Below, one piece after another: positions 1-64,000 of a stretch of DNA of 64,000 nucleotides. A model generated the notes under the pieces. That model searched no databases. It worked only from the letters and a program-made list of their open reading frames with translations, and was not told the DNA's origin. This DNA is from an uncultured Gammaproteobacteria bacterium. GTDB taxonomy: Bacteria; Pseudomonadota; Gammaproteobacteria; Magnimaribacterales; D2472. The DNA lies in the NCBI GenBank assembly GCA_964523375.1, contig CAZFYG010000002.1, positions 1,988 to 65,987 on the forward strand. Direction: 5' to 3'. Every line of letters starts with the position of its first letter. Positions within the stretch are counted from its first letter, which is position 1. The translations under genes and the position numbers were made by a program.

Positions 1-1344
1 CCAAGATGGCTCCCATTTAACAGTATCAACCGCCCCTTGAGCATCTGATAAAAGATTAGCTTTATCCATTGAAATAAACCATTGCGCTGTTGCTGTAAAA
101 ATTAAAGGGGTTTTATGTCTCCAGCAATGTGGATAGGAATGATCATAATCTTCTACTGATATTAGTGCATTTACCTCATTAAGTTTTTGGATAATTTTTT
201 CATCTGCCTTTAATGGAGGTAGGCCCTCAATAAAATCAAAATCAGATGTAAATAAAGCTCTAGCATTTAAAGCTTTATATACCTCAATATTATTTTTTTT
301 ACATACGTTGAAATCGTCTAATCCATGTGCCGGAGCTGTATGAACACAACCCGTACCTGCCTCAGTTGTAACATGGTCACCCTCTAACAAATATGAATTT
401 CTGTCTACAAATGGGTGTTCAAGCTTAATGCTTCCAAATGAACTGCCTTTAGCTACAGATATAGTTGCCATCTCAGAATTCCATCTTTGATTGCAAGAAG
501 CGACCATCTCCTCCGCAATTATGATAAATGCATTATCTTTTTTTACTAATGCATAATTAAGATCAGGGTTAATGCACACGGCAACATTCGATGGAATCGT
601 CCATGGTGTAGTAGTCCAAATTACAAATGAAATATTATCAATATTTTTTTGATTAAAGACTTCGTTAACCTTGTTTATATGTTCAGAGGATACTTTAAAG
701 CTAACATCAATAGACTTAGAAACTTTGTCCATATACTCAACTTCAGCTTCGGCTAATGCTGAGCCGCAGTCTTGGCACCAGTTAACTGGCTTTTCCCCTT
801 TTTGTATATGGCCTTTTTCAAAAATTTTTCCAAGGGATCTAACAACATCGGCTTCGAAAGTTGAATCTAGGCTTTTATATGGGTTATCCCATTCACCAAA
901 GACTCCAAGCCTTATAAAATCTTCTTTTTGCTTACCTATTTGTGTAAGGGCGTACTCTTTACAAGCCTGCTGGAAAAGCTTTTTATCAGAAACTACCTCG
1001 CTTCGTCTCCCATGTTTTTTTTCTACGTTTAGTTCAATAGGTAGGCCATGGCAATCCCATCCAGGCACATATGGCGCGTCGTACCCACTTAAAGTTTTTG
1101 ATTTAATGGTAATGTCTTTTAGAATTTTATTAACTGAATGCCCCAAATGGATTGGCCCATTTGCATAAGGAGGACCGTCATGAAGAATGAACCTCTTATT
1201 ACCATTATTAAGCTTCCTTATCTTGCTATACAGATCAATATCATTCCAAAAACTTAAGATTTCAGGCTCTTTCCTAGGCAAGCCAGCTTTCATTGATAAT
1301 TCAGTTTCTGGTAAGTTGAGAGTATCTCTGTAGTTAGTAGCCAT
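1..1344 (-). CDS. ileS: isoleucyl-tRNA synthetase, N-terminal ~448 codons (remainder lies beyond the window edge)
   Basis: Not in the ORF track because it runs off the window. Manual minus-strand translation from the ATG at 1344 gives MATNYRDTLNLPETELSMKAGLPRKEPEILSFWNDIDLY...FILHDGPPYANGPIHLGHSVNKILKD...YVPGWDCHGLPIE, including the class I HIGH motif (HLGH). The last codons at position 1 read ...VDTVKWEPSW, matching the IleRS WIPDW region. Frame checked at both ends only. ribF-ileS adjacency is as in E. coli. Confidence 0.9.
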   Translation of the reverse strand, partial: MATNYRDTLNLPETELSMKAGLPRKEPEILSFWNDIDLYSKIRKLNNGNKRFILHDGPPYANGPIHLGHSVNKILKDITIKSKTLSGYDAPYVPGWDCHGLPIELNVEKKHGRRSEVVSDKKLFQQACKEYALTQIGKQKEDFIRLGVFGEWDNPYKSLDSTFEADVVRSLGKIFEKGHIQKGEKPVNWCQDCGSALAEAEVEYMDKVSKSIDVSFKVSSEHINKVNEVFNQKNIDNISFVIWTTTPWTIPSNVAVCINPDLNYALVKKDNAFIIIAEEMVASCNQRWNSEMATISVAKGSSFGSIKLEHPFVDRNSYLLEGDHVTTEAGTGCVHTAPAHGLDDFNVCKKNNIEVYKALNARALFTSDFDFIEGLPPLKADEKIIQKLNEVNALISVEDYDHSYPHCWRHKTPLIFTATAQWFISMDKANLLSDAQGAVDTVKWEPSW

Positions 1345-1350
1345 AAGTTT

Positions 1351-2298
1351 TTATTTTAATAGCCCTTTAGCTATTGATATATCTTTTTGAATCTGAGATT
1401 TTAACAGATTAAGATCTTTAAACTTCTTTTCATTTCTAATTTTATGCTTAAATTCGACTTTTAATCTTTTTGAATATATATCTTTATTAAAATCAAATAG
1501 ATGGACTTCCAAAACAGGCTTAGTTCCATTGACGGTAGGCCTAACTCCCATATTAGCAATCCCCATATGGTTTTCTCCATCAAGCAAGCATTGGACTGCA
1601 TAGACACCTGAAATTGGTAACTTCTGCTTAGGAATCCATAAATTAGCAGTTGGAACACCAATAGTTCTCCCAAGCTTCTGGCCACCAACGACTTTGCCAG
1701 AAAAAGTGTATGGTCTCCCTAAGAGTTCAGAAGCCAATAAGAAATTATTTTCTAGCAAAGAGTCTCTTATTCGTGTGCTACTCACCCTCTCTTCCTTATA
1801 TAAAAAAGTAGGGGTATTTGATATAGAAATATTATTTGAATCACCCCAATTTTTTAAAAATTTAAAGTCCCCAGCCCTGTTTGCGCCAAATCTAAAATCA
1901 TCTCCAACTTTTAAAGAAACTAAATCAAGGGAACCTAATATTTCTTCTATAAAAATTTCTGGTGCCATAGTTTGAAGAGCATTATTAAATTTCAAAAAAA
2001 AAGCAAAATCGATACCCTCCGCTTCTAAAAGTCTTACTTTCTCCCTCCAGGGAGATAGTCTTGGAGGAGAAATTCCAATGTTGTTATTTTTTTTTGCAAA
2101 GTATTCTGATGCGTGCGGCTCAGTAAAAAAGACAATGGTTTTAGAATTTCTATTTTTTGCATCCTTTTTAATAGATTTAAGAATAGACTTATGGCCTAAA
2201 TGCAGACCATCAAAGTTTCCTATAGTTGCTGAAAATTTAATATTTGGGAACCTTGTTTTAAAAAGGTTAAGATTATTTTGGCCTCTTATTAAATACAT
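1351..2298 (-). CDS. ribF: bifunctional riboflavin kinase / FAD synthetase
   Basis: ORF-track protein has the nucleotidyltransferase motif GNFDGLHLGHKSIL and a C-terminal riboflavin-kinase part (GVPTANL, RPT..G..PVLEVHLFDF). I moved the start to the ATG at 2298 (MYLIRG...), 1 nt after the murJ stop. The 19 extra upstream codons in the track overlap murJ. Confidence 0.9.
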   Translation of the reverse strand: MYLIRGQNNLNLFKTRFPNIKFSATIGNFDGLHLGHKSILKSIKKDAKNRNSKTIVFFTEPHASEYFAKKNNNIGISPPRLSPWREKVRLLEAEGIDFAFFLKFNNALQTMAPEIFIEEILGSLDLVSLKVGDDFRFGANRAGDFKFLKNWGDSNNISISNTPTFLYKEERVSSTRIRDSLLENNFLLASELLGRPYTFSGKVVGGQKLGRTIGVPTANLWIPKQKLPISGVYAVQCLLDGENHMGIANMGVRPTVNGTKPVLEVHLFDFNKDIYSKRLKVEFKHKIRNEKKFKDLNLLKSQIQKDISIAKGLLK

Positions 2299-2299
2299 T

Positions 2300-3859
2300 T
2301 TATTCTGATAGTAATTTCTTAAATTCATTTCCAAGAAGCATTTTAATACATGCAAAATAGATTAGAACCGCTGCCGTTACCTCAGCGAATAAAAGGAATG
2401 CTCTCATTAACGCACCTAAATTCATAAAATGGAAATATTGATTAAATAGATAGAGGAATACTGATAAAACAACGCATGATATAAATAGAGCTAGATTGAA
2501 TCTATTCAAAGGACTGCTGAGTTTAATAATTCCTTGATTAGCTAAAACACTCTCTAGAATCAATACGCTAACTAATGCAGCAATTGAGCTTCCCATTGCA
2601 ATCCCTACATGCCCATATCCATATACAAAAGCAAATAAATAATTGAGAACAATGTTCAAAATTAATGAAATAAATGCAATTAGGACAGGAATTTTTGTTA
2701 ATTTTCTAGAGAAAAAAGTGGGTATTAAGATCTTCATTAGCATAAAAAATGGAAGTCCTAATGCTAAAACCTCTAGACTCAATGAAGTTTTTAAAACATC
2801 AAGGTTTGTAAACTCTCCTCTAAAAAAAATAGTGGTAACTATATGTTCAGCACAAAAATATATCCCAATACATGAAGGTAAACCAATTAGTAGCACTATT
2901 TTTTGAGACTTTTGAACACTGGCAACAAAATCTTTTTTATTATTTTCAAAATCTATATTCGAAAGCAACGGAAGAAGTACTGTTCCTATTGCGATAGCAA
3001 ATACTCCCATTGGTAATTGAATTAACCTATCAGATATATAAAGCCATGTAGGGCTTCCAGTTTCAAGCAAAGATGCAAATATTGTGTCAACTAAAATATT
3101 TATCTGCATAATACCACCTGCAAATAATGCTGGAAGCATAACCAATAGAACTTTTTTAACTCCAGGATGAGAGAAGTTAAATTTTGGAATGGGAATTCTA
3201 TCAATCGCAGATAGTGGAGCTATTTGAATTAATAATTGAAGAATACCTGCCACCAAAACACCCCATGCTAATGGATAGATAGGTATTGAATAGAGAGGTG
3301 CTATTTTATAAGCGGTTACAATCAAGCAAAAATTAAAAACTATAGGGGTTGCTGCTGGAATTGAGAACTTTGAATGGGTATTTTGAATTCCAGATGCAAA
3401 AGCAACTAGGGATATTAAGGATAGGTAAGGAAACATAATTCTTAATATATCTACAGATATATTCTGCTTTACTGGATCAGAGTAGAAACCAGGAGCGAAT
3501 ATCATAACTACTAATGGTGAAAAAAGTAAAACAACCACGGTGAAGCAAAATAGAAAGGTTAATAACGTTCCAAAAAGAGAACTTAAAAACTCTTTTGCTT
3601 GGTGATCATTCTTTTTTTTGTAATATTCGCTGTAGACGGGGATGAAAGCTTGATTAAAAGCCCCTTCTGCAAAAAACCTTCTAAATAAATTTGGAATTTT
3701 TAAGATAACAACAAAAATATCGTGTAAGTATGAGGCTCCAAGCAATCCAGTTGTGGCAATATCTCTTATTAACCCAAATATCCTTGAGAGACTTGTCCAA
3801 CCACTTACTTTTTTTATTGAATTTAAAAGGCTTGGTTTCTTTTTGATAACTTGGCTCAA
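2300..3859 (-). CDS. murJ: lipid II flippase MurJ (MviN)
   Basis: 519-aa polytopic membrane protein. The N-terminus SRIFGLIRD...LGAS...DIFVVILKIPNLFRRFFAEGAFNQAFIPVYSEY closely parallels E. coli MurJ. murJ-ribF-ileS order is conserved. Confidence 0.9.
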   Translation of the reverse strand: MSQVIKKKPSLLNSIKKVSGWTSLSRIFGLIRDIATTGLLGASYLHDIFVVILKIPNLFRRFFAEGAFNQAFIPVYSEYYKKKNDHQAKEFLSSLFGTLLTFLFCFTVVVLLFSPLVVMIFAPGFYSDPVKQNISVDILRIMFPYLSLISLVAFASGIQNTHSKFSIPAATPIVFNFCLIVTAYKIAPLYSIPIYPLAWGVLVAGILQLLIQIAPLSAIDRIPIPKFNFSHPGVKKVLLVMLPALFAGGIMQINILVDTIFASLLETGSPTWLYISDRLIQLPMGVFAIAIGTVLLPLLSNIDFENNKKDFVASVQKSQKIVLLIGLPSCIGIYFCAEHIVTTIFFRGEFTNLDVLKTSLSLEVLALGLPFFMLMKILIPTFFSRKLTKIPVLIAFISLILNIVLNYLFAFVYGYGHVGIAMGSSIAALVSVLILESVLANQGIIKLSSPLNRFNLALFISCVVLSVFLYLFNQYFHFMNLGALMRAFLLFAEVTAAVLIYFACIKMLLGNEFKKLLSE

Positions 3860-3865
3860 ATGGTT

Positions 3866-4261
3866 TTATTTATTTTCATCAAAATCGAGCGCTACTGAGT
3901 TTATACAGTACCTAAGACCAGTAGGATCTGGACCATCTTCAAATACATGACCTAAATGAGCATCACATTTTGAGCATTTTATCTCAGTTCTTGTCCTTGA
4001 GAGAGAATTATCCTCATGTTCAGAAACAGACGAATCTTTGATTGGTACAAAAAAACTTGGCCAACCACAACCAGCATCAAATTTTGTCTGTGATTCAAAA
4101 AGAGGTTCAGAACAACATATACATTTGTAGGTCCCGCTTTCATCAAAATCCCAATACTTACCAGTAAATGGTCTTTCCGTGGCAGACTGTCTTGTTACTT
4201 TAAAAGATTCTTCAGATAGCGAATCTTTCCACTCTTCATTGGTTTTATTAATTTTAGTCAT
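3866..4261 (-). CDS. msrB: peptide-methionine (R)-S-oxide reductase MsrB
   Basis: 131 aa with two CxxC zinc pairs ([21 protein letters not shown]) and the catalytic region [11 protein letters not shown], typical of the SelR/MsrB domain. Confidence 0.9.
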
Positions 4262-4309
4262 TTAGCAATTGTAATAAATATAATTAACTAAATGTAGTAA
4301 AAATATATA

Positions 4310-4732
4310 TTAACTTTTATTAAATATATCGTTTATATTATTTGCGCCATCTAAAAATTCTGAAACCAGTTCAGTGGACGGTGAGTATATTCTTCTTCTT
4401 TTATCTACTGTAGAGGACTCTTCAATAATATAACCAAGTTCAACGGCCTGTTTTAAAACTTGCAGCCGTTTAATTCTAGATGCATATTTCTGAGGAACTA
4501 GAGATATTGCGTGTTCTTGAGAAATTTCACTGCCTTCAAAATACTCAACCATAAAGGTTAAAAGAAAGAAGTATCGATAGACATCAGATCTAAAAAACCC
4601 CAATGTGCTTGATACATCATGATCAAAAAGAAGTACTAATAACTTTTTTATTATAGGCAATGAATTATCAAGCATCTCTATCTGATGTTCATTGCTAATT
4701 GCTAGACTTTTTTGGGGTGCTTTGCTTGTCAT
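4310..4732 (-). CDS. hypothetical protein, probable MarR-like winged-helix regulator
   Basis: The C-terminal half LQVLKQAVELGYIIEESSTVDKRRRIYSPSTELVSEF fits the MarR recognition-helix plus wing pattern (L..G+I.R...D+R...+.LT..G). I know of no other matching family. The track start at 4741 is TTG; I prefer the ATG at 4732, which has GGAG/GGAAG upstream. Flanked by the longest intergenic gap in the window. Confidence 0.4.
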   Translation of the reverse strand: MTSKAPQKSLAISNEHQIEMLDNSLPIIKKLLVLLFDHDVSSTLGFFRSDVYRYFFLLTFMVEYFEGSEISQEHAISLVPQKYASRIKRLQVLKQAVELGYIIEESSTVDKRRRIYSPSTELVSEFLDGANNINDIFNKS

Positions 4733-4885
4733 AACTTCCAAATACTCCTATGAATAGTAAACATATTGGGCTTTTAATAACAAAATAATATATTTAATAA
4801 ATATATATATTTACTGTGTCACAAATACTAACAGAATTAACTAGTAAATAGCTTAGAAATTAATTTATCTATATATGGAATATAG

Positions 4886-5923
4886 TTATATATTATAGAC
4901 AGATAAATCATGCCTTTTGGGATGACAGGCCCTGATTTTATTGAAGTTATTTTGAGGGTATTTTTTAAATAGATCTTTAAAGTTTTTTGATTCTTTGGAG
5001 ATATCATAATTATTATTAAAGTCTTTAAGGTCTAAATAGTAATTTTTTTGGGGGGGATAAAAACCTTCTATAATCTTTAAATTTTTATTAACTGTGCTTT
5101 CATCAAAGTTTAGATATCTCATTAAAGCAATTAGGATATCAATAGTTCCATTAACTTTACCTTCAAAACTATGGCCTGCAATGTGGGGCGTTGCGATATG
5201 GCAATGGTTCAATAAATTAATATTTAAAGATGGTTCGCCCTCCCAAACATCAGCAATATAATTAAGCTTTCTATCAATAACTGAAGATTCAGAGACTATG
5301 CCGCCTCTAGATGTGTTTATAACAGAATGACATTTGGATTTATTTAAAAAACTTTCATTTATCATCGTATGCGTAGGATATTTTGTATCAAATGTTAAGG
5401 GTACGTGAATACTTATAATTTCAGCCTTTAAGAGCTCGTCAATCGTCGAAAGACTCTTATTGTTTACAAAAGGATCATAAACAATGTTTTTAATATTTAG
5501 ATTATCCAGAATAGATTTTAATCTTTTTCCAATATTCCCATATCCAACAATTCCTAGCATATCTGTATTTTTATAAATTTTATCCTTTTTAAGCTCATAC
5601 AAAGAACTTAAAACATAATTACATACTGAGTAAGCATTGCAGCCTTGTGCATTAAACCAATTGATATTTTTACTTCTTAGGAACTTGGTGTCTATATGGT
5701 CTACACCAGCTGTTGCTGAACCAATCCATTTGATATTTGAGGATGATAAAAGTTTTTCATTGATTAAGGTTTGAGACCGCACAAGAAGAATGTCTGCATC
5801 ATAAATAAACTCATGTTTTATATTGTTTGTTTCTAGATACTTTACAGAGAAATCATCAAATCCGTCCAAAACACTAAATAGCTTATCGATATCTCGCAAA
5901 GATATATCAGCGATAATCTTCAT
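4886..5923 (-). CDS. pdxB: erythronate-4-phosphate dehydrogenase
   Basis: 345 aa, collinear with E. coli PdxB: MKI..D, VRS.T.+NE.LL, GSATAGVDHID, NAD-binding GIVGYGNIGKRL, DVWEGEP, HIAGHSFEGK. Confidence 0.85.
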   Translation of the reverse strand: MKIIADISLRDIDKLFSVLDGFDDFSVKYLETNNIKHEFIYDADILLVRSQTLINEKLLSSSNIKWIGSATAGVDHIDTKFLRSKNINWFNAQGCNAYSVCNYVLSSLYELKKDKIYKNTDMLGIVGYGNIGKRLKSILDNLNIKNIVYDPFVNNKSLSTIDELLKAEIISIHVPLTFDTKYPTHTMINESFLNKSKCHSVINTSRGGIVSESSVIDRKLNYIADVWEGEPSLNINLLNHCHIATPHIAGHSFEGKVNGTIDILIALMRYLNFDESTVNKNLKIIEGFYPPQKNYYLDLKDFNNNYDISKESKNFKDLFKKYPQNNFNKIRACHPKRHDLSVYNI

Positions 5924-5924
5924 T

Positions 5925-6656
5925 TTAGTTTTTACTACTTGGGAAAGTGAGAGACTTTAGCCATCCAATAATAGAATTATCATTGAGAGTATGCTTATCT
6001 AGAGCATCAAAATCCATTGCTAATTTTTTTGGATCGTGAAAGAAATCGGCCCTGGTATTAAAATTATGTTCATCTATAGCTTTAATAAATTTTGCGGGAT
6101 TGCCTGCAAATATAGTGTTAGGCGGCACATCTTTTGTAACTACTGAGCCTGCGCCTATAATGCTATTTTTACCAATTGTTACTCCTTTGCAGATGATTGC
6201 GCTATCTCCAACCCACACATTATCTTCAAGAATTACAGGTTTAGTTTGGCCAACTGGCTCAGCTCTGTCATATATGCCATGCCAATCAGCATCTGAAATA
6301 TATGCGCCGTGGGCGATCATACAAGAATCGCCTATTAAAATTTTTTCCGCAGCCATTATCCTTACTCCAGGAGTGATAAGGCAATACTTACCAATCTCAA
6401 TAGAGCCATTCCAGCCTCCAACATTCCATGCAGTAAATTGCATGAAAGCATCAGGTGCCCCAATTAAAGTTGGATAATCATCAATTGAAATATTAGTTCC
6501 AAATAATTTTATATACCTTGGTTTAAAAAAAGCACCGCCTTTTCCCAATCGAAGAAATTGCGGCTTTAGGAATTGGTCAACATAGATATTTATAAGTCTA
6601 TTTGAAATTTTCTTAAGCCAATAAGGTCTGTTATCTTTTCTAATAATAATCTCCAC
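5925..6656 (-). CDS. hexapeptide-repeat (left-handed beta-helix) acyl/acetyltransferase
   Basis: C-terminal hexapeptide repeats VILEDNVWVGDSAIICKGVTIGKNSIIGAGSVVTKDVPPNTIFAGNPAK are typical of the LacA/NodL/WcaF-like transferases. The stop is 1 nt before the pdxB start, so the two are probably co-transcribed. Substrate unknown. Confidence 0.7.
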   Translation of the reverse strand: MEIIIRKDNRPYWLKKISNRLINIYVDQFLKPQFLRLGKGGAFFKPRYIKLFGTNISIDDYPTLIGAPDAFMQFTAWNVGGWNGSIEIGKYCLITPGVRIMAAEKILIGDSCMIAHGAYISDADWHGIYDRAEPVGQTKPVILEDNVWVGDSAIICKGVTIGKNSIIGAGSVVTKDVPPNTIFAGNPAKFIKAIDEHNFNTRADFFHDPKKLAMDFDALDKHTLNDNSIIGWLKSLTFPSSKN

Positions 6657-6700
6657 AAAAAATTCATTTTAATATGATAAAGTAGCAAAAAAATTATTAA

Positions 6701-8089
6701 TTGAATAAATTGTTCCAATCACATACTTTTGAATTTAAAAAGCTTATACAAATTGGGGTCCCTATACTTGGCTCTCAACTATCTTATATGCTTATGGGCA
6801 CAACTGATACTATTGTTGCTGGGCGAGCTAGTTCTGCAGATTTAGCAGGCTTGGGTGTTGGTTCAGCAATTTTTAACACTATATGGTTTTTGATAGCTGG
6901 TGTGATTTTTGCAGTAACACCAATAGTGGCACAGTTATATGGAGCCAAGAAATTTAACGAGATTGGAACTAAGCTAAGAGAAGTCTTATGGATCGCGCTT
7001 GCGCTTGGATTTGCTGTATGCACTATTTTATTTTTCATGGGCAACTTTTTATTTTATCTACCTATAGATACCTCTATCACCTCTATATCAAGCTCTTACT
7101 TAAAGGCTCTTTCTTTAGGCATTATTTTTATGACAATATTTACGACCCTAAGATGTTATAGCGAAGGAATGGCGCTAACAAGGCCTGTATTTTACATAGC
7201 TTTTTTTGGAATGTTATTAAACATTCCTCTTGATATAATTTTTGTATACGGGTATTTTGGCGTTCCAAAACTTGGAGGGGTTGGGTGTGGAATTGCTACC
7301 ACTTTAGTATCCTTTCTTATGATGCTTACTTTAATAATCTACATATTTTTATCTAAAAACTATAGCTCGACAAAACCATTTTCTACATTTACTCCACCCT
7401 CAGCAAAAACAACCAAAGAAATATTTAAGCTAGGAACTCCTATTGGGTTTGGAATTTTTATTGAATTAAGTATGTTTTCGGGAGCTGCACTTATTTTAGG
7501 TGTTCTTGGTGAAACCATTGTTGCAGGGCATTACATAGCATTAAATATTGCTAGTTTATTCTTTATGCTGCCATTGTCGATTGGCCTTGCAGCCGCAACA
7601 AGAGTAGGAAATCTAGTAGGAGAAAACAATTTTTCCCAAGCTAGAATTGCCTCATACTCAACTATTTATTTGTGTGTGATCGGTTCTTTATTAACTTGCT
7701 TAACTATATTGCTAGTTAGGGATCATATTGTTTATCTCTATAGTAGTGATTTAGATGCAATAAAAATTGCAACTAGTTTACTTATTTTTGCAGCTATATT
7801 TCAACTGCCTGATGGCATCCAAATGGCAGCAGTTGGAAGTTTAAGGGGTTATAAAGATACATTTGCACCAATGATACTTTTATTTATATCCTACTGGATG
7901 TTTGCCATTCCAGCAGGATATTTTTTAACTATGCACGGCTTTGAAAGTCCGCTTGGTGCAGCTGGAATGTGGATTGGTATGATTATTGGATTAACAATAT
8001 TTTCTGTGCTATCGATACTAAGGCTCAGATGGATAATAAGAAAAAAGTTATTTAATAATTTTATCGACCAAGAACCTCAGCAACTTTAG
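6701..8089 (+). CDS. MATE family multidrug/sodium efflux transporter (NorM-like)
   Basis: 462 aa, about 12 predicted TM segments. The N-terminus [27 protein letters not shown] resembles NorM (A.P.+..Q+.Q..MG.VDT+MAG). TTG start at 6701. The 3' end overlaps sucD by 29 nt. Confidence 0.8.
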
Positions 8090-8929
8090 AACCAATATCT
8101 ACCAAGTTTTCAGCAATATGGACGCCGCTATCTTTTAGAGATTTAATTTTATCTGATGCTGTGCCTTTACCACCAGCTATAATAGCACCAGCATGCCCCA
8201 TTCTTTTCCCAGCGGGTGCTGTTTGGCCTGCAATATAAGAAATTACTGGCTTAGTTACATTATCCTTAATATATTCACCGGCCTCCTCTTCAGCGGAGCC
8301 TCCTATTTCTCCAACCATAACTATTGCTTCAGTTTGTGAGTCATCTTCAAACATTTTTAAAATGTCTATAAAAGATGATCCTGGTATAGGGTCACCCCCA
8401 ATACCAACACAAGAGCTCTGACCTAGACCCAAATCGGTAGTTTGCTTTACTGCTTCATATGTCAAAGTGCCTGAACGAGAAATAATACCAATTGATCCAG
8501 GCATATGAATGCTTGCAGGCATAATACCCATCTTACCTTTACCAGGAGTAATTATCCCTGGGCAATTTGGACCAATTAAGGTTATTCCCAGATCATCAAC
8601 TCTCTTTTTCACCACCAACATATCAAGAGTTGGCACTCCCTCGGTAATACATATTATTAGTTTGATACCAGATTCAGCAGCTTCTAAAATTGAATCCTTA
8701 CAAAACGGTGCTGGAACAAATATTAATGCTGCATTTGGATTTACTTTTTTTACAGCTTCTTGAACTGTATCAAACACAGGTCTGCCTAAGTGAACTTGCC
8801 CACCTTTACCTGGAGTTACTCCCCCTACAATATTGGTGCCATAATCAATGGCTTGCTCAGAGTGAAGTGTGGCCTGGGATCCTGTAAAACCTTGAACTAA
8901 GACTCTTGTGTCATCATTTATCAATATAC

Positions 8930-8933
<4 letters not shown>
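8061..8933 (-). CDS. sucD: succinyl-CoA ligase subunit alpha
   Basis: 290 aa. Contains [20 protein letters not shown] and the phosphohistidine loop [15 protein letters not shown]. Confidence 0.95.
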
Positions 8934-12709
<3,776 letters not shown>

Positions 12710-12713
12710 AATA

Positions 12714-15518
12714 TTATTTTAGTGCTAGTGCTACTAAATCCTCTTGTTGTTTTAAATGCAATTTCATCATACCTACAGCCGGAGCGGCAGAAGCGGCCCT
12801 ACTAATTAAGCTAATTTCCAGCCTCTTATCCGATCTATCCAAAACTCTTTGTATTCTGTGTCTGTGACTAAACCAAGCCCCTTGATTGGCTGGCTCTTCT
12901 TGACACCAAACCACCTCACTTAATTGTGTATAAGCCTTTAAAAAATCTTCTAAGTCATCGTAGGGAAAGGGATATAGCTGCTCTATTCTTATAACTGCAA
13001 TATCATTTTTTGCTTGATTTTCTCTTTCTTTAATTAAATCGTAGTAAACCTTTCCAGAACAAAGGATAATTTTTCTTATACTAGTTTTGTTTTTAATTTT
13101 ATCGTCGATTACACACTGGAATGATCCGCTATACAAATCATCTAAATTAGAAGTTGCATCAGGATTTCTAAGCAAGCTTTTTGGAGTAATTACTACCAAA
13201 GGAGTTCTTAATTTTCTTATAGCCTGTCTTCTTAAAAGATGAAATATTTGTGATGGGGAACTTGGGACACAAACTTGAATATTTTCTGATGCACATAACT
13301 GAAGAAATCTCTCAATTCTTGCGCTGCTATGTTCTGGACCTTGACCCTCATAACCATGTGGTAGAAGCATGACTAATCCAGATAGTCTTTCCCATTTATG
13401 TTGAGCTGAAACAATAAACTGATCAATAACAACTTGAGCTCCATTCACAAAATCTCCAAATTGAGCTTCCCATATAACCAAGCCAGTTGGCCATGTTGCA
13501 GAATACCCATATTCAAAGCCTAAAACAGCTTCTTCAGAAAGCAAAGAATCGTAAATATCAAACTTTGTATTATTCTTATCAGCAATATTTGAAAGAGGAA
13601 TATGCCCTTCACCTGTTTCTTTATCAAAAACGCAGGCGTGTCTGTGAGAAAAAGTACCTCTTCTAACGTCCTGACCTGTCAGCCTAATTGGGTAGCCTTC
13701 GGAAAGTAAAGAAGCGTAAGCCATCATCTCTCCATAACCCCAATTGAATTCAATGCTTGAATTAGACATCAAATCTCTATCTTTAAATATTTTAGATGCT
13801 TGTATGCCAAGACTAAAATTTTCCGGAACTTTGCAAAGTGCTCTGCCTAATAAAGAAACTTTTTCTTTGTTTATTGAAGTATCTGTTTTCTCCCACCACT
13901 TATTATCAATATACTCGTCCCAATTAAACCAAAGGTCTTCATTAGGCGTGCTAGCTAAGTTTTTTGCAACTGATACTCCGGATTCCAAAGATTTTCTATA
14001 ATCTGAGCGAACAGCAGCTGTTTGATCAGATGATATTAACCCCTCTCGAATAAGCTTATCTTCATACTGAGTAAGAACGGATGTATGGTCCTTTATCTTC
14101 TTGTACATCAATGGCTGTGTTGCCGATGGGTCATCAGCCTCATTATGGCCTCTCCTTCTGTAGCAAAACAAATCAATGACGATGTCTTTGTTAAATTCTT
14201 TTCTGTATTTTGTAGCAACTTTAACCGCTTTAACGACCATCTCTGGATCATCTCCATTTACATGTATTACAGGAGCTTGAATAATTTTTGCTACATCAGT
14301 TGAATAATCAGTTGACCTTGAATCTTTTTTATTACTTGTTGTGAACCCAATTTGGTTATTGACAATAATATGAATAGTTCCACCTACATTAAAACCTCTT
14401 GTTTGCGACATCTGGAGCGATTCCATAACCACGCCTTGTCCTGAAAAGGAAGCATCGCCATGAAGAAGAACTGGAATAACTTTTGATCTATCTTTGTCAT
14501 CTAAGCGGTCCTGCCTTGCCCTTACAGACCCCAACACAACAGGATCAACTATTTCTAAATGCGATGGATTACTATTAAGAGATACATGAACCTCTCCACC
14601 TTTAGTTTGAAGGTTTGAAGAAAAACCTAAATGATATTTAACGTCGCCAGTATTAGCTCCAGTGATTTCATAGTCCTCATTAAATGCTGCAAATAATTCT
14701 GACGGAAGCTTGCCTAATACATTTACAAGAAGATTTAGCCTTCCTCTGTGAGCCATACCAAAACAAATCTGATTTGCTCCTAGCTCTCCACAGTTTTGTA
14801 TCACAGCATCTACAAGGGGTATTAGTGACTCTGCACCATCTATACCAAACCTTTTCATACCTGGATATTTTGCAGCTAGATATTTAGCTAGACCCTCAGC
14901 AGAATTAAGTCTTTCATAAATATGTAGCTTTTCTTCTGTTGAAAATGAGTATTTACCAAGCTTAGATTCAAATTTTCCTTGAAACCATTTTCTCTCATTT
15001 GAATTCATTATATGGTTATATTCAATACCAATATTCCCACAATATATAATTTTTAAAGATTCAATAATTTCTCTAAGAGACGCTCTTTCCTTGCCTATCA
15101 GCAAGGTGTCTGTATAAAACTCATCATCTAAATCATTTTCAGAAAGACCATGAAATTTAAGATCTAAATCTTCTATATCAACCCTGTCCATTATACCTAA
15201 TGGGTCTAGATTTGCCTTTTGATGCCCTCTATTTCTATACGATTGTATTAGTCGAATAACTTTTGCCTGTCTAGCATCTGGAATGCTGTCATTAGGGCCT
15301 GCGTGTCTAGTTATATTTTTAAACTCATCAATTACTTTTCGATGAGAAATCTTACTATCTAAAATAGATTTAGATTCAAGGTCTTCAAAGAAGGTTCTCC
15401 AATCAGATGGGAGTTCGTCTTTATTAGACAAATACTGTTCATACATATTTTCAAGGTAACCTGAATGGCCACCCGAAATGTGCGAACTCTCCCAAAATTG
15501 TTCCATTGATAGACTCAT
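12714..15518 (-). CDS. sucA: 2-oxoglutarate dehydrogenase E1 component
   Basis: 934 aa (E. coli SucA is 933 aa). Contains [17 protein letters not shown] and [12 protein letters not shown] and is collinear end to end. Confidence 0.95.
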
Positions 15519-15531
15519 TTTATTTTAATCT

Positions 15532-16266
15532 TTAAGCCCTTTCACTTACGATAATATTTTTCTTATTTTTTAAAAGCATGCTCTTTATTTCTCCAATAGC
15601 CTTATTAGGATTGAGGCTTTTAGGGCAGACACTCACGCAATTCATTATTCCATGACATCTATAAACGCTAAAAGGATCAGATAAATCTTCCAGCCTTTCA
15701 TCTGTGCTCAGATCTCTTGTATCCGCAAGAAACCTATACGCTTGAAGGAGAGCTGCTGGGCCAACAAATTTATCAGGATTCCACCAAAAAGATGGGCAAC
15801 TAGTTGAGCAGCACGCACAAAGTATGCATTCATACAAACCATCAAGTTTATCTCTATCGGCTGGGGATTGAAGTCTTTCTTGTTCCGGTGCAGTTGTATC
15901 ATTTTGTAAAAATGGTTTTATCTTCTCGTATTGAGCATAGAATTCTGACATATCAACTACAAGATCCCTTATAACAGGAAGACCGGGCAGCGGCCTTAGT
16001 TCAATCTTGTTAGCTTTTAAAACTGATGAAATAGGCGTTATGCACGCTAGACCATTTTTTCCATTAATACTCATACCATCAGAACCGCAAACACCCTCTC
16101 TGCAAGATCTTCTGTAGGAGATTGATTCATCCTCTTCCTTTAAAAGGTGAAGTAAATCTAAGATCATTATATCTCTAGATGGTTTTTCAACACTATATGT
16201 TTTCATATAGGGAAACTTATCGTTTTCAGGGTTATACCTATAAAGACTAATCTCTATTTTACTCAT
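15532..16266 (-). CDS. sdhB: succinate dehydrogenase iron-sulfur subunit
   Basis: 244 aa with three Cys clusters: CREGVCGSDGMSING, CILCACCSTSCPS and CHGIMNCVSVCPK. Confidence 0.95.
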   Translation of the reverse strand: MSKIEISLYRYNPENDKFPYMKTYSVEKPSRDIMILDLLHLLKEEDESISYRRSCREGVCGSDGMSINGKNGLACITPISSVLKANKIELRPLPGLPVIRDLVVDMSEFYAQYEKIKPFLQNDTTAPEQERLQSPADRDKLDGLYECILCACCSTSCPSFWWNPDKFVGPAALLQAYRFLADTRDLSTDERLEDLSDPFSVYRCHGIMNCVSVCPKSLNPNKAIGEIKSMLLKNKKNIIVSERA

Positions 16267-16267
16267 G

Positions 16268-18052
16268 TTAATAAGACCTCACTGCTGGAGGAAATGGGTC
16301 AACCTGGTTTGGTGAAAAATTAACTTCACGTTTTGTGAGAGTCTTGGTTTTTGGGTCATACATTGAATGGCACAACCAGTTTTCATCGTCCCTCTCAGGA
16401 TAATCATCTCGGGCATGTGCTCCTCTACTTTCATTTCGTTGTAAAGCTGCAATAGCAGTCGCCTCTGCTACTTCAAGAAGATTTTGAAGCTCAAGAGCCT
16501 CAACTCTGCTAGTATTAAAAGCAATGCTCTTATCAGCAACAAATAAATTATCAGTTTTTTCTCTAATCTCTTTCAATTCCTCAACACCCTTTTCCATAAA
16601 CTCACCTCTTCGAAATACACCAAAATAGTTTTGCATGCATGCCTGAAGCTGCCTTTTAACTTCGGCAGTTTGATATCCTGATGAGGATTCATTAAGTTTA
16701 TTTAGTCTTTCCAAGGATTCATTAATATCTGTATCTGATGAACTCTCAACCCCGCCACCAGATTTAATTTCTTCTTGTATATGTTTGCCGGTAGCTCGAC
16801 CAAAAACAATAAGATCAAGCAAAGAATTTCCACCCAGTCTGTTAGCACCATGAACAGAAACACAAGCTGCCTCACCAGCAGCATAAAGACCAGGAATTGT
16901 TATATCTTTATTATCCAACCTTTTAAATGCTTGACCATTAACATTTGTTGGAGTTCCACCCATCATATAGTGACATGTTGGTACTACAGGAATTGGTTCA
17001 TAAATTGGGTCAACATGAGCAAAAGTTCTTGATAATTCACAAATTCCAGGAAGCTTTGCATTTAGTACATCTGCACCAAGATGGTCTAGTTTCAAGAAAA
17101 CGTGATCTTTATTTTCACCACACCCTCTTCCTCCTAAAATTTCCAACACCATTGATCTAGCAACAACATCTCTACCTGCTAAATCTTTAACATTCGGAGC
17201 ATATCGTTCCATGAACCTTTCTCCATCAGCATTTACTAAATAGCCACCCTCTCCTCTACAACCTTCTGTTACAAGGGATCCAGCACCATATATTCCTGTT
17301 GGATGAAATTGCCACATCTCCATATCTTGAGCTGGGAAACCTGAGCGCAAAGCCATTCCCAGACCATCTCCAGTGTTAATTAAAGCATTAGTTGTTGAAG
17401 CATAAATTCTTCCGGCACCTCCAGTAGCAAGCACTGTAGCCTGAGCCTTGAGATACGCCACTTCACCTGACTCAATAGAAAAAGCAATTACGCCAGTAAC
17501 TTCGTTCTTAGAATTTTTTACCAAATCAACTGCGAACCATTCATTGAGAAAATTTGACCCTTCCTTTACATTGTTTTGATATAAAGTGTGAAGAAGTGCA
17601 TGGCCTGTTCTATCAGCTGCCGCACAAGTCCTGGCAGCCTGCCCTCCTTTACCGAAATCTTTTGATTGACCTCCAAATGGTCTTTGATAGATTCTTCCGT
17701 TATCAAACCTTGAAAATGGCAAACCCATATGCTCAAGTTCAAATACAGCTTTTGGGCCTTCGGAGCACATATATTCTATTGCATCCTGATCACCAATAAA
17801 GTCAGCGCCCTTAACAGTGTCATACATATGCCACCTCCAATCATCGTTAGGGTCAGCGCTTTGTATCGCACAGGTAATTCCTCCCTGCGCAGAAACAGTA
17901 TGTGATCTTGTTGGAAAAACTTTTGAAACAACCGCTGTTTTTAAACCAGATTTTGCAAGCTCTAAGGAAGCCCTCATTCCTGAGCCCCCGCCGCCAATTA
18001 TAAGAGCATCAAATTCTAAAGTTTTAATGTTTGATGAGTTGTAATTATGCAT
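16268..18052 (-). CDS. sdhA: succinate dehydrogenase flavoprotein subunit
   Basis: FAD motif [11 protein letters not shown] and the covalent-FAD His region [12 protein letters not shown] moved the start to the ATG at 18052 (MHNYNSS...), 2 nt after the sdhD stop. The 15 extra track codons overlap sdhD. Confidence 0.95.
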
Positions 18053-18054
18053 AT

Positions 18055-18417
18055 TTATAACCAAATAATATAAAAATAAGAGATTGTTAAAATACAACCT
18101 AATAAAATAAAAAAGAATTCATAAGTTTTTCTAATGGTTTTGGCAACTCCCCCCAAACCTTGTGATACAAAACCTAGGGTTCTTTCAGTTAAGTAATCTG
18201 TCCCTACAGTCCACAATCCAATAAATCCATGAATATTTGCAAGCAATATGAATAAGCTTGTGGATATCTTAAAAAATATATTGCTGTTAAAAAAAACAAA
18301 ATTGAATTGATTTGATAAATACAGATATTCTAAGTAAACAATGAAAGCTAAAAAATATATTGCACTATATCTTTGCATATACCAAAACAGTTTTCCTATA
18401 TTCATACGAGAACCCAT
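18055..18417 (-). CDS. sdhD: succinate dehydrogenase membrane anchor subunit
   Basis: About 115-120 aa with three TM segments, positioned between sdhC and sdhA. The alternative start at 18405 (MNIGK...) directly abuts the sdhC stop. Confidence 0.8.
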
Positions 18418-18782
18418 GTGGTTAGCAAGGCATCAATAACAAACAAAACCAAAGTTACTACTGAAGACCTTTGTGATGATGCAAGACTGTGACTGATTAT
18501 GTGGAAATCCATCAGCATGTGACGAACTCCTGTAAAGATATGGTACTTAAGCACAACAATAAGCATTATGATAATTGATTTAAATAAATAATTACCATGA
18601 AAGAGTTGAGTAATTGTGCTGTATGAATCCTGAGAGTTTGAAAGCTGAAATAAGCCATAAACCGTTACAGGAAGTACTAAAAAAAAGATTATTATGCCGC
18701 TAACCCTATGTGTTATTGATAACAGAGCAGTCAAAGGAAGCTTTATCTTTAAGAGGTTAATATTAACTGGTCTTTTATTCAT
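18402..18782 (-). CDS. sdhC: succinate dehydrogenase cytochrome b556 subunit
   Basis: 126 aa with three TM segments and an SITHRVSG heme-ligand region. It is the first gene of the sdhCDAB-sucAB-lpdA-sucCD block. Confidence 0.85.
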   Translation of the reverse strand: MNKRPVNINLLKIKLPLTALLSITHRVSGIIIFFLVLPVTVYGLFQLSNSQDSYSTITQLFHGNYLFKSIIIMLIVVLKYHIFTGVRHMLMDFHIISHSLASSQRSSVVTLVLFVIDALLTTWVLV

Positions 18783-18825
18783 ATTAAAAAGTAAACAAAT
18801 GTTGATTTTATGCTGATATTTTCGG

Positions 18826-18861
18826 GTTGATTATACCCTAGAATAGAATAGAAAATAGAAC
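18826..18861 (-). promoter_or_regulatory. putative sdhC promoter region (-10 TATAAT) with TAGAA direct repeats
   Basis: The minus strand reads ...GTTCTATTTTCTATTCTATTCTAGGGTATAATC. A perfect TATAAT lies at 18835..18830, 48 nt upstream of the sdhC ATG. There is no good -35; instead there are four TTCTA/TAGAA pentamers at 18839..18861. In AT-rich DNA a -10 match alone is weak evidence. Confidence 0.3.
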
Positions 18862-18877
18862 AAAAAAGCTCAAAAAA

Positions 18878-20263
18878 CTACTTTTTATTTTTCTTAACGT
18901 GCTTCATCAACCTTTGTTTCTTTTTGATCTGCCTGTCAGTTAATTTATTTACTTTATTTTCAAAAGGATTTTTAGATTTTCTAAAAAATATTCTTAGCTG
19001 AATACTTTTAAGCTTTAAAGTTTCTCTAAATGAATTCTCTAGATAGCGTTTATAGTTTTTTGGAATCTTGCTTTCATTATTTGAGTGAATAATAAAAGTA
19101 GTTGGATTGATTCCTGCAAAATGAACATACCTCAGTTTTAATTGCCTGCCTCCAACAGAGGGAGGAGCGCTAGAATTTACAAATGATGCTAATAACTTGT
19201 TTAATTCTGAAGTTGTATAAGGTTTTTGTGAGCGCGTTATAAGTTGGTCAAGATTTCTAAATAGTCTCTTAAAACCCCTTCCTTTAATTCCTGAAATTTC
19301 TAACTTAATAAAATCAGCAACAAAATTTGATTGTGCTCTTTTTGAGTTATACATTTCATCTTTATCTTTCCTGTTTAAAAGGTCGATTTTGTTGAAAGCA
19401 ATGAGGATTGGTTTGCCTGTTTCACAAACCATATTAATAATTTTTAAATCTTGATCAACGATTCCTTCTGAAGCGTCGCACAAAAATAAAACAACATCGG
19501 ATTCTTCAACAGAATGCATTGCTCTAACATACGAGAAATACTCTACTTTGTGACTTGTCTTATAGCCCTTTCGAATACCAGCAGTATCAATAAAAATGTA
19601 GTCGTTTCCATCGATTTCAAAAGGAATGCTGATTGAATCGATAGTTGTTCCAGCAATTTCAGAAACTATCAACCTATCTTCATTGATAAATTTATTAATA
19701 AAAGTTGATTTACCTGCATTAGGTCTACCTATAACAGCTATTCTTTTACCTTCTGGATATTCTAGCTTTTCCTTAGGTAGCTTTCCTTTGAGCAAGGCCC
19801 TGAGTTCTGTGATATTTAAGGAATGCTCTGCGCTAACCTCAATAAGTTCTTTAATCCCTCTTTTAGATAAATCATGAACCAACTGACTATCAGATTTTTT
19901 ATCTAATTTATTTACTACAGTTATAAATTCTTTATTTAACTTTCTTAAACCTTCTAAAATATCGAGGTCTTCGTTGTTTAGGTCTTGAGACCCATCTAAA
20001 ACAAAAATGATTAGGTTAGATTCCTCAGCAGCTATCCATGCCTGATCTGCAATATCTTCCTTTAGAATTGTCTCATCTTTTGCAATTCCTCCAGTATCAA
20101 TAACAAAGAAGCGGTTTTCACCAAATTCTATATAGCCGTAGTTTCTGTCTTTAGTTAGACCTGAATAGTCAGATACTATAGCCTTTCTAGTCCTTGTAAG
20201 TTTGTTGAAAAGTGTAGATTTGCCAACATTTGGCCTGCCTATTATTGCAATTGAGGTAAACAT
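18878..20263 (-). CDS. der: ribosome-associated GTPase Der (EngA)
   Basis: 461 aa with two tandem G domains (GRPNVGKST...DTGG and GRPNAGKST...DTAG), a KH-like C-terminus and a basic tail. bamB-der synteny is conserved. Confidence 0.95.
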   Translation of the reverse strand: MFTSIAIIGRPNVGKSTLFNKLTRTRKAIVSDYSGLTKDRNYGYIEFGENRFFVIDTGGIAKDETILKEDIADQAWIAAEESNLIIFVLDGSQDLNNEDLDILEGLRKLNKEFITVVNKLDKKSDSQLVHDLSKRGIKELIEVSAEHSLNITELRALLKGKLPKEKLEYPEGKRIAVIGRPNAGKSTFINKFINEDRLIVSEIAGTTIDSISIPFEIDGNDYIFIDTAGIRKGYKTSHKVEYFSYVRAMHSVEESDVVLFLCDASEGIVDQDLKIINMVCETGKPILIAFNKIDLLNRKDKDEMYNSKRAQSNFVADFIKLEISGIKGRGFKRLFRNLDQLITRSQKPYTTSELNKLLASFVNSSAPPSVGGRQLKLRYVHFAGINPTTFIIHSNNESKIPKNYKRYLENSFRETLKLKSIQLRIFFRKSKNPFENKVNKLTDRQIKKKQRLMKHVKKNKK

Positions 20264-20275
20264 GTATCACCAATT

Positions 20276-21424
20276 TTATATTGATAATGAAAATAGGTTA
20301 AAACTTTCATCTACAACATAAACTGCATTCCCCCTTGATGATAAGGATTTAATAGGTTGCTTGGATATTTTTTTTCTACCAACTGTTTTACCGTTGATTG
20401 GATTTATTACATGCACATATCCTTCATAATCACCCACGAGAAGATTGCCTTTAAAAGAAATTGGGTTACTTAAAGAACGATTAAGGTATTCATCAGAATT
20501 CCATGATTCTTCTAGAGTTTTATTAGAGTATGTAATTATTTTTGAATTTTCCTCAACAACTATTACCAATCCTTTGGTGATTACCGGTGAATAGAAAGAA
20601 GATGACTTTGACTTCCAAATTGATCTTTTTTGAGATTGATCAAATATACTAAGATTGCCTTGGTAATTTACAGCGTATATCAGCGAACCTGCAATAACAG
20701 GATTTGAATCTGCATCAACCAGATTATCTAGTTCTGATGTCCCTGATACATAAGAAATAGCACCATCCCAAATAGGAAAACCGGTAGCAAGCTGAAAAAC
20801 AACCAATCTACCATTATCAAATGTTGCAATAACTTTATCATCATCTATCACTGGGCTACTGCTTCCGCGAACAGTTAGAAGTGGTAGTTGTGATCTGTAA
20901 GACCAAACTATTTCTCCATTATTTTTATCGAGAGCAATCAGCTCGCCAGCACTTGTTTTTACAACAACGACAGATGCATCAATTGCTGCTTGAGATAGAA
21001 CACCTGCTTTTACATTTTTAGACCATAATTTAGTACCATCTATTTGGTCATAAGATATAACATTTCCTAATTTATCTGAAACTACAACCACCCCAAAACC
21101 TGATGCAGTTCCTGAAGACAGCTCAGATTCCTTTGTTGACCACAAAAGATTACCAGAGCTAGCCTCATAAGAATTTATACTACCAATCTCATCAGAAAAA
21201 AATAATTTATCAGCAGAAAAGCTAGGTATAAAATTTCCTAAATCATTATTACCAGAAAGTTTAATCTTCCAATTCTCTGAAATACCTTCATTATTTTTAA
21301 CATCAATCAACAACATTGGTTCGTCAGTATCAATTTCAGAACTTTCCCAAAATTTCATAGAGGAAATAGAAGAACATGATGTTAAAAAAAAGAAGAAGAG
21401 TGGGTAGCAATATTTTAATTTCAT
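20276..21424 (-). CDS. bamB: outer membrane protein assembly factor BamB
   Basis: 382 aa with a lipobox (FLTSCSS) and repeated beta-propeller blades (G..LW, G.I+W). Lies at the conserved yfgM-bamB-der position. Confidence 0.85.
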   Translation of the reverse strand: MKLKYCYPLFFFFLTSCSSISSMKFWESSEIDTDEPMLLIDVKNNEGISENWKIKLSGNNDLGNFIPSFSADKLFFSDEIGSINSYEASSGNLLWSTKESELSSGTASGFGVVVVSDKLGNVISYDQIDGTKLWSKNVKAGVLSQAAIDASVVVVKTSAGELIALDKNNGEIVWSYRSQLPLLTVRGSSSPVIDDDKVIATFDNGRLVVFQLATGFPIWDGAISYVSGTSELDNLVDADSNPVIAGSLIYAVNYQGNLSIFDQSQKRSIWKSKSSSFYSPVITKGLVIVVEENSKIITYSNKTLEESWNSDEYLNRSLSNPISFKGNLLVGDYEGYVHVINPINGKTVGRKKISKQPIKSLSSRGNAVYVVDESFNLFSLSI

Positions 21425-22066
21425 TTACTGCTCTAAACTAATATTTGCTATTTTCATTGAGACAATTGATGCAGCTTGCTGATCGTTATACTTGCTTTTA
21501 GCAAATTCATACTGCTCAAGACTTCTAGTTTTATCATTTTTTGCAGCAAAAATATCTCCAATTAATTCATGTATATATGCATTTGTTGATTCTTCAGAAT
21601 AACTGGATAATTCTGATAACGCCTCGTCAAATTGTTCTAAGTGAAGGTATATCCTTGCAATACTAAGGCGAGATATTTTATTGAAGAACTTATTACCATT
21701 GAACCCATTTGTTAAATCTTTAAGACTAGACAAGACTTCTATACTTTCTTCATAACTTCCTTTCTCTGCTAACTCTGCACCTTTACCTAACATTGCCATC
21801 ATTGAATAGCCTGTATTAGGATAATTATTTACCAGCTCTAGATAAAGGCTTTCATCATCACCCTTTTCAAGCACAGAAGAATCTAACCACTGATTATAGA
21901 CTCCTGCAGCCTTTTCATTAGAGAGTTTGTTTGTATAAAAACTACCAGCATAGATGGCTGAGACCAAAAATGCAGAAGAAACAATAATTAAAATTAATTT
22001 CTTGTTACTGTTAAAAAAATTTTGAGCTGAAGATGTTCCAGCCTCATTATCAAAAATTCTGTTCAT
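21425..22066 (-). CDS. yfgM: YfgM-family membrane protein (TPR-like, ancillary SecYEG partner)
   Basis: 213 aa with a single N-terminal TM and a helical-repeat periplasmic domain. Lies at the conserved hisS-yfgM-bamB position. Confidence 0.7.
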   Translation of the reverse strand: MNRIFDNEAGTSSAQNFFNSNKKLILIIVSSAFLVSAIYAGSFYTNKLSNEKAAGVYNQWLDSSVLEKGDDESLYLELVNNYPNTGYSMMAMLGKGAELAEKGSYEESIEVLSSLKDLTNGFNGNKFFNKISRLSIARIYLHLEQFDEALSELSSYSEESTNAYIHELIGDIFAAKNDKTRSLEQYEFAKSKYNDQQAASIVSMKIANISLEQ

Positions 22067-22078
22067 TTTTCTTCCTAT

Positions 22079-23341
22079 TTATAGTGACTTGTAAAAAGAT
22101 GAGACCTCTTCATATGAGACAGTCTCTTGACTTTTTAGTTCATCATCCAAATATTTAATTAAAATACTATTACTCTCCAACTCACCATCACCAATAATAA
22201 TTGCATGGCTAGCACCTATTTTATTAGCTCTTCTTAATTTAGATTTAAGACTGCCGCTAGACAAATTAACATCTAATATGACGCTTTTATTAAGCGTTCT
22301 GAGTTGGTGAGCTATTTTAAATGCTTTTGGTTCTAAATTGCTAGTTATAGTTATGAAAGATACAGTCTTCTTCTTATTAAAATCAACATTTGCTATATCT
22401 GCTAGCCTCTCAATACCAATTGCCAAACCAATGGCAGGCAAATTTTTACCGCCTAATTTTTCGGATAAGATATCATAGCGACCTCCCCCCAAAAATGAAT
22501 CTTGAGCACCTAGATTGGAAGAAGATGCTTCAAATACAAAACCAGAATAGTAATCAAGGCCCCTTACTAGCGAGTAATCTATCTCAATATTACTAAATGT
22601 AGAAAAAGTTTCTTTGATATTGTTTAAAAGCTGAATATTGTCTTGTGGTAAATACTCTTTTAGCACAGGTCCATTTTTTAATATTTCTTGAGTTCTTTCA
22701 TTTTTAGAATCTAGAACTTTTAACGGGTTTTTTTTCAGCCTTTCCCGTTCAGTTTCACCAAGCTCTTCCAAAAATGGTTTTAAGTATGAAACTAGGTCAT
22801 CACAATATTTCTTTTTTGTGTCTGGATCACCTAAATGGTTAATTTTAATTTTTGCATCTTTAACATCAAGATCATTAACAATATTGCAAATTAGAGATAT
22901 TAATTCAAACTCTGAACTTCCTTCCTCATAACCAAGAATCTCAACGCCTGCTTGATTAAATTGTCTAAACCTACCTTTTTGTGGTCTTTCGTATCTCCAC
23001 ATAGGTCCTATATACCAAAATTTATTAGTTAATGTGTCTTGCTTCTTTTCTATCATTGATCTAACAACACCTGCAGTTCCTTCAGGTCGTAAGCTGATGC
23101 TTTTATCGTTTCTATCAAGAAAGCTATATATTTCTTTATTTACTATATCAGAGACATCTCCAGCAGATCTCTTAAACAAATCTGTCTCTTCTAAAGCCGG
23201 GGTGCGTATTTCAGAGAAATTAAATGAGGTGAATGATAATTTTAATAACTCTTCAACTCTAAAAATTTTTTTTGCTGACTGGTGTTTATCTGAATCTTTA
23301 AACAAATCCAACATACCGCTTAAGGATTGAATTTTTTTCAT
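22079..23341 (-). CDS. hisS: histidyl-tRNA synthetase
   Basis: Class II motifs WRYERPQKGRFRQFNQ and GGGRYD. I moved the start to the ATG at 23341 (MKKIQSLSGMLD...), 1 nt after the ispG stop. The 13 extra track codons overlap ispG. Confidence 0.95.
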   Translation of the reverse strand: MKKIQSLSGMLDLFKDSDKHQSAKKIFRVEELLKLSFTSFNFSEIRTPALEETDLFKRSAGDVSDIVNKEIYSFLDRNDKSISLRPEGTAGVVRSMIEKKQDTLTNKFWYIGPMWRYERPQKGRFRQFNQAGVEILGYEEGSSEFELISLICNIVNDLDVKDAKIKINHLGDPDTKKKYCDDLVSYLKPFLEELGETERERLKKNPLKVLDSKNERTQEILKNGPVLKEYLPQDNIQLLNNIKETFSTFSNIEIDYSLVRGLDYYSGFVFEASSSNLGAQDSFLGGGRYDILSEKLGGKNLPAIGLAIGIERLADIANVDFNKKKTVSFITITSNLEPKAFKIAHQLRTLNKSVILDVNLSSGSLKSKLRRANKIGASHAIIIGDGELESNSILIKYLDDELKSQETVSYEEVSSFYKSL

Positions 23342-23342
23342 A

Positions 23343-24437
23343 TTAACTCCTTGCAATAATCTCAATATTTGATTGAGCAATTTTTTCCCTAACTTTTGAC
23401 TCTAATTCATCAACTAAATTTTCGCTGCTAATTTTTTTATCAGGCTGCCCATCTACATACATAAGATTTCTTGGACTTGCTCCAGTTAAGCCAATATCTG
23501 CTGCCTTACTCTCCCCAGGTCCATTAACATAGCAGCCTATTACAGCAACTTCTATATCTTCTGTAATATCTTCAAAACGAGATTCGAGCTCATTAACTAC
23601 CTCGATCACATTAAAGTTTTGCCTTGAGCAACTTGGGCAAGCAACAATTTTTACACCCCTGCTTCTTAAATTTAAACTCTTTAATATATCCCACCCGATT
23701 TTTATTTCATCAATAGGGTCTGAAGCTAAAGAAATTCTTATAGTATCACCGATCCCCTCGGACAATAACATACCAACACCTATTGAAGATTTAACTGTGC
23801 CAGCCCTGTAAGAACCAGCTTCTGTAATACCAAGATGAAGCGGCTGAGCTATTTTTGTAGAAATATCTCTGTAAGCATCTACTGTCATTTCAATATTAGA
23901 GGCCTTTAAACTCATTTTATAATTTGTAAAATTGTGCCTATCTAATATCTCAACGTGCCGTAATGCTGATTCTACCAGCGCACTTGAATTTGGTTCACCG
24001 TATTTAACCTGTAAATCTTTTTCAAGAGAACCTGCATTGACACCTACCCTAATTGGAACATTGTTATCTTTGGCTGCATTTATAACCTCTCTTATTCTCT
24101 GTTCTTTACCAATATTACCAGGGTTAATTCTTAAGCAGTCTGCAGTGCTGGCTACCTCAAGTGCAATTTTATAATCGAAATGTATATCGGCAACAAGCGG
24201 TATTTCCACTGCTTTCTTTATTTTTTTAAATGCATTTGCTGCATCAAATGTTGGTACTGAGACACGAACAATGTCTGCTCCTGCTAGTTTAAGGTCATTA
24301 ATTTGCCCGATAGTTGCATCAACATTGCATGTATCAGTATTAGTCATTGATTGAATAGATATAGGATTATCGCCGCCAACTTTAACGTCACCAACGCTTA
24401 TAACTTTTGTTTTTTTTCTTGTTATCCAATCAGTCAT
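23343..24437 (-). CDS. ispG: 4-hydroxy-3-methylbut-2-enyl diphosphate synthase
   Basis: 364 aa of the GcpE family. Contains VRVSVP and the 4Fe-4S ligands CPSCSR and GCYVNGPGE. Confidence 0.95.
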
Positions 24438-25305
24438 TTAAATAAAATATAGTATTTACATTAAGCCTATCAGCACCGGTAATAAAATCAATATCAAGAC
24501 CTTGATAAGTTCCTCTAATAGCATAAACATTTCCAACTTTTATACTGAATGGATTTTCAAGTGTTAGTGATAGAGAGTCCCCTTTAGAATATAGGTCTGA
24601 TACAAGAATATTTCTATCTGCCTGTATTTCAACCCAACACTCACTATCAAAATATAAGAGTAATTTATTATCAATACCATTAAGAATTTCCTGTGTGATC
24701 TTTTCAATTGGCATAGTTATGGCAGGAATTGTAAGATTATTTTTAGTTGCACTTGGAATAATTTTTGGTAACTCCACAATATTTTTTTTAGTTATTTTTT
24801 TTACCAAGCTGATATTTTTATTATCGTGAAAACCGGTATCATTAACTGAGAATTTATCAGGTATCAACACTTCAATATCCTCACTTACAGATAAGCCAGG
24901 GCCTGATACTTTAATGTCTTTAATCGCTGGCTGGGTAGGCTTGCTAATAATAACTATTAAAATTAATAGAACTAACCCAGCTAGCCCAATTAAAATTTTT
25001 ACAAAAGGGTTGCCAATTGATTTGTATGATTTGTTTATTATTTCGTCTTTTCTATTTTGAGCTACATACACAGAAGGGAATTCTGGCTTTATATCTAAAA
25101 TATTTGAGTATTTACGAAAATAGGCTCTTGCAAAACCTTCGCTTGGAAAGCCTGAGTAACTTCCGCTCTCTATACATCTTAAATATTTGATATTAATCAT
25201 ATATTTACTAGATATTTCGCTTATTGTTAATCCAAGCTCTTCTCTTCTGGCTTTAAAAATGATTCCAGTTTTTGCAGAGTTAGCGGACTTTAGATCTTCA
25301 TTCAT
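24430..25305 (-). CDS. rodZ: cytoskeleton protein RodZ
   Basis: 291 aa with an N-terminal XRE-type HTH ([28 protein letters not shown]), one TM segment ([17 protein letters not shown]) and a C-terminal beta domain. Lies at the conserved rlmN-rodZ-ispG position. Confidence 0.8.
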
Positions 25306-26384
25306 TAGATCTCTCTTGCGTTTATAAGGTTTTTACCTTTAATTGATTTTTTTAATTTGCCAACTAATTGCCCGCAAGCTCCATCAACCGCATCGCCTCT
25401 TGTCACTCTTAATGTTGTAATAAAACCTTTTTTTACAAGAATGTCTTTAAAATTTTGAATGTTAAGTTTATTTGATCTCTTGTAATCTGACCCATCAAAT
25501 GGATTAAATGGAATTAAATTAATCTTGCATGATAAATCTGATAAGAGTTTACATAATTCATATGCCTGTTCTTTTGAATCATTAACACCGTCTATAAGAA
25601 TATACTCTATTGTAATGTTTCGTTTGCCATCATAAAAAGAAATATAATCCATGCAGGATTTAATCAATTTTTCAATTGGGTATTTTTTATTAATAGGAAC
25701 AATCTCATCTCTAAGTTGATTGTTTGAAGCGTGTAAAGAGATTGCTAAAGAAACATCTACATTATTTGCAATACTGTCTATTTGAGGAACTATTCCAGAT
25801 GTGCTAATTGTGATTCTTTTCCTTGAGAGACCATAGCCCATTTGGTCCTTCATAATTTTTGCTGATTCAATAACAGGATTAAAGTTTAAAAGAGGCTCTC
25901 CCATACCCATAAAAACAACATTTGTTATTGGCATATTTTCACTTTCGCCAAAATTTGCTAACCATAACTGACCGATAATTTCATCGGAGGTTAGGTTTTT
26001 TTCAAAACCCTGTGCTCCAGTTGCACAAAAAGTGCATTGCAAAGCGCACCCAGCTTGAGATGATATACATAGGGTAGCTCTTTTTTTTTCCGGTATCCTT
26101 ACCATCTCGATCATTGTTCCTGAATCAAGTTTAATTAAGTATTTCTTTGTTCCCTCTGGTGACAGGAATGACTCCTCTATAATTGGAGGTTTCATGAACG
26201 CAACTTCTTTTAATTTAGCCCTGAGGGGTTTATTAAAATCTGTCATTTCATCAAAATCAATAACACCTTTTTGATGTATCCACTTTAATAACTGTTTGGC
26301 ACGAAAAGATGGCTCTTCTAGAGACTTAAAAAAAACCTCAAGCGATTCTAGAGAGCAACCAAGGAGATTCTTTTTTTTGATCAA
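25305..26384 (-). CDS. rlmN: 23S rRNA/tRNA A2503/A37 C2-methyltransferase RlmN (radical SAM)
   Basis: 359 aa with the radical-SAM cluster motif CALQCTFCATG, MGMGEPL, and the C-terminal catalytic Cys region DGACGQL. Confidence 0.9.
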   Translation of the reverse strand: MIKKKNLLGCSLESLEVFFKSLEEPSFRAKQLLKWIHQKGVIDFDEMTDFNKPLRAKLKEVAFMKPPIIEESFLSPEGTKKYLIKLDSGTMIEMVRIPEKKRATLCISSQAGCALQCTFCATGAQGFEKNLTSDEIIGQLWLANFGESENMPITNVVFMGMGEPLLNFNPVIESAKIMKDQMGYGLSRKRITISTSGIVPQIDSIANNVDVSLAISLHASNNQLRDEIVPINKKYPIEKLIKSCMDYISFYDGKRNITIEYILIDGVNDSKEQAYELCKLLSDLSCKINLIPFNPFDGSDYKRSNKLNIQNFKDILVKKGFITTLRVTRGDAVDGACGQLVGKLKKSIKGKNLINAREI

Positions 26385-26387
26385 AAT

Positions 26388-26813
26388 TTACACTGACATT
26401 ATTTCTTCTTTATTGAAAAAATAGTCTATCTCCCTTGCTGCACTCTCAAGTGAATCTGAGCCATGAACAGCATTTGCATCAATACTATTGGCAAAATCAG
26501 CTCTTATTGTTCCAGGTTCTGCTTCTTGAGGATTGGTGCTCCCCATTAGCTCTCTATTTTTAAGAACTGCATTCTCACCTTCTAAAACCTGAACAAAGAC
26601 AGGACCTGAAGTCATAAATTTCTTAAGGTCTTCGAAAAAAGGCCTTCCTTCATGCTCAGCATAAAACCCAGACGCCATTGCATCATCAAGCTGTATTAAT
26701 TTTCCGGCAACTATCTTAAGGTTGTTATCTTCAAATCTAGATATTATTTTTCCTATTACATTTTTTGAAACTGCATCTGGTTTGATTATTGATAGTGTTC
26801 TTTCTTTTGACAT
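26388..26813 (-). CDS. ndk: nucleoside diphosphate kinase
   Basis: 141 aa. Contains [11 protein letters not shown] and the active-site NAVHGSDS. Confidence 0.95.
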
Positions 26814-26854
26814 TTTGTATCCTTAGGTTAAAAATTTTGAGTATTATATGAGAG

Positions 26855-27058
26855 TTATTCGAATTCTTCTATCCATAACATCTGAATTGCTTCTAATATT
26901 TTTTCGTTTGATTTCTTAGGGTCGCCCTCAAAGTCAGCAAGGCTGCATACCTTACTATGTAAATCTGGAAATGAAATCCATTGAGGATCAATATCAGGAT
27001 ATTCATCTGATAGTAAAATAGAAATTTCATAAACATCTGACCATTCTAGCTTTTGCAT
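26855..27058 (-). CDS. iscX: Fe-S cluster assembly protein IscX
   Basis: 67 aa, collinear with E. coli IscX (YfhJ): W.D..EI...L...YPD+DP......DLH..+C.L.DF..DP..SNEKILEAI...W. Confidence 0.85.
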   Translation of the reverse strand: MQKLEWSDVYEISILLSDEYPDIDPQWISFPDLHSKVCSLADFEGDPKKSNEKILEAIQMLWIEEFE

Positions 27059-27059
27059 C

Positions 27060-27398
27060 TTAGTGATCCTCTGAAACTTGATTTATGTTATATCTAGGAA
27101 GTTCTATCTCTAAGTCATCATTAATAGGTACAGTTTGACAGCTTAATCGAGATGTTTGTTCAAGACCCCATGCTTTATCAAGCAGATCTTCCTCTGTATC
27201 ATTTGCTTCCTCTAAAGAATTGAAGCCCTTTCTAACAACTATATGACAAGTTGTGCAGGCACATGACATTTCACAGGCGTGCTCTATCTTAATACCATTT
27301 CTTAAAGCTGCTTCGCATACTGTTTCACCTGGAAGATTTTCAATGATGGCACCATTTGGGCAAATTTCATGGTGAGGGAATATCTTAATTTTAGGCAT
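27060..27398 (-). CDS. fdx: ISC-type [2Fe-2S] ferredoxin
   Basis: 112 aa with the adrenodoxin-type ligands CEMSCACTTCHIVV and SRLSCQ. Follows iscA after a 2-nt gap. Confidence 0.9.
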   Translation of the reverse strand: MPKIKIFPHHEICPNGAIIENLPGETVCEAALRNGIKIEHACEMSCACTTCHIVVRKGFNSLEEANDTEEDLLDKAWGLEQTSRLSCQTVPINDDLEIELPRYNINQVSEDH

Positions 27399-27400
27399 TT

Positions 27401-27742
27401 TTATATCGTAAAGCTTTCACCACATCCACATACAGCTTTAGCATTTGGGTTGATAAATTTTATACCCTTATTCAGCCCATCTTCAGAATAATCGACCATA
27501 CTACCGGATAAAAAATTGAGGCTATGATTGTCAATATAAATATTACATCCATTTTTTTTAAAAACATGGTCATTAATATCAATACTATCAATGAAATCAA
27601 AAACATATTCATAACCACTACAGCCAGCTTCTTTAACACCAATTTTAATGCCCTTTCCACTGCCTCGCTGCTGAAGACTAATGAGAAAGTGATTAATTGC
27701 TTTATCTGAAAATGAAATTGATTTTGGATTAAACTCTTGCAT
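27401..27742 (-). CDS. iscA: iron-binding Fe-S assembly protein IscA
   Basis: 113 aa of the A-type carrier family, with GCSGY and the C-terminal CGCGESF. Confidence 0.9.
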   Translation of the reverse strand: MQEFNPKSISFSDKAINHFLISLQQRGSGKGIKIGVKEAGCSGYEYVFDFIDSIDINDHVFKKNGCNIYIDNHSLNFLSGSMVDYSEDGLNKGIKFINPNAKAVCGCGESFTI

Positions 27743-27744
27743 GG

Positions 27745-28149
27745 TTATTGCTTTGATTCATAATCTTCAATTGCTTGACGTATTGAGTCCTCAGCAAGAA
27801 CTGAGCAATGGATTTTTATGGGAGGCAATTCAAGAGCCTCTACAATCTCAATATTTTTTATAGCTTTTGCTTCTTCTAGCGTTTTTCCAATTAACATTTC
27901 TACTAACTCACTAGATGATGCAATTGCAGATCCACAACCATAAGTTTTAAATTTAACATCTTTAATAACATGAGAGTTTCCTTTAGGTTCGCATTTAATT
28001 TGAAGTTTCATAACATCACCGCATGCTGGAGCTCCTACCATTCCAGTGCCAACATTCAATTCAGCAGGATCAAACCTACCAACTTTAAATGCCTGAGGAT
28101 TATTTAAAGTATCCTCGAATTTATCTACAACTTTTTTTGAATATGCCAT
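27745..28149 (-). CDS. iscU: Fe-S cluster scaffold IscU
   Basis: 134 aa. Contains GAPACGDVMKL, TYGCGSAIASSS, and LPPIKIHCS (the HscA-recognition LPPVK-type motif). Confidence 0.95.
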   Translation of the reverse strand: MAYSKKVVDKFEDTLNNPQAFKVGRFDPAELNVGTGMVGAPACGDVMKLQIKCEPKGNSHVIKDVKFKTYGCGSAIASSSELVEMLIGKTLEEAKAIKNIEIVEALELPPIKIHCSVLAEDSIRQAIEDYESKQ

Positions 28150-28160
28150 TTTTATTTACC

Positions 28161-29384
28161 TTAGTGTGTTTTCCATTCAACAGTATCAAGATCTATTCCA
28201 TCGAGATGCATCTCCCAAAGTGGAGATAGCTCTCTTAATCTTTCAACAACATTTTTTAGTATTGAAAGTGTTTCCAATACCTCGTCTTCATTAGTGAATC
28301 TACCAAATGAAAATCTAATTGAGCTATGAGCTAATTCATCCTTTCTACCTAATGCTCTTAGAACATATGATGGCTCTAAACTTGCAGATGTACATGCTGA
28401 CCCAGAAGATACAGCAATGTCTTTTAAGCCCATAATGAGAGACTCCCCTTCGACAAAATTAAAACTCACATTAAGTATATTAGGGACTTTATTTGCAACA
28501 TCACCATTTAAATAAACGTGCTCAATATCATTGACTTGATCTAAAAACATATCATGAAATCTTTTAATTTTTGCTATGTCTTGTTTCATATCTTCTTTTG
28601 CAATCCTGAAGGCTTCGCCCATCCCAACAAGTTGGTGAGTAGGAAGTGTTCCAGACCTCATGCCTCTCTCGTGACCCCCACCATGAATTTGCGCTTCAAT
28701 TCTTACTCTAGGTTTTCTTCTCACAAATAGAGCTCCAACTCCTTTAGGGCCATATGTTTTATGAGCAGAAAAGGACATTAGATCTACAGGTAATTTTTTT
28801 AAATCAATTGGAACTTTTCCGGTACTCTGGGCAGCATCTACATGAAAGAAAATTCCTTTTTCTCTAGTAATTTTGCCTATACCATCTATGTCATTTAATG
28901 TGCCTAATTCATTATTGATATGCATTACTGAAACCAATATAGTTGAATCTTTTATTGCATTATTTACAGCCTCTGGAGTGATAATTCCACCTTCATTTGG
29001 TTCCAGGTATGTTACTTCAAAACCATCACGCTCAAGTTGCCTGCACGGATCTAAAACAGCTTTGTGCTCTATTTTTGAAGTAATAATATGATTACCTTTT
29101 GTTTTATAAAACTTGGCAATACCTTTAACAGCTAGGTTATCGGCCTCAGTTGCACCAGAGGTCCAAACGATCTCTCTAGGATCACAATTTACTAAATTTG
29201 CTACATGTGATCTTGCTTCTTCTACAGCCTCATCTGCTTTCCACCCATAACGATGTGATCTCGATGCTGGATTACCAAACTCCCCATCAGGTGTTAAAAA
29301 TTCCATCATTCTTTTAGCCACCCTCGGATCAACTGGTGTTGTGGAAGCATAGTCGAGATAAATTGTTTTATTTTTTTCTTTCAT
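28161..29384 (-). CDS. iscS: cysteine desulfurase IscS
   Basis: 407 aa. Contains the PLP-Lys region [12 protein letters not shown] and the active-site loop [17 protein letters not shown]. Confidence 0.95.
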
Positions 29385-29386
29385 TT

Positions 29387-29821
29387 TTACTTTATTTCTT
29401 TAAGTTTTATATATGGGTTGTCAGGAGAATTAACAAGGCTGCTTAAGGTTATAGTTGTTAAATAATTATCTACTAAATTGTTTAGATCATTCCATAAATT
29501 ATGAGTTTTACACTCCCTTCCATCTTGGCAGGTATGGCTACCATGACAGTTTGTAGCATCTAAATCCTCATCAACAGCATCCATGATTTCTTTAATAGAT
29601 ATTCTATTGATATCTTTTGCATATGAGTAGCCTCCGTTTCTTCCTCTAACACTTTTTACAATTCCAGCTATTCTAAGTTTTCTGAATAATTGCTCGAGGT
29701 ATGAAATTTCTATGTTTTGGTTATTAGAAATGTCAGTTAAGGATACAGGCCCGGAGTTAGCAAGAATCCCCAGCTCTGTTAGTGCGCTAACTGCATATTT
29801 ACTTTTAGTGGTGAGTTTCAC
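29387..29821 (-). CDS. iscR: Fe-S cluster-responsive transcriptional regulator IscR (Rrf2 family)
   Basis: 144 aa. [14 protein letters not shown] aligns with E. coli MRLTSKGRYAVTAM. The cluster ligands have E. coli spacing: C-x5-C-x5-C-x2-H ([17 protein letters not shown]). GTG start at 29821 with no Shine-Dalgarno. Confidence 0.9.
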
Positions 29822-29827
29822 GCATGA

Positions 29828-29859
29828 ATTATAAATACCTGACTAATTTAGTCAAGTTT
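29828..29859 (-). promoter_or_regulatory. iscR promoter (TTGACT-16-TATAAT) with embedded IscR type-1 binding site
   Basis: The minus strand reads AAACTTGACTAAATTAGTCAGGTATTTATAATTCATGCGTG. The -35 TTGACT is at 29855..29850, the spacer is 16 nt, and the -10 TATAAT is at 29833..29828. The 25-mer at 29835..29859 (plus strand ATACCTGACTAATTTAGTCAAGTTT) matches the IscR type-1 consensus as I recall it (ATASYYGACTRWWWYAGTCRRSTAT) at 24 of 25 positions. It overlaps the purC stop codon. Confidence 0.6.
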
Positions 29860-30570
29860 AATATTCATACCCAATCTATCGGCAACTTGGTGATACGATT
29901 CAACCACATCTCCGAGACCCTCTCTAAATCTATCTTTGTCCATCTTCTTTCCGGTTTCAACATCCCACAATCTACATCCATCAGGAGTAAATTCGTCAGC
30001 AAGGATAATTTGACTTCCTTCTAAAAGACCAAATTCAACTTTAAAATCAACCAAAGTAAGACCAGAGTCTAAAAATAATTTTGAAAGAACATCATTTATT
30101 TTATAAGTAAGAATTTTCATTTGATCAATATGTTCTTGTTTCGCCCACCCAAATGAAATGATATGTTCATCGTTTATTAATGGATCACCTAAATCATCAT
30201 CTTTTAAAAAGAATTCAAAAAGCGGTGACTGCAATACCAGACCATCCTCTGTGCCGAGTCTTCGACAGATTGATCCAGAGGCAATATTTCTTATTACGCA
30301 CTCAATTGGAAACATCTCAAGCTTGTGGACTAATGAATCAGTCTGATTTAAAACTTTTATATGGTGGGTTGGGATATTATTATTTTCTAAATGTTCAAGA
30401 ATAAAAGCATTGAATTGATTATTAACAGCTCCCTTGCCCAGTAACGCCTCTTTCTTTTTACCATCAAAGGCAGAGGTGTCGTCTCTAAAGTTCATAATTA
30501 AATGATTTTCATTATCAGTGGTAAATAAAGACTTAGCTTTCCCTGAGGTTATTTCTTTTATTTTATTCAT
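29848..30570 (-). CDS. purC: phosphoribosylaminoimidazole-succinocarboxamide (SAICAR) synthase
   Basis: 240 aa. Contains GKAKSLF, FRDDTSAFDGKKK and LADEFTPDGCRLWD. dapA-bamC-purC order is as in E. coli. Confidence 0.95.
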   Translation of the reverse strand: MNKIKEITSGKAKSLFTTDNENHLIMNFRDDTSAFDGKKKEALLGKGAVNNQFNAFILEHLENNNIPTHHIKVLNQTDSLVHKLEMFPIECVIRNIASGSICRRLGTEDGLVLQSPLFEFFLKDDDLGDPLINDEHIISFGWAKQEHIDQMKILTYKINDVLSKLFLDSGLTLVDFKVEFGLLEGSQIILADEFTPDGCRLWDVETGKKMDKDRFREGLGDVVESYHQVADRLGMNIKLD

Positions 30571-31547
30571 TAGTTTAGTAATTCGTTAATTTTTGATAAT
30601 AGTTGTTCAGATTCGTCTATATTACCATTTAATGATTTAGCTCTTACATAGGTTTTATTATTTTTTTGGCTAATTATTACTTCAAACTGTGATTCTTTAT
30701 TAAAATCTGATTCTTTTTTAGAGCTTCCAAAACCTAAAAAAGAAAACATTCCCTCTTCTTCATCAAGACCATAACTTACAAAAAATATTCCGTTTGATCT
30801 ATCTCTATCATTAGAGACGATATTCCCGCTTGCAAGAGCCTTGCTTACTGATGACCAGGCTCTATCAAAGTTTAGATCTAATTCGATAATTGTTTGTCCA
30901 TTCTCGGTATAAATATTAGCTTTTTTTCTTTCATTAAGATTTTGTGCTGCTAATGATGTGCCTGTAAACACATCAACAGATTCAGCCAAATATTCAACAA
31001 CTCTTCCTAACTCTGATTGAATAAACTCAGGATTACTTACAATTTCTTTAGTTTCTTTATTAATTTTATTTAAAAATATTTCAGAAGACGCCTCTTTGAT
31101 TCCATGCTCTATTTTCATTTCCAGTTCAAACTGTTCACTGAAATCAATTCTTATGACTCCACTCTCTGGATCAGCGCTCATAACTGAATAAATTGACGTA
31201 TCCCAATAATTTTTTGATATTGGCCACGTGGTCGATGGCAGTGTTTCTATATAAACCCACATCAATTCACCTAGCCTTCTTAGCTGAACTGAACTTTCAC
31301 CTCCAGATGAAAATATTTGCCTTGGCTTTGGAATATCTAAATCTTTCTCTACCTCTATAATGCTAAAGTATGGATAATGATTATCAGATTTTAATTCAGA
31401 AAGGTTTTCAGGTGCCGTAAGCGGTGCCTGTGATGTCTCATCAAGAAACTCGTATTCATTTGTTGGAAAATAGCCTTCAGGCCCAGTTAACCATGCACAT
31501 GATGAGCATGTAATTAAAATTAATAATAATTTTGAGGTTTTTATCAT
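30570..31547 (-). CDS. bamC: outer membrane protein assembly factor BamC (NlpB)
   Basis: 325 aa with a lipoprotein signal (LILITCSSC). Two helix-grip-like segments resemble E. coli BamC (WP.+...L......+...D...G.+..D+; F...W..+..AL...G..V.+.DRS.G...V.Y). Lies at the conserved position between dapA and purC. Confidence 0.75.
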   Translation of the reverse strand: MIKTSKLLLILITCSSCAWLTGPEGYFPTNEYEFLDETSQAPLTAPENLSELKSDNHYPYFSIIEVEKDLDIPKPRQIFSSGGESSVQLRRLGELMWVYIETLPSTTWPISKNYWDTSIYSVMSADPESGVIRIDFSEQFELEMKIEHGIKEASSEIFLNKINKETKEIVSNPEFIQSELGRVVEYLAESVDVFTGTSLAAQNLNERKKANIYTENGQTIIELDLNFDRAWSSVSKALASGNIVSNDRDRSNGIFFVSYGLDEEEGMFSFLGFGSSKKESDFNKESQFEVIISQKNNKTYVRAKSLNGNIDESEQLLSKINELLN

Positions 31548-32434
31548 AAGACTTTTAGTTCCTTTAATGTAGACAAAACTTTATCGTGATAAGTTTCATT
31601 TAAATCAGTTAATGGTAAACGAATTGTTTTATTAATGCGCCCCATTTCCGATAACATCCATTTTACTGGAATTGGATTAGATTCTACAAATAGCAATTTC
31701 AAAAGGTCATTATAGTAATCATTTTCTAGCTTAGCTTTTTGGTAATTGCCAGAAAGTGAGTTTTTGCATATTGCAGATATGCTTTTAGGAATTATATTTG
31801 CAGCTACTGATATTACACCTGAGGCGCCAAGTTGCATACTTTCTAAAAATGTAGGGTCATCTCCTGAAAGGATTGAAAAATTATTTGTTTCTTTGGTTAT
31901 TTCAGCTATATGCTTGATTCTATTCATATCATCTAATGCCTCTTTTATACCTATTATATTTTCGTGCTCAGATAAAATTTTAGTTGATTGCGGTTGAAGA
32001 TCGCATGCTGTTCTTGATGGAACATTGTACAAAATTTGAGGGATATTTACCTTATTAGCAATGGCCAAGTAATGAAGAATAAGCCCTTCTTGTGTTGGTT
32101 TATTGTAATATGGAGTCACAAGAAGTGATGCATCTGCACCAAGATTTTTAGATTCAAGCGTTAAGTCTATTGCTTCTTGAGTTGAATTACCTCCGGACCC
32201 AGCAATTACTGGGATTCTATTACCGGATATTTTTACGGTATATTTAATTACATCTAAATGTTCTTGGACGCTTAGCGTTGATGACTCACCAGTTGTTCCA
32301 ACTGAAACTATTCCACTTGTATCATTTTCTATATGCCAATTAATTAAATGTTTTAAGGAGTCATAGTCAATGCCACCATTTTCGAACATTGGCGTTACTA
32401 ATGCGACAAAACTTCCTCTTAAAACTTGCATCAA
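31544..32434 (-). CDS. dapA: 4-hydroxy-tetrahydrodipicolinate synthase
   Basis: 296 aa. Contains GSFVALVTPM, VGTTGESSTLS and YNVPSRT, with a 4-nt overlap with bamC. Confidence 0.95.
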   Translation of the reverse strand: MMQVLRGSFVALVTPMFENGGIDYDSLKHLINWHIENDTSGIVSVGTTGESSTLSVQEHLDVIKYTVKISGNRIPVIAGSGGNSTQEAIDLTLESKNLGADASLLVTPYYNKPTQEGLILHYLAIANKVNIPQILYNVPSRTACDLQPQSTKILSEHENIIGIKEALDDMNRIKHIAEITKETNNFSILSGDDPTFLESMQLGASGVISVAANIIPKSISAICKNSLSGNYQKAKLENDYYNDLLKLLFVESNPIPVKWMLSEMGRINKTIRLPLTDLNETYHDKVLSTLKELKVL

Positions 32435-32500
32435 ATAAATTTTCAGTAAAAAATAGGACTATACACTATTTAATACAAAATCTTACACAAAGGAAATCAA

Positions 32501-32971
32501 ATGACAAAAAAACTAGTAGGCAAAAAAGCTCCAAACTTTAAAGCAGAATGTACCAGTGAAAAAACATATGCTAGAGATGATTTTAATGGTAAAAATTTAG
32601 TACTGTATTTTTACCCAAAAGATAGTACTCCGGGATGCACAACAGAAGGCCAAAATTTCAGAGATCTATATGAAGAATTCCAGGCTAATAATACTGAGAT
32701 TATTGGTGTATCGAGAGAATCAATAAAATCTCATGAAAATTTTAAAGAGAAGCAGTCTTTTCCATTTGAGCTACTATCAGATCCCGATGAGAAAGTATGC
32801 AAGGCATATGATGTAATGAAATTAAAATCTATGTATGGAAGAGAATATATTGGCGTAGATCGAAGTACTTTTATTATTGATGCAAATAGTAAATTAGTAA
32901 AAGAGTGGCGTGGAGTTAAAGTGAAAGGTCATGCAGATGAGGTTTTGGATTTTATTCAAAACTTAGATTAG
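32501..32971 (+). CDS. bcp: thiol peroxidase Bcp (peroxiredoxin)
   Basis: 156 aa with YFYPKDSTPGCTTEG (peroxidatic Cys). The position equivalent to the E. coli resolving Cys (+5) is Glu, so this may be a 1-Cys-type BCP. Confidence 0.9.
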   Translation: MTKKLVGKKAPNFKAECTSEKTYARDDFNGKNLVLYFYPKDSTPGCTTEGQNFRDLYEEFQANNTEIIGVSRESIKSHENFKEKQSFPFELLSDPDEKVCKAYDVMKLKSMYGREYIGVDRSTFIIDANSKLVKEWRGVKVKGHADEVLDFIQNLD

Positions 32972-34023
32972 GCATTTCTGCTAGAGGGCCATGCATTCCA
33001 TACTGCTTTGATGAATGTCGCTATTGGTATTGCAAAAAACACACCCCAGAAACCAAATATACTTCCAAATATAAAGACGGCTAAAATAATTATTACAGGA
33101 TGCAGCTTCACTGCATCTGAAAAAATTATAGGTACTAGCAAATTTCCATCTAGCACTTGAAGTATTAGATACAAAATAATTAAAAGGCCAAAATCAAAGG
33201 TTAGCCCAAACTGGATAAGGCCGATAATAACTATTGGGACAGTTACAGCAAAAGCTCCAACATATGGTATTACAACCGATAAACCAACAAGAACAGACAA
33301 AAGCGCTGTGTAGTTAAGTCCGAGCGATGAAAATATAATTGCGGCACACGCTCCCACTATAAATATTTCAAGAGTTTTACCTCTAACATAATTACTTAAC
33401 TGAACATCCATTTCTTCCCAAATTTTTACAAGCATCTTCCTTTCACCTGGAATAACTTTTAAGAAACCATCTAAGATCGCCTTCCTATCAAATAAAAAGA
33501 AATAGACTAATATAGGGAATAATAAAATATATATTAAAAGTGTTATGGCGCTTTGTATTCCTGAAATTGAGCTCTTAACAATATTTTGAGTTAATGCTGA
33601 TGCCTCAGAAGAAACCGCTTGGAAAAAAGTTGTAATTTGATCTGACGTTAGCAAGTCTGGGTAAGAGGATGGTATTTGTGACACAAAAATTACAAAATCA
33701 TTAAGAAGACCTGGGGTTTCAAGAATTAATAATTGTAATTGAGTGTATAGAATTGGTATTAGCCATATCAAAAGAGCTGCGCCTACAATTATAAAAATTG
33801 AAAAAGTAGCCAACATCGCCCAAAAGCTATTTACACCAAAAGACTCTATTTTTCTTTGAAGACCAACTAACAAATATGCCACAACAATACTTAATAGGAA
33901 TGGAGTAAGTATTGAACCAAAGTAGTTTAGCAAGACTATTGTTGAAATCAGTAAGATTGAAAAAACAATAGTTTCGTCATTTGTAAATATTCTTTTAAAA
34001 AAATTATTAAGTCTTTCTATCAT
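32968..34023 (-). CDS. AI-2E family transporter (PerM/YhhT-like permease)
   Basis: 351 aa, about 8 TM segments. The overall pattern (N-terminal TM pair, central loop, C-terminal GFWGVFFAIP) is typical of PF01594-type permeases. It neighbours bepA as perM (yfgO) does in E. coli. Confidence 0.7.
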   Translation of the reverse strand: MIERLNNFFKRIFTNDETIVFSILLISTIVLLNYFGSILTPFLLSIVVAYLLVGLQRKIESFGVNSFWAMLATFSIFIIVGAALLIWLIPILYTQLQLLILETPGLLNDFVIFVSQIPSSYPDLLTSDQITTFFQAVSSEASALTQNIVKSSISGIQSAITLLIYILLFPILVYFFLFDRKAILDGFLKVIPGERKMLVKIWEEMDVQLSNYVRGKTLEIFIVGACAAIIFSSLGLNYTALLSVLVGLSVVIPYVGAFAVTVPIVIIGLIQFGLTFDFGLLIILYLILQVLDGNLLVPIIFSDAVKLHPVIIILAVFIFGSIFGFWGVFFAIPIATFIKAVWNAWPSSRNA

Positions 34024-34156
34024 TTTTAATCTACATGTTATATTTAAAACTTATTACAAATAACCTTGTCTATAAACAGAGCTTGTAATGTTATGTTATC
34101 TAATTATGACCGATATTAATCTAAAAAGTCTATTGTTATAGTTTTTCACCAGTTAT

Positions 34157-35611
34157 ATGAAAATTAATAAATTGATAAAAATAAGATTGGGATGCTATTT
34201 ATTTATAGTAATTTTTATCAGTTCCTTTGTTTATGCGCAAGCTGATAACCAAATTAAACTCCCAGAGCTTGGAGATAGGGTCTCTGGAGCTGTATCATCT
34301 TTGCAAGAAAAAGCAATCGGAGAAGCTTTTCTTAAACAAGCATACGCCCAAGCACCTTTAATAAATGATTCATTGATTCAGGAATATACTGAACTACTAA
34401 TATTTAGGCTTTCAGAAAAAAGCAAGGTGCAAGATAGATACTTTAATGTGCTTTTAATCGACGACTCATCTTTGAATGCTTTTGCAGCACCCGGAAGCGT
34501 TATTGGGGTTAATGGTGGGTTGTTCCTTGAAGCAGAAAATGAAGGTCAATTTGCATCAGTTATGGCTCATGAACTTGCTCATTTAAGCCAAAGACATTTT
34601 GCAAGAAATATACTTAGATCTCAAGATACAAGCCTATCATCTGCACTTGTTTTGGTTTCATCCATAGCGATTGCATTAATTACTAATCAGCCACAAGCAA
34701 TCATTGGAGGAAGTGCCTTCATGCAGCAAGAAAACCTAAGATATAGCAGGCTTTTTGAAAAAGAAGCTGATAGAGTTGGTTTTACTAATTTAGTAGCCTC
34801 TGGATATGATCCATATACGATGGGTGAAATGTTCGAGAATATGAATAAAATGAAAAGATACTATGGCGAAGCTCCGCCTGAGTTTCTTTTAACACATCCC
34901 GTAACATCTTCAAGAGTAAGTGACGCTTTTAACGCTGCTGAAAGCATTGATGCAAAAGGATCAAAAAAAGACAGCCTTGATTATTCTTTTATTCGCTCTA
35001 GATTAAAAGTTTATTATGAAAAGATACCAGCTACCTCTGTAAGCTACTTTGAAGATGCTTTCAAAAAATCAAACTTACCTTCGGATCAATATGGACTAGC
35101 ACTTTCATTGAGTAAAAATAATGAATTTAAAGATAGCATCCTTGTAATGAATGAGCTAATTAGTAAATTCCCAAAAAACTTAATTCTTAATACATCTAGA
35201 GTTGAGATTTATTTAAATGCTGGTCTGTACAAAGAAGCAAATAGTTATGTTGATAAATTTCTATCAATTTCTCCTGGAAATTATCCGCTAACAATTACAA
35301 AAGCAAAAATTTTGAATGCGACTGGGGCATACTTTGCAGCCGAAGAGTTATTAAGAGGACAGCTTCTAAAAAGAAATGGTGATCCATATTTATGGCTTTT
35401 GTTATCTGATATTCAAAGGGATGGTAAAAATATTGTTGGTTATTATCAAAGCAAGGCTGAATATCATGTTTTACTTGGCCAGTATGAGGAAGCTATAAGC
35501 CAATTAGAGTTTGCACTTCAACTTACAAAAAATAACTTTCAAGTATCAGAAAGTGTCATGACTAAAATTATTGATATAAAAAATAAAATTAATAAATCTA
35601 GAGGTCTTTAA
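34157..35611 (+). CDS. bepA: periplasmic M48 metalloprotease/chaperone BepA (YfgC)
   Basis: 484 aa with a signal peptide, the zinc motif HELAHLSQRH, a downstream EKEADRVG, and a C-terminal TPR domain. Confidence 0.85.
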   Translation: MKINKLIKIRLGCYLFIVIFISSFVYAQADNQIKLPELGDRVSGAVSSLQEKAIGEAFLKQAYAQAPLINDSLIQEYTELLIFRLSEKSKVQDRYFNVLLIDDSSLNAFAAPGSVIGVNGGLFLEAENEGQFASVMAHELAHLSQRHFARNILRSQDTSLSSALVLVSSIAIALITNQPQAIIGGSAFMQQENLRYSRLFEKEADRVGFTNLVASGYDPYTMGEMFENMNKMKRYYGEAPPEFLLTHPVTSSRVSDAFNAAESIDAKGSKKDSLDYSFIRSRLKVYYEKIPATSVSYFEDAFKKSNLPSDQYGLALSLSKNNEFKDSILVMNELISKFPKNLILNTSRVEIYLNAGLYKEANSYVDKFLSISPGNYPLTITKAKILNATGAYFAAEELLRGQLLKRNGDPYLWLLLSDIQRDGKNIVGYYQSKAEYHVLLGQYEEAISQLEFALQLTKNNFQVSESVMTKIIDIKNKINKSRGL

Positions 35612-36848
35612 ATAAATTCTTTTTTGTAATACTCCAGCCTAGGTATGTGTGAAGGATTGCAAATGGAATTGCGGCTATTGGCATATATGTAATTGAAAGA
35701 AATATAGATTTACCAATTCCCATAAAAACACTTCCAGAGAGGTCGCCAAACCTAGTCATAAATGTATCAATAAATACTGTGGTTTTATATCTATCCCTCT
35801 TTTCAAGTTGACTGTAAGCGATCTCTCTAGCAGGTTTATTAAATCCATACTCAAACACCCTAAGAAACGTTTGGCACAAGATAACAACTGCCACAGATGG
35901 GAAAAACCCATAAAGAGAGAAGACTGCTACAAATAAAATACCATAAACTATTAGTATGAATTTAATTCCAAACTTTGATATAACATAATAAGTTAAAGTC
36001 AGCTGTACTATTAAAGTAAGAGGGGAAACTATTTGCTCTATCAAAGCAAATAATCTTATCCTTTCAGGGGATAGTTCAGAATAGTTTTCAATAATTGGTA
36101 TTGCAGCTATCCATTGCACTGTCATAAGAAAAGTAAAGAACCATGAGTAGAGAGCAATATTTCTAATATCATCTTTAGTTAATATATTCTTGATGCTATC
36201 AATTGAGCCTCCTCCAACCTTGGATGAAAGGGCTTCGATTGAAAATGTTCTTACCATATAAGTTGCGAGGGCTAATGCTAGCAATAAGAAAAATGAGGCT
36301 GCAATCAAAAATAGTGCAATGCCACTTTCTGTAAATGAATTTGAAAGAATGCTAGATGTTTGCGAGCCCAACATAGCTCCAACTGATCCTCCTGCTAAAA
36401 CAAATCCATAGTATTTTCTGGATGAAGAATCTCTAAATAGATTAATTACCAATACCCAAAAAATTGAAACTGTAAAAAATGAATATATATTGCTCCAAAC
36501 ATAAAATATTCTTCCAAGCCACAATCTTTCAGTTACCATGGATTGAGACAAGCTTGATGAGTAAAGATATAAAAGTGCTAAGTTAAAAATAAAGAAAGAA
36601 TAAGTGTAAAAAATAATTCTTATATAATTGCCCCTAGATGCCACCCAGGAATAAATTGGATTTACCAAGATCATAACCAAAGTAGTACTTATCAGGAGAG
36701 GTATTAGCATTCCCTCACCGTAACTCTCTACAGCTAGCTCATTTCTTAAGGGTCTTAAAACATACCAGGAAGAAAGCACAAGATAGAAAAGAAGGCTTGA
36801 TAGAAAAGTTTTATTTTTTCTAAAGATGCCGATAATATTGTATTTCAT
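35598..36848 (-). CDS. polytopic membrane transporter, distantly Tlc/NTT (ATP:ADP antiporter, PF03219)-like MFS protein
   Basis: 416 aa, about 11-12 TM segments. The N-terminus LLFYLVLSSWYVLRPLRNELAV resembles Tlc F..+.NY..LR..KD..VV. The central IFWVLVINLFRDSSSRKYYGFVLAGGSVG resembles Tlc [29 protein letters not shown]. The assignment rests on remembered sequence only. Confidence 0.4.
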   Translation of the reverse strand: MKYNIIGIFRKNKTFLSSLLFYLVLSSWYVLRPLRNELAVESYGEGMLIPLLISTTLVMILVNPIYSWVASRGNYIRIIFYTYSFFIFNLALLYLYSSSLSQSMVTERLWLGRIFYVWSNIYSFFTVSIFWVLVINLFRDSSSRKYYGFVLAGGSVGAMLGSQTSSILSNSFTESGIALFLIAASFFLLLALALATYMVRTFSIEALSSKVGGGSIDSIKNILTKDDIRNIALYSWFFTFLMTVQWIAAIPIIENYSELSPERIRLFALIEQIVSPLTLIVQLTLTYYVISKFGIKFILIVYGILFVAVFSLYGFFPSVAVVILCQTFLRVFEYGFNKPAREIAYSQLEKRDRYKTTVFIDTFMTRFGDLSGSVFMGIGKSIFLSITYMPIAAIPFAILHTYLGWSITKKNLFKDL

Positions 36849-36863
36849 ATAGCTTAAGTTAGA

Positions 36864-36939
36864 TGGTGGGTCGCACAGGATTCGAACCTGTGACCAATTG
36901 GTTAAAAGCCAACTGCTCTACCAGCTGAGCTAGCGACCC
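36864..36939 (-). tRNA. tRNA-Lys (anticodon UUU), CCA encoded
   Basis: The minus strand reads GGGTCGCTAGCTCAGCTGGTAGAGCAGTTGGCTTTTAACCAATTGGTCACAGGTTCGAATCCTGTGCGACCCACCA. This is 76 nt with a 7-bp acceptor stem, anticodon loop CTTTTAA and T-loop GGTTCGAATCC, nearly identical to E. coli lysT. Its position after cpoB is as in E. coli. Confidence 0.97.
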
Positions 36940-36965
36940 ATGATTAAGCATCATAAAAAATGTGA

Positions 36966-37616
36966 TTATTCCATATTTTTCAATAACTGCAAGGCCTGTG
37001 ATGAAGCTGAGTTATTTGGGTACTCTCTAACTACAAATTTGTACTTGTCAGTTGCCATATTTAAATCATTATTTTTTACGTATATATCCCCTATTTTCTT
37101 GTGAGCTAGTGGCACTCTGTAATGATTTGGGTATGAAGAGATCAGATCTAAAAAATATTTTTTACTTATCTCAAGATTATTATTAATTAATGATATTTCG
37201 CCAAGCCAAAAAAAGGCTAAAGGTGATTTTTGATCATTTGCAAAACTTTCAACAAAAAATTTAAATAACTTGAATGCATCTTCATAATTCTGATCTTCTA
37301 ATGATTTTGTAGCAGCTGCGTAAACATCTTCTTCACTTTGAATATCACTCACCCCTTTAAATCTTATACTGCTATTTGCATTTATGGCATTACTTTCAGG
37401 TGTTTTATTATCCTCTTCATTAAAGGTTTCGTTTATAAGTTTTTCTATTAAATGGTTTTGGCTTTCAATTTGATTTCTTAGTTGAGCAATCTCGTTTTCA
37501 AGCTCTTGTATCTTTAAAAAAAGTATATCCGAAACGGTACTTTTTTCATCAGCGAAGCTAGGACAGGAAGCAATTAGCACAGCCAAAGTTAAAAGAGTAT
37601 TTTTTGTAATTCTCAT
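36966..37616 (-). CDS. cpoB: Tol-Pal system protein CpoB (YbgF)
   Basis: 216 aa with a signal sequence, a coiled coil (LKIQELENEIAQLRNQIESQNHLIEKL) and a C-terminal TPR domain. It is the last gene of the tol-pal cluster. The signal peptide contains LIASC, a possible lipobox. Confidence 0.8.
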   Translation of the reverse strand: MRITKNTLLTLAVLIASCPSFADEKSTVSDILFLKIQELENEIAQLRNQIESQNHLIEKLINETFNEEDNKTPESNAINANSSIRFKGVSDIQSEEDVYAAATKSLEDQNYEDAFKLFKFFVESFANDQKSPLAFFWLGEISLINNNLEISKKYFLDLISSYPNHYRVPLAHKKIGDIYVKNNDLNMATDKYKFVVREYPNNSASSQALQLLKNME

Positions 37617-37622
37617 CCTTTT

Positions 37623-38117
37623 CTAGTTAATCTCCGCCCTTCTATTTTTTGACCAACTTTCATCGTTTGAACCTGTTACAAGAGGATATTCTTCACCAAA
37701 ACTCTTCACTGTAACTCTATTATTACTGATTCCATTTAACAATAAATAATCTTTTACAGCATCACCCCGTCTCTGGCCAAGCGCTAGATTATATTCACGA
37801 GTGCCTCTCTCATCAGCGTGACCAGATACAGTAATAACCATATCTGAATTATCATTCATTGCTCGTACAACACTTTTTAGAGTTTGTATTGACTTGGTGG
37901 AAAGAGTAAATCTATCGAAATCAAAATAAACTACTGCATTGGTAGTTATAGGCTTTTCGTCATATGAAATTATAGTATCTTCTGCAACTGAAACTTCGAC
38001 ACTGCTTACAGTTGAATTATAGACAGATTCTTCTGTATTATTTGTGGTGCTGCAAGATACTGCAAACATGAGGAATGACACATAGAAAATATTTCTATTT
38101 TTTGATTGTATATACAT
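37623..38117 (-). CDS. pal: peptidoglycan-associated lipoprotein Pal
   Basis: 164 aa with a lipobox (FAVSCS) and an OmpA-like domain (VYFDFDRFTL...GHADERGTREYNLALGQRR...NRRAEI). Confidence 0.95.
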   Translation of the reverse strand: MYIQSKNRNIFYVSFLMFAVSCSTTNNTEESVYNSTVSSVEVSVAEDTIISYDEKPITTNAVVYFDFDRFTLSTKSIQTLKSVVRAMNDNSDMVITVSGHADERGTREYNLALGQRRGDAVKDYLLLNGISNNRVTVKSFGEEYPLVTGSNDESWSKNRRAEIN

Positions 38118-38135
38118 TATTTTTACTCCATTTAT

Positions 38136-39410
38136 TTATCTTAAATATCCCGACCAAGAAGGCTCTCTAACCTCTCCAGAACTTGATGGCAGTCTGAATT
38201 TAGCACCGCTGAGGGTAACACCGGCAAGAAGTCCAACCTTATCTTCCTTAATTGCATAGATTATCACATTACCGTTAGGAGAAATACTTGGTGATTCATC
38301 TAAGCGAGATTCGGTTAAAGGTCTTGAAAAATTTTCATTGAAGTATTTGAGAGCAATCTTGAACTCTCCTTCGCTTCTTTGAACAAATACAATACCTTCA
38401 TTACTTGGAAGATAAGATGCTTTAGCATTATAACTCCCATCAAAGGTAAGTCTTTTAGGCTTTGTATTAAATTTTAATAAATCTATTTCGTATAACTGAG
38501 GCGATCCTGATCTTCCGGACGTAAATAATATTTTTTTACCATCTGGTGACCATGATGATTCAGTATCTATGGAGTAATGATTTGTTAAACGTGTTAGATT
38601 TTTATTTTCTAAATTAAGAATATATATTTCTGCATTTCCATCTTGATATAAAGTGAGAGATAAAAACTTCCCATCTGGAGAGAATGCTGGCGAGCTGATC
38701 TGATATTTATTTTTTACAGCAACCTCCCTACTTCCAGTTGCAATATTTTGAATAAATACTTTTGCTAATCCTGTCTCAAATGAAACATACGCTATTTCTT
38801 TAGAGTCAGGACTCCATGATGGAGAAATAATTGCGCTATTACTCTTTAGTAAGATCTGCTCATTCATACCATCGGCATCAGCTAGCATCAATTTATAAAC
38901 CTTTGCAGATCCTGCAACATCTTCGCTGACGTAAAGCATTTTTGTTGATGAAATCCCTTTTAAACCTGTTATTTCTTCATAAATACCGTCGCTCACATAG
39001 TGTGCTAACTGTCTAGTTTTATTTGGTATACCATATATTTTTGAAGATCTTATTTTTCTCTCTTTTACAGAGTCGTAGATATCATAAGAAACGGTGATAT
39101 TCATTTTATCTTTGCTATCAATCTTCCCTTTTAAAATATAATCAACACCAAGAAGTCTATAATTTTTATAATTTAATTCCTCTTGATATGCCTCTTCCTC
39201 CAAGAGATCATTGGAACTTAGAACTGAAAACTCACCTGTCCTTTGTAGGTCAGCTTTGATAATTGCACTAATTTCATTTGAAATTGAGGTTTGGCCATCA
39301 AAATTATGAATAGCAATTCTGTAAGGATTGTCAGAACTTTCTGTAATTTCAAGAACTAGCTCTGCATTTAAATTTAAGAAAACGAAGAAGAGATAAACAA
39401 AAATTTTCAT
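38136..39410 (-). CDS. tolB: Tol-Pal system beta-propeller protein TolB
   Basis: 424 aa with a signal peptide and repeated blades (SPSWSPDSKEIAYVS, SPAFSPDGKFLS, SWSPDGKKILFTS, SISPNGNVIIY). Confidence 0.95.
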   Translation of the reverse strand: MKIFVYLFFVFLNLNAELVLEITESSDNPYRIAIHNFDGQTSISNEISAIIKADLQRTGEFSVLSSNDLLEEEAYQEELNYKNYRLLGVDYILKGKIDSKDKMNITVSYDIYDSVKERKIRSSKIYGIPNKTRQLAHYVSDGIYEEITGLKGISSTKMLYVSEDVAGSAKVYKLMLADADGMNEQILLKSNSAIISPSWSPDSKEIAYVSFETGLAKVFIQNIATGSREVAVKNKYQISSPAFSPDGKFLSLTLYQDGNAEIYILNLENKNLTRLTNHYSIDTESSWSPDGKKILFTSGRSGSPQLYEIDLLKFNTKPKRLTFDGSYNAKASYLPSNEGIVFVQRSEGEFKIALKYFNENFSRPLTESRLDESPSISPNGNVIIYAIKEDKVGLLAGVTLSGAKFRLPSSSGEVREPSWSGYLR

Positions 39411-40063
39411 GAAGGATTGAAAGTGAGCATTATATTTTTAAAATTTGTCTGATATATTTTTATATCCATTTTGCTAAAAAAATTAAATGTTTCAACCCTT
39501 TTTACGGCTTTAATTGCTGAGTTATCAAACCTAATGTTGCCACTACTTTTAAGTAGAGACACATTGATTATCCTTCCATTTTTATTTATCTGAATTCTAA
39601 GGTCGCAAACTAAGCCATCTTGAATATTTTTTGGTTTTAACCATGCGCCTTCAACAGCATCAATAATCATTAGGCTAAATTTGTCTGTATTATTAATTTG
39701 TTCATTATTTGAGAAATTTATTTCTTCCTTGATTAAATTACTAACCTCAGACGTTGTATTTATAGTTGGCTCAAATTCTTTAGATTGAGTAGTTTTGGAA
39801 GTTAGTGTTTTTGAAGAAATAATCTTGATTTCACTATAGTTTTCTTGAGCTATAGGTTTTTCTATATTGTTTTTAATTGGGCTAATTTTTGCATCTTGCT
39901 CAAAAATTAAACTAACATCTATTGGGTTATTTAGAACAGGTCTCACTTTTTTTTCAGAATAGAAATAGCCAACAAAAAAAAGTATCAGAGAAGCATGTAT
40001 TAGAAAAGAAAATGTTGAAGCTATAATGTAATTAGTTTTAATTTGCATAACCTGTAGTAACAA
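39407..40063 (-). CDS. tolA: Tol-Pal system protein TolA (short form)
   Basis: 218 aa with an N-terminal TM (FSFLIHASLILFFVGYF), a short S/T/N-rich linker and a C-terminal TolA/TonB-like domain (VCDLRIQINKNGRIINVSLLKSSGNIRFDNSAIKAV). Position is between tolR and tolB. An alternative start lies at 40048. Confidence 0.75.
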   Translation of the reverse strand: MLLQVMQIKTNYIIASTFSFLIHASLILFFVGYFYSEKKVRPVLNNPIDVSLIFEQDAKISPIKNNIEKPIAQENYSEIKIISSKTLTSKTTQSKEFEPTINTTSEVSNLIKEEINFSNNEQINNTDKFSLMIIDAVEGAWLKPKNIQDGLVCDLRIQINKNGRIINVSLLKSSGNIRFDNSAIKAVKRVETFNFFSKMDIKIYQTNFKNIMLTFNPS

Positions 40064-40460
40064 TGCCTATTTTTTCGATCCCAACACTTTGAACAGCTGC
40101 CATAGCTTTAGCAACGCTATCAAAAGATACACTTTTATCACCTTTAAATACAACCTCAATATCAGGATTTGCCGAAAAGATAATTAAAGATTTTCTTTTT
40201 AATTCATCCAAATCTATGGGCAGTTGCTCTTCACCAATATTAATAAAGTATTCACCGCTCTTATTTATAGACACAACAAGTGGTTCATTTTGTACTGACA
40301 TTTTTGTAGTGTCGGTTTGAGGTAAATTAACCTCAACACCTTGTATCAATAAAGGGGAAAGAACCATAAAAATAATCAATAAAACCAACATGACATCAAT
40401 ATAAGGAACTACATTGATCTCGGCATTTAATTTTTTCTTTTTTCCTAATCTGTAAATCAT
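40038..40460 (-). CDS. tolR: Tol-Pal system protein TolR (ExbD family)
   Basis: 140 aa. Contains INVVPYIDVMLVLLIIFMV and a periplasmic domain. Synteny supports the call. Confidence 0.9.
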   Translation of the reverse strand: MIYRLGKKKKLNAEINVVPYIDVMLVLLIIFMVLSPLLIQGVEVNLPQTDTTKMSVQNEPLVVSINKSGEYFINIGEEQLPIDLDELKRKSLIIFSANPDIEVVFKGDKSVSFDSVAKAMAAVQSVGIEKIGIVTTGYAN

Positions 40461-41131
40461 TTATTTTTTAAAGTTTGCTTATAAAAAATGCTAGCAAGTT
40501 CTTCAGAAAATATGACAGTTGATTGTGAGATGCTTTCAAGCTCAGAAGCAAATTTGTTGTATGCCAGGACTGCAGGTATAGCTGCAAATAAGCCCATGGC
40601 TGTTGCTACAAGCGCCTCAGAGATACCAGGTGCAACTGCGTTTATTGTTGCCTGAGTAGCATCAGATAGACCCTGGAATGAGGTCATAATTCCCCAAACT
40701 GTGCCAAATAAACCAATATAAGGGCTCACGGAGCCAACATTAGCTAGAAATGATAAGTTAACATTCATCTGCTCCTCATCTGAAGCTATAGCCACTCTCA
40801 TAGAGCGATTAATACCCTCTAAATCTAACTCAGTTACCTCATTGCTTTTACTAAGAGTATTAAATTCATCAAAAGCACTTCTAAAAACATTTAAAGATCC
40901 ATAATTAATATTATTGTCATTTGGTATTTCATTATAAAGTGAATGTAAATCTTTCCCTGACCAGAATCTAGATAAAAAATCAGAGTTGATTTTTTTTATT
41001 TTTTTATAAAAGTTATAGCGTTCAATTATAACTATCCATGTCAATACTGAGGTTAATAAAAGGATTAACATGACTGATTTTACAACCAGTCCTGCCTCGA
41101 GAAATAAATTTAAAACAGAAATTTCATTCAT
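40457..41131 (-). CDS. tolQ: Tol-Pal system protein TolQ (MotA/ExbB family)
   Basis: 224 aa with three TM segments and the conserved SPYIGLFGTVWGIM...VAPGISEALVATAMGL. Confidence 0.9.
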   Translation of the reverse strand: MNEISVLNLFLEAGLVVKSVMLILLLTSVLTWIVIIERYNFYKKIKKINSDFLSRFWSGKDLHSLYNEIPNDNNINYGSLNVFRSAFDEFNTLSKSNEVTELDLEGINRSMRVAIASDEEQMNVNLSFLANVGSVSPYIGLFGTVWGIMTSFQGLSDATQATINAVAPGISEALVATAMGLFAAIPAVLAYNKFASELESISQSTVIFSEELASIFYKQTLKNK

Positions 41132-41140
41132 AATAATTTT

Positions 41141-41551
41141 TTAACTAAAAAGTAATAATAAATCATTGTGAAACGGTTTTGGTTTATTTGTTACCGAATT
41201 TATGAGGCAAACTTCAACCTCTGCAGAGCAAAGAATTTTATTTGAGTTACTTTCTTTTGCTGTTTGTGAAAATGTTAGTCTAGCATTTGAGTTTTTGTAG
41301 ACCGATGAGGAAATGATCAAGGCATCTTCAATTCTTGCTGGTGAAATAAAATTAATTCTCATCCTACGAACCACAAATACTAATTGTTGGTTTAACAGCT
41401 TTTCCTGAGAGATACCATTGTCTATGAGGAATTCGGTTCTAGATCTCTCAAAAAATTTTAAATAGTTTGCATGATACACAAAACCTTGAAAGTCAGTATC
41501 TTCACAATAAACCTTTAGGTGTAAATCCTTAGACTTGATATGTTTGTTCAT
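41141..41551 (-). CDS. ybgC: tol-pal-associated acyl-CoA thioesterase YbgC (4HBT hot-dog fold)
   Basis: 136 aa. VYCEDTDFQGFVYHANYLKFFERSRTEFL carries the 4HBT catalytic Asp region. It lies directly upstream of tolQ. Confidence 0.85.
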   Translation of the reverse strand: MNKHIKSKDLHLKVYCEDTDFQGFVYHANYLKFFERSRTEFLIDNGISQEKLLNQQLVFVVRRMRINFISPARIEDALIISSSVYKNSNARLTFSQTAKESNSNKILCSAEVEVCLINSVTNKPKPFHNDLLLLFS

Positions 41552-41954
41552 GAAGCTCTATATCTTTTTGAAAAAGCTCTAACAAAATTTGTATGAAATC
41601 TGGCCAGAGTAAATCAACAGTTATTAAATGATTTTGAATATTTGGGTTAATTGTTGATGCAAGCACTCTAACTTTTATAGGCCTTCTATTAAATTTGTAG
41701 ATGAGTGCAGGTATTAGATCCTCTCTATCGGAAGCTCTAATTACCTGATCCCACCAATCCTGAGGTGGTTCTCCACCGTCACCATACCTCTTGCATTCTA
41801 GACACCATCGCCCAAGTCGGAGATCGGGGAGTTCTTTTGTTCTGGTTTGTTCCAATATTCTTTTAACAGGATTTGTTAAATTTAGCTCTTGAACTAATAA
41901 ATTACCTATCTCTCTTTCAAAATTTGCACCTTTAGCTCTTGAGTTAACTGGCAA
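41529..41954 (-). CDS. Hjc-like PD-(D/E)XK nuclease, putative Holliday-junction resolvase
   Basis: 141 aa. The N-terminus reads SRAKGANFEREIGNLL (KG..fERe), followed by P43-D44 and E53-C-K55 (LPDLRLGRWCLECKRY). This gives the E...D...ExK catalytic pattern and spacing of archaeal Hjc and phage-type resolvases. The TTG start is 2 nt after the yebC stop, and the 3' end overlaps ybgC by 23 nt. It occupies the ruvCAB slot. Confidence 0.55.
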   Translation of the reverse strand: MPVNSRAKGANFEREIGNLLVQELNLTNPVKRILEQTRTKELPDLRLGRWCLECKRYGDGGEPPQDWWDQVIRASDREDLIPALIYKFNRRPIKVRVLASTINPNIQNHLITVDLLWPDFIQILLELFQKDIELHEQTYQV

Positions 41955-41956
41955 AA

Positions 41957-42694
41957 TTATTCTCCTGGTTCAAAATTATCAGGGAATTGAGCATTGGTAT
42001 GGACTTCTTGCACATCATCAAGGTCATCCATGAAATCCATAATTTTTAATATTTTTTCAGCCATTTCTTGATCTACCTCTATGAGAGTATCTGCTCGAAG
42101 TGTTGCCTCAGCATTTGATATTTCAATATCATTAGATTTTAAAATATCATTTATATTACTTAATTCATTGTGGGGGGTAATTACTTCAAAATAATCACCT
42201 TCATCAACTAAATCTTCTGCTCCTGCATCTAAAGCAATATCCATTAAATCATCTTCGGTTATTCCCTTGGCAACATGAATAATACCAAGCTTGTTGAATA
42301 AATAGGCTACAGAGCCATCAGTACCAAGATTTCCACCAAATTTCGAAAAAGCATGTCTAACATCGGAGACAGTCCTGTTTCGATTGTCTGTCATTGTTTC
42401 TACAAGGATAGCTACGCCTCCAGGGCCGTAACCTTCAAATACTATCTCCTCCAAGCTTCCGGTCTCTCCAGTACCTGAACCTTTTTGAATTGCCCTTTTT
42501 ATTGTATCTTTTGGCATATTTGATTGGTTCGCTTTTTCTAGCGCAAGCCTTAATCTCGGATTGTCCTCAGGATCAGGGCCACCTTTAGCTGCTACCGTTA
42601 TCTCTCTTATAACCTTAGTCCATACTTTAGCTCTTGAGGCATCTTGTCTTGCTTTGCGATGTTTTATATTTGCCCATTTAGAATGTCCTGCCAT
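41957..42694 (-). CDS. yebC: YebC/PmpR family DNA-binding regulator
   Basis: 245 aa starting MAGHSKWANIKHRKARQDASRAK...NPRLRLALEKA, the hallmark of the family. Confidence 0.9.
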   Translation of the reverse strand: MAGHSKWANIKHRKARQDASRAKVWTKVIREITVAAKGGPDPEDNPRLRLALEKANQSNMPKDTIKRAIQKGSGTGETGSLEEIVFEGYGPGGVAILVETMTDNRNRTVSDVRHAFSKFGGNLGTDGSVAYLFNKLGIIHVAKGITEDDLMDIALDAGAEDLVDEGDYFEVITPHNELSNINDILKSNDIEISNAEATLRADTLIEVDQEMAEKILKIMDFMDDLDDVQEVHTNAQFPDNFEPGE

Positions 42695-44464
42695 TTAAAC
42701 CTCTTCTATTAGTGTAGATTGTATTTTAAGCTCATCTAATTGAGTATTATCAACTTTGCTAGGTGCCTCTGTAAGAAGACATGTTGCGCTCTGTGTCTTA
42801 GGAAATGCTATTACATCTCTTATATTTGATGTGTTAGTTATAAGCATTACAAGCCTATCTAATCCAAAAGCAATACCTCCATGAGGCGGGCACCCAGAAG
42901 ATAAAGCATTTAAAAGGAATCCGAATTTATTATTCGCCTCTTCATTGGTTATTTTCAAAATATTGAAAACTGCTTTTTGCATTTCCTCTTGATAAATTCG
43001 CAAGGATCCTCCTCCAACCTCATAACCGTTTAAAACAATATCATATGCATATGCTATTGCGTCCTCAGGCCTATCAAGTAACTCGCCTGCTGAACATTTT
43101 GGCAAGGTAAATGGGTGATGAAGAGAGGTTAAGTTTCCTTGGCTATTCCTTTCAAACATAGGAAAGTTTACAACCCAACATGGAGCCCATTTAGAAGAAT
43201 ATAAATTTAGATCTTCTCCTAATTTTTTAATTAGACTGCTCATAGATAAATTAACGACATTTTTAGGCCCTGCTCCAAAAAATACCAAATCACCCTTCTC
43301 AAGACCAAGACTACTAATTATTCCTTCAACTGTTTGTTTATTTAAAAATTTTAGAATTGGAGATTGGAGACCATTTTCACTTCCATCGAGCTCGTTAACC
43401 TTTATATAAGCAAGGCCCTTGGCTCCTAGTTTTGAAACATACTTTGTATATTCATCTATTTTTCCTCTACTGAGGCTATTTCCACCAGGAATTTTTAAGG
43501 CCACTACTCTAGATTTCTCATCCTGGGCTGGACTTGAGAATACTTTAAACTCCTCATTCATTACTAATTCAGATATTTCTACCAAATGAAGAGGTATTCT
43601 TAAATCTGGTTTGTCGCATCCATATTTTTCCATCGAGTCATGCCAGTTAATAACAGGAAATTTATCTAGCTTATGGTTGCAAAATTTTTCAACTAACTCC
43701 CGGACCATTCCTTCTGCTAAATCAAGGATATATTCCTGATCAATAAATGATGCCTCTATGTCTATCTGAGTAAATTCAGGCTGCCTGTCTGCTCTTAAAT
43801 CCTCATCTCTAAAGCACCTTGCCACTTGATAATACTTATCAAGCCCTCCCATCATTAGCATTTGCTTAAAAAGTTGAGGTGATTGAGGTAAAGCAAAGAA
43901 GTTTCCAGGCTGAACTCTGCTAGGAAGAATATAATCCCTTGCGCCTTCAGGAGTTGCTCTTGTTAAAATAGGTGTTTCAATCTCATTGAAATCTCTATCA
44001 TCTAAATAATTTCTTATGGTAGACGATATCTTTGATCTTGTGACGATCCTTTGATTCATTTCAGGCCTTCTTAAATCAAGAACTCTATTTTTCAATCTAA
44101 CATCCTCATTAACCTCTTGGTAATCATCCAGAGGGAAGACCGGAGTAACCGCTTTGCTTAGAACTTTTATATGCTTAGCTTCTACCTCTATCTCACCAGT
44201 AGTCATGTTTGCATTAGATGTTCCTTCAAGCCTTTTGTTTACATGCCCATTTATTGATACTACAAACTCATTTCTTAAAGTTTCAGCAATTGCAAAAGAT
44301 TCTTTGGAATCAGGATTGAATACGATCTGGCAAATACCTTTAATATCCCTTAGATCTAAAAAAATAACACCTCCATGATCTCTTCTCTTATGAACCCAAC
44401 CGCAAAGTGTCACTTCTTGTTCTAAATTTTTAGTAGTTATTTCACCACAATAATGTGATCTCAT
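42695..44464 (-). CDS. aspS: aspartyl-tRNA synthetase (bacterial type with GAD insertion)
   Basis: 589 aa starting MRSHYCGE, with an OB anticodon-binding domain, motif 2 [19 protein letters not shown] and motif 3 [12 protein letters not shown]. Confidence 0.95.
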
Positions 44465-44480
44465 TTTTATTCCTCATTAA

Positions 44481-44759
44481 TTAAGTAATCTTATCTTGTT
44501 TATTGCCATTCTTGGAGTTAGTTGCCTTATTTACTGAAGATTTTTTTGAAGTATCTTCTGAAAGATTCTTTTTTTTACCTGTTTTAAAGTCTGTTTCATA
44601 CCATCCAGACCCCTTAAGTCTAAATGAAGGAGCTGAGATTAACTTTCCGAGAGAATCTTTCCCGCATTGCACACATTTTTTTAAAGGTTCATCACTAAAC
44701 TTCTGAAGAGTTTCTAATTGATGTCCACAATTTGAACATTTATATTCATAAATCGGCAT
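44481..44759 (-). CDS. FmdB-family zinc-ribbon protein
   Basis: 92 aa. [13 protein letters not shown]...KCVQCG shows the CxxC...CxxC putative regulatory zinc-ribbon signature, followed by a lysine-rich tail. Confidence 0.75.
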
Positions 44760-44818
44760 ATATCTCTAAAAAAAAGATAGAATTATAAACCATAAGGATT
44801 TATTCATATAATTTAAAG

Positions 44819-46093
44819 ATGTTATTTTCAAAATTACTATTGCCAACATTAAAGGAAGCTCCTCAGGAAGCTGAGATTATTAGTCATAAGCTCATGCTTA
44901 GGGCTGGAATGATTAGAAAAGTTGCCTCTGGAGTCTATACATGGCTACCGTTGGGCTTAAAAGTTTTAAGAAAAGTCGAAGCAATTGTAAGAGCTGAAAT
45001 GAATAATGCTGGAGCTCAAGAAGTTTTAATGCCAATGGTTCAACCAAAAGAACTATGGAATGAGACTGAAAGATGGGAAAAAATGGGTAAAGAGCTTCTT
45101 CGATTTCAAGACAGGCATGACAGAGATTTTTGTTTAGGCCCAACACATGAAGAGGTTATAACTGACCTAATTAGAAACAACGTTAAAAGCTACAAAGAAT
45201 TACCAATTAATGCATATCAAATACAGACAAAATTTAGGGATGAAATTAGACCCAGATACGGCGTGATGAGAGGTAGAGAGTTTCTTATGAAAGATGCTTA
45301 CAGTTTTAGTGTGGATGAGGATTGTTTAAATAATAGTTACATCAATATGAGAAATGCATATAAACAAATTCTCAAAAATATTGGATTAGAATTTAAGATA
45401 GTTAAAGCTGATTCTGGAGCAATAGGTGGAGATGCTTCCGAAGAATTCCATGTATTAGCTGAAAATGGTGAGGATACTATTGCTGTAAGCACCGACTCTG
45501 AATTTGCTATTAATACAGAGCTCTTGCTTGAAGAAGGTGAGGATATTAAGTCTCTTGAAGGAAAAGATTCTCCTGATGGCAATGGGGTTATTCAAATAAA
45601 AAAAGGTATTGAGGTTGGTCATATTTTTAAACTTGGGCAAGTCTACTCCAAAAGCATGAATGCTAATGTTCAAACTCAAGAGGGAAGATCAGCAACTCTT
45701 CATATGGGTTGTTATGGTATTGGTGTTTCAAGGATTGTTGCAGCAGCTATAGAACAAAATAATGATGATAGAGGTATTATTTGGCCGCCAACAATTACTC
45801 CATTCGATGTAAATATTATTGCTATTGGCTTTGAGAAAGATGAGAAAATTGCGAAGGCAGCAACAAAACTTTATGAAAGCCTTTCTCACCAAGGTTATGA
45901 TGTAATTTTAGATGATAGAAAAGCTGGATTTGGTTCAAAAATTAAAGATTCTGAATTGATTGGAATTCCTATAAATATAATAATTGGAAAATCATTTGTA
46001 GAAAATGATGAAATTGAATTACGAACAAGAGATGGGCAAATTTCTGTAGCTCAAATTGATGATTTAAAAATAATTTTTAATCACTTCAAATAA
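44819..46093 (+). CDS. proS: prolyl-tRNA synthetase, bacterial type but lacking the INS editing domain
   Basis: 424 aa, collinear with E. coli ProRS (572 aa) at the N-terminus ([27 protein letters not shown]), motif 2 ([17 protein letters not shown]), motif 3 region ([11 protein letters not shown]...[10 protein letters not shown]) and the anticodon-binding domain. Only 43 aa (about nt 45476..45604) link [10 protein letters not shown] to GIEVGHIF. Confidence 0.9.
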
Positions 46094-46096
46094 ATA

Positions 46097-46378
46097 CTAA
46101 TAATCATTAATATCTTCAGTTGAATTATCTTTGTAATACTTCTGAATTAAAAATGACATGGCAATGGAAAACAGGCCCCAGACTACTAAAGAAAACGCCC
46201 AACTGGACAGAATTATAAATCCAAAAGAAATCTGAATCTTATAAATAATACCAACCAAAATTGCAGCAAGGCCTGCAGGAAGAAAGACAACAAAAGAGCC
46301 AATTAAGAATAGTTCAATAATAATTAAAATAGTTCCAAGTATTAGCCAGTTATTTGCATTTTCAATTAGATCTATCAT
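46097..46378 (-). CDS. small NfeD-like membrane protein (membrane part only)
   Basis: 93 aa with 3 TM segments. NNWLILGTILIIIELFLIGSFVVFLPAGLAAILVGI resembles the N-terminal membrane region of E. coli YbbJ (W.LG..L...E+...G......G.AA+..G+). It lies 2 nt downstream of the SPFH gene. There is no C-terminal OB/beta-barrel domain. Confidence 0.45.
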   Translation of the reverse strand: MIDLIENANNWLILGTILIIIELFLIGSFVVFLPAGLAAILVGIIYKIQISFGFIILSSWAFSLVVWGLFSIAMSFLIQKYYKDNSTEDINDY

Positions 46379-46380
46379 TA

Positions 46381-47295
46381 TTATTTATCTTTATTACCAG
46401 TTGCGCCCATTAGTAATTCTATACTACCAAGTGCTTTAGTAATATCTGAAGGGACTACAAGAGTTTTTGTTTGGTCAGATGATGCTAATTTTGCCAAGCC
46501 GTCAACCTGTCTTTTCATTATTTCAAAATCAACAGCTGGCTGCCCATCATCTTTAATGGCCTTGCCTAGTAACATTGTTTGCTCAGCATCTGCTGCTGCC
46601 TTGACTTTTACCGCATAGGCGTCTGCATCAGCGGTAACTCTAACACCTTCAGCTTCTTTTTGAGCCTCATACAATTGAGCGTCGGCATTAAGCTCAACAC
46701 TCCTTCTATCACCCTCAGCCTTTGCTATAGTTGCCCTTCTTTCTCTTTCTGCATTTAATTGTTGTCTTTGGGAATCTTTTGTTTGCTCATCTACCAAGAC
46801 ATCAAGTATCTCTGTTCTTGTTACTTCAACACCCCATATCTCAGCTGCTTTACCAAGCCTTTCTTTAATTTCAAGATTCATTGATTCTCTTGAGGACTGC
46901 AGGTCATCAAGCTCTAATTTTCCAGCTGCAGATCTAATAACAGATATAGCAGTATTTTCTATTGCTGAATCAATATTTTTTATTCTATAAACTGATTTAG
47001 ATGCGTCTAGTATTCTAAAAAATACAGTTGAAACTAAGCCCACTTCCACATTATCTTTAGTTATGACTGAAATTTGAAACTTAGGTAATTGTCTTTCTAA
47101 AACATCAACTTTATGAGCAACTCTATCTAAAAAAGGTATTATTATTGAAAGGCCAGATTCTAATGTTTTTGTATATTTACCAAATCTCTCTATAACATAA
47201 ACCTTTGATTGAGGGACAACCTTAACTGAAAGAAATAAAAATGATATCGATAAGAAAAATAGGAAAGTTAAAAAAGCTTGAAATCCAGTTAACAT
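46381..47295 (-). CDS. SPFH/band-7 (stomatin/QmcA-like) membrane protein
   Basis: 304 aa with an N-terminal TM, an SPFH core (VVPQSKVYVIERFGKY...ITKDNV...WGVEVTRTEI) and an Ala/Glu-rich coiled-coil tail. Confidence 0.85.
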   Translation of the reverse strand: MLTGFQAFLTFLFFLSISFLFLSVKVVPQSKVYVIERFGKYTKTLESGLSIIIPFLDRVAHKVDVLERQLPKFQISVITKDNVEVGLVSTVFFRILDASKSVYRIKNIDSAIENTAISVIRSAAGKLELDDLQSSRESMNLEIKERLGKAAEIWGVEVTRTEILDVLVDEQTKDSQRQQLNAERERRATIAKAEGDRRSVELNADAQLYEAQKEAEGVRVTADADAYAVKVKAAADAEQTMLLGKAIKDDGQPAVDFEIMKRQVDGLAKLASSDQTKTLVVPSDITKALGSIELLMGATGNKDK

Positions 47296-47372
47296 AAAAA
47301 CTCCAAATAATGTGTTATAAAAACCAATATAACAGATTGAAAAAAATTAAACATTTATAAAATATATATAAT

Positions 47373-48551
47373 CTATAACCTTTTTATAATAGTTGCATTA
47401 GCGGTCCCACCACCTTCACAAATGGCTTGCAAAGCATACTTGCCATTTCTTCTTTCGAGTTCATGGAGTAAAGTGGTCATTAACTTAGTACCAGTAGATC
47501 CAAGTGGGTGGCCTAATGAGATGGCTCCACCATTAACATTTAGCTTTGAAATATCAGCTTTTAATTCGTGGGCCCAAGCCAATGGAACAGGTGCAAATGC
47601 TTCATTTATTTCATACAAATCCATGTCATCAATTGAAAGATTAATATTTTTTAATGCGGCTATGGAAGCGGGTATAGGGCCAGTTAACATAAATACCGGG
47701 TCATCACCTACCACTGATAAAGAAATTATTTCAGCTCTTGGATCAACTTTAATTTTTTTAAGCCCAGCATCATTACATACCATAACTGCAGAAGCGCCAT
47801 CAGTTATTTGGCTTGCATTTCCTGCTGTAATTAGACCTTCATCAATAACTGTTTTTAAACCAGACAACGCCTCTATTGAGGCATCATATCTAATGCCTTC
47901 ATCTTGATAAATTAGAGATCCAGTATTTGCGTCAGATCTTGATTCAATAGCTAAGATTTCATTTTTAAAAAAACCTTGTTCTGATGCATATGCAGCCTTT
48001 TGGTGGCTTGATAGTGCAAAATTATCTAAATCTACTCTACTTAAGTTCCATTTATTTGCTACGAGCTCTGCACCTGTAAATTGTGAAAAAAATACTCCAG
48101 GGTATCTAGATTCAATACCAGCAGCATTGAATGGAAATCCATGACCTGCATCGTACCCATCCTTAACACTAGCTCCAATTGGCACCAAAGACATAACTTC
48201 AACACCTCCAGCAATAACAACATCTTGAGTTCCAGACATGACAGCTTGCGCAGCAAAATGAAGAGCTTGTTGTGATGATCCACATTGACGATCAACTGAA
48301 GTTCCAGGAACTGATTCAGGTAGTGAAGAGGCTAAAATAGAATTTCTCGCTATATTTCCAGATTGGGCTCCAACCTGATCAACGCAACCAAATATTACAT
48401 CATCAACATCTTTGGGTTGAATGCCTGTTGAATTTACAAGTTCATCTAAAACAACTGCGCCCATGTCAGCTGGATGCCATTTACTCAAGCTTCCATTTTT
48501 CTTTCCACCTGGCGTTCTTACTGCCGCAACAATATAAGCTTTTTCAGCCAT
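47373..48551 (-). CDS. acetyl-CoA C-acyl/acetyltransferase (thiolase)
   Basis: 392 aa. Contains the nucleophile Cys VDRQCGSSQQA, NVNGGAISLGHPLGSTG and the C-terminal CEGGGTANA. Confidence 0.9.
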   Translation of the reverse strand: MAEKAYIVAAVRTPGGKKNGSLSKWHPADMGAVVLDELVNSTGIQPKDVDDVIFGCVDQVGAQSGNIARNSILASSLPESVPGTSVDRQCGSSQQALHFAAQAVMSGTQDVVIAGGVEVMSLVPIGASVKDGYDAGHGFPFNAAGIESRYPGVFFSQFTGAELVANKWNLSRVDLDNFALSSHQKAAYASEQGFFKNEILAIESRSDANTGSLIYQDEGIRYDASIEALSGLKTVIDEGLITAGNASQITDGASAVMVCNDAGLKKIKVDPRAEIISLSVVGDDPVFMLTGPIPASIAALKNINLSIDDMDLYEINEAFAPVPLAWAHELKADISKLNVNGGAISLGHPLGSTGTKLMTTLLHELERRNGKYALQAICEGGGTANATIIKRL

Positions 48552-48552
48552 A

Positions 48553-48586
48553 ATAATCCTTATTAAATTAGTCTAATAAGGATTAT
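48553..48586 (-). other. 13-bp inverted repeat (hairpin) between recA and the thiolase gene, covering the thiolase SD
   Basis: ATAATCCTTATTA (48553..48565) and TAATAAGGATTAT (48574..48586) form a perfect 13-bp inverted repeat around an 8-nt loop. On the minus-strand RNA the 3' arm contains AAGGA, 5 nt before the thiolase ATG. The stem has only 2 G-C pairs and no trailing U-tract. Confidence 0.4.
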
Positions 48587-48595
48587 AACAAAGAT

Positions 48596-49615
48596 TTATT
48601 TTGTATCTTTAGATTTTGCCTTTGATGCTATGTAAGTAGATCTTATTTCGCTAATAAGGCCATCTCTAATTTTTGTATTTTCTTTAAGATATAAGCTAGC
48701 TTTAACTTTACCTTGACCAATAGTCTCACCATTTAACTTATAAAAGGCGCCAGACTTATCTACCAAACCGAGCTTGTGACCAAAATCTAGTATTTCCCCT
48801 TCTTGATTAATGCCCAGGCCATACATTATCTGGAACTCAGCTTGCTTAAATGGAGGTGATACTTTATTTTTTACTACTTTTACCCTAGTTTCATTACCCA
48901 TAACCTCATCACCTTCTTTTACTGATCCTATTCTTCTTATATCTAAACGAACAGATGAGTAAAATTTAAGAGCATTACCGCCAGTAGTAGTTTCTGGACT
49001 TCCGAACATCACACCAATTTTCATTCTAATCTGATTAATAAATACTACCGTGGCTCCTGATCTTTGAATGTTGCCAGTTATCTTTCTTAAAGCCTGTGAC
49101 ATTAACCTAGCTTGAAGCCCAACATGATGGTCCCCCATCTCTCCCTCTATTTCTGCTCTTGGAACTAAGGCGGCAACAGAGTCGATTATTACCAAATCAA
49201 CACTTTTAGATTTTACTAATATGTCAGCAACTTCTAGTGCCTGTTCACCCGTATCTGGCTGAGATAACAATAACTCATCGACATTAACTCCAAGTTTCTC
49301 AGCATACTGTGGATCTAACGCATGCTCTGCATCAATAAATGCACAAGTACCGCCTGCTTTCTGACATTGAGCTATTATCTGAAGTGTTAAAGTTGTTTTA
49401 CCAGAAGACTCTGGACCATATATTTCAGTAACTCTTCCTTTTGGGATTCCGCCAATGCCAAGGGCAATGTCTAAACCTAACGACCCTGTTGAGATTGATG
49501 GTATATCAACTAATTCCTTATCACCCATCCTCATTACAGTGCCTTTTCCAAACTGACTGTCTATATCAGCCAATGTATCCTTCAATGATTTTTTTGTGTC
49601 TTTTAATTTAGCCAT
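48596..49615 (-). CDS. recA: recombinase RecA
   Basis: 339 aa. Contains [28 protein letters not shown] (Walker A) and the L2 region, collinear with E. coli RecA. Confidence 0.97.
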
Positions 49616-49626
49616 TCATTACTCCT

Positions 49627-49646
49627 TACTGTATGTATATACAGTA
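49627..49646 (-). promoter_or_regulatory. LexA SOS box (gammaproteobacterial CTGT-N8-ACAG type) in the recA promoter
   Basis: The plus strand reads TACTGTATGTATATACAGTA, with perfect 8-nt palindromic arms TACTGTAT/ATACAGTA (E. coli recA box: TACTGTATGAGCATACAGTA). It overlaps a candidate -10 (TATACT, 49648..49643) and abuts the AAGGAG Shine-Dalgarno (49627..49622). Confidence 0.8.
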
Positions 49647-49752
49647 TAAACTTTTATTTAAAATAAATACAAGTTTAATTAAAAATTATATATATTTTTT
49701 ATGTTTAATAACTTAAAGTCTTTTTTTTAATTTTAAGTTATTATTTTATCTT

Positions 49753-50076
49753 ATGACATTTGTAGTTACTGAGTCTTGTATAAAGTGTAAATACACAGAT
49801 TGTGTGGAGGTCTGCCCAGTTGATTGTTTTTATGAAGGACCTGATTTTTTGGTCATTCACCCAGATGAATGTATTGATTGCGCCCTTTGTGAACCAGAAT
49901 GTCCCATTAATGCAATTCTTTCTGAAGATGAGCTACCAGATGATCAGATAGAGTTTATTGAAATTAATGCAAGGCTCTCTGAGGTTTATGAAAATATTGT
50001 TGAGGCCAAAGATCCGCTTCCAGATGCAAAAAAATTTGAGACAGTGGAAAATAAACGAGACTTTCTAGACCTATAG
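49753..50076 (+). CDS. fdxA: 7Fe ferredoxin (Azotobacter FdI type)
   Basis: 107 aa. [28 protein letters not shown]...[12 protein letters not shown] carries the [3Fe-4S][4Fe-4S] ligand pattern. Confidence 0.9.
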
Positions 50077-50811
50077 ATTTTCAAACGGGAAGGTCAGTAT
50101 TCCACTTAATAAAATCAATGCTGTGAAGAAAGTCATGATTTCTTTTTTTCTAACTTCTAACAAGGAATTTAATAATTTTGGCATTGTAAGTAAAGAAATT
50201 AAGCAACCAAATGCAAATGGAATAAGTATTGAAAAATTAAGTATTGCTATAGACCCAATAATACTTTCATAAACCCCAAATGATAATAAAATTGCGCTTC
50301 CCGATATGCCTGGTAAAAGAAAAAATGTGAAGGCAATAAAACCCGTTAAGAAGATATACCCATCTGAAATATTTCCTGGTGAAATGCTTATTTCTTTTAA
50401 AACCAATGCTAATACAATTCCAGCAAAAAAATAAATATCGAATTTAAAGTTAGTATCAAATTCAGTTCTTATCCTTGCCCCTATTATTATTGCAACTAGA
50501 CACATCAAAGCGCTTATAAAAATTAAAAAATATTCTGTAAAAGATGAGTATAAAAAAAGTATCAATTTTGATGCAAGGATTACACTTAGCATCATGGAGA
50601 ATAAAAAAGGAACTATTAAATCTAGGTAGAATATTTTATTTAATTTTTTTATATCCCAAGTTAGATTAGAAACCCTAAGATTAGAAAGAAATAGAATGAA
50701 TTTATCATAAACATTAAAGGCAAGTGCAACAGTTGAACCTGAAACTCCTGGAAGTAATTCAGCAACACCGACAAAAAAACCTGAGACAATAAACCTTAAC
50801 CTTTCGCTCAA
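50071..50811 (-). CDS. DUF368-family membrane protein (PopT-like, proposed polyprenyl-phosphate translocase family)
   Basis: 246 aa, polytopic, with two copies of the family signature ([15 protein letters not shown] and [15 protein letters not shown]), which indicates an internal duplication. There is a 4-nt overlap with pcm. Confidence 0.7.
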
Positions 50812-51491
50812 GAATCTAACCCATCCTCAGACTTACCTGGGAGCATTGGTACAAATGAAACATCATCATACAAATCTTGCTCAACCTCATTACTGGATAT
50901 TTTATTGATAACATTTAACTTTTGTGATTTTGAGTTACCAACAGGTATCACTATTTTTGCTGATATATTTAAACTATCAACCAGCTCATATGGATACTCT
51001 CTTGGTGCAGCAGCGCAAATAACACCATCATATTTTATTGTATTGTCATAGTCCTCAAAACCATCTCCATATATCAACTCTACATTTCTAATTTTTAGTT
51101 CACTTAAATTTTCTCTAGCCTTATTTACCAAAGGTTTGATTCTTTCTATGGAATAAATATTTTCACAAAAATATGAAAGTACAGCTGTCTGATATCCACA
51201 GCCTGTTCCAAGCTCTAAAACATTATCTAAAATTTTTCCTCTAGCTTTTGTATGCGAGATTAGAAGTTCAGTCATTTTTGCAACAATGTATGGTTGAGAT
51301 ATTGTTTGTTTGTAGCCAATAGTCAATGATCTATTTTCATATGCCCTAGACCACAAAGCTTCATCTACAAATATATGTCTTGGGACTTGCGATATTGCAT
51401 CCAGCACTCTGAAGTCTTTAATGCCCATATTAAGAAGGTTTTCTATCATCTCTTCTCTAACTCTTCTGAATGTAAAGCCTGAATTGCTCAT
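50808..51491 (-). CDS. pcm: protein-L-isoaspartate O-methyltransferase
   Basis: 227 aa. Contains ISQPYIVAKMTELL and the SAM motif VLELGTGCGYQTAVL. surE-pcm order is conserved. Confidence 0.9.
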   Translation of the reverse strand: MSNSGFTFRRVREEMIENLLNMGIKDFRVLDAISQVPRHIFVDEALWSRAYENRSLTIGYKQTISQPYIVAKMTELLISHTKARGKILDNVLELGTGCGYQTAVLSYFCENIYSIERIKPLVNKARENLSELKIRNVELIYGDGFEDYDNTIKYDGVICAAAPREYPYELVDSLNISAKIVIPVGNSKSQKLNVINKISSNEVEQDLYDDVSFVPMLPGKSEDGLDS

Positions 51492-52228
51492 AAAAACTTT
51501 TTAAAACTCTCTGAAAGATTATTATTTACAAGATCATAGTCCAGAATTGAAATGGATACATACCCTTCTTCAACTGCTTTAGCATCTGTAAGATGATCTT
51601 CTTGAATGGGCTCTCCTGAGAGATTGTATCTATATTTGGTAATGACATCAGAGGACTTAACTGCTAATGGCTTGTTTGGAATACCATTCGTTGCAAGAGT
51701 GGTGATTTTAATTCCTTTGTAATCATTTTCACAAATATCAGGCAAGTTGACATTAAAAACTTTGCCTTCATACCCTTTTGAAGAATCTATTATGAAATGA
51801 ATAATTTCTGCTGATTTTTTTGCAATATAGCCTTTATCTTTGCAATCATATGATGCTACTGATAATGCAATCGGGGGGTATTTAAGATTTCTACCTCCAA
51901 TTGCTGCTCCAACAGTCCCAGAATATAAAACATTATTACCGATATTAGCTCCATGATTGATTCCTGAAATAACAATATCAAACTCAAAATCAACCATGCC
52001 TAATAACCCAAAATAAGCACAATCAGCTGGCGTTCCATCTACAGAATAAATTCTGTCATCAATCTTTTCAATTTCAGTTTCTTTTAAAAAAGATATTGCA
52101 GCGCTCATGCCACTGCAATTATTTTTTGGAGCAATCATCCAAACCTCATGGTTTTTTATAAGCTCTTGATATAGATAATTGATATTCTCTGCTTTATACC
52201 CATCATCATTAGTAAGAAGTATTTTCAT
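51488..52228 (-). CDS. surE: 5'/3'-nucleotidase SurE
   Basis: 246 aa. Contains MKILLTNDDGY and GINHGANIGNNVLYSGTVGAA. Confidence 0.9.
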   Translation of the reverse strand: MKILLTNDDGYKAENINYLYQELIKNHEVWMIAPKNNCSGMSAAISFLKETEIEKIDDRIYSVDGTPADCAYFGLLGMVDFEFDIVISGINHGANIGNNVLYSGTVGAAIGGRNLKYPPIALSVASYDCKDKGYIAKKSAEIIHFIIDSSKGYEGKVFNVNLPDICENDYKGIKITTLATNGIPNKPLAVKSSDVITKYRYNLSGEPIQEDHLTDAKAVEEGYVSISILDYDLVNNNLSESFKKFL

Positions 52229-53385
52229 TATTTATCTTTAAGATTTACTATAGATTGCACAGATATTGCCTTATTTTTTCCAATAATACCAAGCTTTTCT
52301 GCTGTAGTTGCCTTTAGCCCTATTTTTGATTCAGGGATACCCAGAATTTCACTGAGACTCTTAAGAATATCGTTCCGGAATGGATTAATTTTTGGTTGCT
52401 CGCATATGATAGTTGAATCTATATTATGAATTTCCATACCAATTGATTCAATTTTATCTAAGCAGAGCTCAATTATTTTTTTGCTATCAAGTCCTTTATT
52501 GTTGATATCTTGATCCGAGAAAAATATACCTATATCTCCCAGCGCTGAAGCTCCTAAAATTGAATCGGCAATTGAATGAAGAAGCACATCCCCATCAGAA
52601 TGGGCAATAATACTATATTTACAAGGCACCCTAAAACCCCCTAGAGTTATGCCGTCACCCTCTTGATATCTATGAACGTCAAAACCAGTTCCTGTTCTTG
52701 TATTAAATTTTGATAACAGCCTTAGGTCGTCTTTGTAGGTAATTTTTATATTTGAGCTAGAACCAAGAATTCTACTTACATCAAAGCCACCATATTCCAA
52801 AGCAAACGACTCATCTGGAACATCCACGTCCTCTGAAATACATAATTGTAATGATTTTTTTAAATCATGAAATTTGCATATTTGTGGTGTTTGCGCTAAA
52901 AAATATTCATTTTTATTAACTGTTCCTAGCTCTTTCGATCTAAGTGACTCTGAAATTGGAATATATGGGAAAGAGCCAGAAGATTTGCTTTCCATTAAAT
53001 TCTTTAATAATTCATTTATGATTGTATAAGAAAAATTAGGCCTTGCTGCATCATGAATTAAAACATAATCATAGCCATCTGCGCATTCATGATTCAAAGC
53101 ATTATTAACGGATTCTGCTCTTGTGGAGCCACCGTTTATAAATTGTATAGTTTCATTTTTATAAAAATCTTGATTTTTAATATAGCTATCACCCTCTGAA
53201 ATAACAATTATAAGCCTATCAATTACTTTTGACTTAAGCAGCTCATTAACGGTGTTCTCGATAACAGAAAATGCATTCAATTTGGCATATTGTTTTGGTT
53301 TTCTTTCACCAAATCTATGCCCTATTCCAGCAGCAGGAATAACAGCTAAGATTCGATTATTTTTCATCATCCTTTTTCTTTTCAA
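52228..53385 (-). CDS. ispDF: bifunctional IspD/IspF (CDP-ME cytidylyltransferase fused to MEcPP synthase)
   Basis: 385 aa. The N-terminal roughly 230 aa are IspD (ILAVIPAAGIGHRFG, VLIHDAARP). The C-terminal roughly 155 aa (about nt 52228..52698) are IspF (GTGFDVHRY, IAHSDGDVLLHSIADSILGA, ATTAEKLG). It is a single uninterrupted ORF. Alternative starts lie at 53370 and 53367. Confidence 0.9.
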   Translation of the reverse strand: MKRKRMMKNNRILAVIPAAGIGHRFGERKPKQYAKLNAFSVIENTVNELLKSKVIDRLIIVISEGDSYIKNQDFYKNETIQFINGGSTRAESVNNALNHECADGYDYVLIHDAARPNFSYTIINELLKNLMESKSSGSFPYIPISESLRSKELGTVNKNEYFLAQTPQICKFHDLKKSLQLCISEDVDVPDESFALEYGGFDVSRILGSSSNIKITYKDDLRLLSKFNTRTGTGFDVHRYQEGDGITLGGFRVPCKYSIIAHSDGDVLLHSIADSILGASALGDIGIFFSDQDINNKGLDSKKIIELCLDKIESIGMEIHNIDSTIICEQPKINPFRNDILKSLSEILGIPESKIGLKATTAEKLGIIGKNKAISVQSIVNLKDK

Positions 53386-53656
53386 AGCTTATAAACTCCT
53401 CATCTGGATAGGTTAAGCCCAATCTTTCTCTAGCAAAGTTTTCAATATGCTCATCAGAGCTTTGCGCACTTTGAATTTCAAGAATTAAAATATCATTTTT
53501 TAACTTTAACTGATTATTTTTAATATGCTGAATGTTGTTGTTGTTATCAAGACTTTTCTTTTGTGCATAGCTATTATCACCAAAAAAAATTGAGTAGCCT
53601 AAACCAAAAGAAGTTAATATTAAAAGGATTGCGATTAGGTTAATTGTCCTTGTCAT
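53357..53656 (-). CDS. ftsB: cell division protein FtsB
   Basis: 99 aa with an N-terminal TM, a coiled coil ([16 protein letters not shown]) and ARERLGL. eno-ftsB-ispD synteny is conserved. Confidence 0.8.
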
Positions 53657-54927
53657 TCAGGAAAACTAAAATTATTATTTTCCTCTTCAATCCATAATAT
53701 GCGATTATATTTTGCCACTCTATCTGATCTGCAGGGAGCTCCAGTTTTAATTTGACCAGCACCAAGACCAATTGCCAAGTCCGCAATTGTTGTGTCTTCT
53801 GTTTCACCTGATCTATGAGATATTATTGATTTGTAGTTGTTTGAATTTGCTAAATGTATTGTTTCTATAGTCTCTGTAATAGTGCCTATTTGATTAAATT
53901 TTATTAAAATAGAGTTTGCGAGGCCTTGTTCGATTCCGGTTTTAAAAATATTTTTGTTTGTTACAAAAAGATCATCTCCCACAAGTTGACATTTATGGCC
54001 AATTCTATCAGTTAACTCTTTCCAGCCATCAAAATCGTTTTCATCCATGCCATCCTCTATGGATATGATGGGATATTTTTCGGCAAGCTCTTCCAAATAA
54101 GAAACAAACTCTGACGATGATAGGCTTCTTCCTTCGCCTTTAAGGTTATATTTTCTTCCATCAAAAAACTCGCTTGCTGCGCAGTCTAGCGCAAGAAATA
54201 CATCTTTTCCTGGAACAAGGCCTGAGTGCTTAATTGCATCTAATATTAAAGTCAAAGCCTCTTCGTTAGACTTAAGATTGGGAGCGAAACCACCCTCATC
54301 ACCAACAGCTGTCGATAGAGATTTATTCTTTAGAATATTTTTTAGATTCCAGTAAATCTCACTTGACCATCTCATTGCTTCATGAAAAGTTGAGGCATTA
54401 AAAGGGATTATCATAAATTCTTGAATGTCTATATTATTATCAGCATGCTCGCCACCATTAAGAATATTCAACATTGGCATAGGAAGATTTGGTTCAACAC
54501 TTAACCCAGTTATATCAGAGTATACGTCATGAAAATGTTGATGCAGTGACACATTTCTTTTCTTTGCAGCAACATGAGAAACAGCCAATGAAACTGCCAG
54601 AATAGCATTTGCTCCAAGATTTGATTTATCATCCGTGCCATCTAGATCAATTAATTTTTTATCTATGAGCTCTTGATCCTCAGGGTTTAGATTTTTTAGA
54701 AGAGGGCTTATAAGGTTATTGATATTATTTACAGCCTTAATAACCCCTTTTCCCATAAATGCACTATCGCCATCTCTTAGCTCTAAAGCTTCTTTAGTTC
54801 CAGTAGATGCTCCACTAGGAACAATAGCGCTTGCCTCTATTCCACAGCTAAGTATTACTTTGCATGATACTGTTGGGAGACCTCTAGAATCTAAAACTTG
54901 AATAGCTTTTATGGAATTAATACTCAT
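53653..54927 (-). CDS. eno: enolase
   Basis: 424 aa. Contains [10 protein letters not shown] and [18 protein letters not shown]. Confidence 0.97.
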
Positions 54928-54932
54928 AATTA

Positions 54933-57399
<2,467 letters not shown>

Positions 57400-57471
57400 T
57401 TATCTCGGTTATGATGGGATAAAAGAATAACAGATAACAATGGATAGTTAAATGGAAATAATTAAATACGG

Positions 57472-58527
57472 TTAATTATGGTATGTTTTTTTCACTCTGG
57501 ATTTTATTCTAATCATTAGATCGTAAGATATTAAATCATTAGGTATTGTGATGTTATTAATGCTTGATTCTGGTGAAAAAATTTCACAGTAATCTCCAAT
57601 ATTACAGTTTGTATGATCAGAAATATCAACTGTTGTAAGGTCCATACTTATCTTGCCAAAGATTTTTGCTTTCTTTCCGTTCACAAGAACTGAAGTTCCG
57701 TCTTTTATATTTTGCGCTAAGCCGTCTGCATAACCAATGTAAACAGTAGCAATTGTCATATCACAAATAGCTGTTGCTCTTCCATCATAGCCTACAGAAT
57801 CTCCCTTTTTGATCTTCCTGATATTAACAATTGGCGATCTTAGGGTCATTGCTGTTTTAAGCTCATGTGTTCCAATATAACCTCCAAAAATACCTATTCC
57901 ACATCTAACCCAATCATATGAATGATCTGGATAATTAAATATACAACCTGTATTTGCTATGCTCTTAGAAACTTCTCCAGAAAGTTGATCAAAAACATTA
58001 TTAAATCTAGCAAATTGCTCTTTGTTACTTTTATTTTCTGGGTTATTAGAAGCAGCTAAATGAGACATAAGGACTATTTTTTTATCTTTTAAATGCTCAT
58101 TATAAATTTGCAAAAAATCTTTTTCTTCGAAACCAAGCCTATTCATTCCAGTATTAATTTTAAACCAAAGATTATTGTAAAAATTATTCTTTTTGATTAA
58201 CTCAAATTGTTCTTTATTATGTATGACAAGATCGAGATTATGTTTTGTTGCGATTTCTAAATCACTCTCAGAATATACTCCTGTCATTAATAGGATTTTT
58301 TTATTAGATCTCTCCCTTATTCTTATTGCTTCATCTATTCGAACTGTTCCATACCCATCTACAGAGCAATCTATATGTTCCAATAAATTTTCCATGATGT
58401 GGCCATATGCATCAGATTTGATAACAGCCATAAAATGACTGTTATTTGGTATGAGAGTCTTAAGATATTTAATGTTCTCTTGAACTATAGATGGATCAAT
58501 GATTAGCTCTGATCTAAGTGATGTCAT
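57472..58527 (-). CDS. alr: alanine racemase
   Basis: 351 aa with the PLP-Lys motif AVIKSDAYGH and a C-terminal beta domain. dnaB-alr order is as in E. coli and Pseudomonas. Confidence 0.9.
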   Translation of the reverse strand: MTSLRSELIIDPSIVQENIKYLKTLIPNNSHFMAVIKSDAYGHIMENLLEHIDCSVDGYGTVRIDEAIRIRERSNKKILLMTGVYSESDLEIATKHNLDLVIHNKEQFELIKKNNFYNNLWFKINTGMNRLGFEEKDFLQIYNEHLKDKKIVLMSHLAASNNPENKSNKEQFARFNNVFDQLSGEVSKSIANTGCIFNYPDHSYDWVRCGIGIFGGYIGTHELKTAMTLRSPIVNIRKIKKGDSVGYDGRATAICDMTIATVYIGYADGLAQNIKDGTSVLVNGKKAKIFGKISMDLTTVDISDHTNCNIGDYCEIFSPESSINNITIPNDLISYDLMIRIKSRVKKTYHN

Positions 58528-59891
58528 TCAAATGAATCATAGAAGCCATCATTAGAAAAATTTTCAAATCTTGTATATTCTTTTAAGAATGTTAAATGAA
58601 CCGTACCTATTGGACCATTCCTTTGTTTGCCAATAATAATCTCAGCTTTATTACCCTGCTCTGAGTCTTCGTTATAAACCTCATCTCTATAAATAAATAA
58701 TATTACATCGGCATCCTGTTCAATTGCACCTGAGTCTCTTAAATCAGCCATTATTGGTCTTTTATTTGGACGCTGCTCAACGGCACGATTTAGCTGAGAA
58801 AGGGCAATAACAGGGACATTGAGCTCTTTAGCAAGAGATTTCAAGGCCCTTGAGATTTCTGATATTTGATTAACACGATTCTCAGCAGATGAAGGAAGTT
58901 GCATTAACTGAAGATAATCAACAACTATTAATGATAATCCTCCTTCAGATCTTGCCAATCTTCTTGCTTTTGCTCTAAGCTCCATTGGGCTAAGTAATGA
59001 GCTATCATCAATCCATAAAGGCATATTCTTCAGCCTCTCTCCTTCTTGCAAAAGAATCTTAAGTTGATCATCACGTAACATACCTGACCTAACATTTTGC
59101 TGATCAAGTTTACACATACCAGACAACATTCTAGTTGTTAATGATTCGCCTGGCATCTCTAAACTAAAAATAAGAACAGCACCTTCTGTATCATCGTTAA
59201 CTAAAACATTTTCTGCAATATTCATAGCAAATGAAGTTTTACCCATACTTGGTCTTCCGGCAACAATAATTAGATCTCCATCTTGAATGCCTTGAAGCTT
59301 CTTATCAAGATCTTTAAACCCTGTAGATGCACCTATGAGACCACCCTTTTTATTTGAAAGCTCATGAAGTCTATCCATAGTGGATGGAATAAGCTCTTTC
59401 ATAGATTGTAAAGAAGAATCATTCTGGCTGGTTTCATCATTAAGAGCAAATATCAATCTTTCAGCATGATCTAATAACGCCTCACCATTTTGACCTTGTG
59501 GGTTGTTAATAAGCTCAGTAATTTCTGAATTTGCCTGCATCAATTTTCTAGAAATTGATCGTTGTCTAATTATTTCTGCATATGCTTCAAGATTTGCAGC
59601 TGAGGGTGTTGATGTTGCTAATTCTATTAAGTAGTTTTTACCACCAACTCTATTTAAATTATTACTATTATCTAATTTCTCAGATACAGTTAATGGATCT
59701 AAAGGCTTGTTTTCATTAACAAGCTCTGCCATGGATTCAAAGATAATTTGATGATCTTTACCCTGAAAATCAACTTCAGTTATAACTTGTATTACAGTAT
59801 CAAACCTATGAGTCTCAAGCATTAGGCCACCTAGAACGGCTCTCTCAGCCTCTCTAGCTTGATTATTTTGATCTATTGGTATATCTGTCAT
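58524..59891 (-). CDS. dnaB: replicative DNA helicase DnaB
   Basis: 455 aa. Contains AERAVLGGLM, Walker A GRPSMGKTSFA, and QLSR...RPIMADLRDSGAIEQDAD. Confidence 0.97.
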   Translation of the reverse strand: MTDIPIDQNNQAREAERAVLGGLMLETHRFDTVIQVITEVDFQGKDHQIIFESMAELVNENKPLDPLTVSEKLDNSNNLNRVGGKNYLIELATSTPSAANLEAYAEIIRQRSISRKLMQANSEITELINNPQGQNGEALLDHAERLIFALNDETSQNDSSLQSMKELIPSTMDRLHELSNKKGGLIGASTGFKDLDKKLQGIQDGDLIIVAGRPSMGKTSFAMNIAENVLVNDDTEGAVLIFSLEMPGESLTTRMLSGMCKLDQQNVRSGMLRDDQLKILLQEGERLKNMPLWIDDSSLLSPMELRAKARRLARSEGGLSLIVVDYLQLMQLPSSAENRVNQISEISRALKSLAKELNVPVIALSQLNRAVEQRPNKRPIMADLRDSGAIEQDADVILFIYRDEVYNEDSEQGNKAEIIIGKQRNGPIGTVHLTFLKEYTRFENFSNDGFYDSFE

Positions 59892-59929
59892 AAGAATATG
59901 ATTTTTACATCATATTTTAAAATAAACAA

Positions 59930-60376
59930 CTATTCAGCTAATACTTTAACCACTACGTTTGCAGAAACCTCTGGATGAACGCTAATTGTAATATTATGAT
60001 CGCCTTGTTCTTTAATGGGTCCACCAGAAAGTTGAACTTCACTTTTGTCTATTTCAATTCCGTTATTTGTAAACGCTTCAGCTATTTCTCTAGTGCCAAC
60101 TGAGCCGTATAAAGCGCCCTCTTCAGTCACCGGAACATGTATTTCACAAGATGAGCCTTCTATAGACTCTGATCTAGCTGTTGCTTGAGTAAGTTGATCA
60201 GCTGAGGCTGCTGCTAGCTCTTCTTTTCTTGACTCTACTTCTTCGATATTTCTATCACTTGCAAATGCTGCTTTTTTTTGTGGTATTAAGAAGTTTCTGG
60301 CATAGCCTGAATTTACTTCAACTACATCTCCTATTTCACCAAGTCTTTGAATTTTGTCTAATAGTATTATTTTCAT
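59930..60376 (-). CDS. rplI: 50S ribosomal protein L9
   Basis: 148 aa starting MKIILLDKIQRLGEIGDVVEVNSGYARNFLIPQ. Confidence 0.95.
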   Translation of the reverse strand: MKIILLDKIQRLGEIGDVVEVNSGYARNFLIPQKKAAFASDRNIEEVESRKEELAAASADQLTQATARSESIEGSSCEIHVPVTEEGALYGSVGTREIAEAFTNNGIEIDKSEVQLSGGPIKEQGDHNITISVHPEVSANVVVKVLAE

Positions 60377-60385
60377 GATGTTCTC

Positions 60386-60580
60386 TTATTGATGCATGTC
60401 AGTGTAAGGCAAGAGAGCCAAAAATCTAGCTATCTTAACGGATTTAGTAACTTTTCTTTGATTAGAGGCTGTAATACCAGTAACTCTTGCTGGCATTATT
60501 TTTCCAGTTTCAGTTATGAATTGTTTTAGTAGGTCAGTATTTTTATAATCGAATTTTTTTGGTAGATCAAATTTACTCAT
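60386..60580 (-). CDS. rpsR: 30S ribosomal protein S18 (short N-terminus)
   Basis: 64 aa. [54 protein letters not shown] is collinear with E. coli S18 residues about 20-75. Confidence 0.9.
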
Positions 60581-60975
60581 TACTTATCTCCTCTTTTTGT
60601 TCTTTCAGATGTGTCCTTTCTTTGGGATGTCTCATTAATATCTGATCTTTTGTTTTTAGATTCAACCATGAGCACTGACTCTTCCTCAGAATGACTAGTA
60701 ACAACTAAAATAATATGGCGAATAATTGACTCGTTATATTTAATTTTTGTTTCAATTTCTAGCAGCTTACTTGGATCACCTTCAAGATTCATCAATAAAT
60801 AGTGGCCTTTATTGTGGTTGTTAATTGAATAGGCAAGTTGACGTCTACCAATATCTTCAAGCTTAGTAACTTTAAAAGAATTTTCAGATAAAAGCTGATT
60901 GAATTCGGTTTTGAACTCGTCTACTTTAGATGACAGATTTGGATTTAATATCAGGACGGCTTCGTATTTTTTCAT
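60580..60975 (-). CDS. rpsF: 30S ribosomal protein S6
   Basis: 131 aa. Contains [12 protein letters not shown] and GRRQLAY.I, plus an acidic/basic tail. There is a 1-nt overlap with rpsR. Confidence 0.93.
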
Positions 60976-61057
60976 ATTGTTCCCTTTGGGTTAAAGATTT
61001 AAGCTTTTATTAGCGTAAACCAAGGAAGGTGCATTCTAATGGAATTAATTTTTAGAA

Positions 61058-62281
61058 TCAATACTCACTTTTAACTATTTTTAATAGCTTAGACCATAGA
61101 GTTTGATTGCTTTCTGCAACTAAATCTGAGGTTAATTGATTATGACCATGCTCCACAAGCCCAATAGAGGTTGAATATATTGGATTTTGTAAAACCCTTT
61201 CCATGCCAACAAAATTATTAGGTACTCCGAGCCTTACGCTGGTTTGAAAAATTGACTCTGCAAGCTCAACAACTCCCTCTATCTTGGAAGTACCTCCGGT
61301 GAAAACGACACCGGCCGGTATCTTGTCATCAAAACCATTTCTAGATATTTCTGCCTTAATTAATTCAAATAGTTCGACATAGCGCGGTTCAATTATTTCT
61401 GCAAGAGATCTTCTTGAGAGCTCTCTTGGTGGCCGCCCTCCAACGCCTGGGACTTCAATGCTTTCGTCATCGTTGGTAAATTCAGCAACAGAACAACCAT
61501 GTTTTTGTTTTATTTCCTCTGCTTGTGGTGTGGGAGTTCTTAATGCTTGTGCAATATCGCTTGTGACTTGATCGCCAGCGATGGGGATGACTCCTGTATG
61601 AACAATTGAACCAGAATTGAATATCGCAATATCGGTAGTTCCACCTCCGATGTCAACTAAACACACACCAAGATCTTTTTCATCATCAGATAAAATGGAA
61701 TATGAGCTAGCTAATTGCTCTAACACAAATCCGTCTACAGACAATCCACAGTTTTTAACACATTTTTCAATATTTCTTAATGCACTATTAGAGCAGGTTA
61801 CAAGATGTACTCTCGCCTCTAGTCTTACTCCTGACATTCCTAGTGGCTCCTTAATACCATCTTGATCATCTATTACATATTCTTGAGGCAAAACATGCAA
61901 CACTTCTTGATCTGAAGGGATTGAGACAGATGATGCAGACTCAATAACTTTTTCAATATCAAATGGTTTAACTTCTTTATCTTTAATCCCAACTATCCCT
62001 TGGGAATTAATGCTTTTTATATGACTACCTGCCACTCCAACATAAATTGATTTAATCTTATCTTCTTGAATTGATTGAGCTTGTTCAACAGCTTTTTTTA
62101 TTGCATCAGTCGTAGCTTCTATATTAACAACTACTCCCTTTTTAAGACCACTCGATGGGTATGATCCAAGTGAGATAATTTCCAATTGGCCATTTTCATC
62201 TCTTGTGCCTACAATACATACAACCTTTGATGTTCCAATATCAAGCCCAACAACAATATTTGAATTTTTTGAATTACCCAT
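61058..62281 (-). CDS. ftsA: cell division protein FtsA
   Basis: 407 aa with actin-like ATPase motifs (VGLDIGTSKV, VDIGGGTTDIA) and a C-terminal amphipathic helix (LWSKLLKIVKSEY). Confidence 0.95.
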   Translation of the reverse strand: MGNSKNSNIVVGLDIGTSKVVCIVGTRDENGQLEIISLGSYPSSGLKKGVVVNIEATTDAIKKAVEQAQSIQEDKIKSIYVGVAGSHIKSINSQGIVGIKDKEVKPFDIEKVIESASSVSIPSDQEVLHVLPQEYVIDDQDGIKEPLGMSGVRLEARVHLVTCSNSALRNIEKCVKNCGLSVDGFVLEQLASSYSILSDDEKDLGVCLVDIGGGTTDIAIFNSGSIVHTGVIPIAGDQVTSDIAQALRTPTPQAEEIKQKHGCSVAEFTNDDESIEVPGVGGRPPRELSRRSLAEIIEPRYVELFELIKAEISRNGFDDKIPAGVVFTGGTSKIEGVVELAESIFQTSVRLGVPNNFVGMERVLQNPIYSTSIGLVEHGHNQLTSDLVAESNQTLWSKLLKIVKSEY

Positions 62282-62891
62282 TCTTTAATGCCACTCCATC
62301 TTTGTATCTTAAATCTATCATACTAGGTATTTTATTATTAATGCTCAAATAATCTAAGGTTTCTTTGAATAGTTTAAATTTTTTATCATTTAAGTTTTTA
62401 CCAAGCCTTATATCGGTCTTGCCAATACTCAATGCCCAGCCAGATATGTGATTGTATTGAACAAGGTCTAGAGTGTTAAAATTTTTTATATTATTGGTAT
62501 TTAGGAAGTTAATTATTTTTAAAACATTAGAAAGATCATCAATTTGCCCATTAACTCTCAGAATATTCTCATCACCAGATGAATGCTTGAATCTATTCAG
62601 GCTCTCATCAACATAAAAAATGTTATTTAAAATAAATAGGGGTTTTTTGGAGACAATATTAATTTCAATACTGTTTAAAAACGGTGATTTTCTAAGGGTG
62701 TAACCTTCTACCCAGTCTTGTTTGTCAATTAACAACGAGAATGAGGCCATTGAGTCTATAGTTTTAGCTTCATCTATGAATTCAAACTGTGATTTAAATT
62801 TAGGCTTATCTTCAAAAGAAATTTTAATGTCAAAATTTGTAAAAGCATTGATGCTTAAAAATATTAAAAATAAAAGTCTATTTTTTTGCAT
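62274..62891 (-). CDS. ftsQ: cell division protein FtsQ (short form)
   Basis: 205 aa with an N-terminal TM, a POTRA-like segment and a beta domain. Position is between ddl and ftsA. Sequence similarity is weak, so the call is mainly by synteny. Confidence 0.7.
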   Translation of the reverse strand: MQKNRLLFLIFLSINAFTNFDIKISFEDKPKFKSQFEFIDEAKTIDSMASFSLLIDKQDWVEGYTLRKSPFLNSIEINIVSKKPLFILNNIFYVDESLNRFKHSSGDENILRVNGQIDDLSNVLKIINFLNTNNIKNFNTLDLVQYNHISGWALSIGKTDIRLGKNLNDKKFKLFKETLDYLSINNKIPSMIDLRYKDGVALKNG

Positions 62892-63807
62892 TTATTATTT
62901 TTTTTACTAGCTGTAAGTAAGAAATATCTATTAATTTTGCTGCCTTAGGAACACAGCTATGTGATGTCATTCCTGGAGCTGAATTTATCTCAATTATAAA
63001 AAATTTTCCGTCTCTATTCTGCATAAAATCAATACGAGCCCAGCCAAAACAATCTAGCGCATTAAATGCATTTAGAGCCATTTTTTTTAATTCTTTTAAC
63101 TCGATTTCATTTAGATTAGCTTCAACAAGAGATGTATTATTTGAAATATATTTTGCATCATAGTCGTAAAATTTATTAGTTGTAATAATTTCTATTGGGG
63201 GCAAGCACTGCCCATCAAGAACTGAAACTGTAATTTCTTTTCCTACAATTAAGGTTTCAAATATAAATTCTCTATTCGCATTTGTGCATTTTGCTATAGC
63301 TTCTTCAAAATTAGATAAATTTGATATCTTGAAGATATCTATGCTTGAGCCCTCCTCTGAAGGCTTTACAAAAAACTCCTCGCCAACTTGAGAAACTACA
63401 TTATGGTATAGGTTTTCTAAACCATCTTCTAAAAATGCTTCGTGCAAATTATTTACAGCCATCCATTCTGGAGTTGCAATTTGTTTTGTAGATAAGATCT
63501 CTTTGCAAAGTCTTTTATTCCATGTCTTAGAACAAGCGTTTTGACCTGATCCAGTAAATTTTATATTTTTTTTAACAAGAAACTTTTGGAGTTCTCCGCC
63601 CTCTCCCTCGTGCCCATGAAGAGCAATAAAAGCAATATCATAAATATCTAAATTAGGAAGCTTTTGCAATGAAGTAAAGTCTACTAAGACTGCTTGAATT
63701 CCAGCTACTTCTAAACTATTTTTAACAGCTCTTCCGCTAATAAGGGAGATTTCTCTCTCAGCCGAGCTTCCTCCACAAATAACAACAACCTTTGTTATAT
63801 TGCCCAT
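62878..63807 (-). CDS. ddl: D-alanine--D-alanine ligase
   Basis: 309 aa. Contains VICGGSSAEREISL, LHGHEGEGG, and ATP-grasp motifs (FVKPSEEGSSIDI, IIEINSAPGMTSHS). Confidence 0.93.
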   Translation of the reverse strand: MGNITKVVVICGGSSAEREISLISGRAVKNSLEVAGIQAVLVDFTSLQKLPNLDIYDIAFIALHGHEGEGGELQKFLVKKNIKFTGSGQNACSKTWNKRLCKEILSTKQIATPEWMAVNNLHEAFLEDGLENLYHNVVSQVGEEFFVKPSEEGSSIDIFKISNLSNFEEAIAKCTNANREFIFETLIVGKEITVSVLDGQCLPPIEIITTNKFYDYDAKYISNNTSLVEANLNEIELKELKKMALNAFNALDCFGWARIDFMQNRDGKFFIIEINSAPGMTSHSCVPKAAKLIDISYLQLVKKIINAKK

Positions 63808-64000
63808 TTTTCTCTTATTGATTCACACACATTGGAAACACTGCCTGCTCCTTGTGTAACAAAAATATCAAAATTATTTGAATTTGATTCAATATAGTTA
63901 TTAATTTTGTCATGTGAGTTAATGTAATGGCAATTAAGATGCCCTATTTGTTTTAATGAGTGAACTAAAGATTTTGAATTAATGCCTTTTATTGGTTTTT
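63795..64000 (-). CDS. murC: UDP-N-acetylmuramate--L-alanine ligase, C-terminal end (5' part lies beyond the window)
   Basis: Not in the ORF track. Manual minus-strand translation ends ...TQGAGSVSNVCESIREKWAI* with the TAA at 63797..63795, overlapping the ddl start by 13 nt. The GAG(S/D)(V/I) C-terminal Mur-ligase motif and the murC-ddl-ftsQ-ftsA order support the call. Confidence 0.75.
   Translation of the reverse strand, partial: KPIKGINSKSLVHSLKQIGHLNCHYINSHDKINNYIESNSNNFDIFVTQGAGSVSNVCESIREKWAI

Follow-up and report, generated by a model that had tools for sequence, protein, structure and literature searches.

SAR86 bacteria are free-living and rank among the most abundant lineages of the surface ocean. 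Published marker tables show them to be without RuvA, RuvB and RuvC and are silent on how junctions are resolved. The locus described here raises the question of whether a single small gene, found between yebC and ybgC, provides a testable candidate for the missing function. The window, which is the whole 64-kb stretch of DNA that was analysed, comes from a SAR86 organism (order Magnimaribacterales), and the gene is referred to below as gene X.

A compact gene in a housekeeping operon

Gene X (41529..41954, minus strand) is a 141-aa ORF that encodes a candidate Holliday-junction resolvase of the PF24608 (PDDEXK_15) family with an Hjc-like predicted fold. It is embedded in a conserved block, which runs on the minus strand throughout and whose protein-coding genes were assigned with Pfam. 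The upstream flank is formed by aspS, encoding the aspartyl-tRNA synthetase AspRS (42695..44464), and by yebC of the TACO1/YebC family (41957..42694), which lies immediately upstream of X and whose product shares 52% identity with E. coli YebC. Downstream lies ybgC (41141..41551), the gene of a 4HBT thioesterase and the first member of the tol-pal cluster, followed by the tolQ to cpoB stretch (36966..41131), which consists of tolQ (40457-41131), tolR (40038-40460), tolA with its TonB_C-type product (39407-40063), tolB (38136-39410), pal of the OmpA type (37623-38117) and cpoB/ybgF, encoding a TPR protein (36966-37616). The block ends with a tRNA-Lys(UUU) gene (36864..36939), which was detected by both ARAGORN and Rfam. 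This gene order is the one given in the preliminary description, which had also placed the TTG start 2 nt past the stop of yebC and reported a 23-nt overlap with ybgC, and the coordinates bear out both: the yebC ORF, with its stop, extends to 41957, and ybgC starts at 41551, inside the 3' end of X.

A Shine-Dalgarno-like AGGAG, as read from the sequence, is located at 41962..41966 on the minus strand, 7 nt upstream of the TTG and within the last codons of yebC, which suggests translational coupling, and translation of X from its TTG is probably coupled to that of yebC. Most of the related upstream sequences listed carry a purine-rich site (GGAG, GAGG or AAAG) inside the 3' end of yebC as well. 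Predicted promoters and terminators were no more frequent in the block than in shuffled sequence, none of them fell in the junctions between yebC, X and ybgC, and no ORF of at least 50 aa was found on the opposite strand across X. All 80 species compared have a start codon at this position, TTG in 61, ATG in 16 and GTG in 3, and the protein is 140–142 aa long in 80 of 81 sequences. The median dN/dS of X across SAR86 is 0.067, with synonymous sites near saturation, and the gene is under strong purifying selection.

The preliminary description had also pointed to a GC-rich catalytic core and had left its cause between foreign origin and amino-acid composition. Its count of 33 G+C in the 60 nt at 41761..41820 is exact and belongs to the top 0.2% among 60-nt windows. 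The whole gene has a GC content of 0.359, a GC3 of 0.239 and a GC1 of 0.51, and the GC3 of the neighbouring genes ranges from 0.21 to 0.29. Since the GC3 of X matches that of its neighbours and its GC1 reaches 0.51, the local peak is accounted for by amino-acid composition, and GC richness was rejected as a sign of foreign DNA.

Family membership and catalytic residues

Judged by its sequence, X is a bona fide PDDEXK_15 member, as residues 4-97 match Pfam PF24608 ("phage putative PDDEXK endonuclease") with 41.8 bits against a gathering cut-off of 27 bits. It also matches PHROG 244, labelled 'RusA-like Holliday junction resolvase', at 2.4e-13, and both families are matched by all 98 aligned relatives, 14 of which match PHROG 2002 ('Holliday junction resolvase') in addition. 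In JGI and PHROGs the name 'Holliday junction resolvase' has the status of an annotation, and to our knowledge resolvase activity is putative for all members of PDDEXK_15.

The translation contains the motifs K8-G9-x2-F12-E13-R14-E15, P43-D44 and E53-C54-K55, which place the codons of the predicted catalytic core at 41790..41918 on the minus strand (E13 at 41916-41918, D44 at 41823-41825, E53 at 41796-41798 and K55 at 41790-41792). Among 98 family members R6, K8, G9, E13, R32, D44, K55 and P82 are invariant, and R14 and E53 are each conserved in at least 90%. Pfam searches gave no match of X to RuvC, RusA (up to E<=10) or RecU, and nothing meaningful, RuvC included, was retrieved from NCBIfam, so the earlier statement that the protein has no RuvC features holds. 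A match of the C-terminal part to Ribosomal_L25p (E 0.009) fell below the cut-off and was dismissed as chance.

Likeness to archaeal Hjc

The AF2 model of X (pLDDT 84.9, pTM 0.82) shows the order helix (E13), strand (D44), strand (E53, K55), helix and strand. When the model was compared with the PDB by Foldseek, archaeal Hjc accounted for 15 of the 17 top matches (2wcw, 2wiw, 1gef and 2eo0 among them) with probabilities of up to 1.0, E-values of about 4e-3 and TM-scores of 0.45-0.59, and no RecU chain was present among the top 50. Consistent results were obtained at the profile level. A phmmer search with X against the PDB sequences found no match and the family profile was needed to reach Hjc, in which case P. 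furiosus Hjc (1gef) ranked first, and hhalign aligned the X family with this protein at 89% probability and E 2e-6. In the hhalign profile alignment E13, D44, E53 and K55 of X fall in register with E9, D33, E46 and K48 of P. furiosus Hjc. Among solved structures Hjc is the best match of both the model and the family profile, which upholds the E/D/ExK layout and the PD-(D/E)XK resolvase likeness put forward in the preliminary description.

Hjc (PF01870; PDB 1gef, 2wcw, 2eo0) and X have in common a length of about 125–140 aa, a predicted PD-(D/E)XK core of the alpha-beta-beta-beta-alpha-beta type, an N-terminal K-G-x3-E-R motif and a catalytic Glu/Asp/Glu-x-Lys set that aligns one to one. By sequence and by predicted model, however, the likeness is remote: X has no match to Pfam Hjc even at E<=10 and stays below its threshold, a weak match appears in 12 of the 98 relatives (best E 1.7e-4), and the TM-scores reach just the range given above. 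X differs from Hjc in two additional elements that it has in common with its phage relatives, a W-W-x-Q motif and a helical segment at the C-terminus, and whereas Hjc is archaeal, X is distributed in bacteria and phages. A dimeric state and junction cutting by X would follow by analogy with Hjc.

The ruvCAB slot and the absence of RuvABC

In E. coli ruvC adjoins yebC, as had been stated earlier, in many other bacteria too yebC is followed by ruvC, and the order in Pseudomonas is yebC-ruvCAB-ybgC. The top STRING neighbours of RuvA, RuvB and RuvC are YebC, YbgC, TolB, TolQ and TolR (PMC3403352). The interval between yebC and ybgC is the ruvCAB slot, and at this locus it is filled by X. The flanking synteny is kept while another gene stands where the ancestral one is expected, which is the pattern by which displacement in situ is recognised.

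The previous claim that no ORF in the window resembles RuvA or RuvB was confirmed by tblastn, in which E. coli RuvA, RuvB and RuvC had no significant match in the 64-kb window (for RuvB the best was at E 0.77, and for RuvC there was none at E<=10), while E. coli YebC, used as the positive control, gave 2.7e-81. E. coli RecG had no tblastn match in the window either, and none of RuvA, RuvB and RuvC was found in 80 SAR86 loci of 12 kb. Beyond these loci, PF01330, PF07499, PF05491 and PF02075, which correspond to RuvA_N, RuvA_C, RuvB_C and RuvC, are missing from closed HIMB1674 (CP151794) and, with few exceptions, from the environmental SAR86 genomes in a table of CheckM markers that covers this closed isolate and 732 environmental genomes (Ramfelt et al. 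2024 Table S1, PMC11582366). RuvA or RuvC is scored as present there in a few 'putative SAR86' genomes, such as GCA_001627995.1 and GCA_002402175.1. The absence of RuvA, RuvB and RuvC is thus lineage-wide according to the literature, and for the genome of the window itself we infer it from the lineage. Among sequenced bacteria, <2% are reported to lack RuvAB, and most of these are reduced-genome parasites (PMC3403352).

The SAR86 order likewise has no RadA, RecN, MutS, MutL or Rep (PMC11582366 Table S1), so the loss of RuvABC could be plain streamlining without functional replacement. RecA, RecF, RecO and RecR are kept, and junctions should therefore still form and need handling.

Distribution in SAR86 and phage relatives

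A scan with a SAR86-type alignment detected relatives of X in 231 GTDB species genomes; this alignment is narrow, which biases the scan towards SAR86 and places chromosomal copies of other lineages outside its reach. The best 80 of the 231 genomes are all labelled as SAR86 cluster or as unclassified marine (Gamma)proteobacteria MAGs/SAGs, and the order aspS>yebC>X>ybgC>tolQ>tolR is present in each of the best 80 loci, as expected of a gene that is fixed in the yebC-ybgC interval across SAR86. X occupies the same slot in divergent SAR86 lineages with 55-61% identity, and the full tol-pal order of the window recurs in the SAR86 loci L001-L003 and L095. No phage, methyltransferase, antitoxin, integrase or other mobile-element gene was found near X in the 80 loci.

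In the window and in these 80 SAR86 loci X itself is chromosomal and lies between yebC and ybgC, and it is the relatives alone that are phage-borne. The phage PDDEXK_15 proteins, such as gp13 of Roseobacter phage CRP-811 and P0148, P0288 and P0132 of marine temperate phages, resemble X in length and motifs at 30-50% identity, and a search of a viral structure library with the X model returned full-length matches (TM 0.80) as well as several proteins named Holliday junction resolvase. Their genes are found in or beside replication and recombination clusters on viral contigs, whereas those of SAR86 are chromosomal, belong to a housekeeping operon and make up a clade of their own. In CRP-811 the PDDEXK_15 gene is followed by genes for a PD-(D/E)XK nuclease, SSB and a RepA helicase, and another phage relative adjoins DUF3799 and a VapE primase. 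Two marine elements have YqaJ exonuclease and Sak annealase, primase-helicase and PDDEXK_15 in this order, with a second PD-(D/E)XK gene (PDDEXK_14) about 250 nt downstream of PDDEXK_15 and a small terminase gene about 6-7 kb further along. In a neighbour-joining tree the SAR86 X genes are monophyletic, and their sister is P0132, which is located on an IMG/VR viral contig. A phage origin of X is supported by this phylogeny and by the context of the relatives.

Comparison with other resolvases

RusA is a phage-derived junction resolvase that is able to substitute for RuvC in a bacterium, and it is normally silent on its prophage. The 'RusA-like' label of PHROG 244 brings X close to RusA (PF05866) in a functional and not a structural sense; X has a different predicted fold and no match to Pfam RusA, and in contrast to RusA it is fixed in a core operon. 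RuvC (PF02075) is RNase H-like, and X differs from it in having no RuvC match in Pfam or NCBIfam. RecU of Firmicutes and Mollicutes offers the precedent of a PD-(D/E)XK resolvase that stands in for RuvC (PMC3403352). X has no sequence or fold match to RecU (Pfam PF03838, Foldseek), and unlike in the RecU case, SAR86 has lost RuvAB as well and X occupies the ruvCAB slot. The displacement of RuvC by other resolvases is thus known from RecU and RusA, whereas the case of X in SAR86 was not found in the literature: searches for SAR86 together with ruvC, ruvA/ruvB/recG, Holliday junction or mutS/mutL/recN, and for PDDEXK_15/PF24608, retrieved no report.

Proposed displacement in situ and its alternatives

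The explanation that we favour, and regard as fairly probable, is displacement of ruvCAB in situ, in the ancestor of SAR86, by an Hjc-like junction nuclease that derives from a phage. Displacement had been proposed in the preliminary description for RuvC and possibly the whole RuvABC resolvasome, and family, fold, slot and the lineage-wide absence of RuvABC now support it in silico, with cleavage presumed. According to this model, an ancestor of SAR86 (Magnimaribacterales) would have captured X from a phage, and X would have replaced ruvC-ruvA-ruvB between yebC and ybgC, where it would be translated from its TTG within the aspS-yebC-X-ybgC-tol-pal string. By analogy with Hjc, a homodimer of X would bind the four-way DNA junctions made by RecA and RecFOR, each subunit would form a metal-ion site from E13, D44, E53 and K55, and the dimer would nick opposite strands in pairs to leave ligatable duplexes. 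X would then be the sole dedicated junction-resolving activity in a genome without RuvA, RuvB and RuvC. Homology, position and phage context suggest resolvase activity, and we infer that X dimerises, acts specifically on junctions and functionally replaces RuvC. A wider proposal, which we put forward tentatively and with some doubt, is that the SAR86 order recombines with a minimal kit of RecA, RecFOR and one phage-derived Hjc-type resolvase, without RuvAB, RuvC, RadA and RecN.

The main alternative is that X is a domesticated phage PD-(D/E)XK nuclease with another task in DNA metabolism, acting on flaps, D-loops or forks that have stalled or reversed, or introducing nicks in a repair pathway, and that its position in the ruvCAB slot is a historical accident of a phage insertion or a deletion site. 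The fold and active site are indeed generic for PD-(D/E)XK proteins, the family goes by the name 'putative PDDEXK endonuclease', the phage relatives with a PDDEXK_14 gene close downstream possess two such nucleases, and the loss of several further repair systems in SAR86 blurs the selective need that X would meet. We nevertheless consider this unlikely, because the best structural and profile matches are Hjc junction resolvases and not flap or repair nucleases, because it would be an improbable coincidence for a resolvase-like gene to replace a resolvase operon exactly, and because the retention of RecA and RecFOR leaves junctions to be handled.

Far less probable still is a defence or restriction-type (Mrr-like) nuclease, or a selfish or toxin gene left by a prophage remnant, which would fit the mobile or phage-borne state of the relatives and the weak Pfam Mrr_cat match in 12 of the 98 family members (best E 2e-4). 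X itself has no match among the PADLOC defence families, and its neighbours in the 80 loci are housekeeping genes, with no methyltransferase, antitoxin, integrase or mobile-element gene. Defence genes are typically patchy and turn over fast, and the order-wide fixed position and the dN/dS of 0.07 of X are the opposite pattern. The idea that X is a chance TTG ORF or a decaying, non-functional remnant in the scar of a ruvCAB deletion can draw on the non-canonical start and on annotations that mostly read 'hypothetical protein', and its probability is negligible. It is effectively refuted by the conserved start position (with ATG in 16 species) and length and by a dN/dS of 0.067 at near-saturated synonymous sites, and the Shine-Dalgarno sites in most relatives, the invariant E13, D44 and K55, the at least 90% conserved E53 and the confident predicted fold argue in the same direction; the TTG ORF is a real gene.

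Implications

If X did displace ruvCAB, the locus would illustrate cleanly how a phage gene of archaeal-type fold can take over the place of a core repair operon. If the wider proposal of a minimal kit is true as well, a single resolvase of archaeal or viral type would be enough to maintain a bacterial chromosome, and the capture of a phage gene at the replaced locus would have enabled the loss of RuvABC. The hypothesis is directly testable, since the cultured strain HIMB1674 exists. Were it confirmed, PF24608 and PHROG 244, two families widespread among marine phages, would receive a function for the first time. There is also a practical side, as X passes for 'hypothetical' or 'putative PDDEXK endonuclease' in automated annotation and in completeness estimates of the CheckM type.

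A nuclease gene in the ruvCAB position

Gene X, a candidate Holliday-junction resolvase gene of the SAR86 lineage (order Magnimaribacterales), lies at 41529..41954 on the minus strand and encodes 141 amino acids from a TTG start. As the preliminary description stated, this start lies 2 nt past the end of yebC (41957, stop included), X overlaps ybgC (start at 41551) by 23 nt, and the translation contains K8-G9-x2-F12-E13-R14-E15, P43-D44 and E53-C54-K55. Pfam scans of the window's own ORFs identified aspS, yebC, ybgC (a 4HBT thioesterase), tolQ, tolR, tolA, tolB, pal and a TPR protein (cpoB) in the flanks, and a tRNA-Lys gene ends the block, which bears out the proposed gene order. In tblastn searches with the E. 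coli proteins, RuvA, RuvB and RuvC had no match in the 64 kb, in agreement with the noted lack of RuvA- and RuvB-like ORFs, while YebC, the positive control, was found at 2.7e-81.

X occupies the interval in which ruvC-ruvA-ruvB is expected. In E. coli yebC is directly followed by ruvC, and we take ruvC-ruvA-ruvB to lie between yebC and ybgC in Pseudomonas aeruginosa. According to a comparative study, yebC-ruvC operons occur in many bacteria, and RuvA, RuvB and RuvC have YebC, YbgC, TolB, TolQ and TolR as their highest-ranking STRING partners (PMC3403352), the outcome expected from a widespread yebC-ruvCAB-ybgC-tol order.

Several further features of the neighbourhood were observed. The recA gene (48596..49615, minus strand, by Pfam) shares the strand of X and is found about 6.6 kb upstream of it, and this recA...aspS-yebC-X neighbourhood is repeated on other SAR86 contigs (loci L001-L003 and L095), so that the retained recombinase has the candidate resolvase close by. 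The tolA homologue (39407..40063, minus strand) is short (218 aa), has a TTG start overlapping tolR, and is recognisable only via its TonB_2/TonB_C-type C-terminal domain. Directly upstream of aspS, the run of same-strand genes opens with a 92-aa CxxC...CxxC zinc-ribbon protein (44481..44759, minus strand), whose equivalent in related loci is Pfam Zn_ribbon_8 and whose position is kept in SAR86 loci.

Family, fold and active site

X belongs to Pfam PF24608 (PDDEXK_15, 'phage putative PDDEXK endonuclease'; 41.8 bits, cut-off 27) and to PHROGs phrog_244, labelled 'RusA-like Holliday junction resolvase', which is matched by all 98 aligned relatives; 14 of these also match phrog_2002, 'Holliday junction resolvase'. 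The family is compact, since only 263 of 1.84 billion cluster representatives, searched exhaustively, matched at E<=1e-3. Among the 98 diverse members R6, K8, G9, E13, R32, D44, K55 and P82 are invariant, and R14, L34, Q36, E53, R56, Y57, W67 and Q70 reach 90% conservation or more.

The AlphaFold model of X is confident (pLDDT 84.9, pTM 0.82) and places E13 in the first helix, D44 where a strand begins and E53/K55 in the strand after it, as in the canonical PD-(D/E)XK layout. In the Foldseek comparison with the PDB, which the preliminary description had proposed, archaeal Hjc chains (A. fulgidus 2wcw/2wiw, P. furiosus 1gef, S. tokodaii 2eo0) take 15 of the 17 top places with probabilities up to 1.0, at modest E-values of about 4e-3 and TM-scores of 0.45-0.59. 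The same 1gef is the top PDB sequence for the family profile (E 0.05), and an hhalign comparison of the family with P. furiosus Hjc (89% probability, E 2e-6) sets E13, D44, E53 and K55 on Hjc E9, D33, E46 and K48, confirming the Hjc-like E/D/ExK arrangement seen earlier; mutagenesis has shown these Hjc residues to be catalytic. The Pfam Hjc model does not reach the window protein itself and weakly matches 12 of the 98 relatives, as does Mrr_cat (12 of 98). Profile scans and Foldseek against the PDB gave no RuvC, RusA or RecU signal in X, in keeping with the noted lack of RuvC features. By every structural criterion available, X is predicted to work like an Hjc-type nuclease, and its sequence assigns it to PDDEXK_15, not to the Hjc family.

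Conservation across SAR86

A homology search, which showed the source organism to be SAR86, returned 526 relatives, the best 120 of which share 72-99% identity and are nearly all 141 aa long. When GTDB was scanned with a single genome for each species, 231 genomes proved to have a relative; the best 80 of these are all labelled as SAR86 cluster or unclassified marine (Gamma)proteobacteria MAGs/SAGs. As to the phyletic distribution in the yebC-ybgC interval, which the preliminary description had left to be checked, X is fixed there: aspS>yebC>X>ybgC>tolQ>tolR occurs in 80/80 loci, save truncation at contig ends, none of the 80 contains RuvA, RuvB or RuvC, and divergent lineages (P0122, P0337 and P0383; 55-61% identity) retain yebC-X-ybgC. 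The start codon keeps its position in all 80 (61 TTG, 16 ATG, 3 GTG), and a GGAG/GAGG-like Shine-Dalgarno precedes it within the yebC 3' end in most upstream sequences inspected. All but one of 81 sequences are 140-142 aa long, and the median dN/dS is 0.067 (Nei-Gojobori, 327 unsaturated pairs). X is translated and under strong constraint order-wide.

In some metagenome gene calls (P0141) the yebC C-terminus is fused to the X N-terminus, and in another (L095) aspS is split into two ORFs (7497..9258); these are probably assembly or frameshift artefacts of long-read or low-coverage contigs rather than biology.

Loss of RuvABC

Fewer than 2% of bacteria, mostly parasites, are without RuvAB (PMC3403352). 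Ramfelt et al. reported 27 markers systematically absent from 732 environmental SAR86 genomes (PMC11582366). The part of their Table S1 considered here lists PF01330 and PF07499 (RuvA), PF05491 (RuvB) and PF02075 (RuvC) as missing, together with RadA, RecN, MutS (domains I, II and IV), the MutL C-terminal domain and Rep helicase, while RecF, RecO, RecR and YqgF are present (PMC11582366). The ruv genes are not mentioned in the main text of that study. This published marker evidence is decisive for the loss of RuvABC in the lineage, and the SAR86 recombination and mismatch-repair set is unusually stripped-down for a free-living bacterium. In the same part of Table S1, two of 47 genome columns are positive for RuvA and RuvC, and RuvB is positive in one of these and in a third (PMC11582366). 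Since part or most of the remaining 'missing' markers also occur in these genomes, mis-assignment or a basal position may account for them.

Proposed role and alternatives

X probably serves as an Hjc-like junction resolver in SAR86, expressed from the old ruvC position. RecA and RecFOR would still make four-way junctions, which X, as an Hjc-like dimer with E13, D44, E53 and K55 as its metal site, would specifically resolve through paired nicks, standing in for RuvABC; its expression would be secured by translational coupling to yebC. Family, fold, active site, fixation, selection, phage ancestry and the identity of the slot were established by the present analysis, and the absence of RuvABC from the lineage by published work, while dimer formation, junction specificity and substitution for the lost function are inferred. 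Another DNA-processing role, with a merely coincidental position between yebC and ybgC, is considerably less likely. A defence or selfish gene is a very improbable reading, as X matches no anti-phage defence family, and the conserved start, length and low dN/dS make it practically inconceivable that the ORF is a non-gene.

Phage ancestry and precedents

Outside SAR86, the carriers of the X family are phages and mobile elements. In two marine temperate elements the gene order is integrase, YqaJ exonuclease and Sak annealase, primase-helicase, DUF3310, PDDEXK_15, PDDEXK_14, and a small terminase gene follows roughly 6-7 kb farther along. In cultured Roseobacter phages the relative of X lies beside another PD-(D/E)XK nuclease, SSB and RepA helicase. 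The closest non-SAR86 relative, P0132 (47-50% identity), adjoins DUF3799 and a Toprim/VapE primase on a contig catalogued in IMG/VR, where relatives of the window protein reach only 40-46% identity. All SAR86 genes form one clade in a neighbour-joining tree, with P0132 as sister, and a viral structure library gave full-length matches at TM 0.80 and several proteins named Holliday junction resolvase. The simplest history is one capture of a phage recombination-module nuclease in the SAR86 ancestor; the gene would then have been inherited vertically and have fully ameliorated in composition.

The local GC peak in X had been noted as possibly reflecting either foreign origin or a W/G/P/R/D-rich composition. 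The count (33 of 60) is exact and falls in the top 0.2% of 60-nt windows; GC3 of X (0.239) is indistinguishable from that of its neighbours (0.21-0.29), so the peak is a first-codon-position, amino-acid effect and does not point to recent foreign DNA.

Unrelated resolvases are known to take the place of RuvC, as RecU does in Firmicutes and prophage RusA, once activated, in E. coli, and the Hjc-type resolvases of archaea and archaeal viruses have been well characterised. What appears to be new is the proposed displacement in situ of the entire ruvCAB operon by a phage-derived Hjc-like gene throughout a bacterial order, its occurrence in a free-living, globally dominant lineage, and the concrete functional hypothesis that follows from it for PF24608. 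A literature search found no paper tying SAR86 to ruvC or Holliday junctions and none naming PDDEXK_15; public annotation calls the SAR86 protein a 'hypothetical protein' or 'putative PDDEXK endonuclease'.

In L085 and L087, from marine temperate phages, another small PD-(D/E)XK gene (PF24579, PDDEXK_14) lies some 250 nt downstream of PDDEXK_15 (8654..9073 and 8642..9067, respectively), and of this pair SAR86 retains only PDDEXK_15. The annotation of a distant family member, ORF70 of Salmonella phage S144 (L117, 3998..4426; 28% identity), reads 'putative resolvase' and includes a note that connects it with protein D14 of phage T5. The viral fold matches also include a T5-like D14 protein, and D14 of T5 may be part of the same superfamily.
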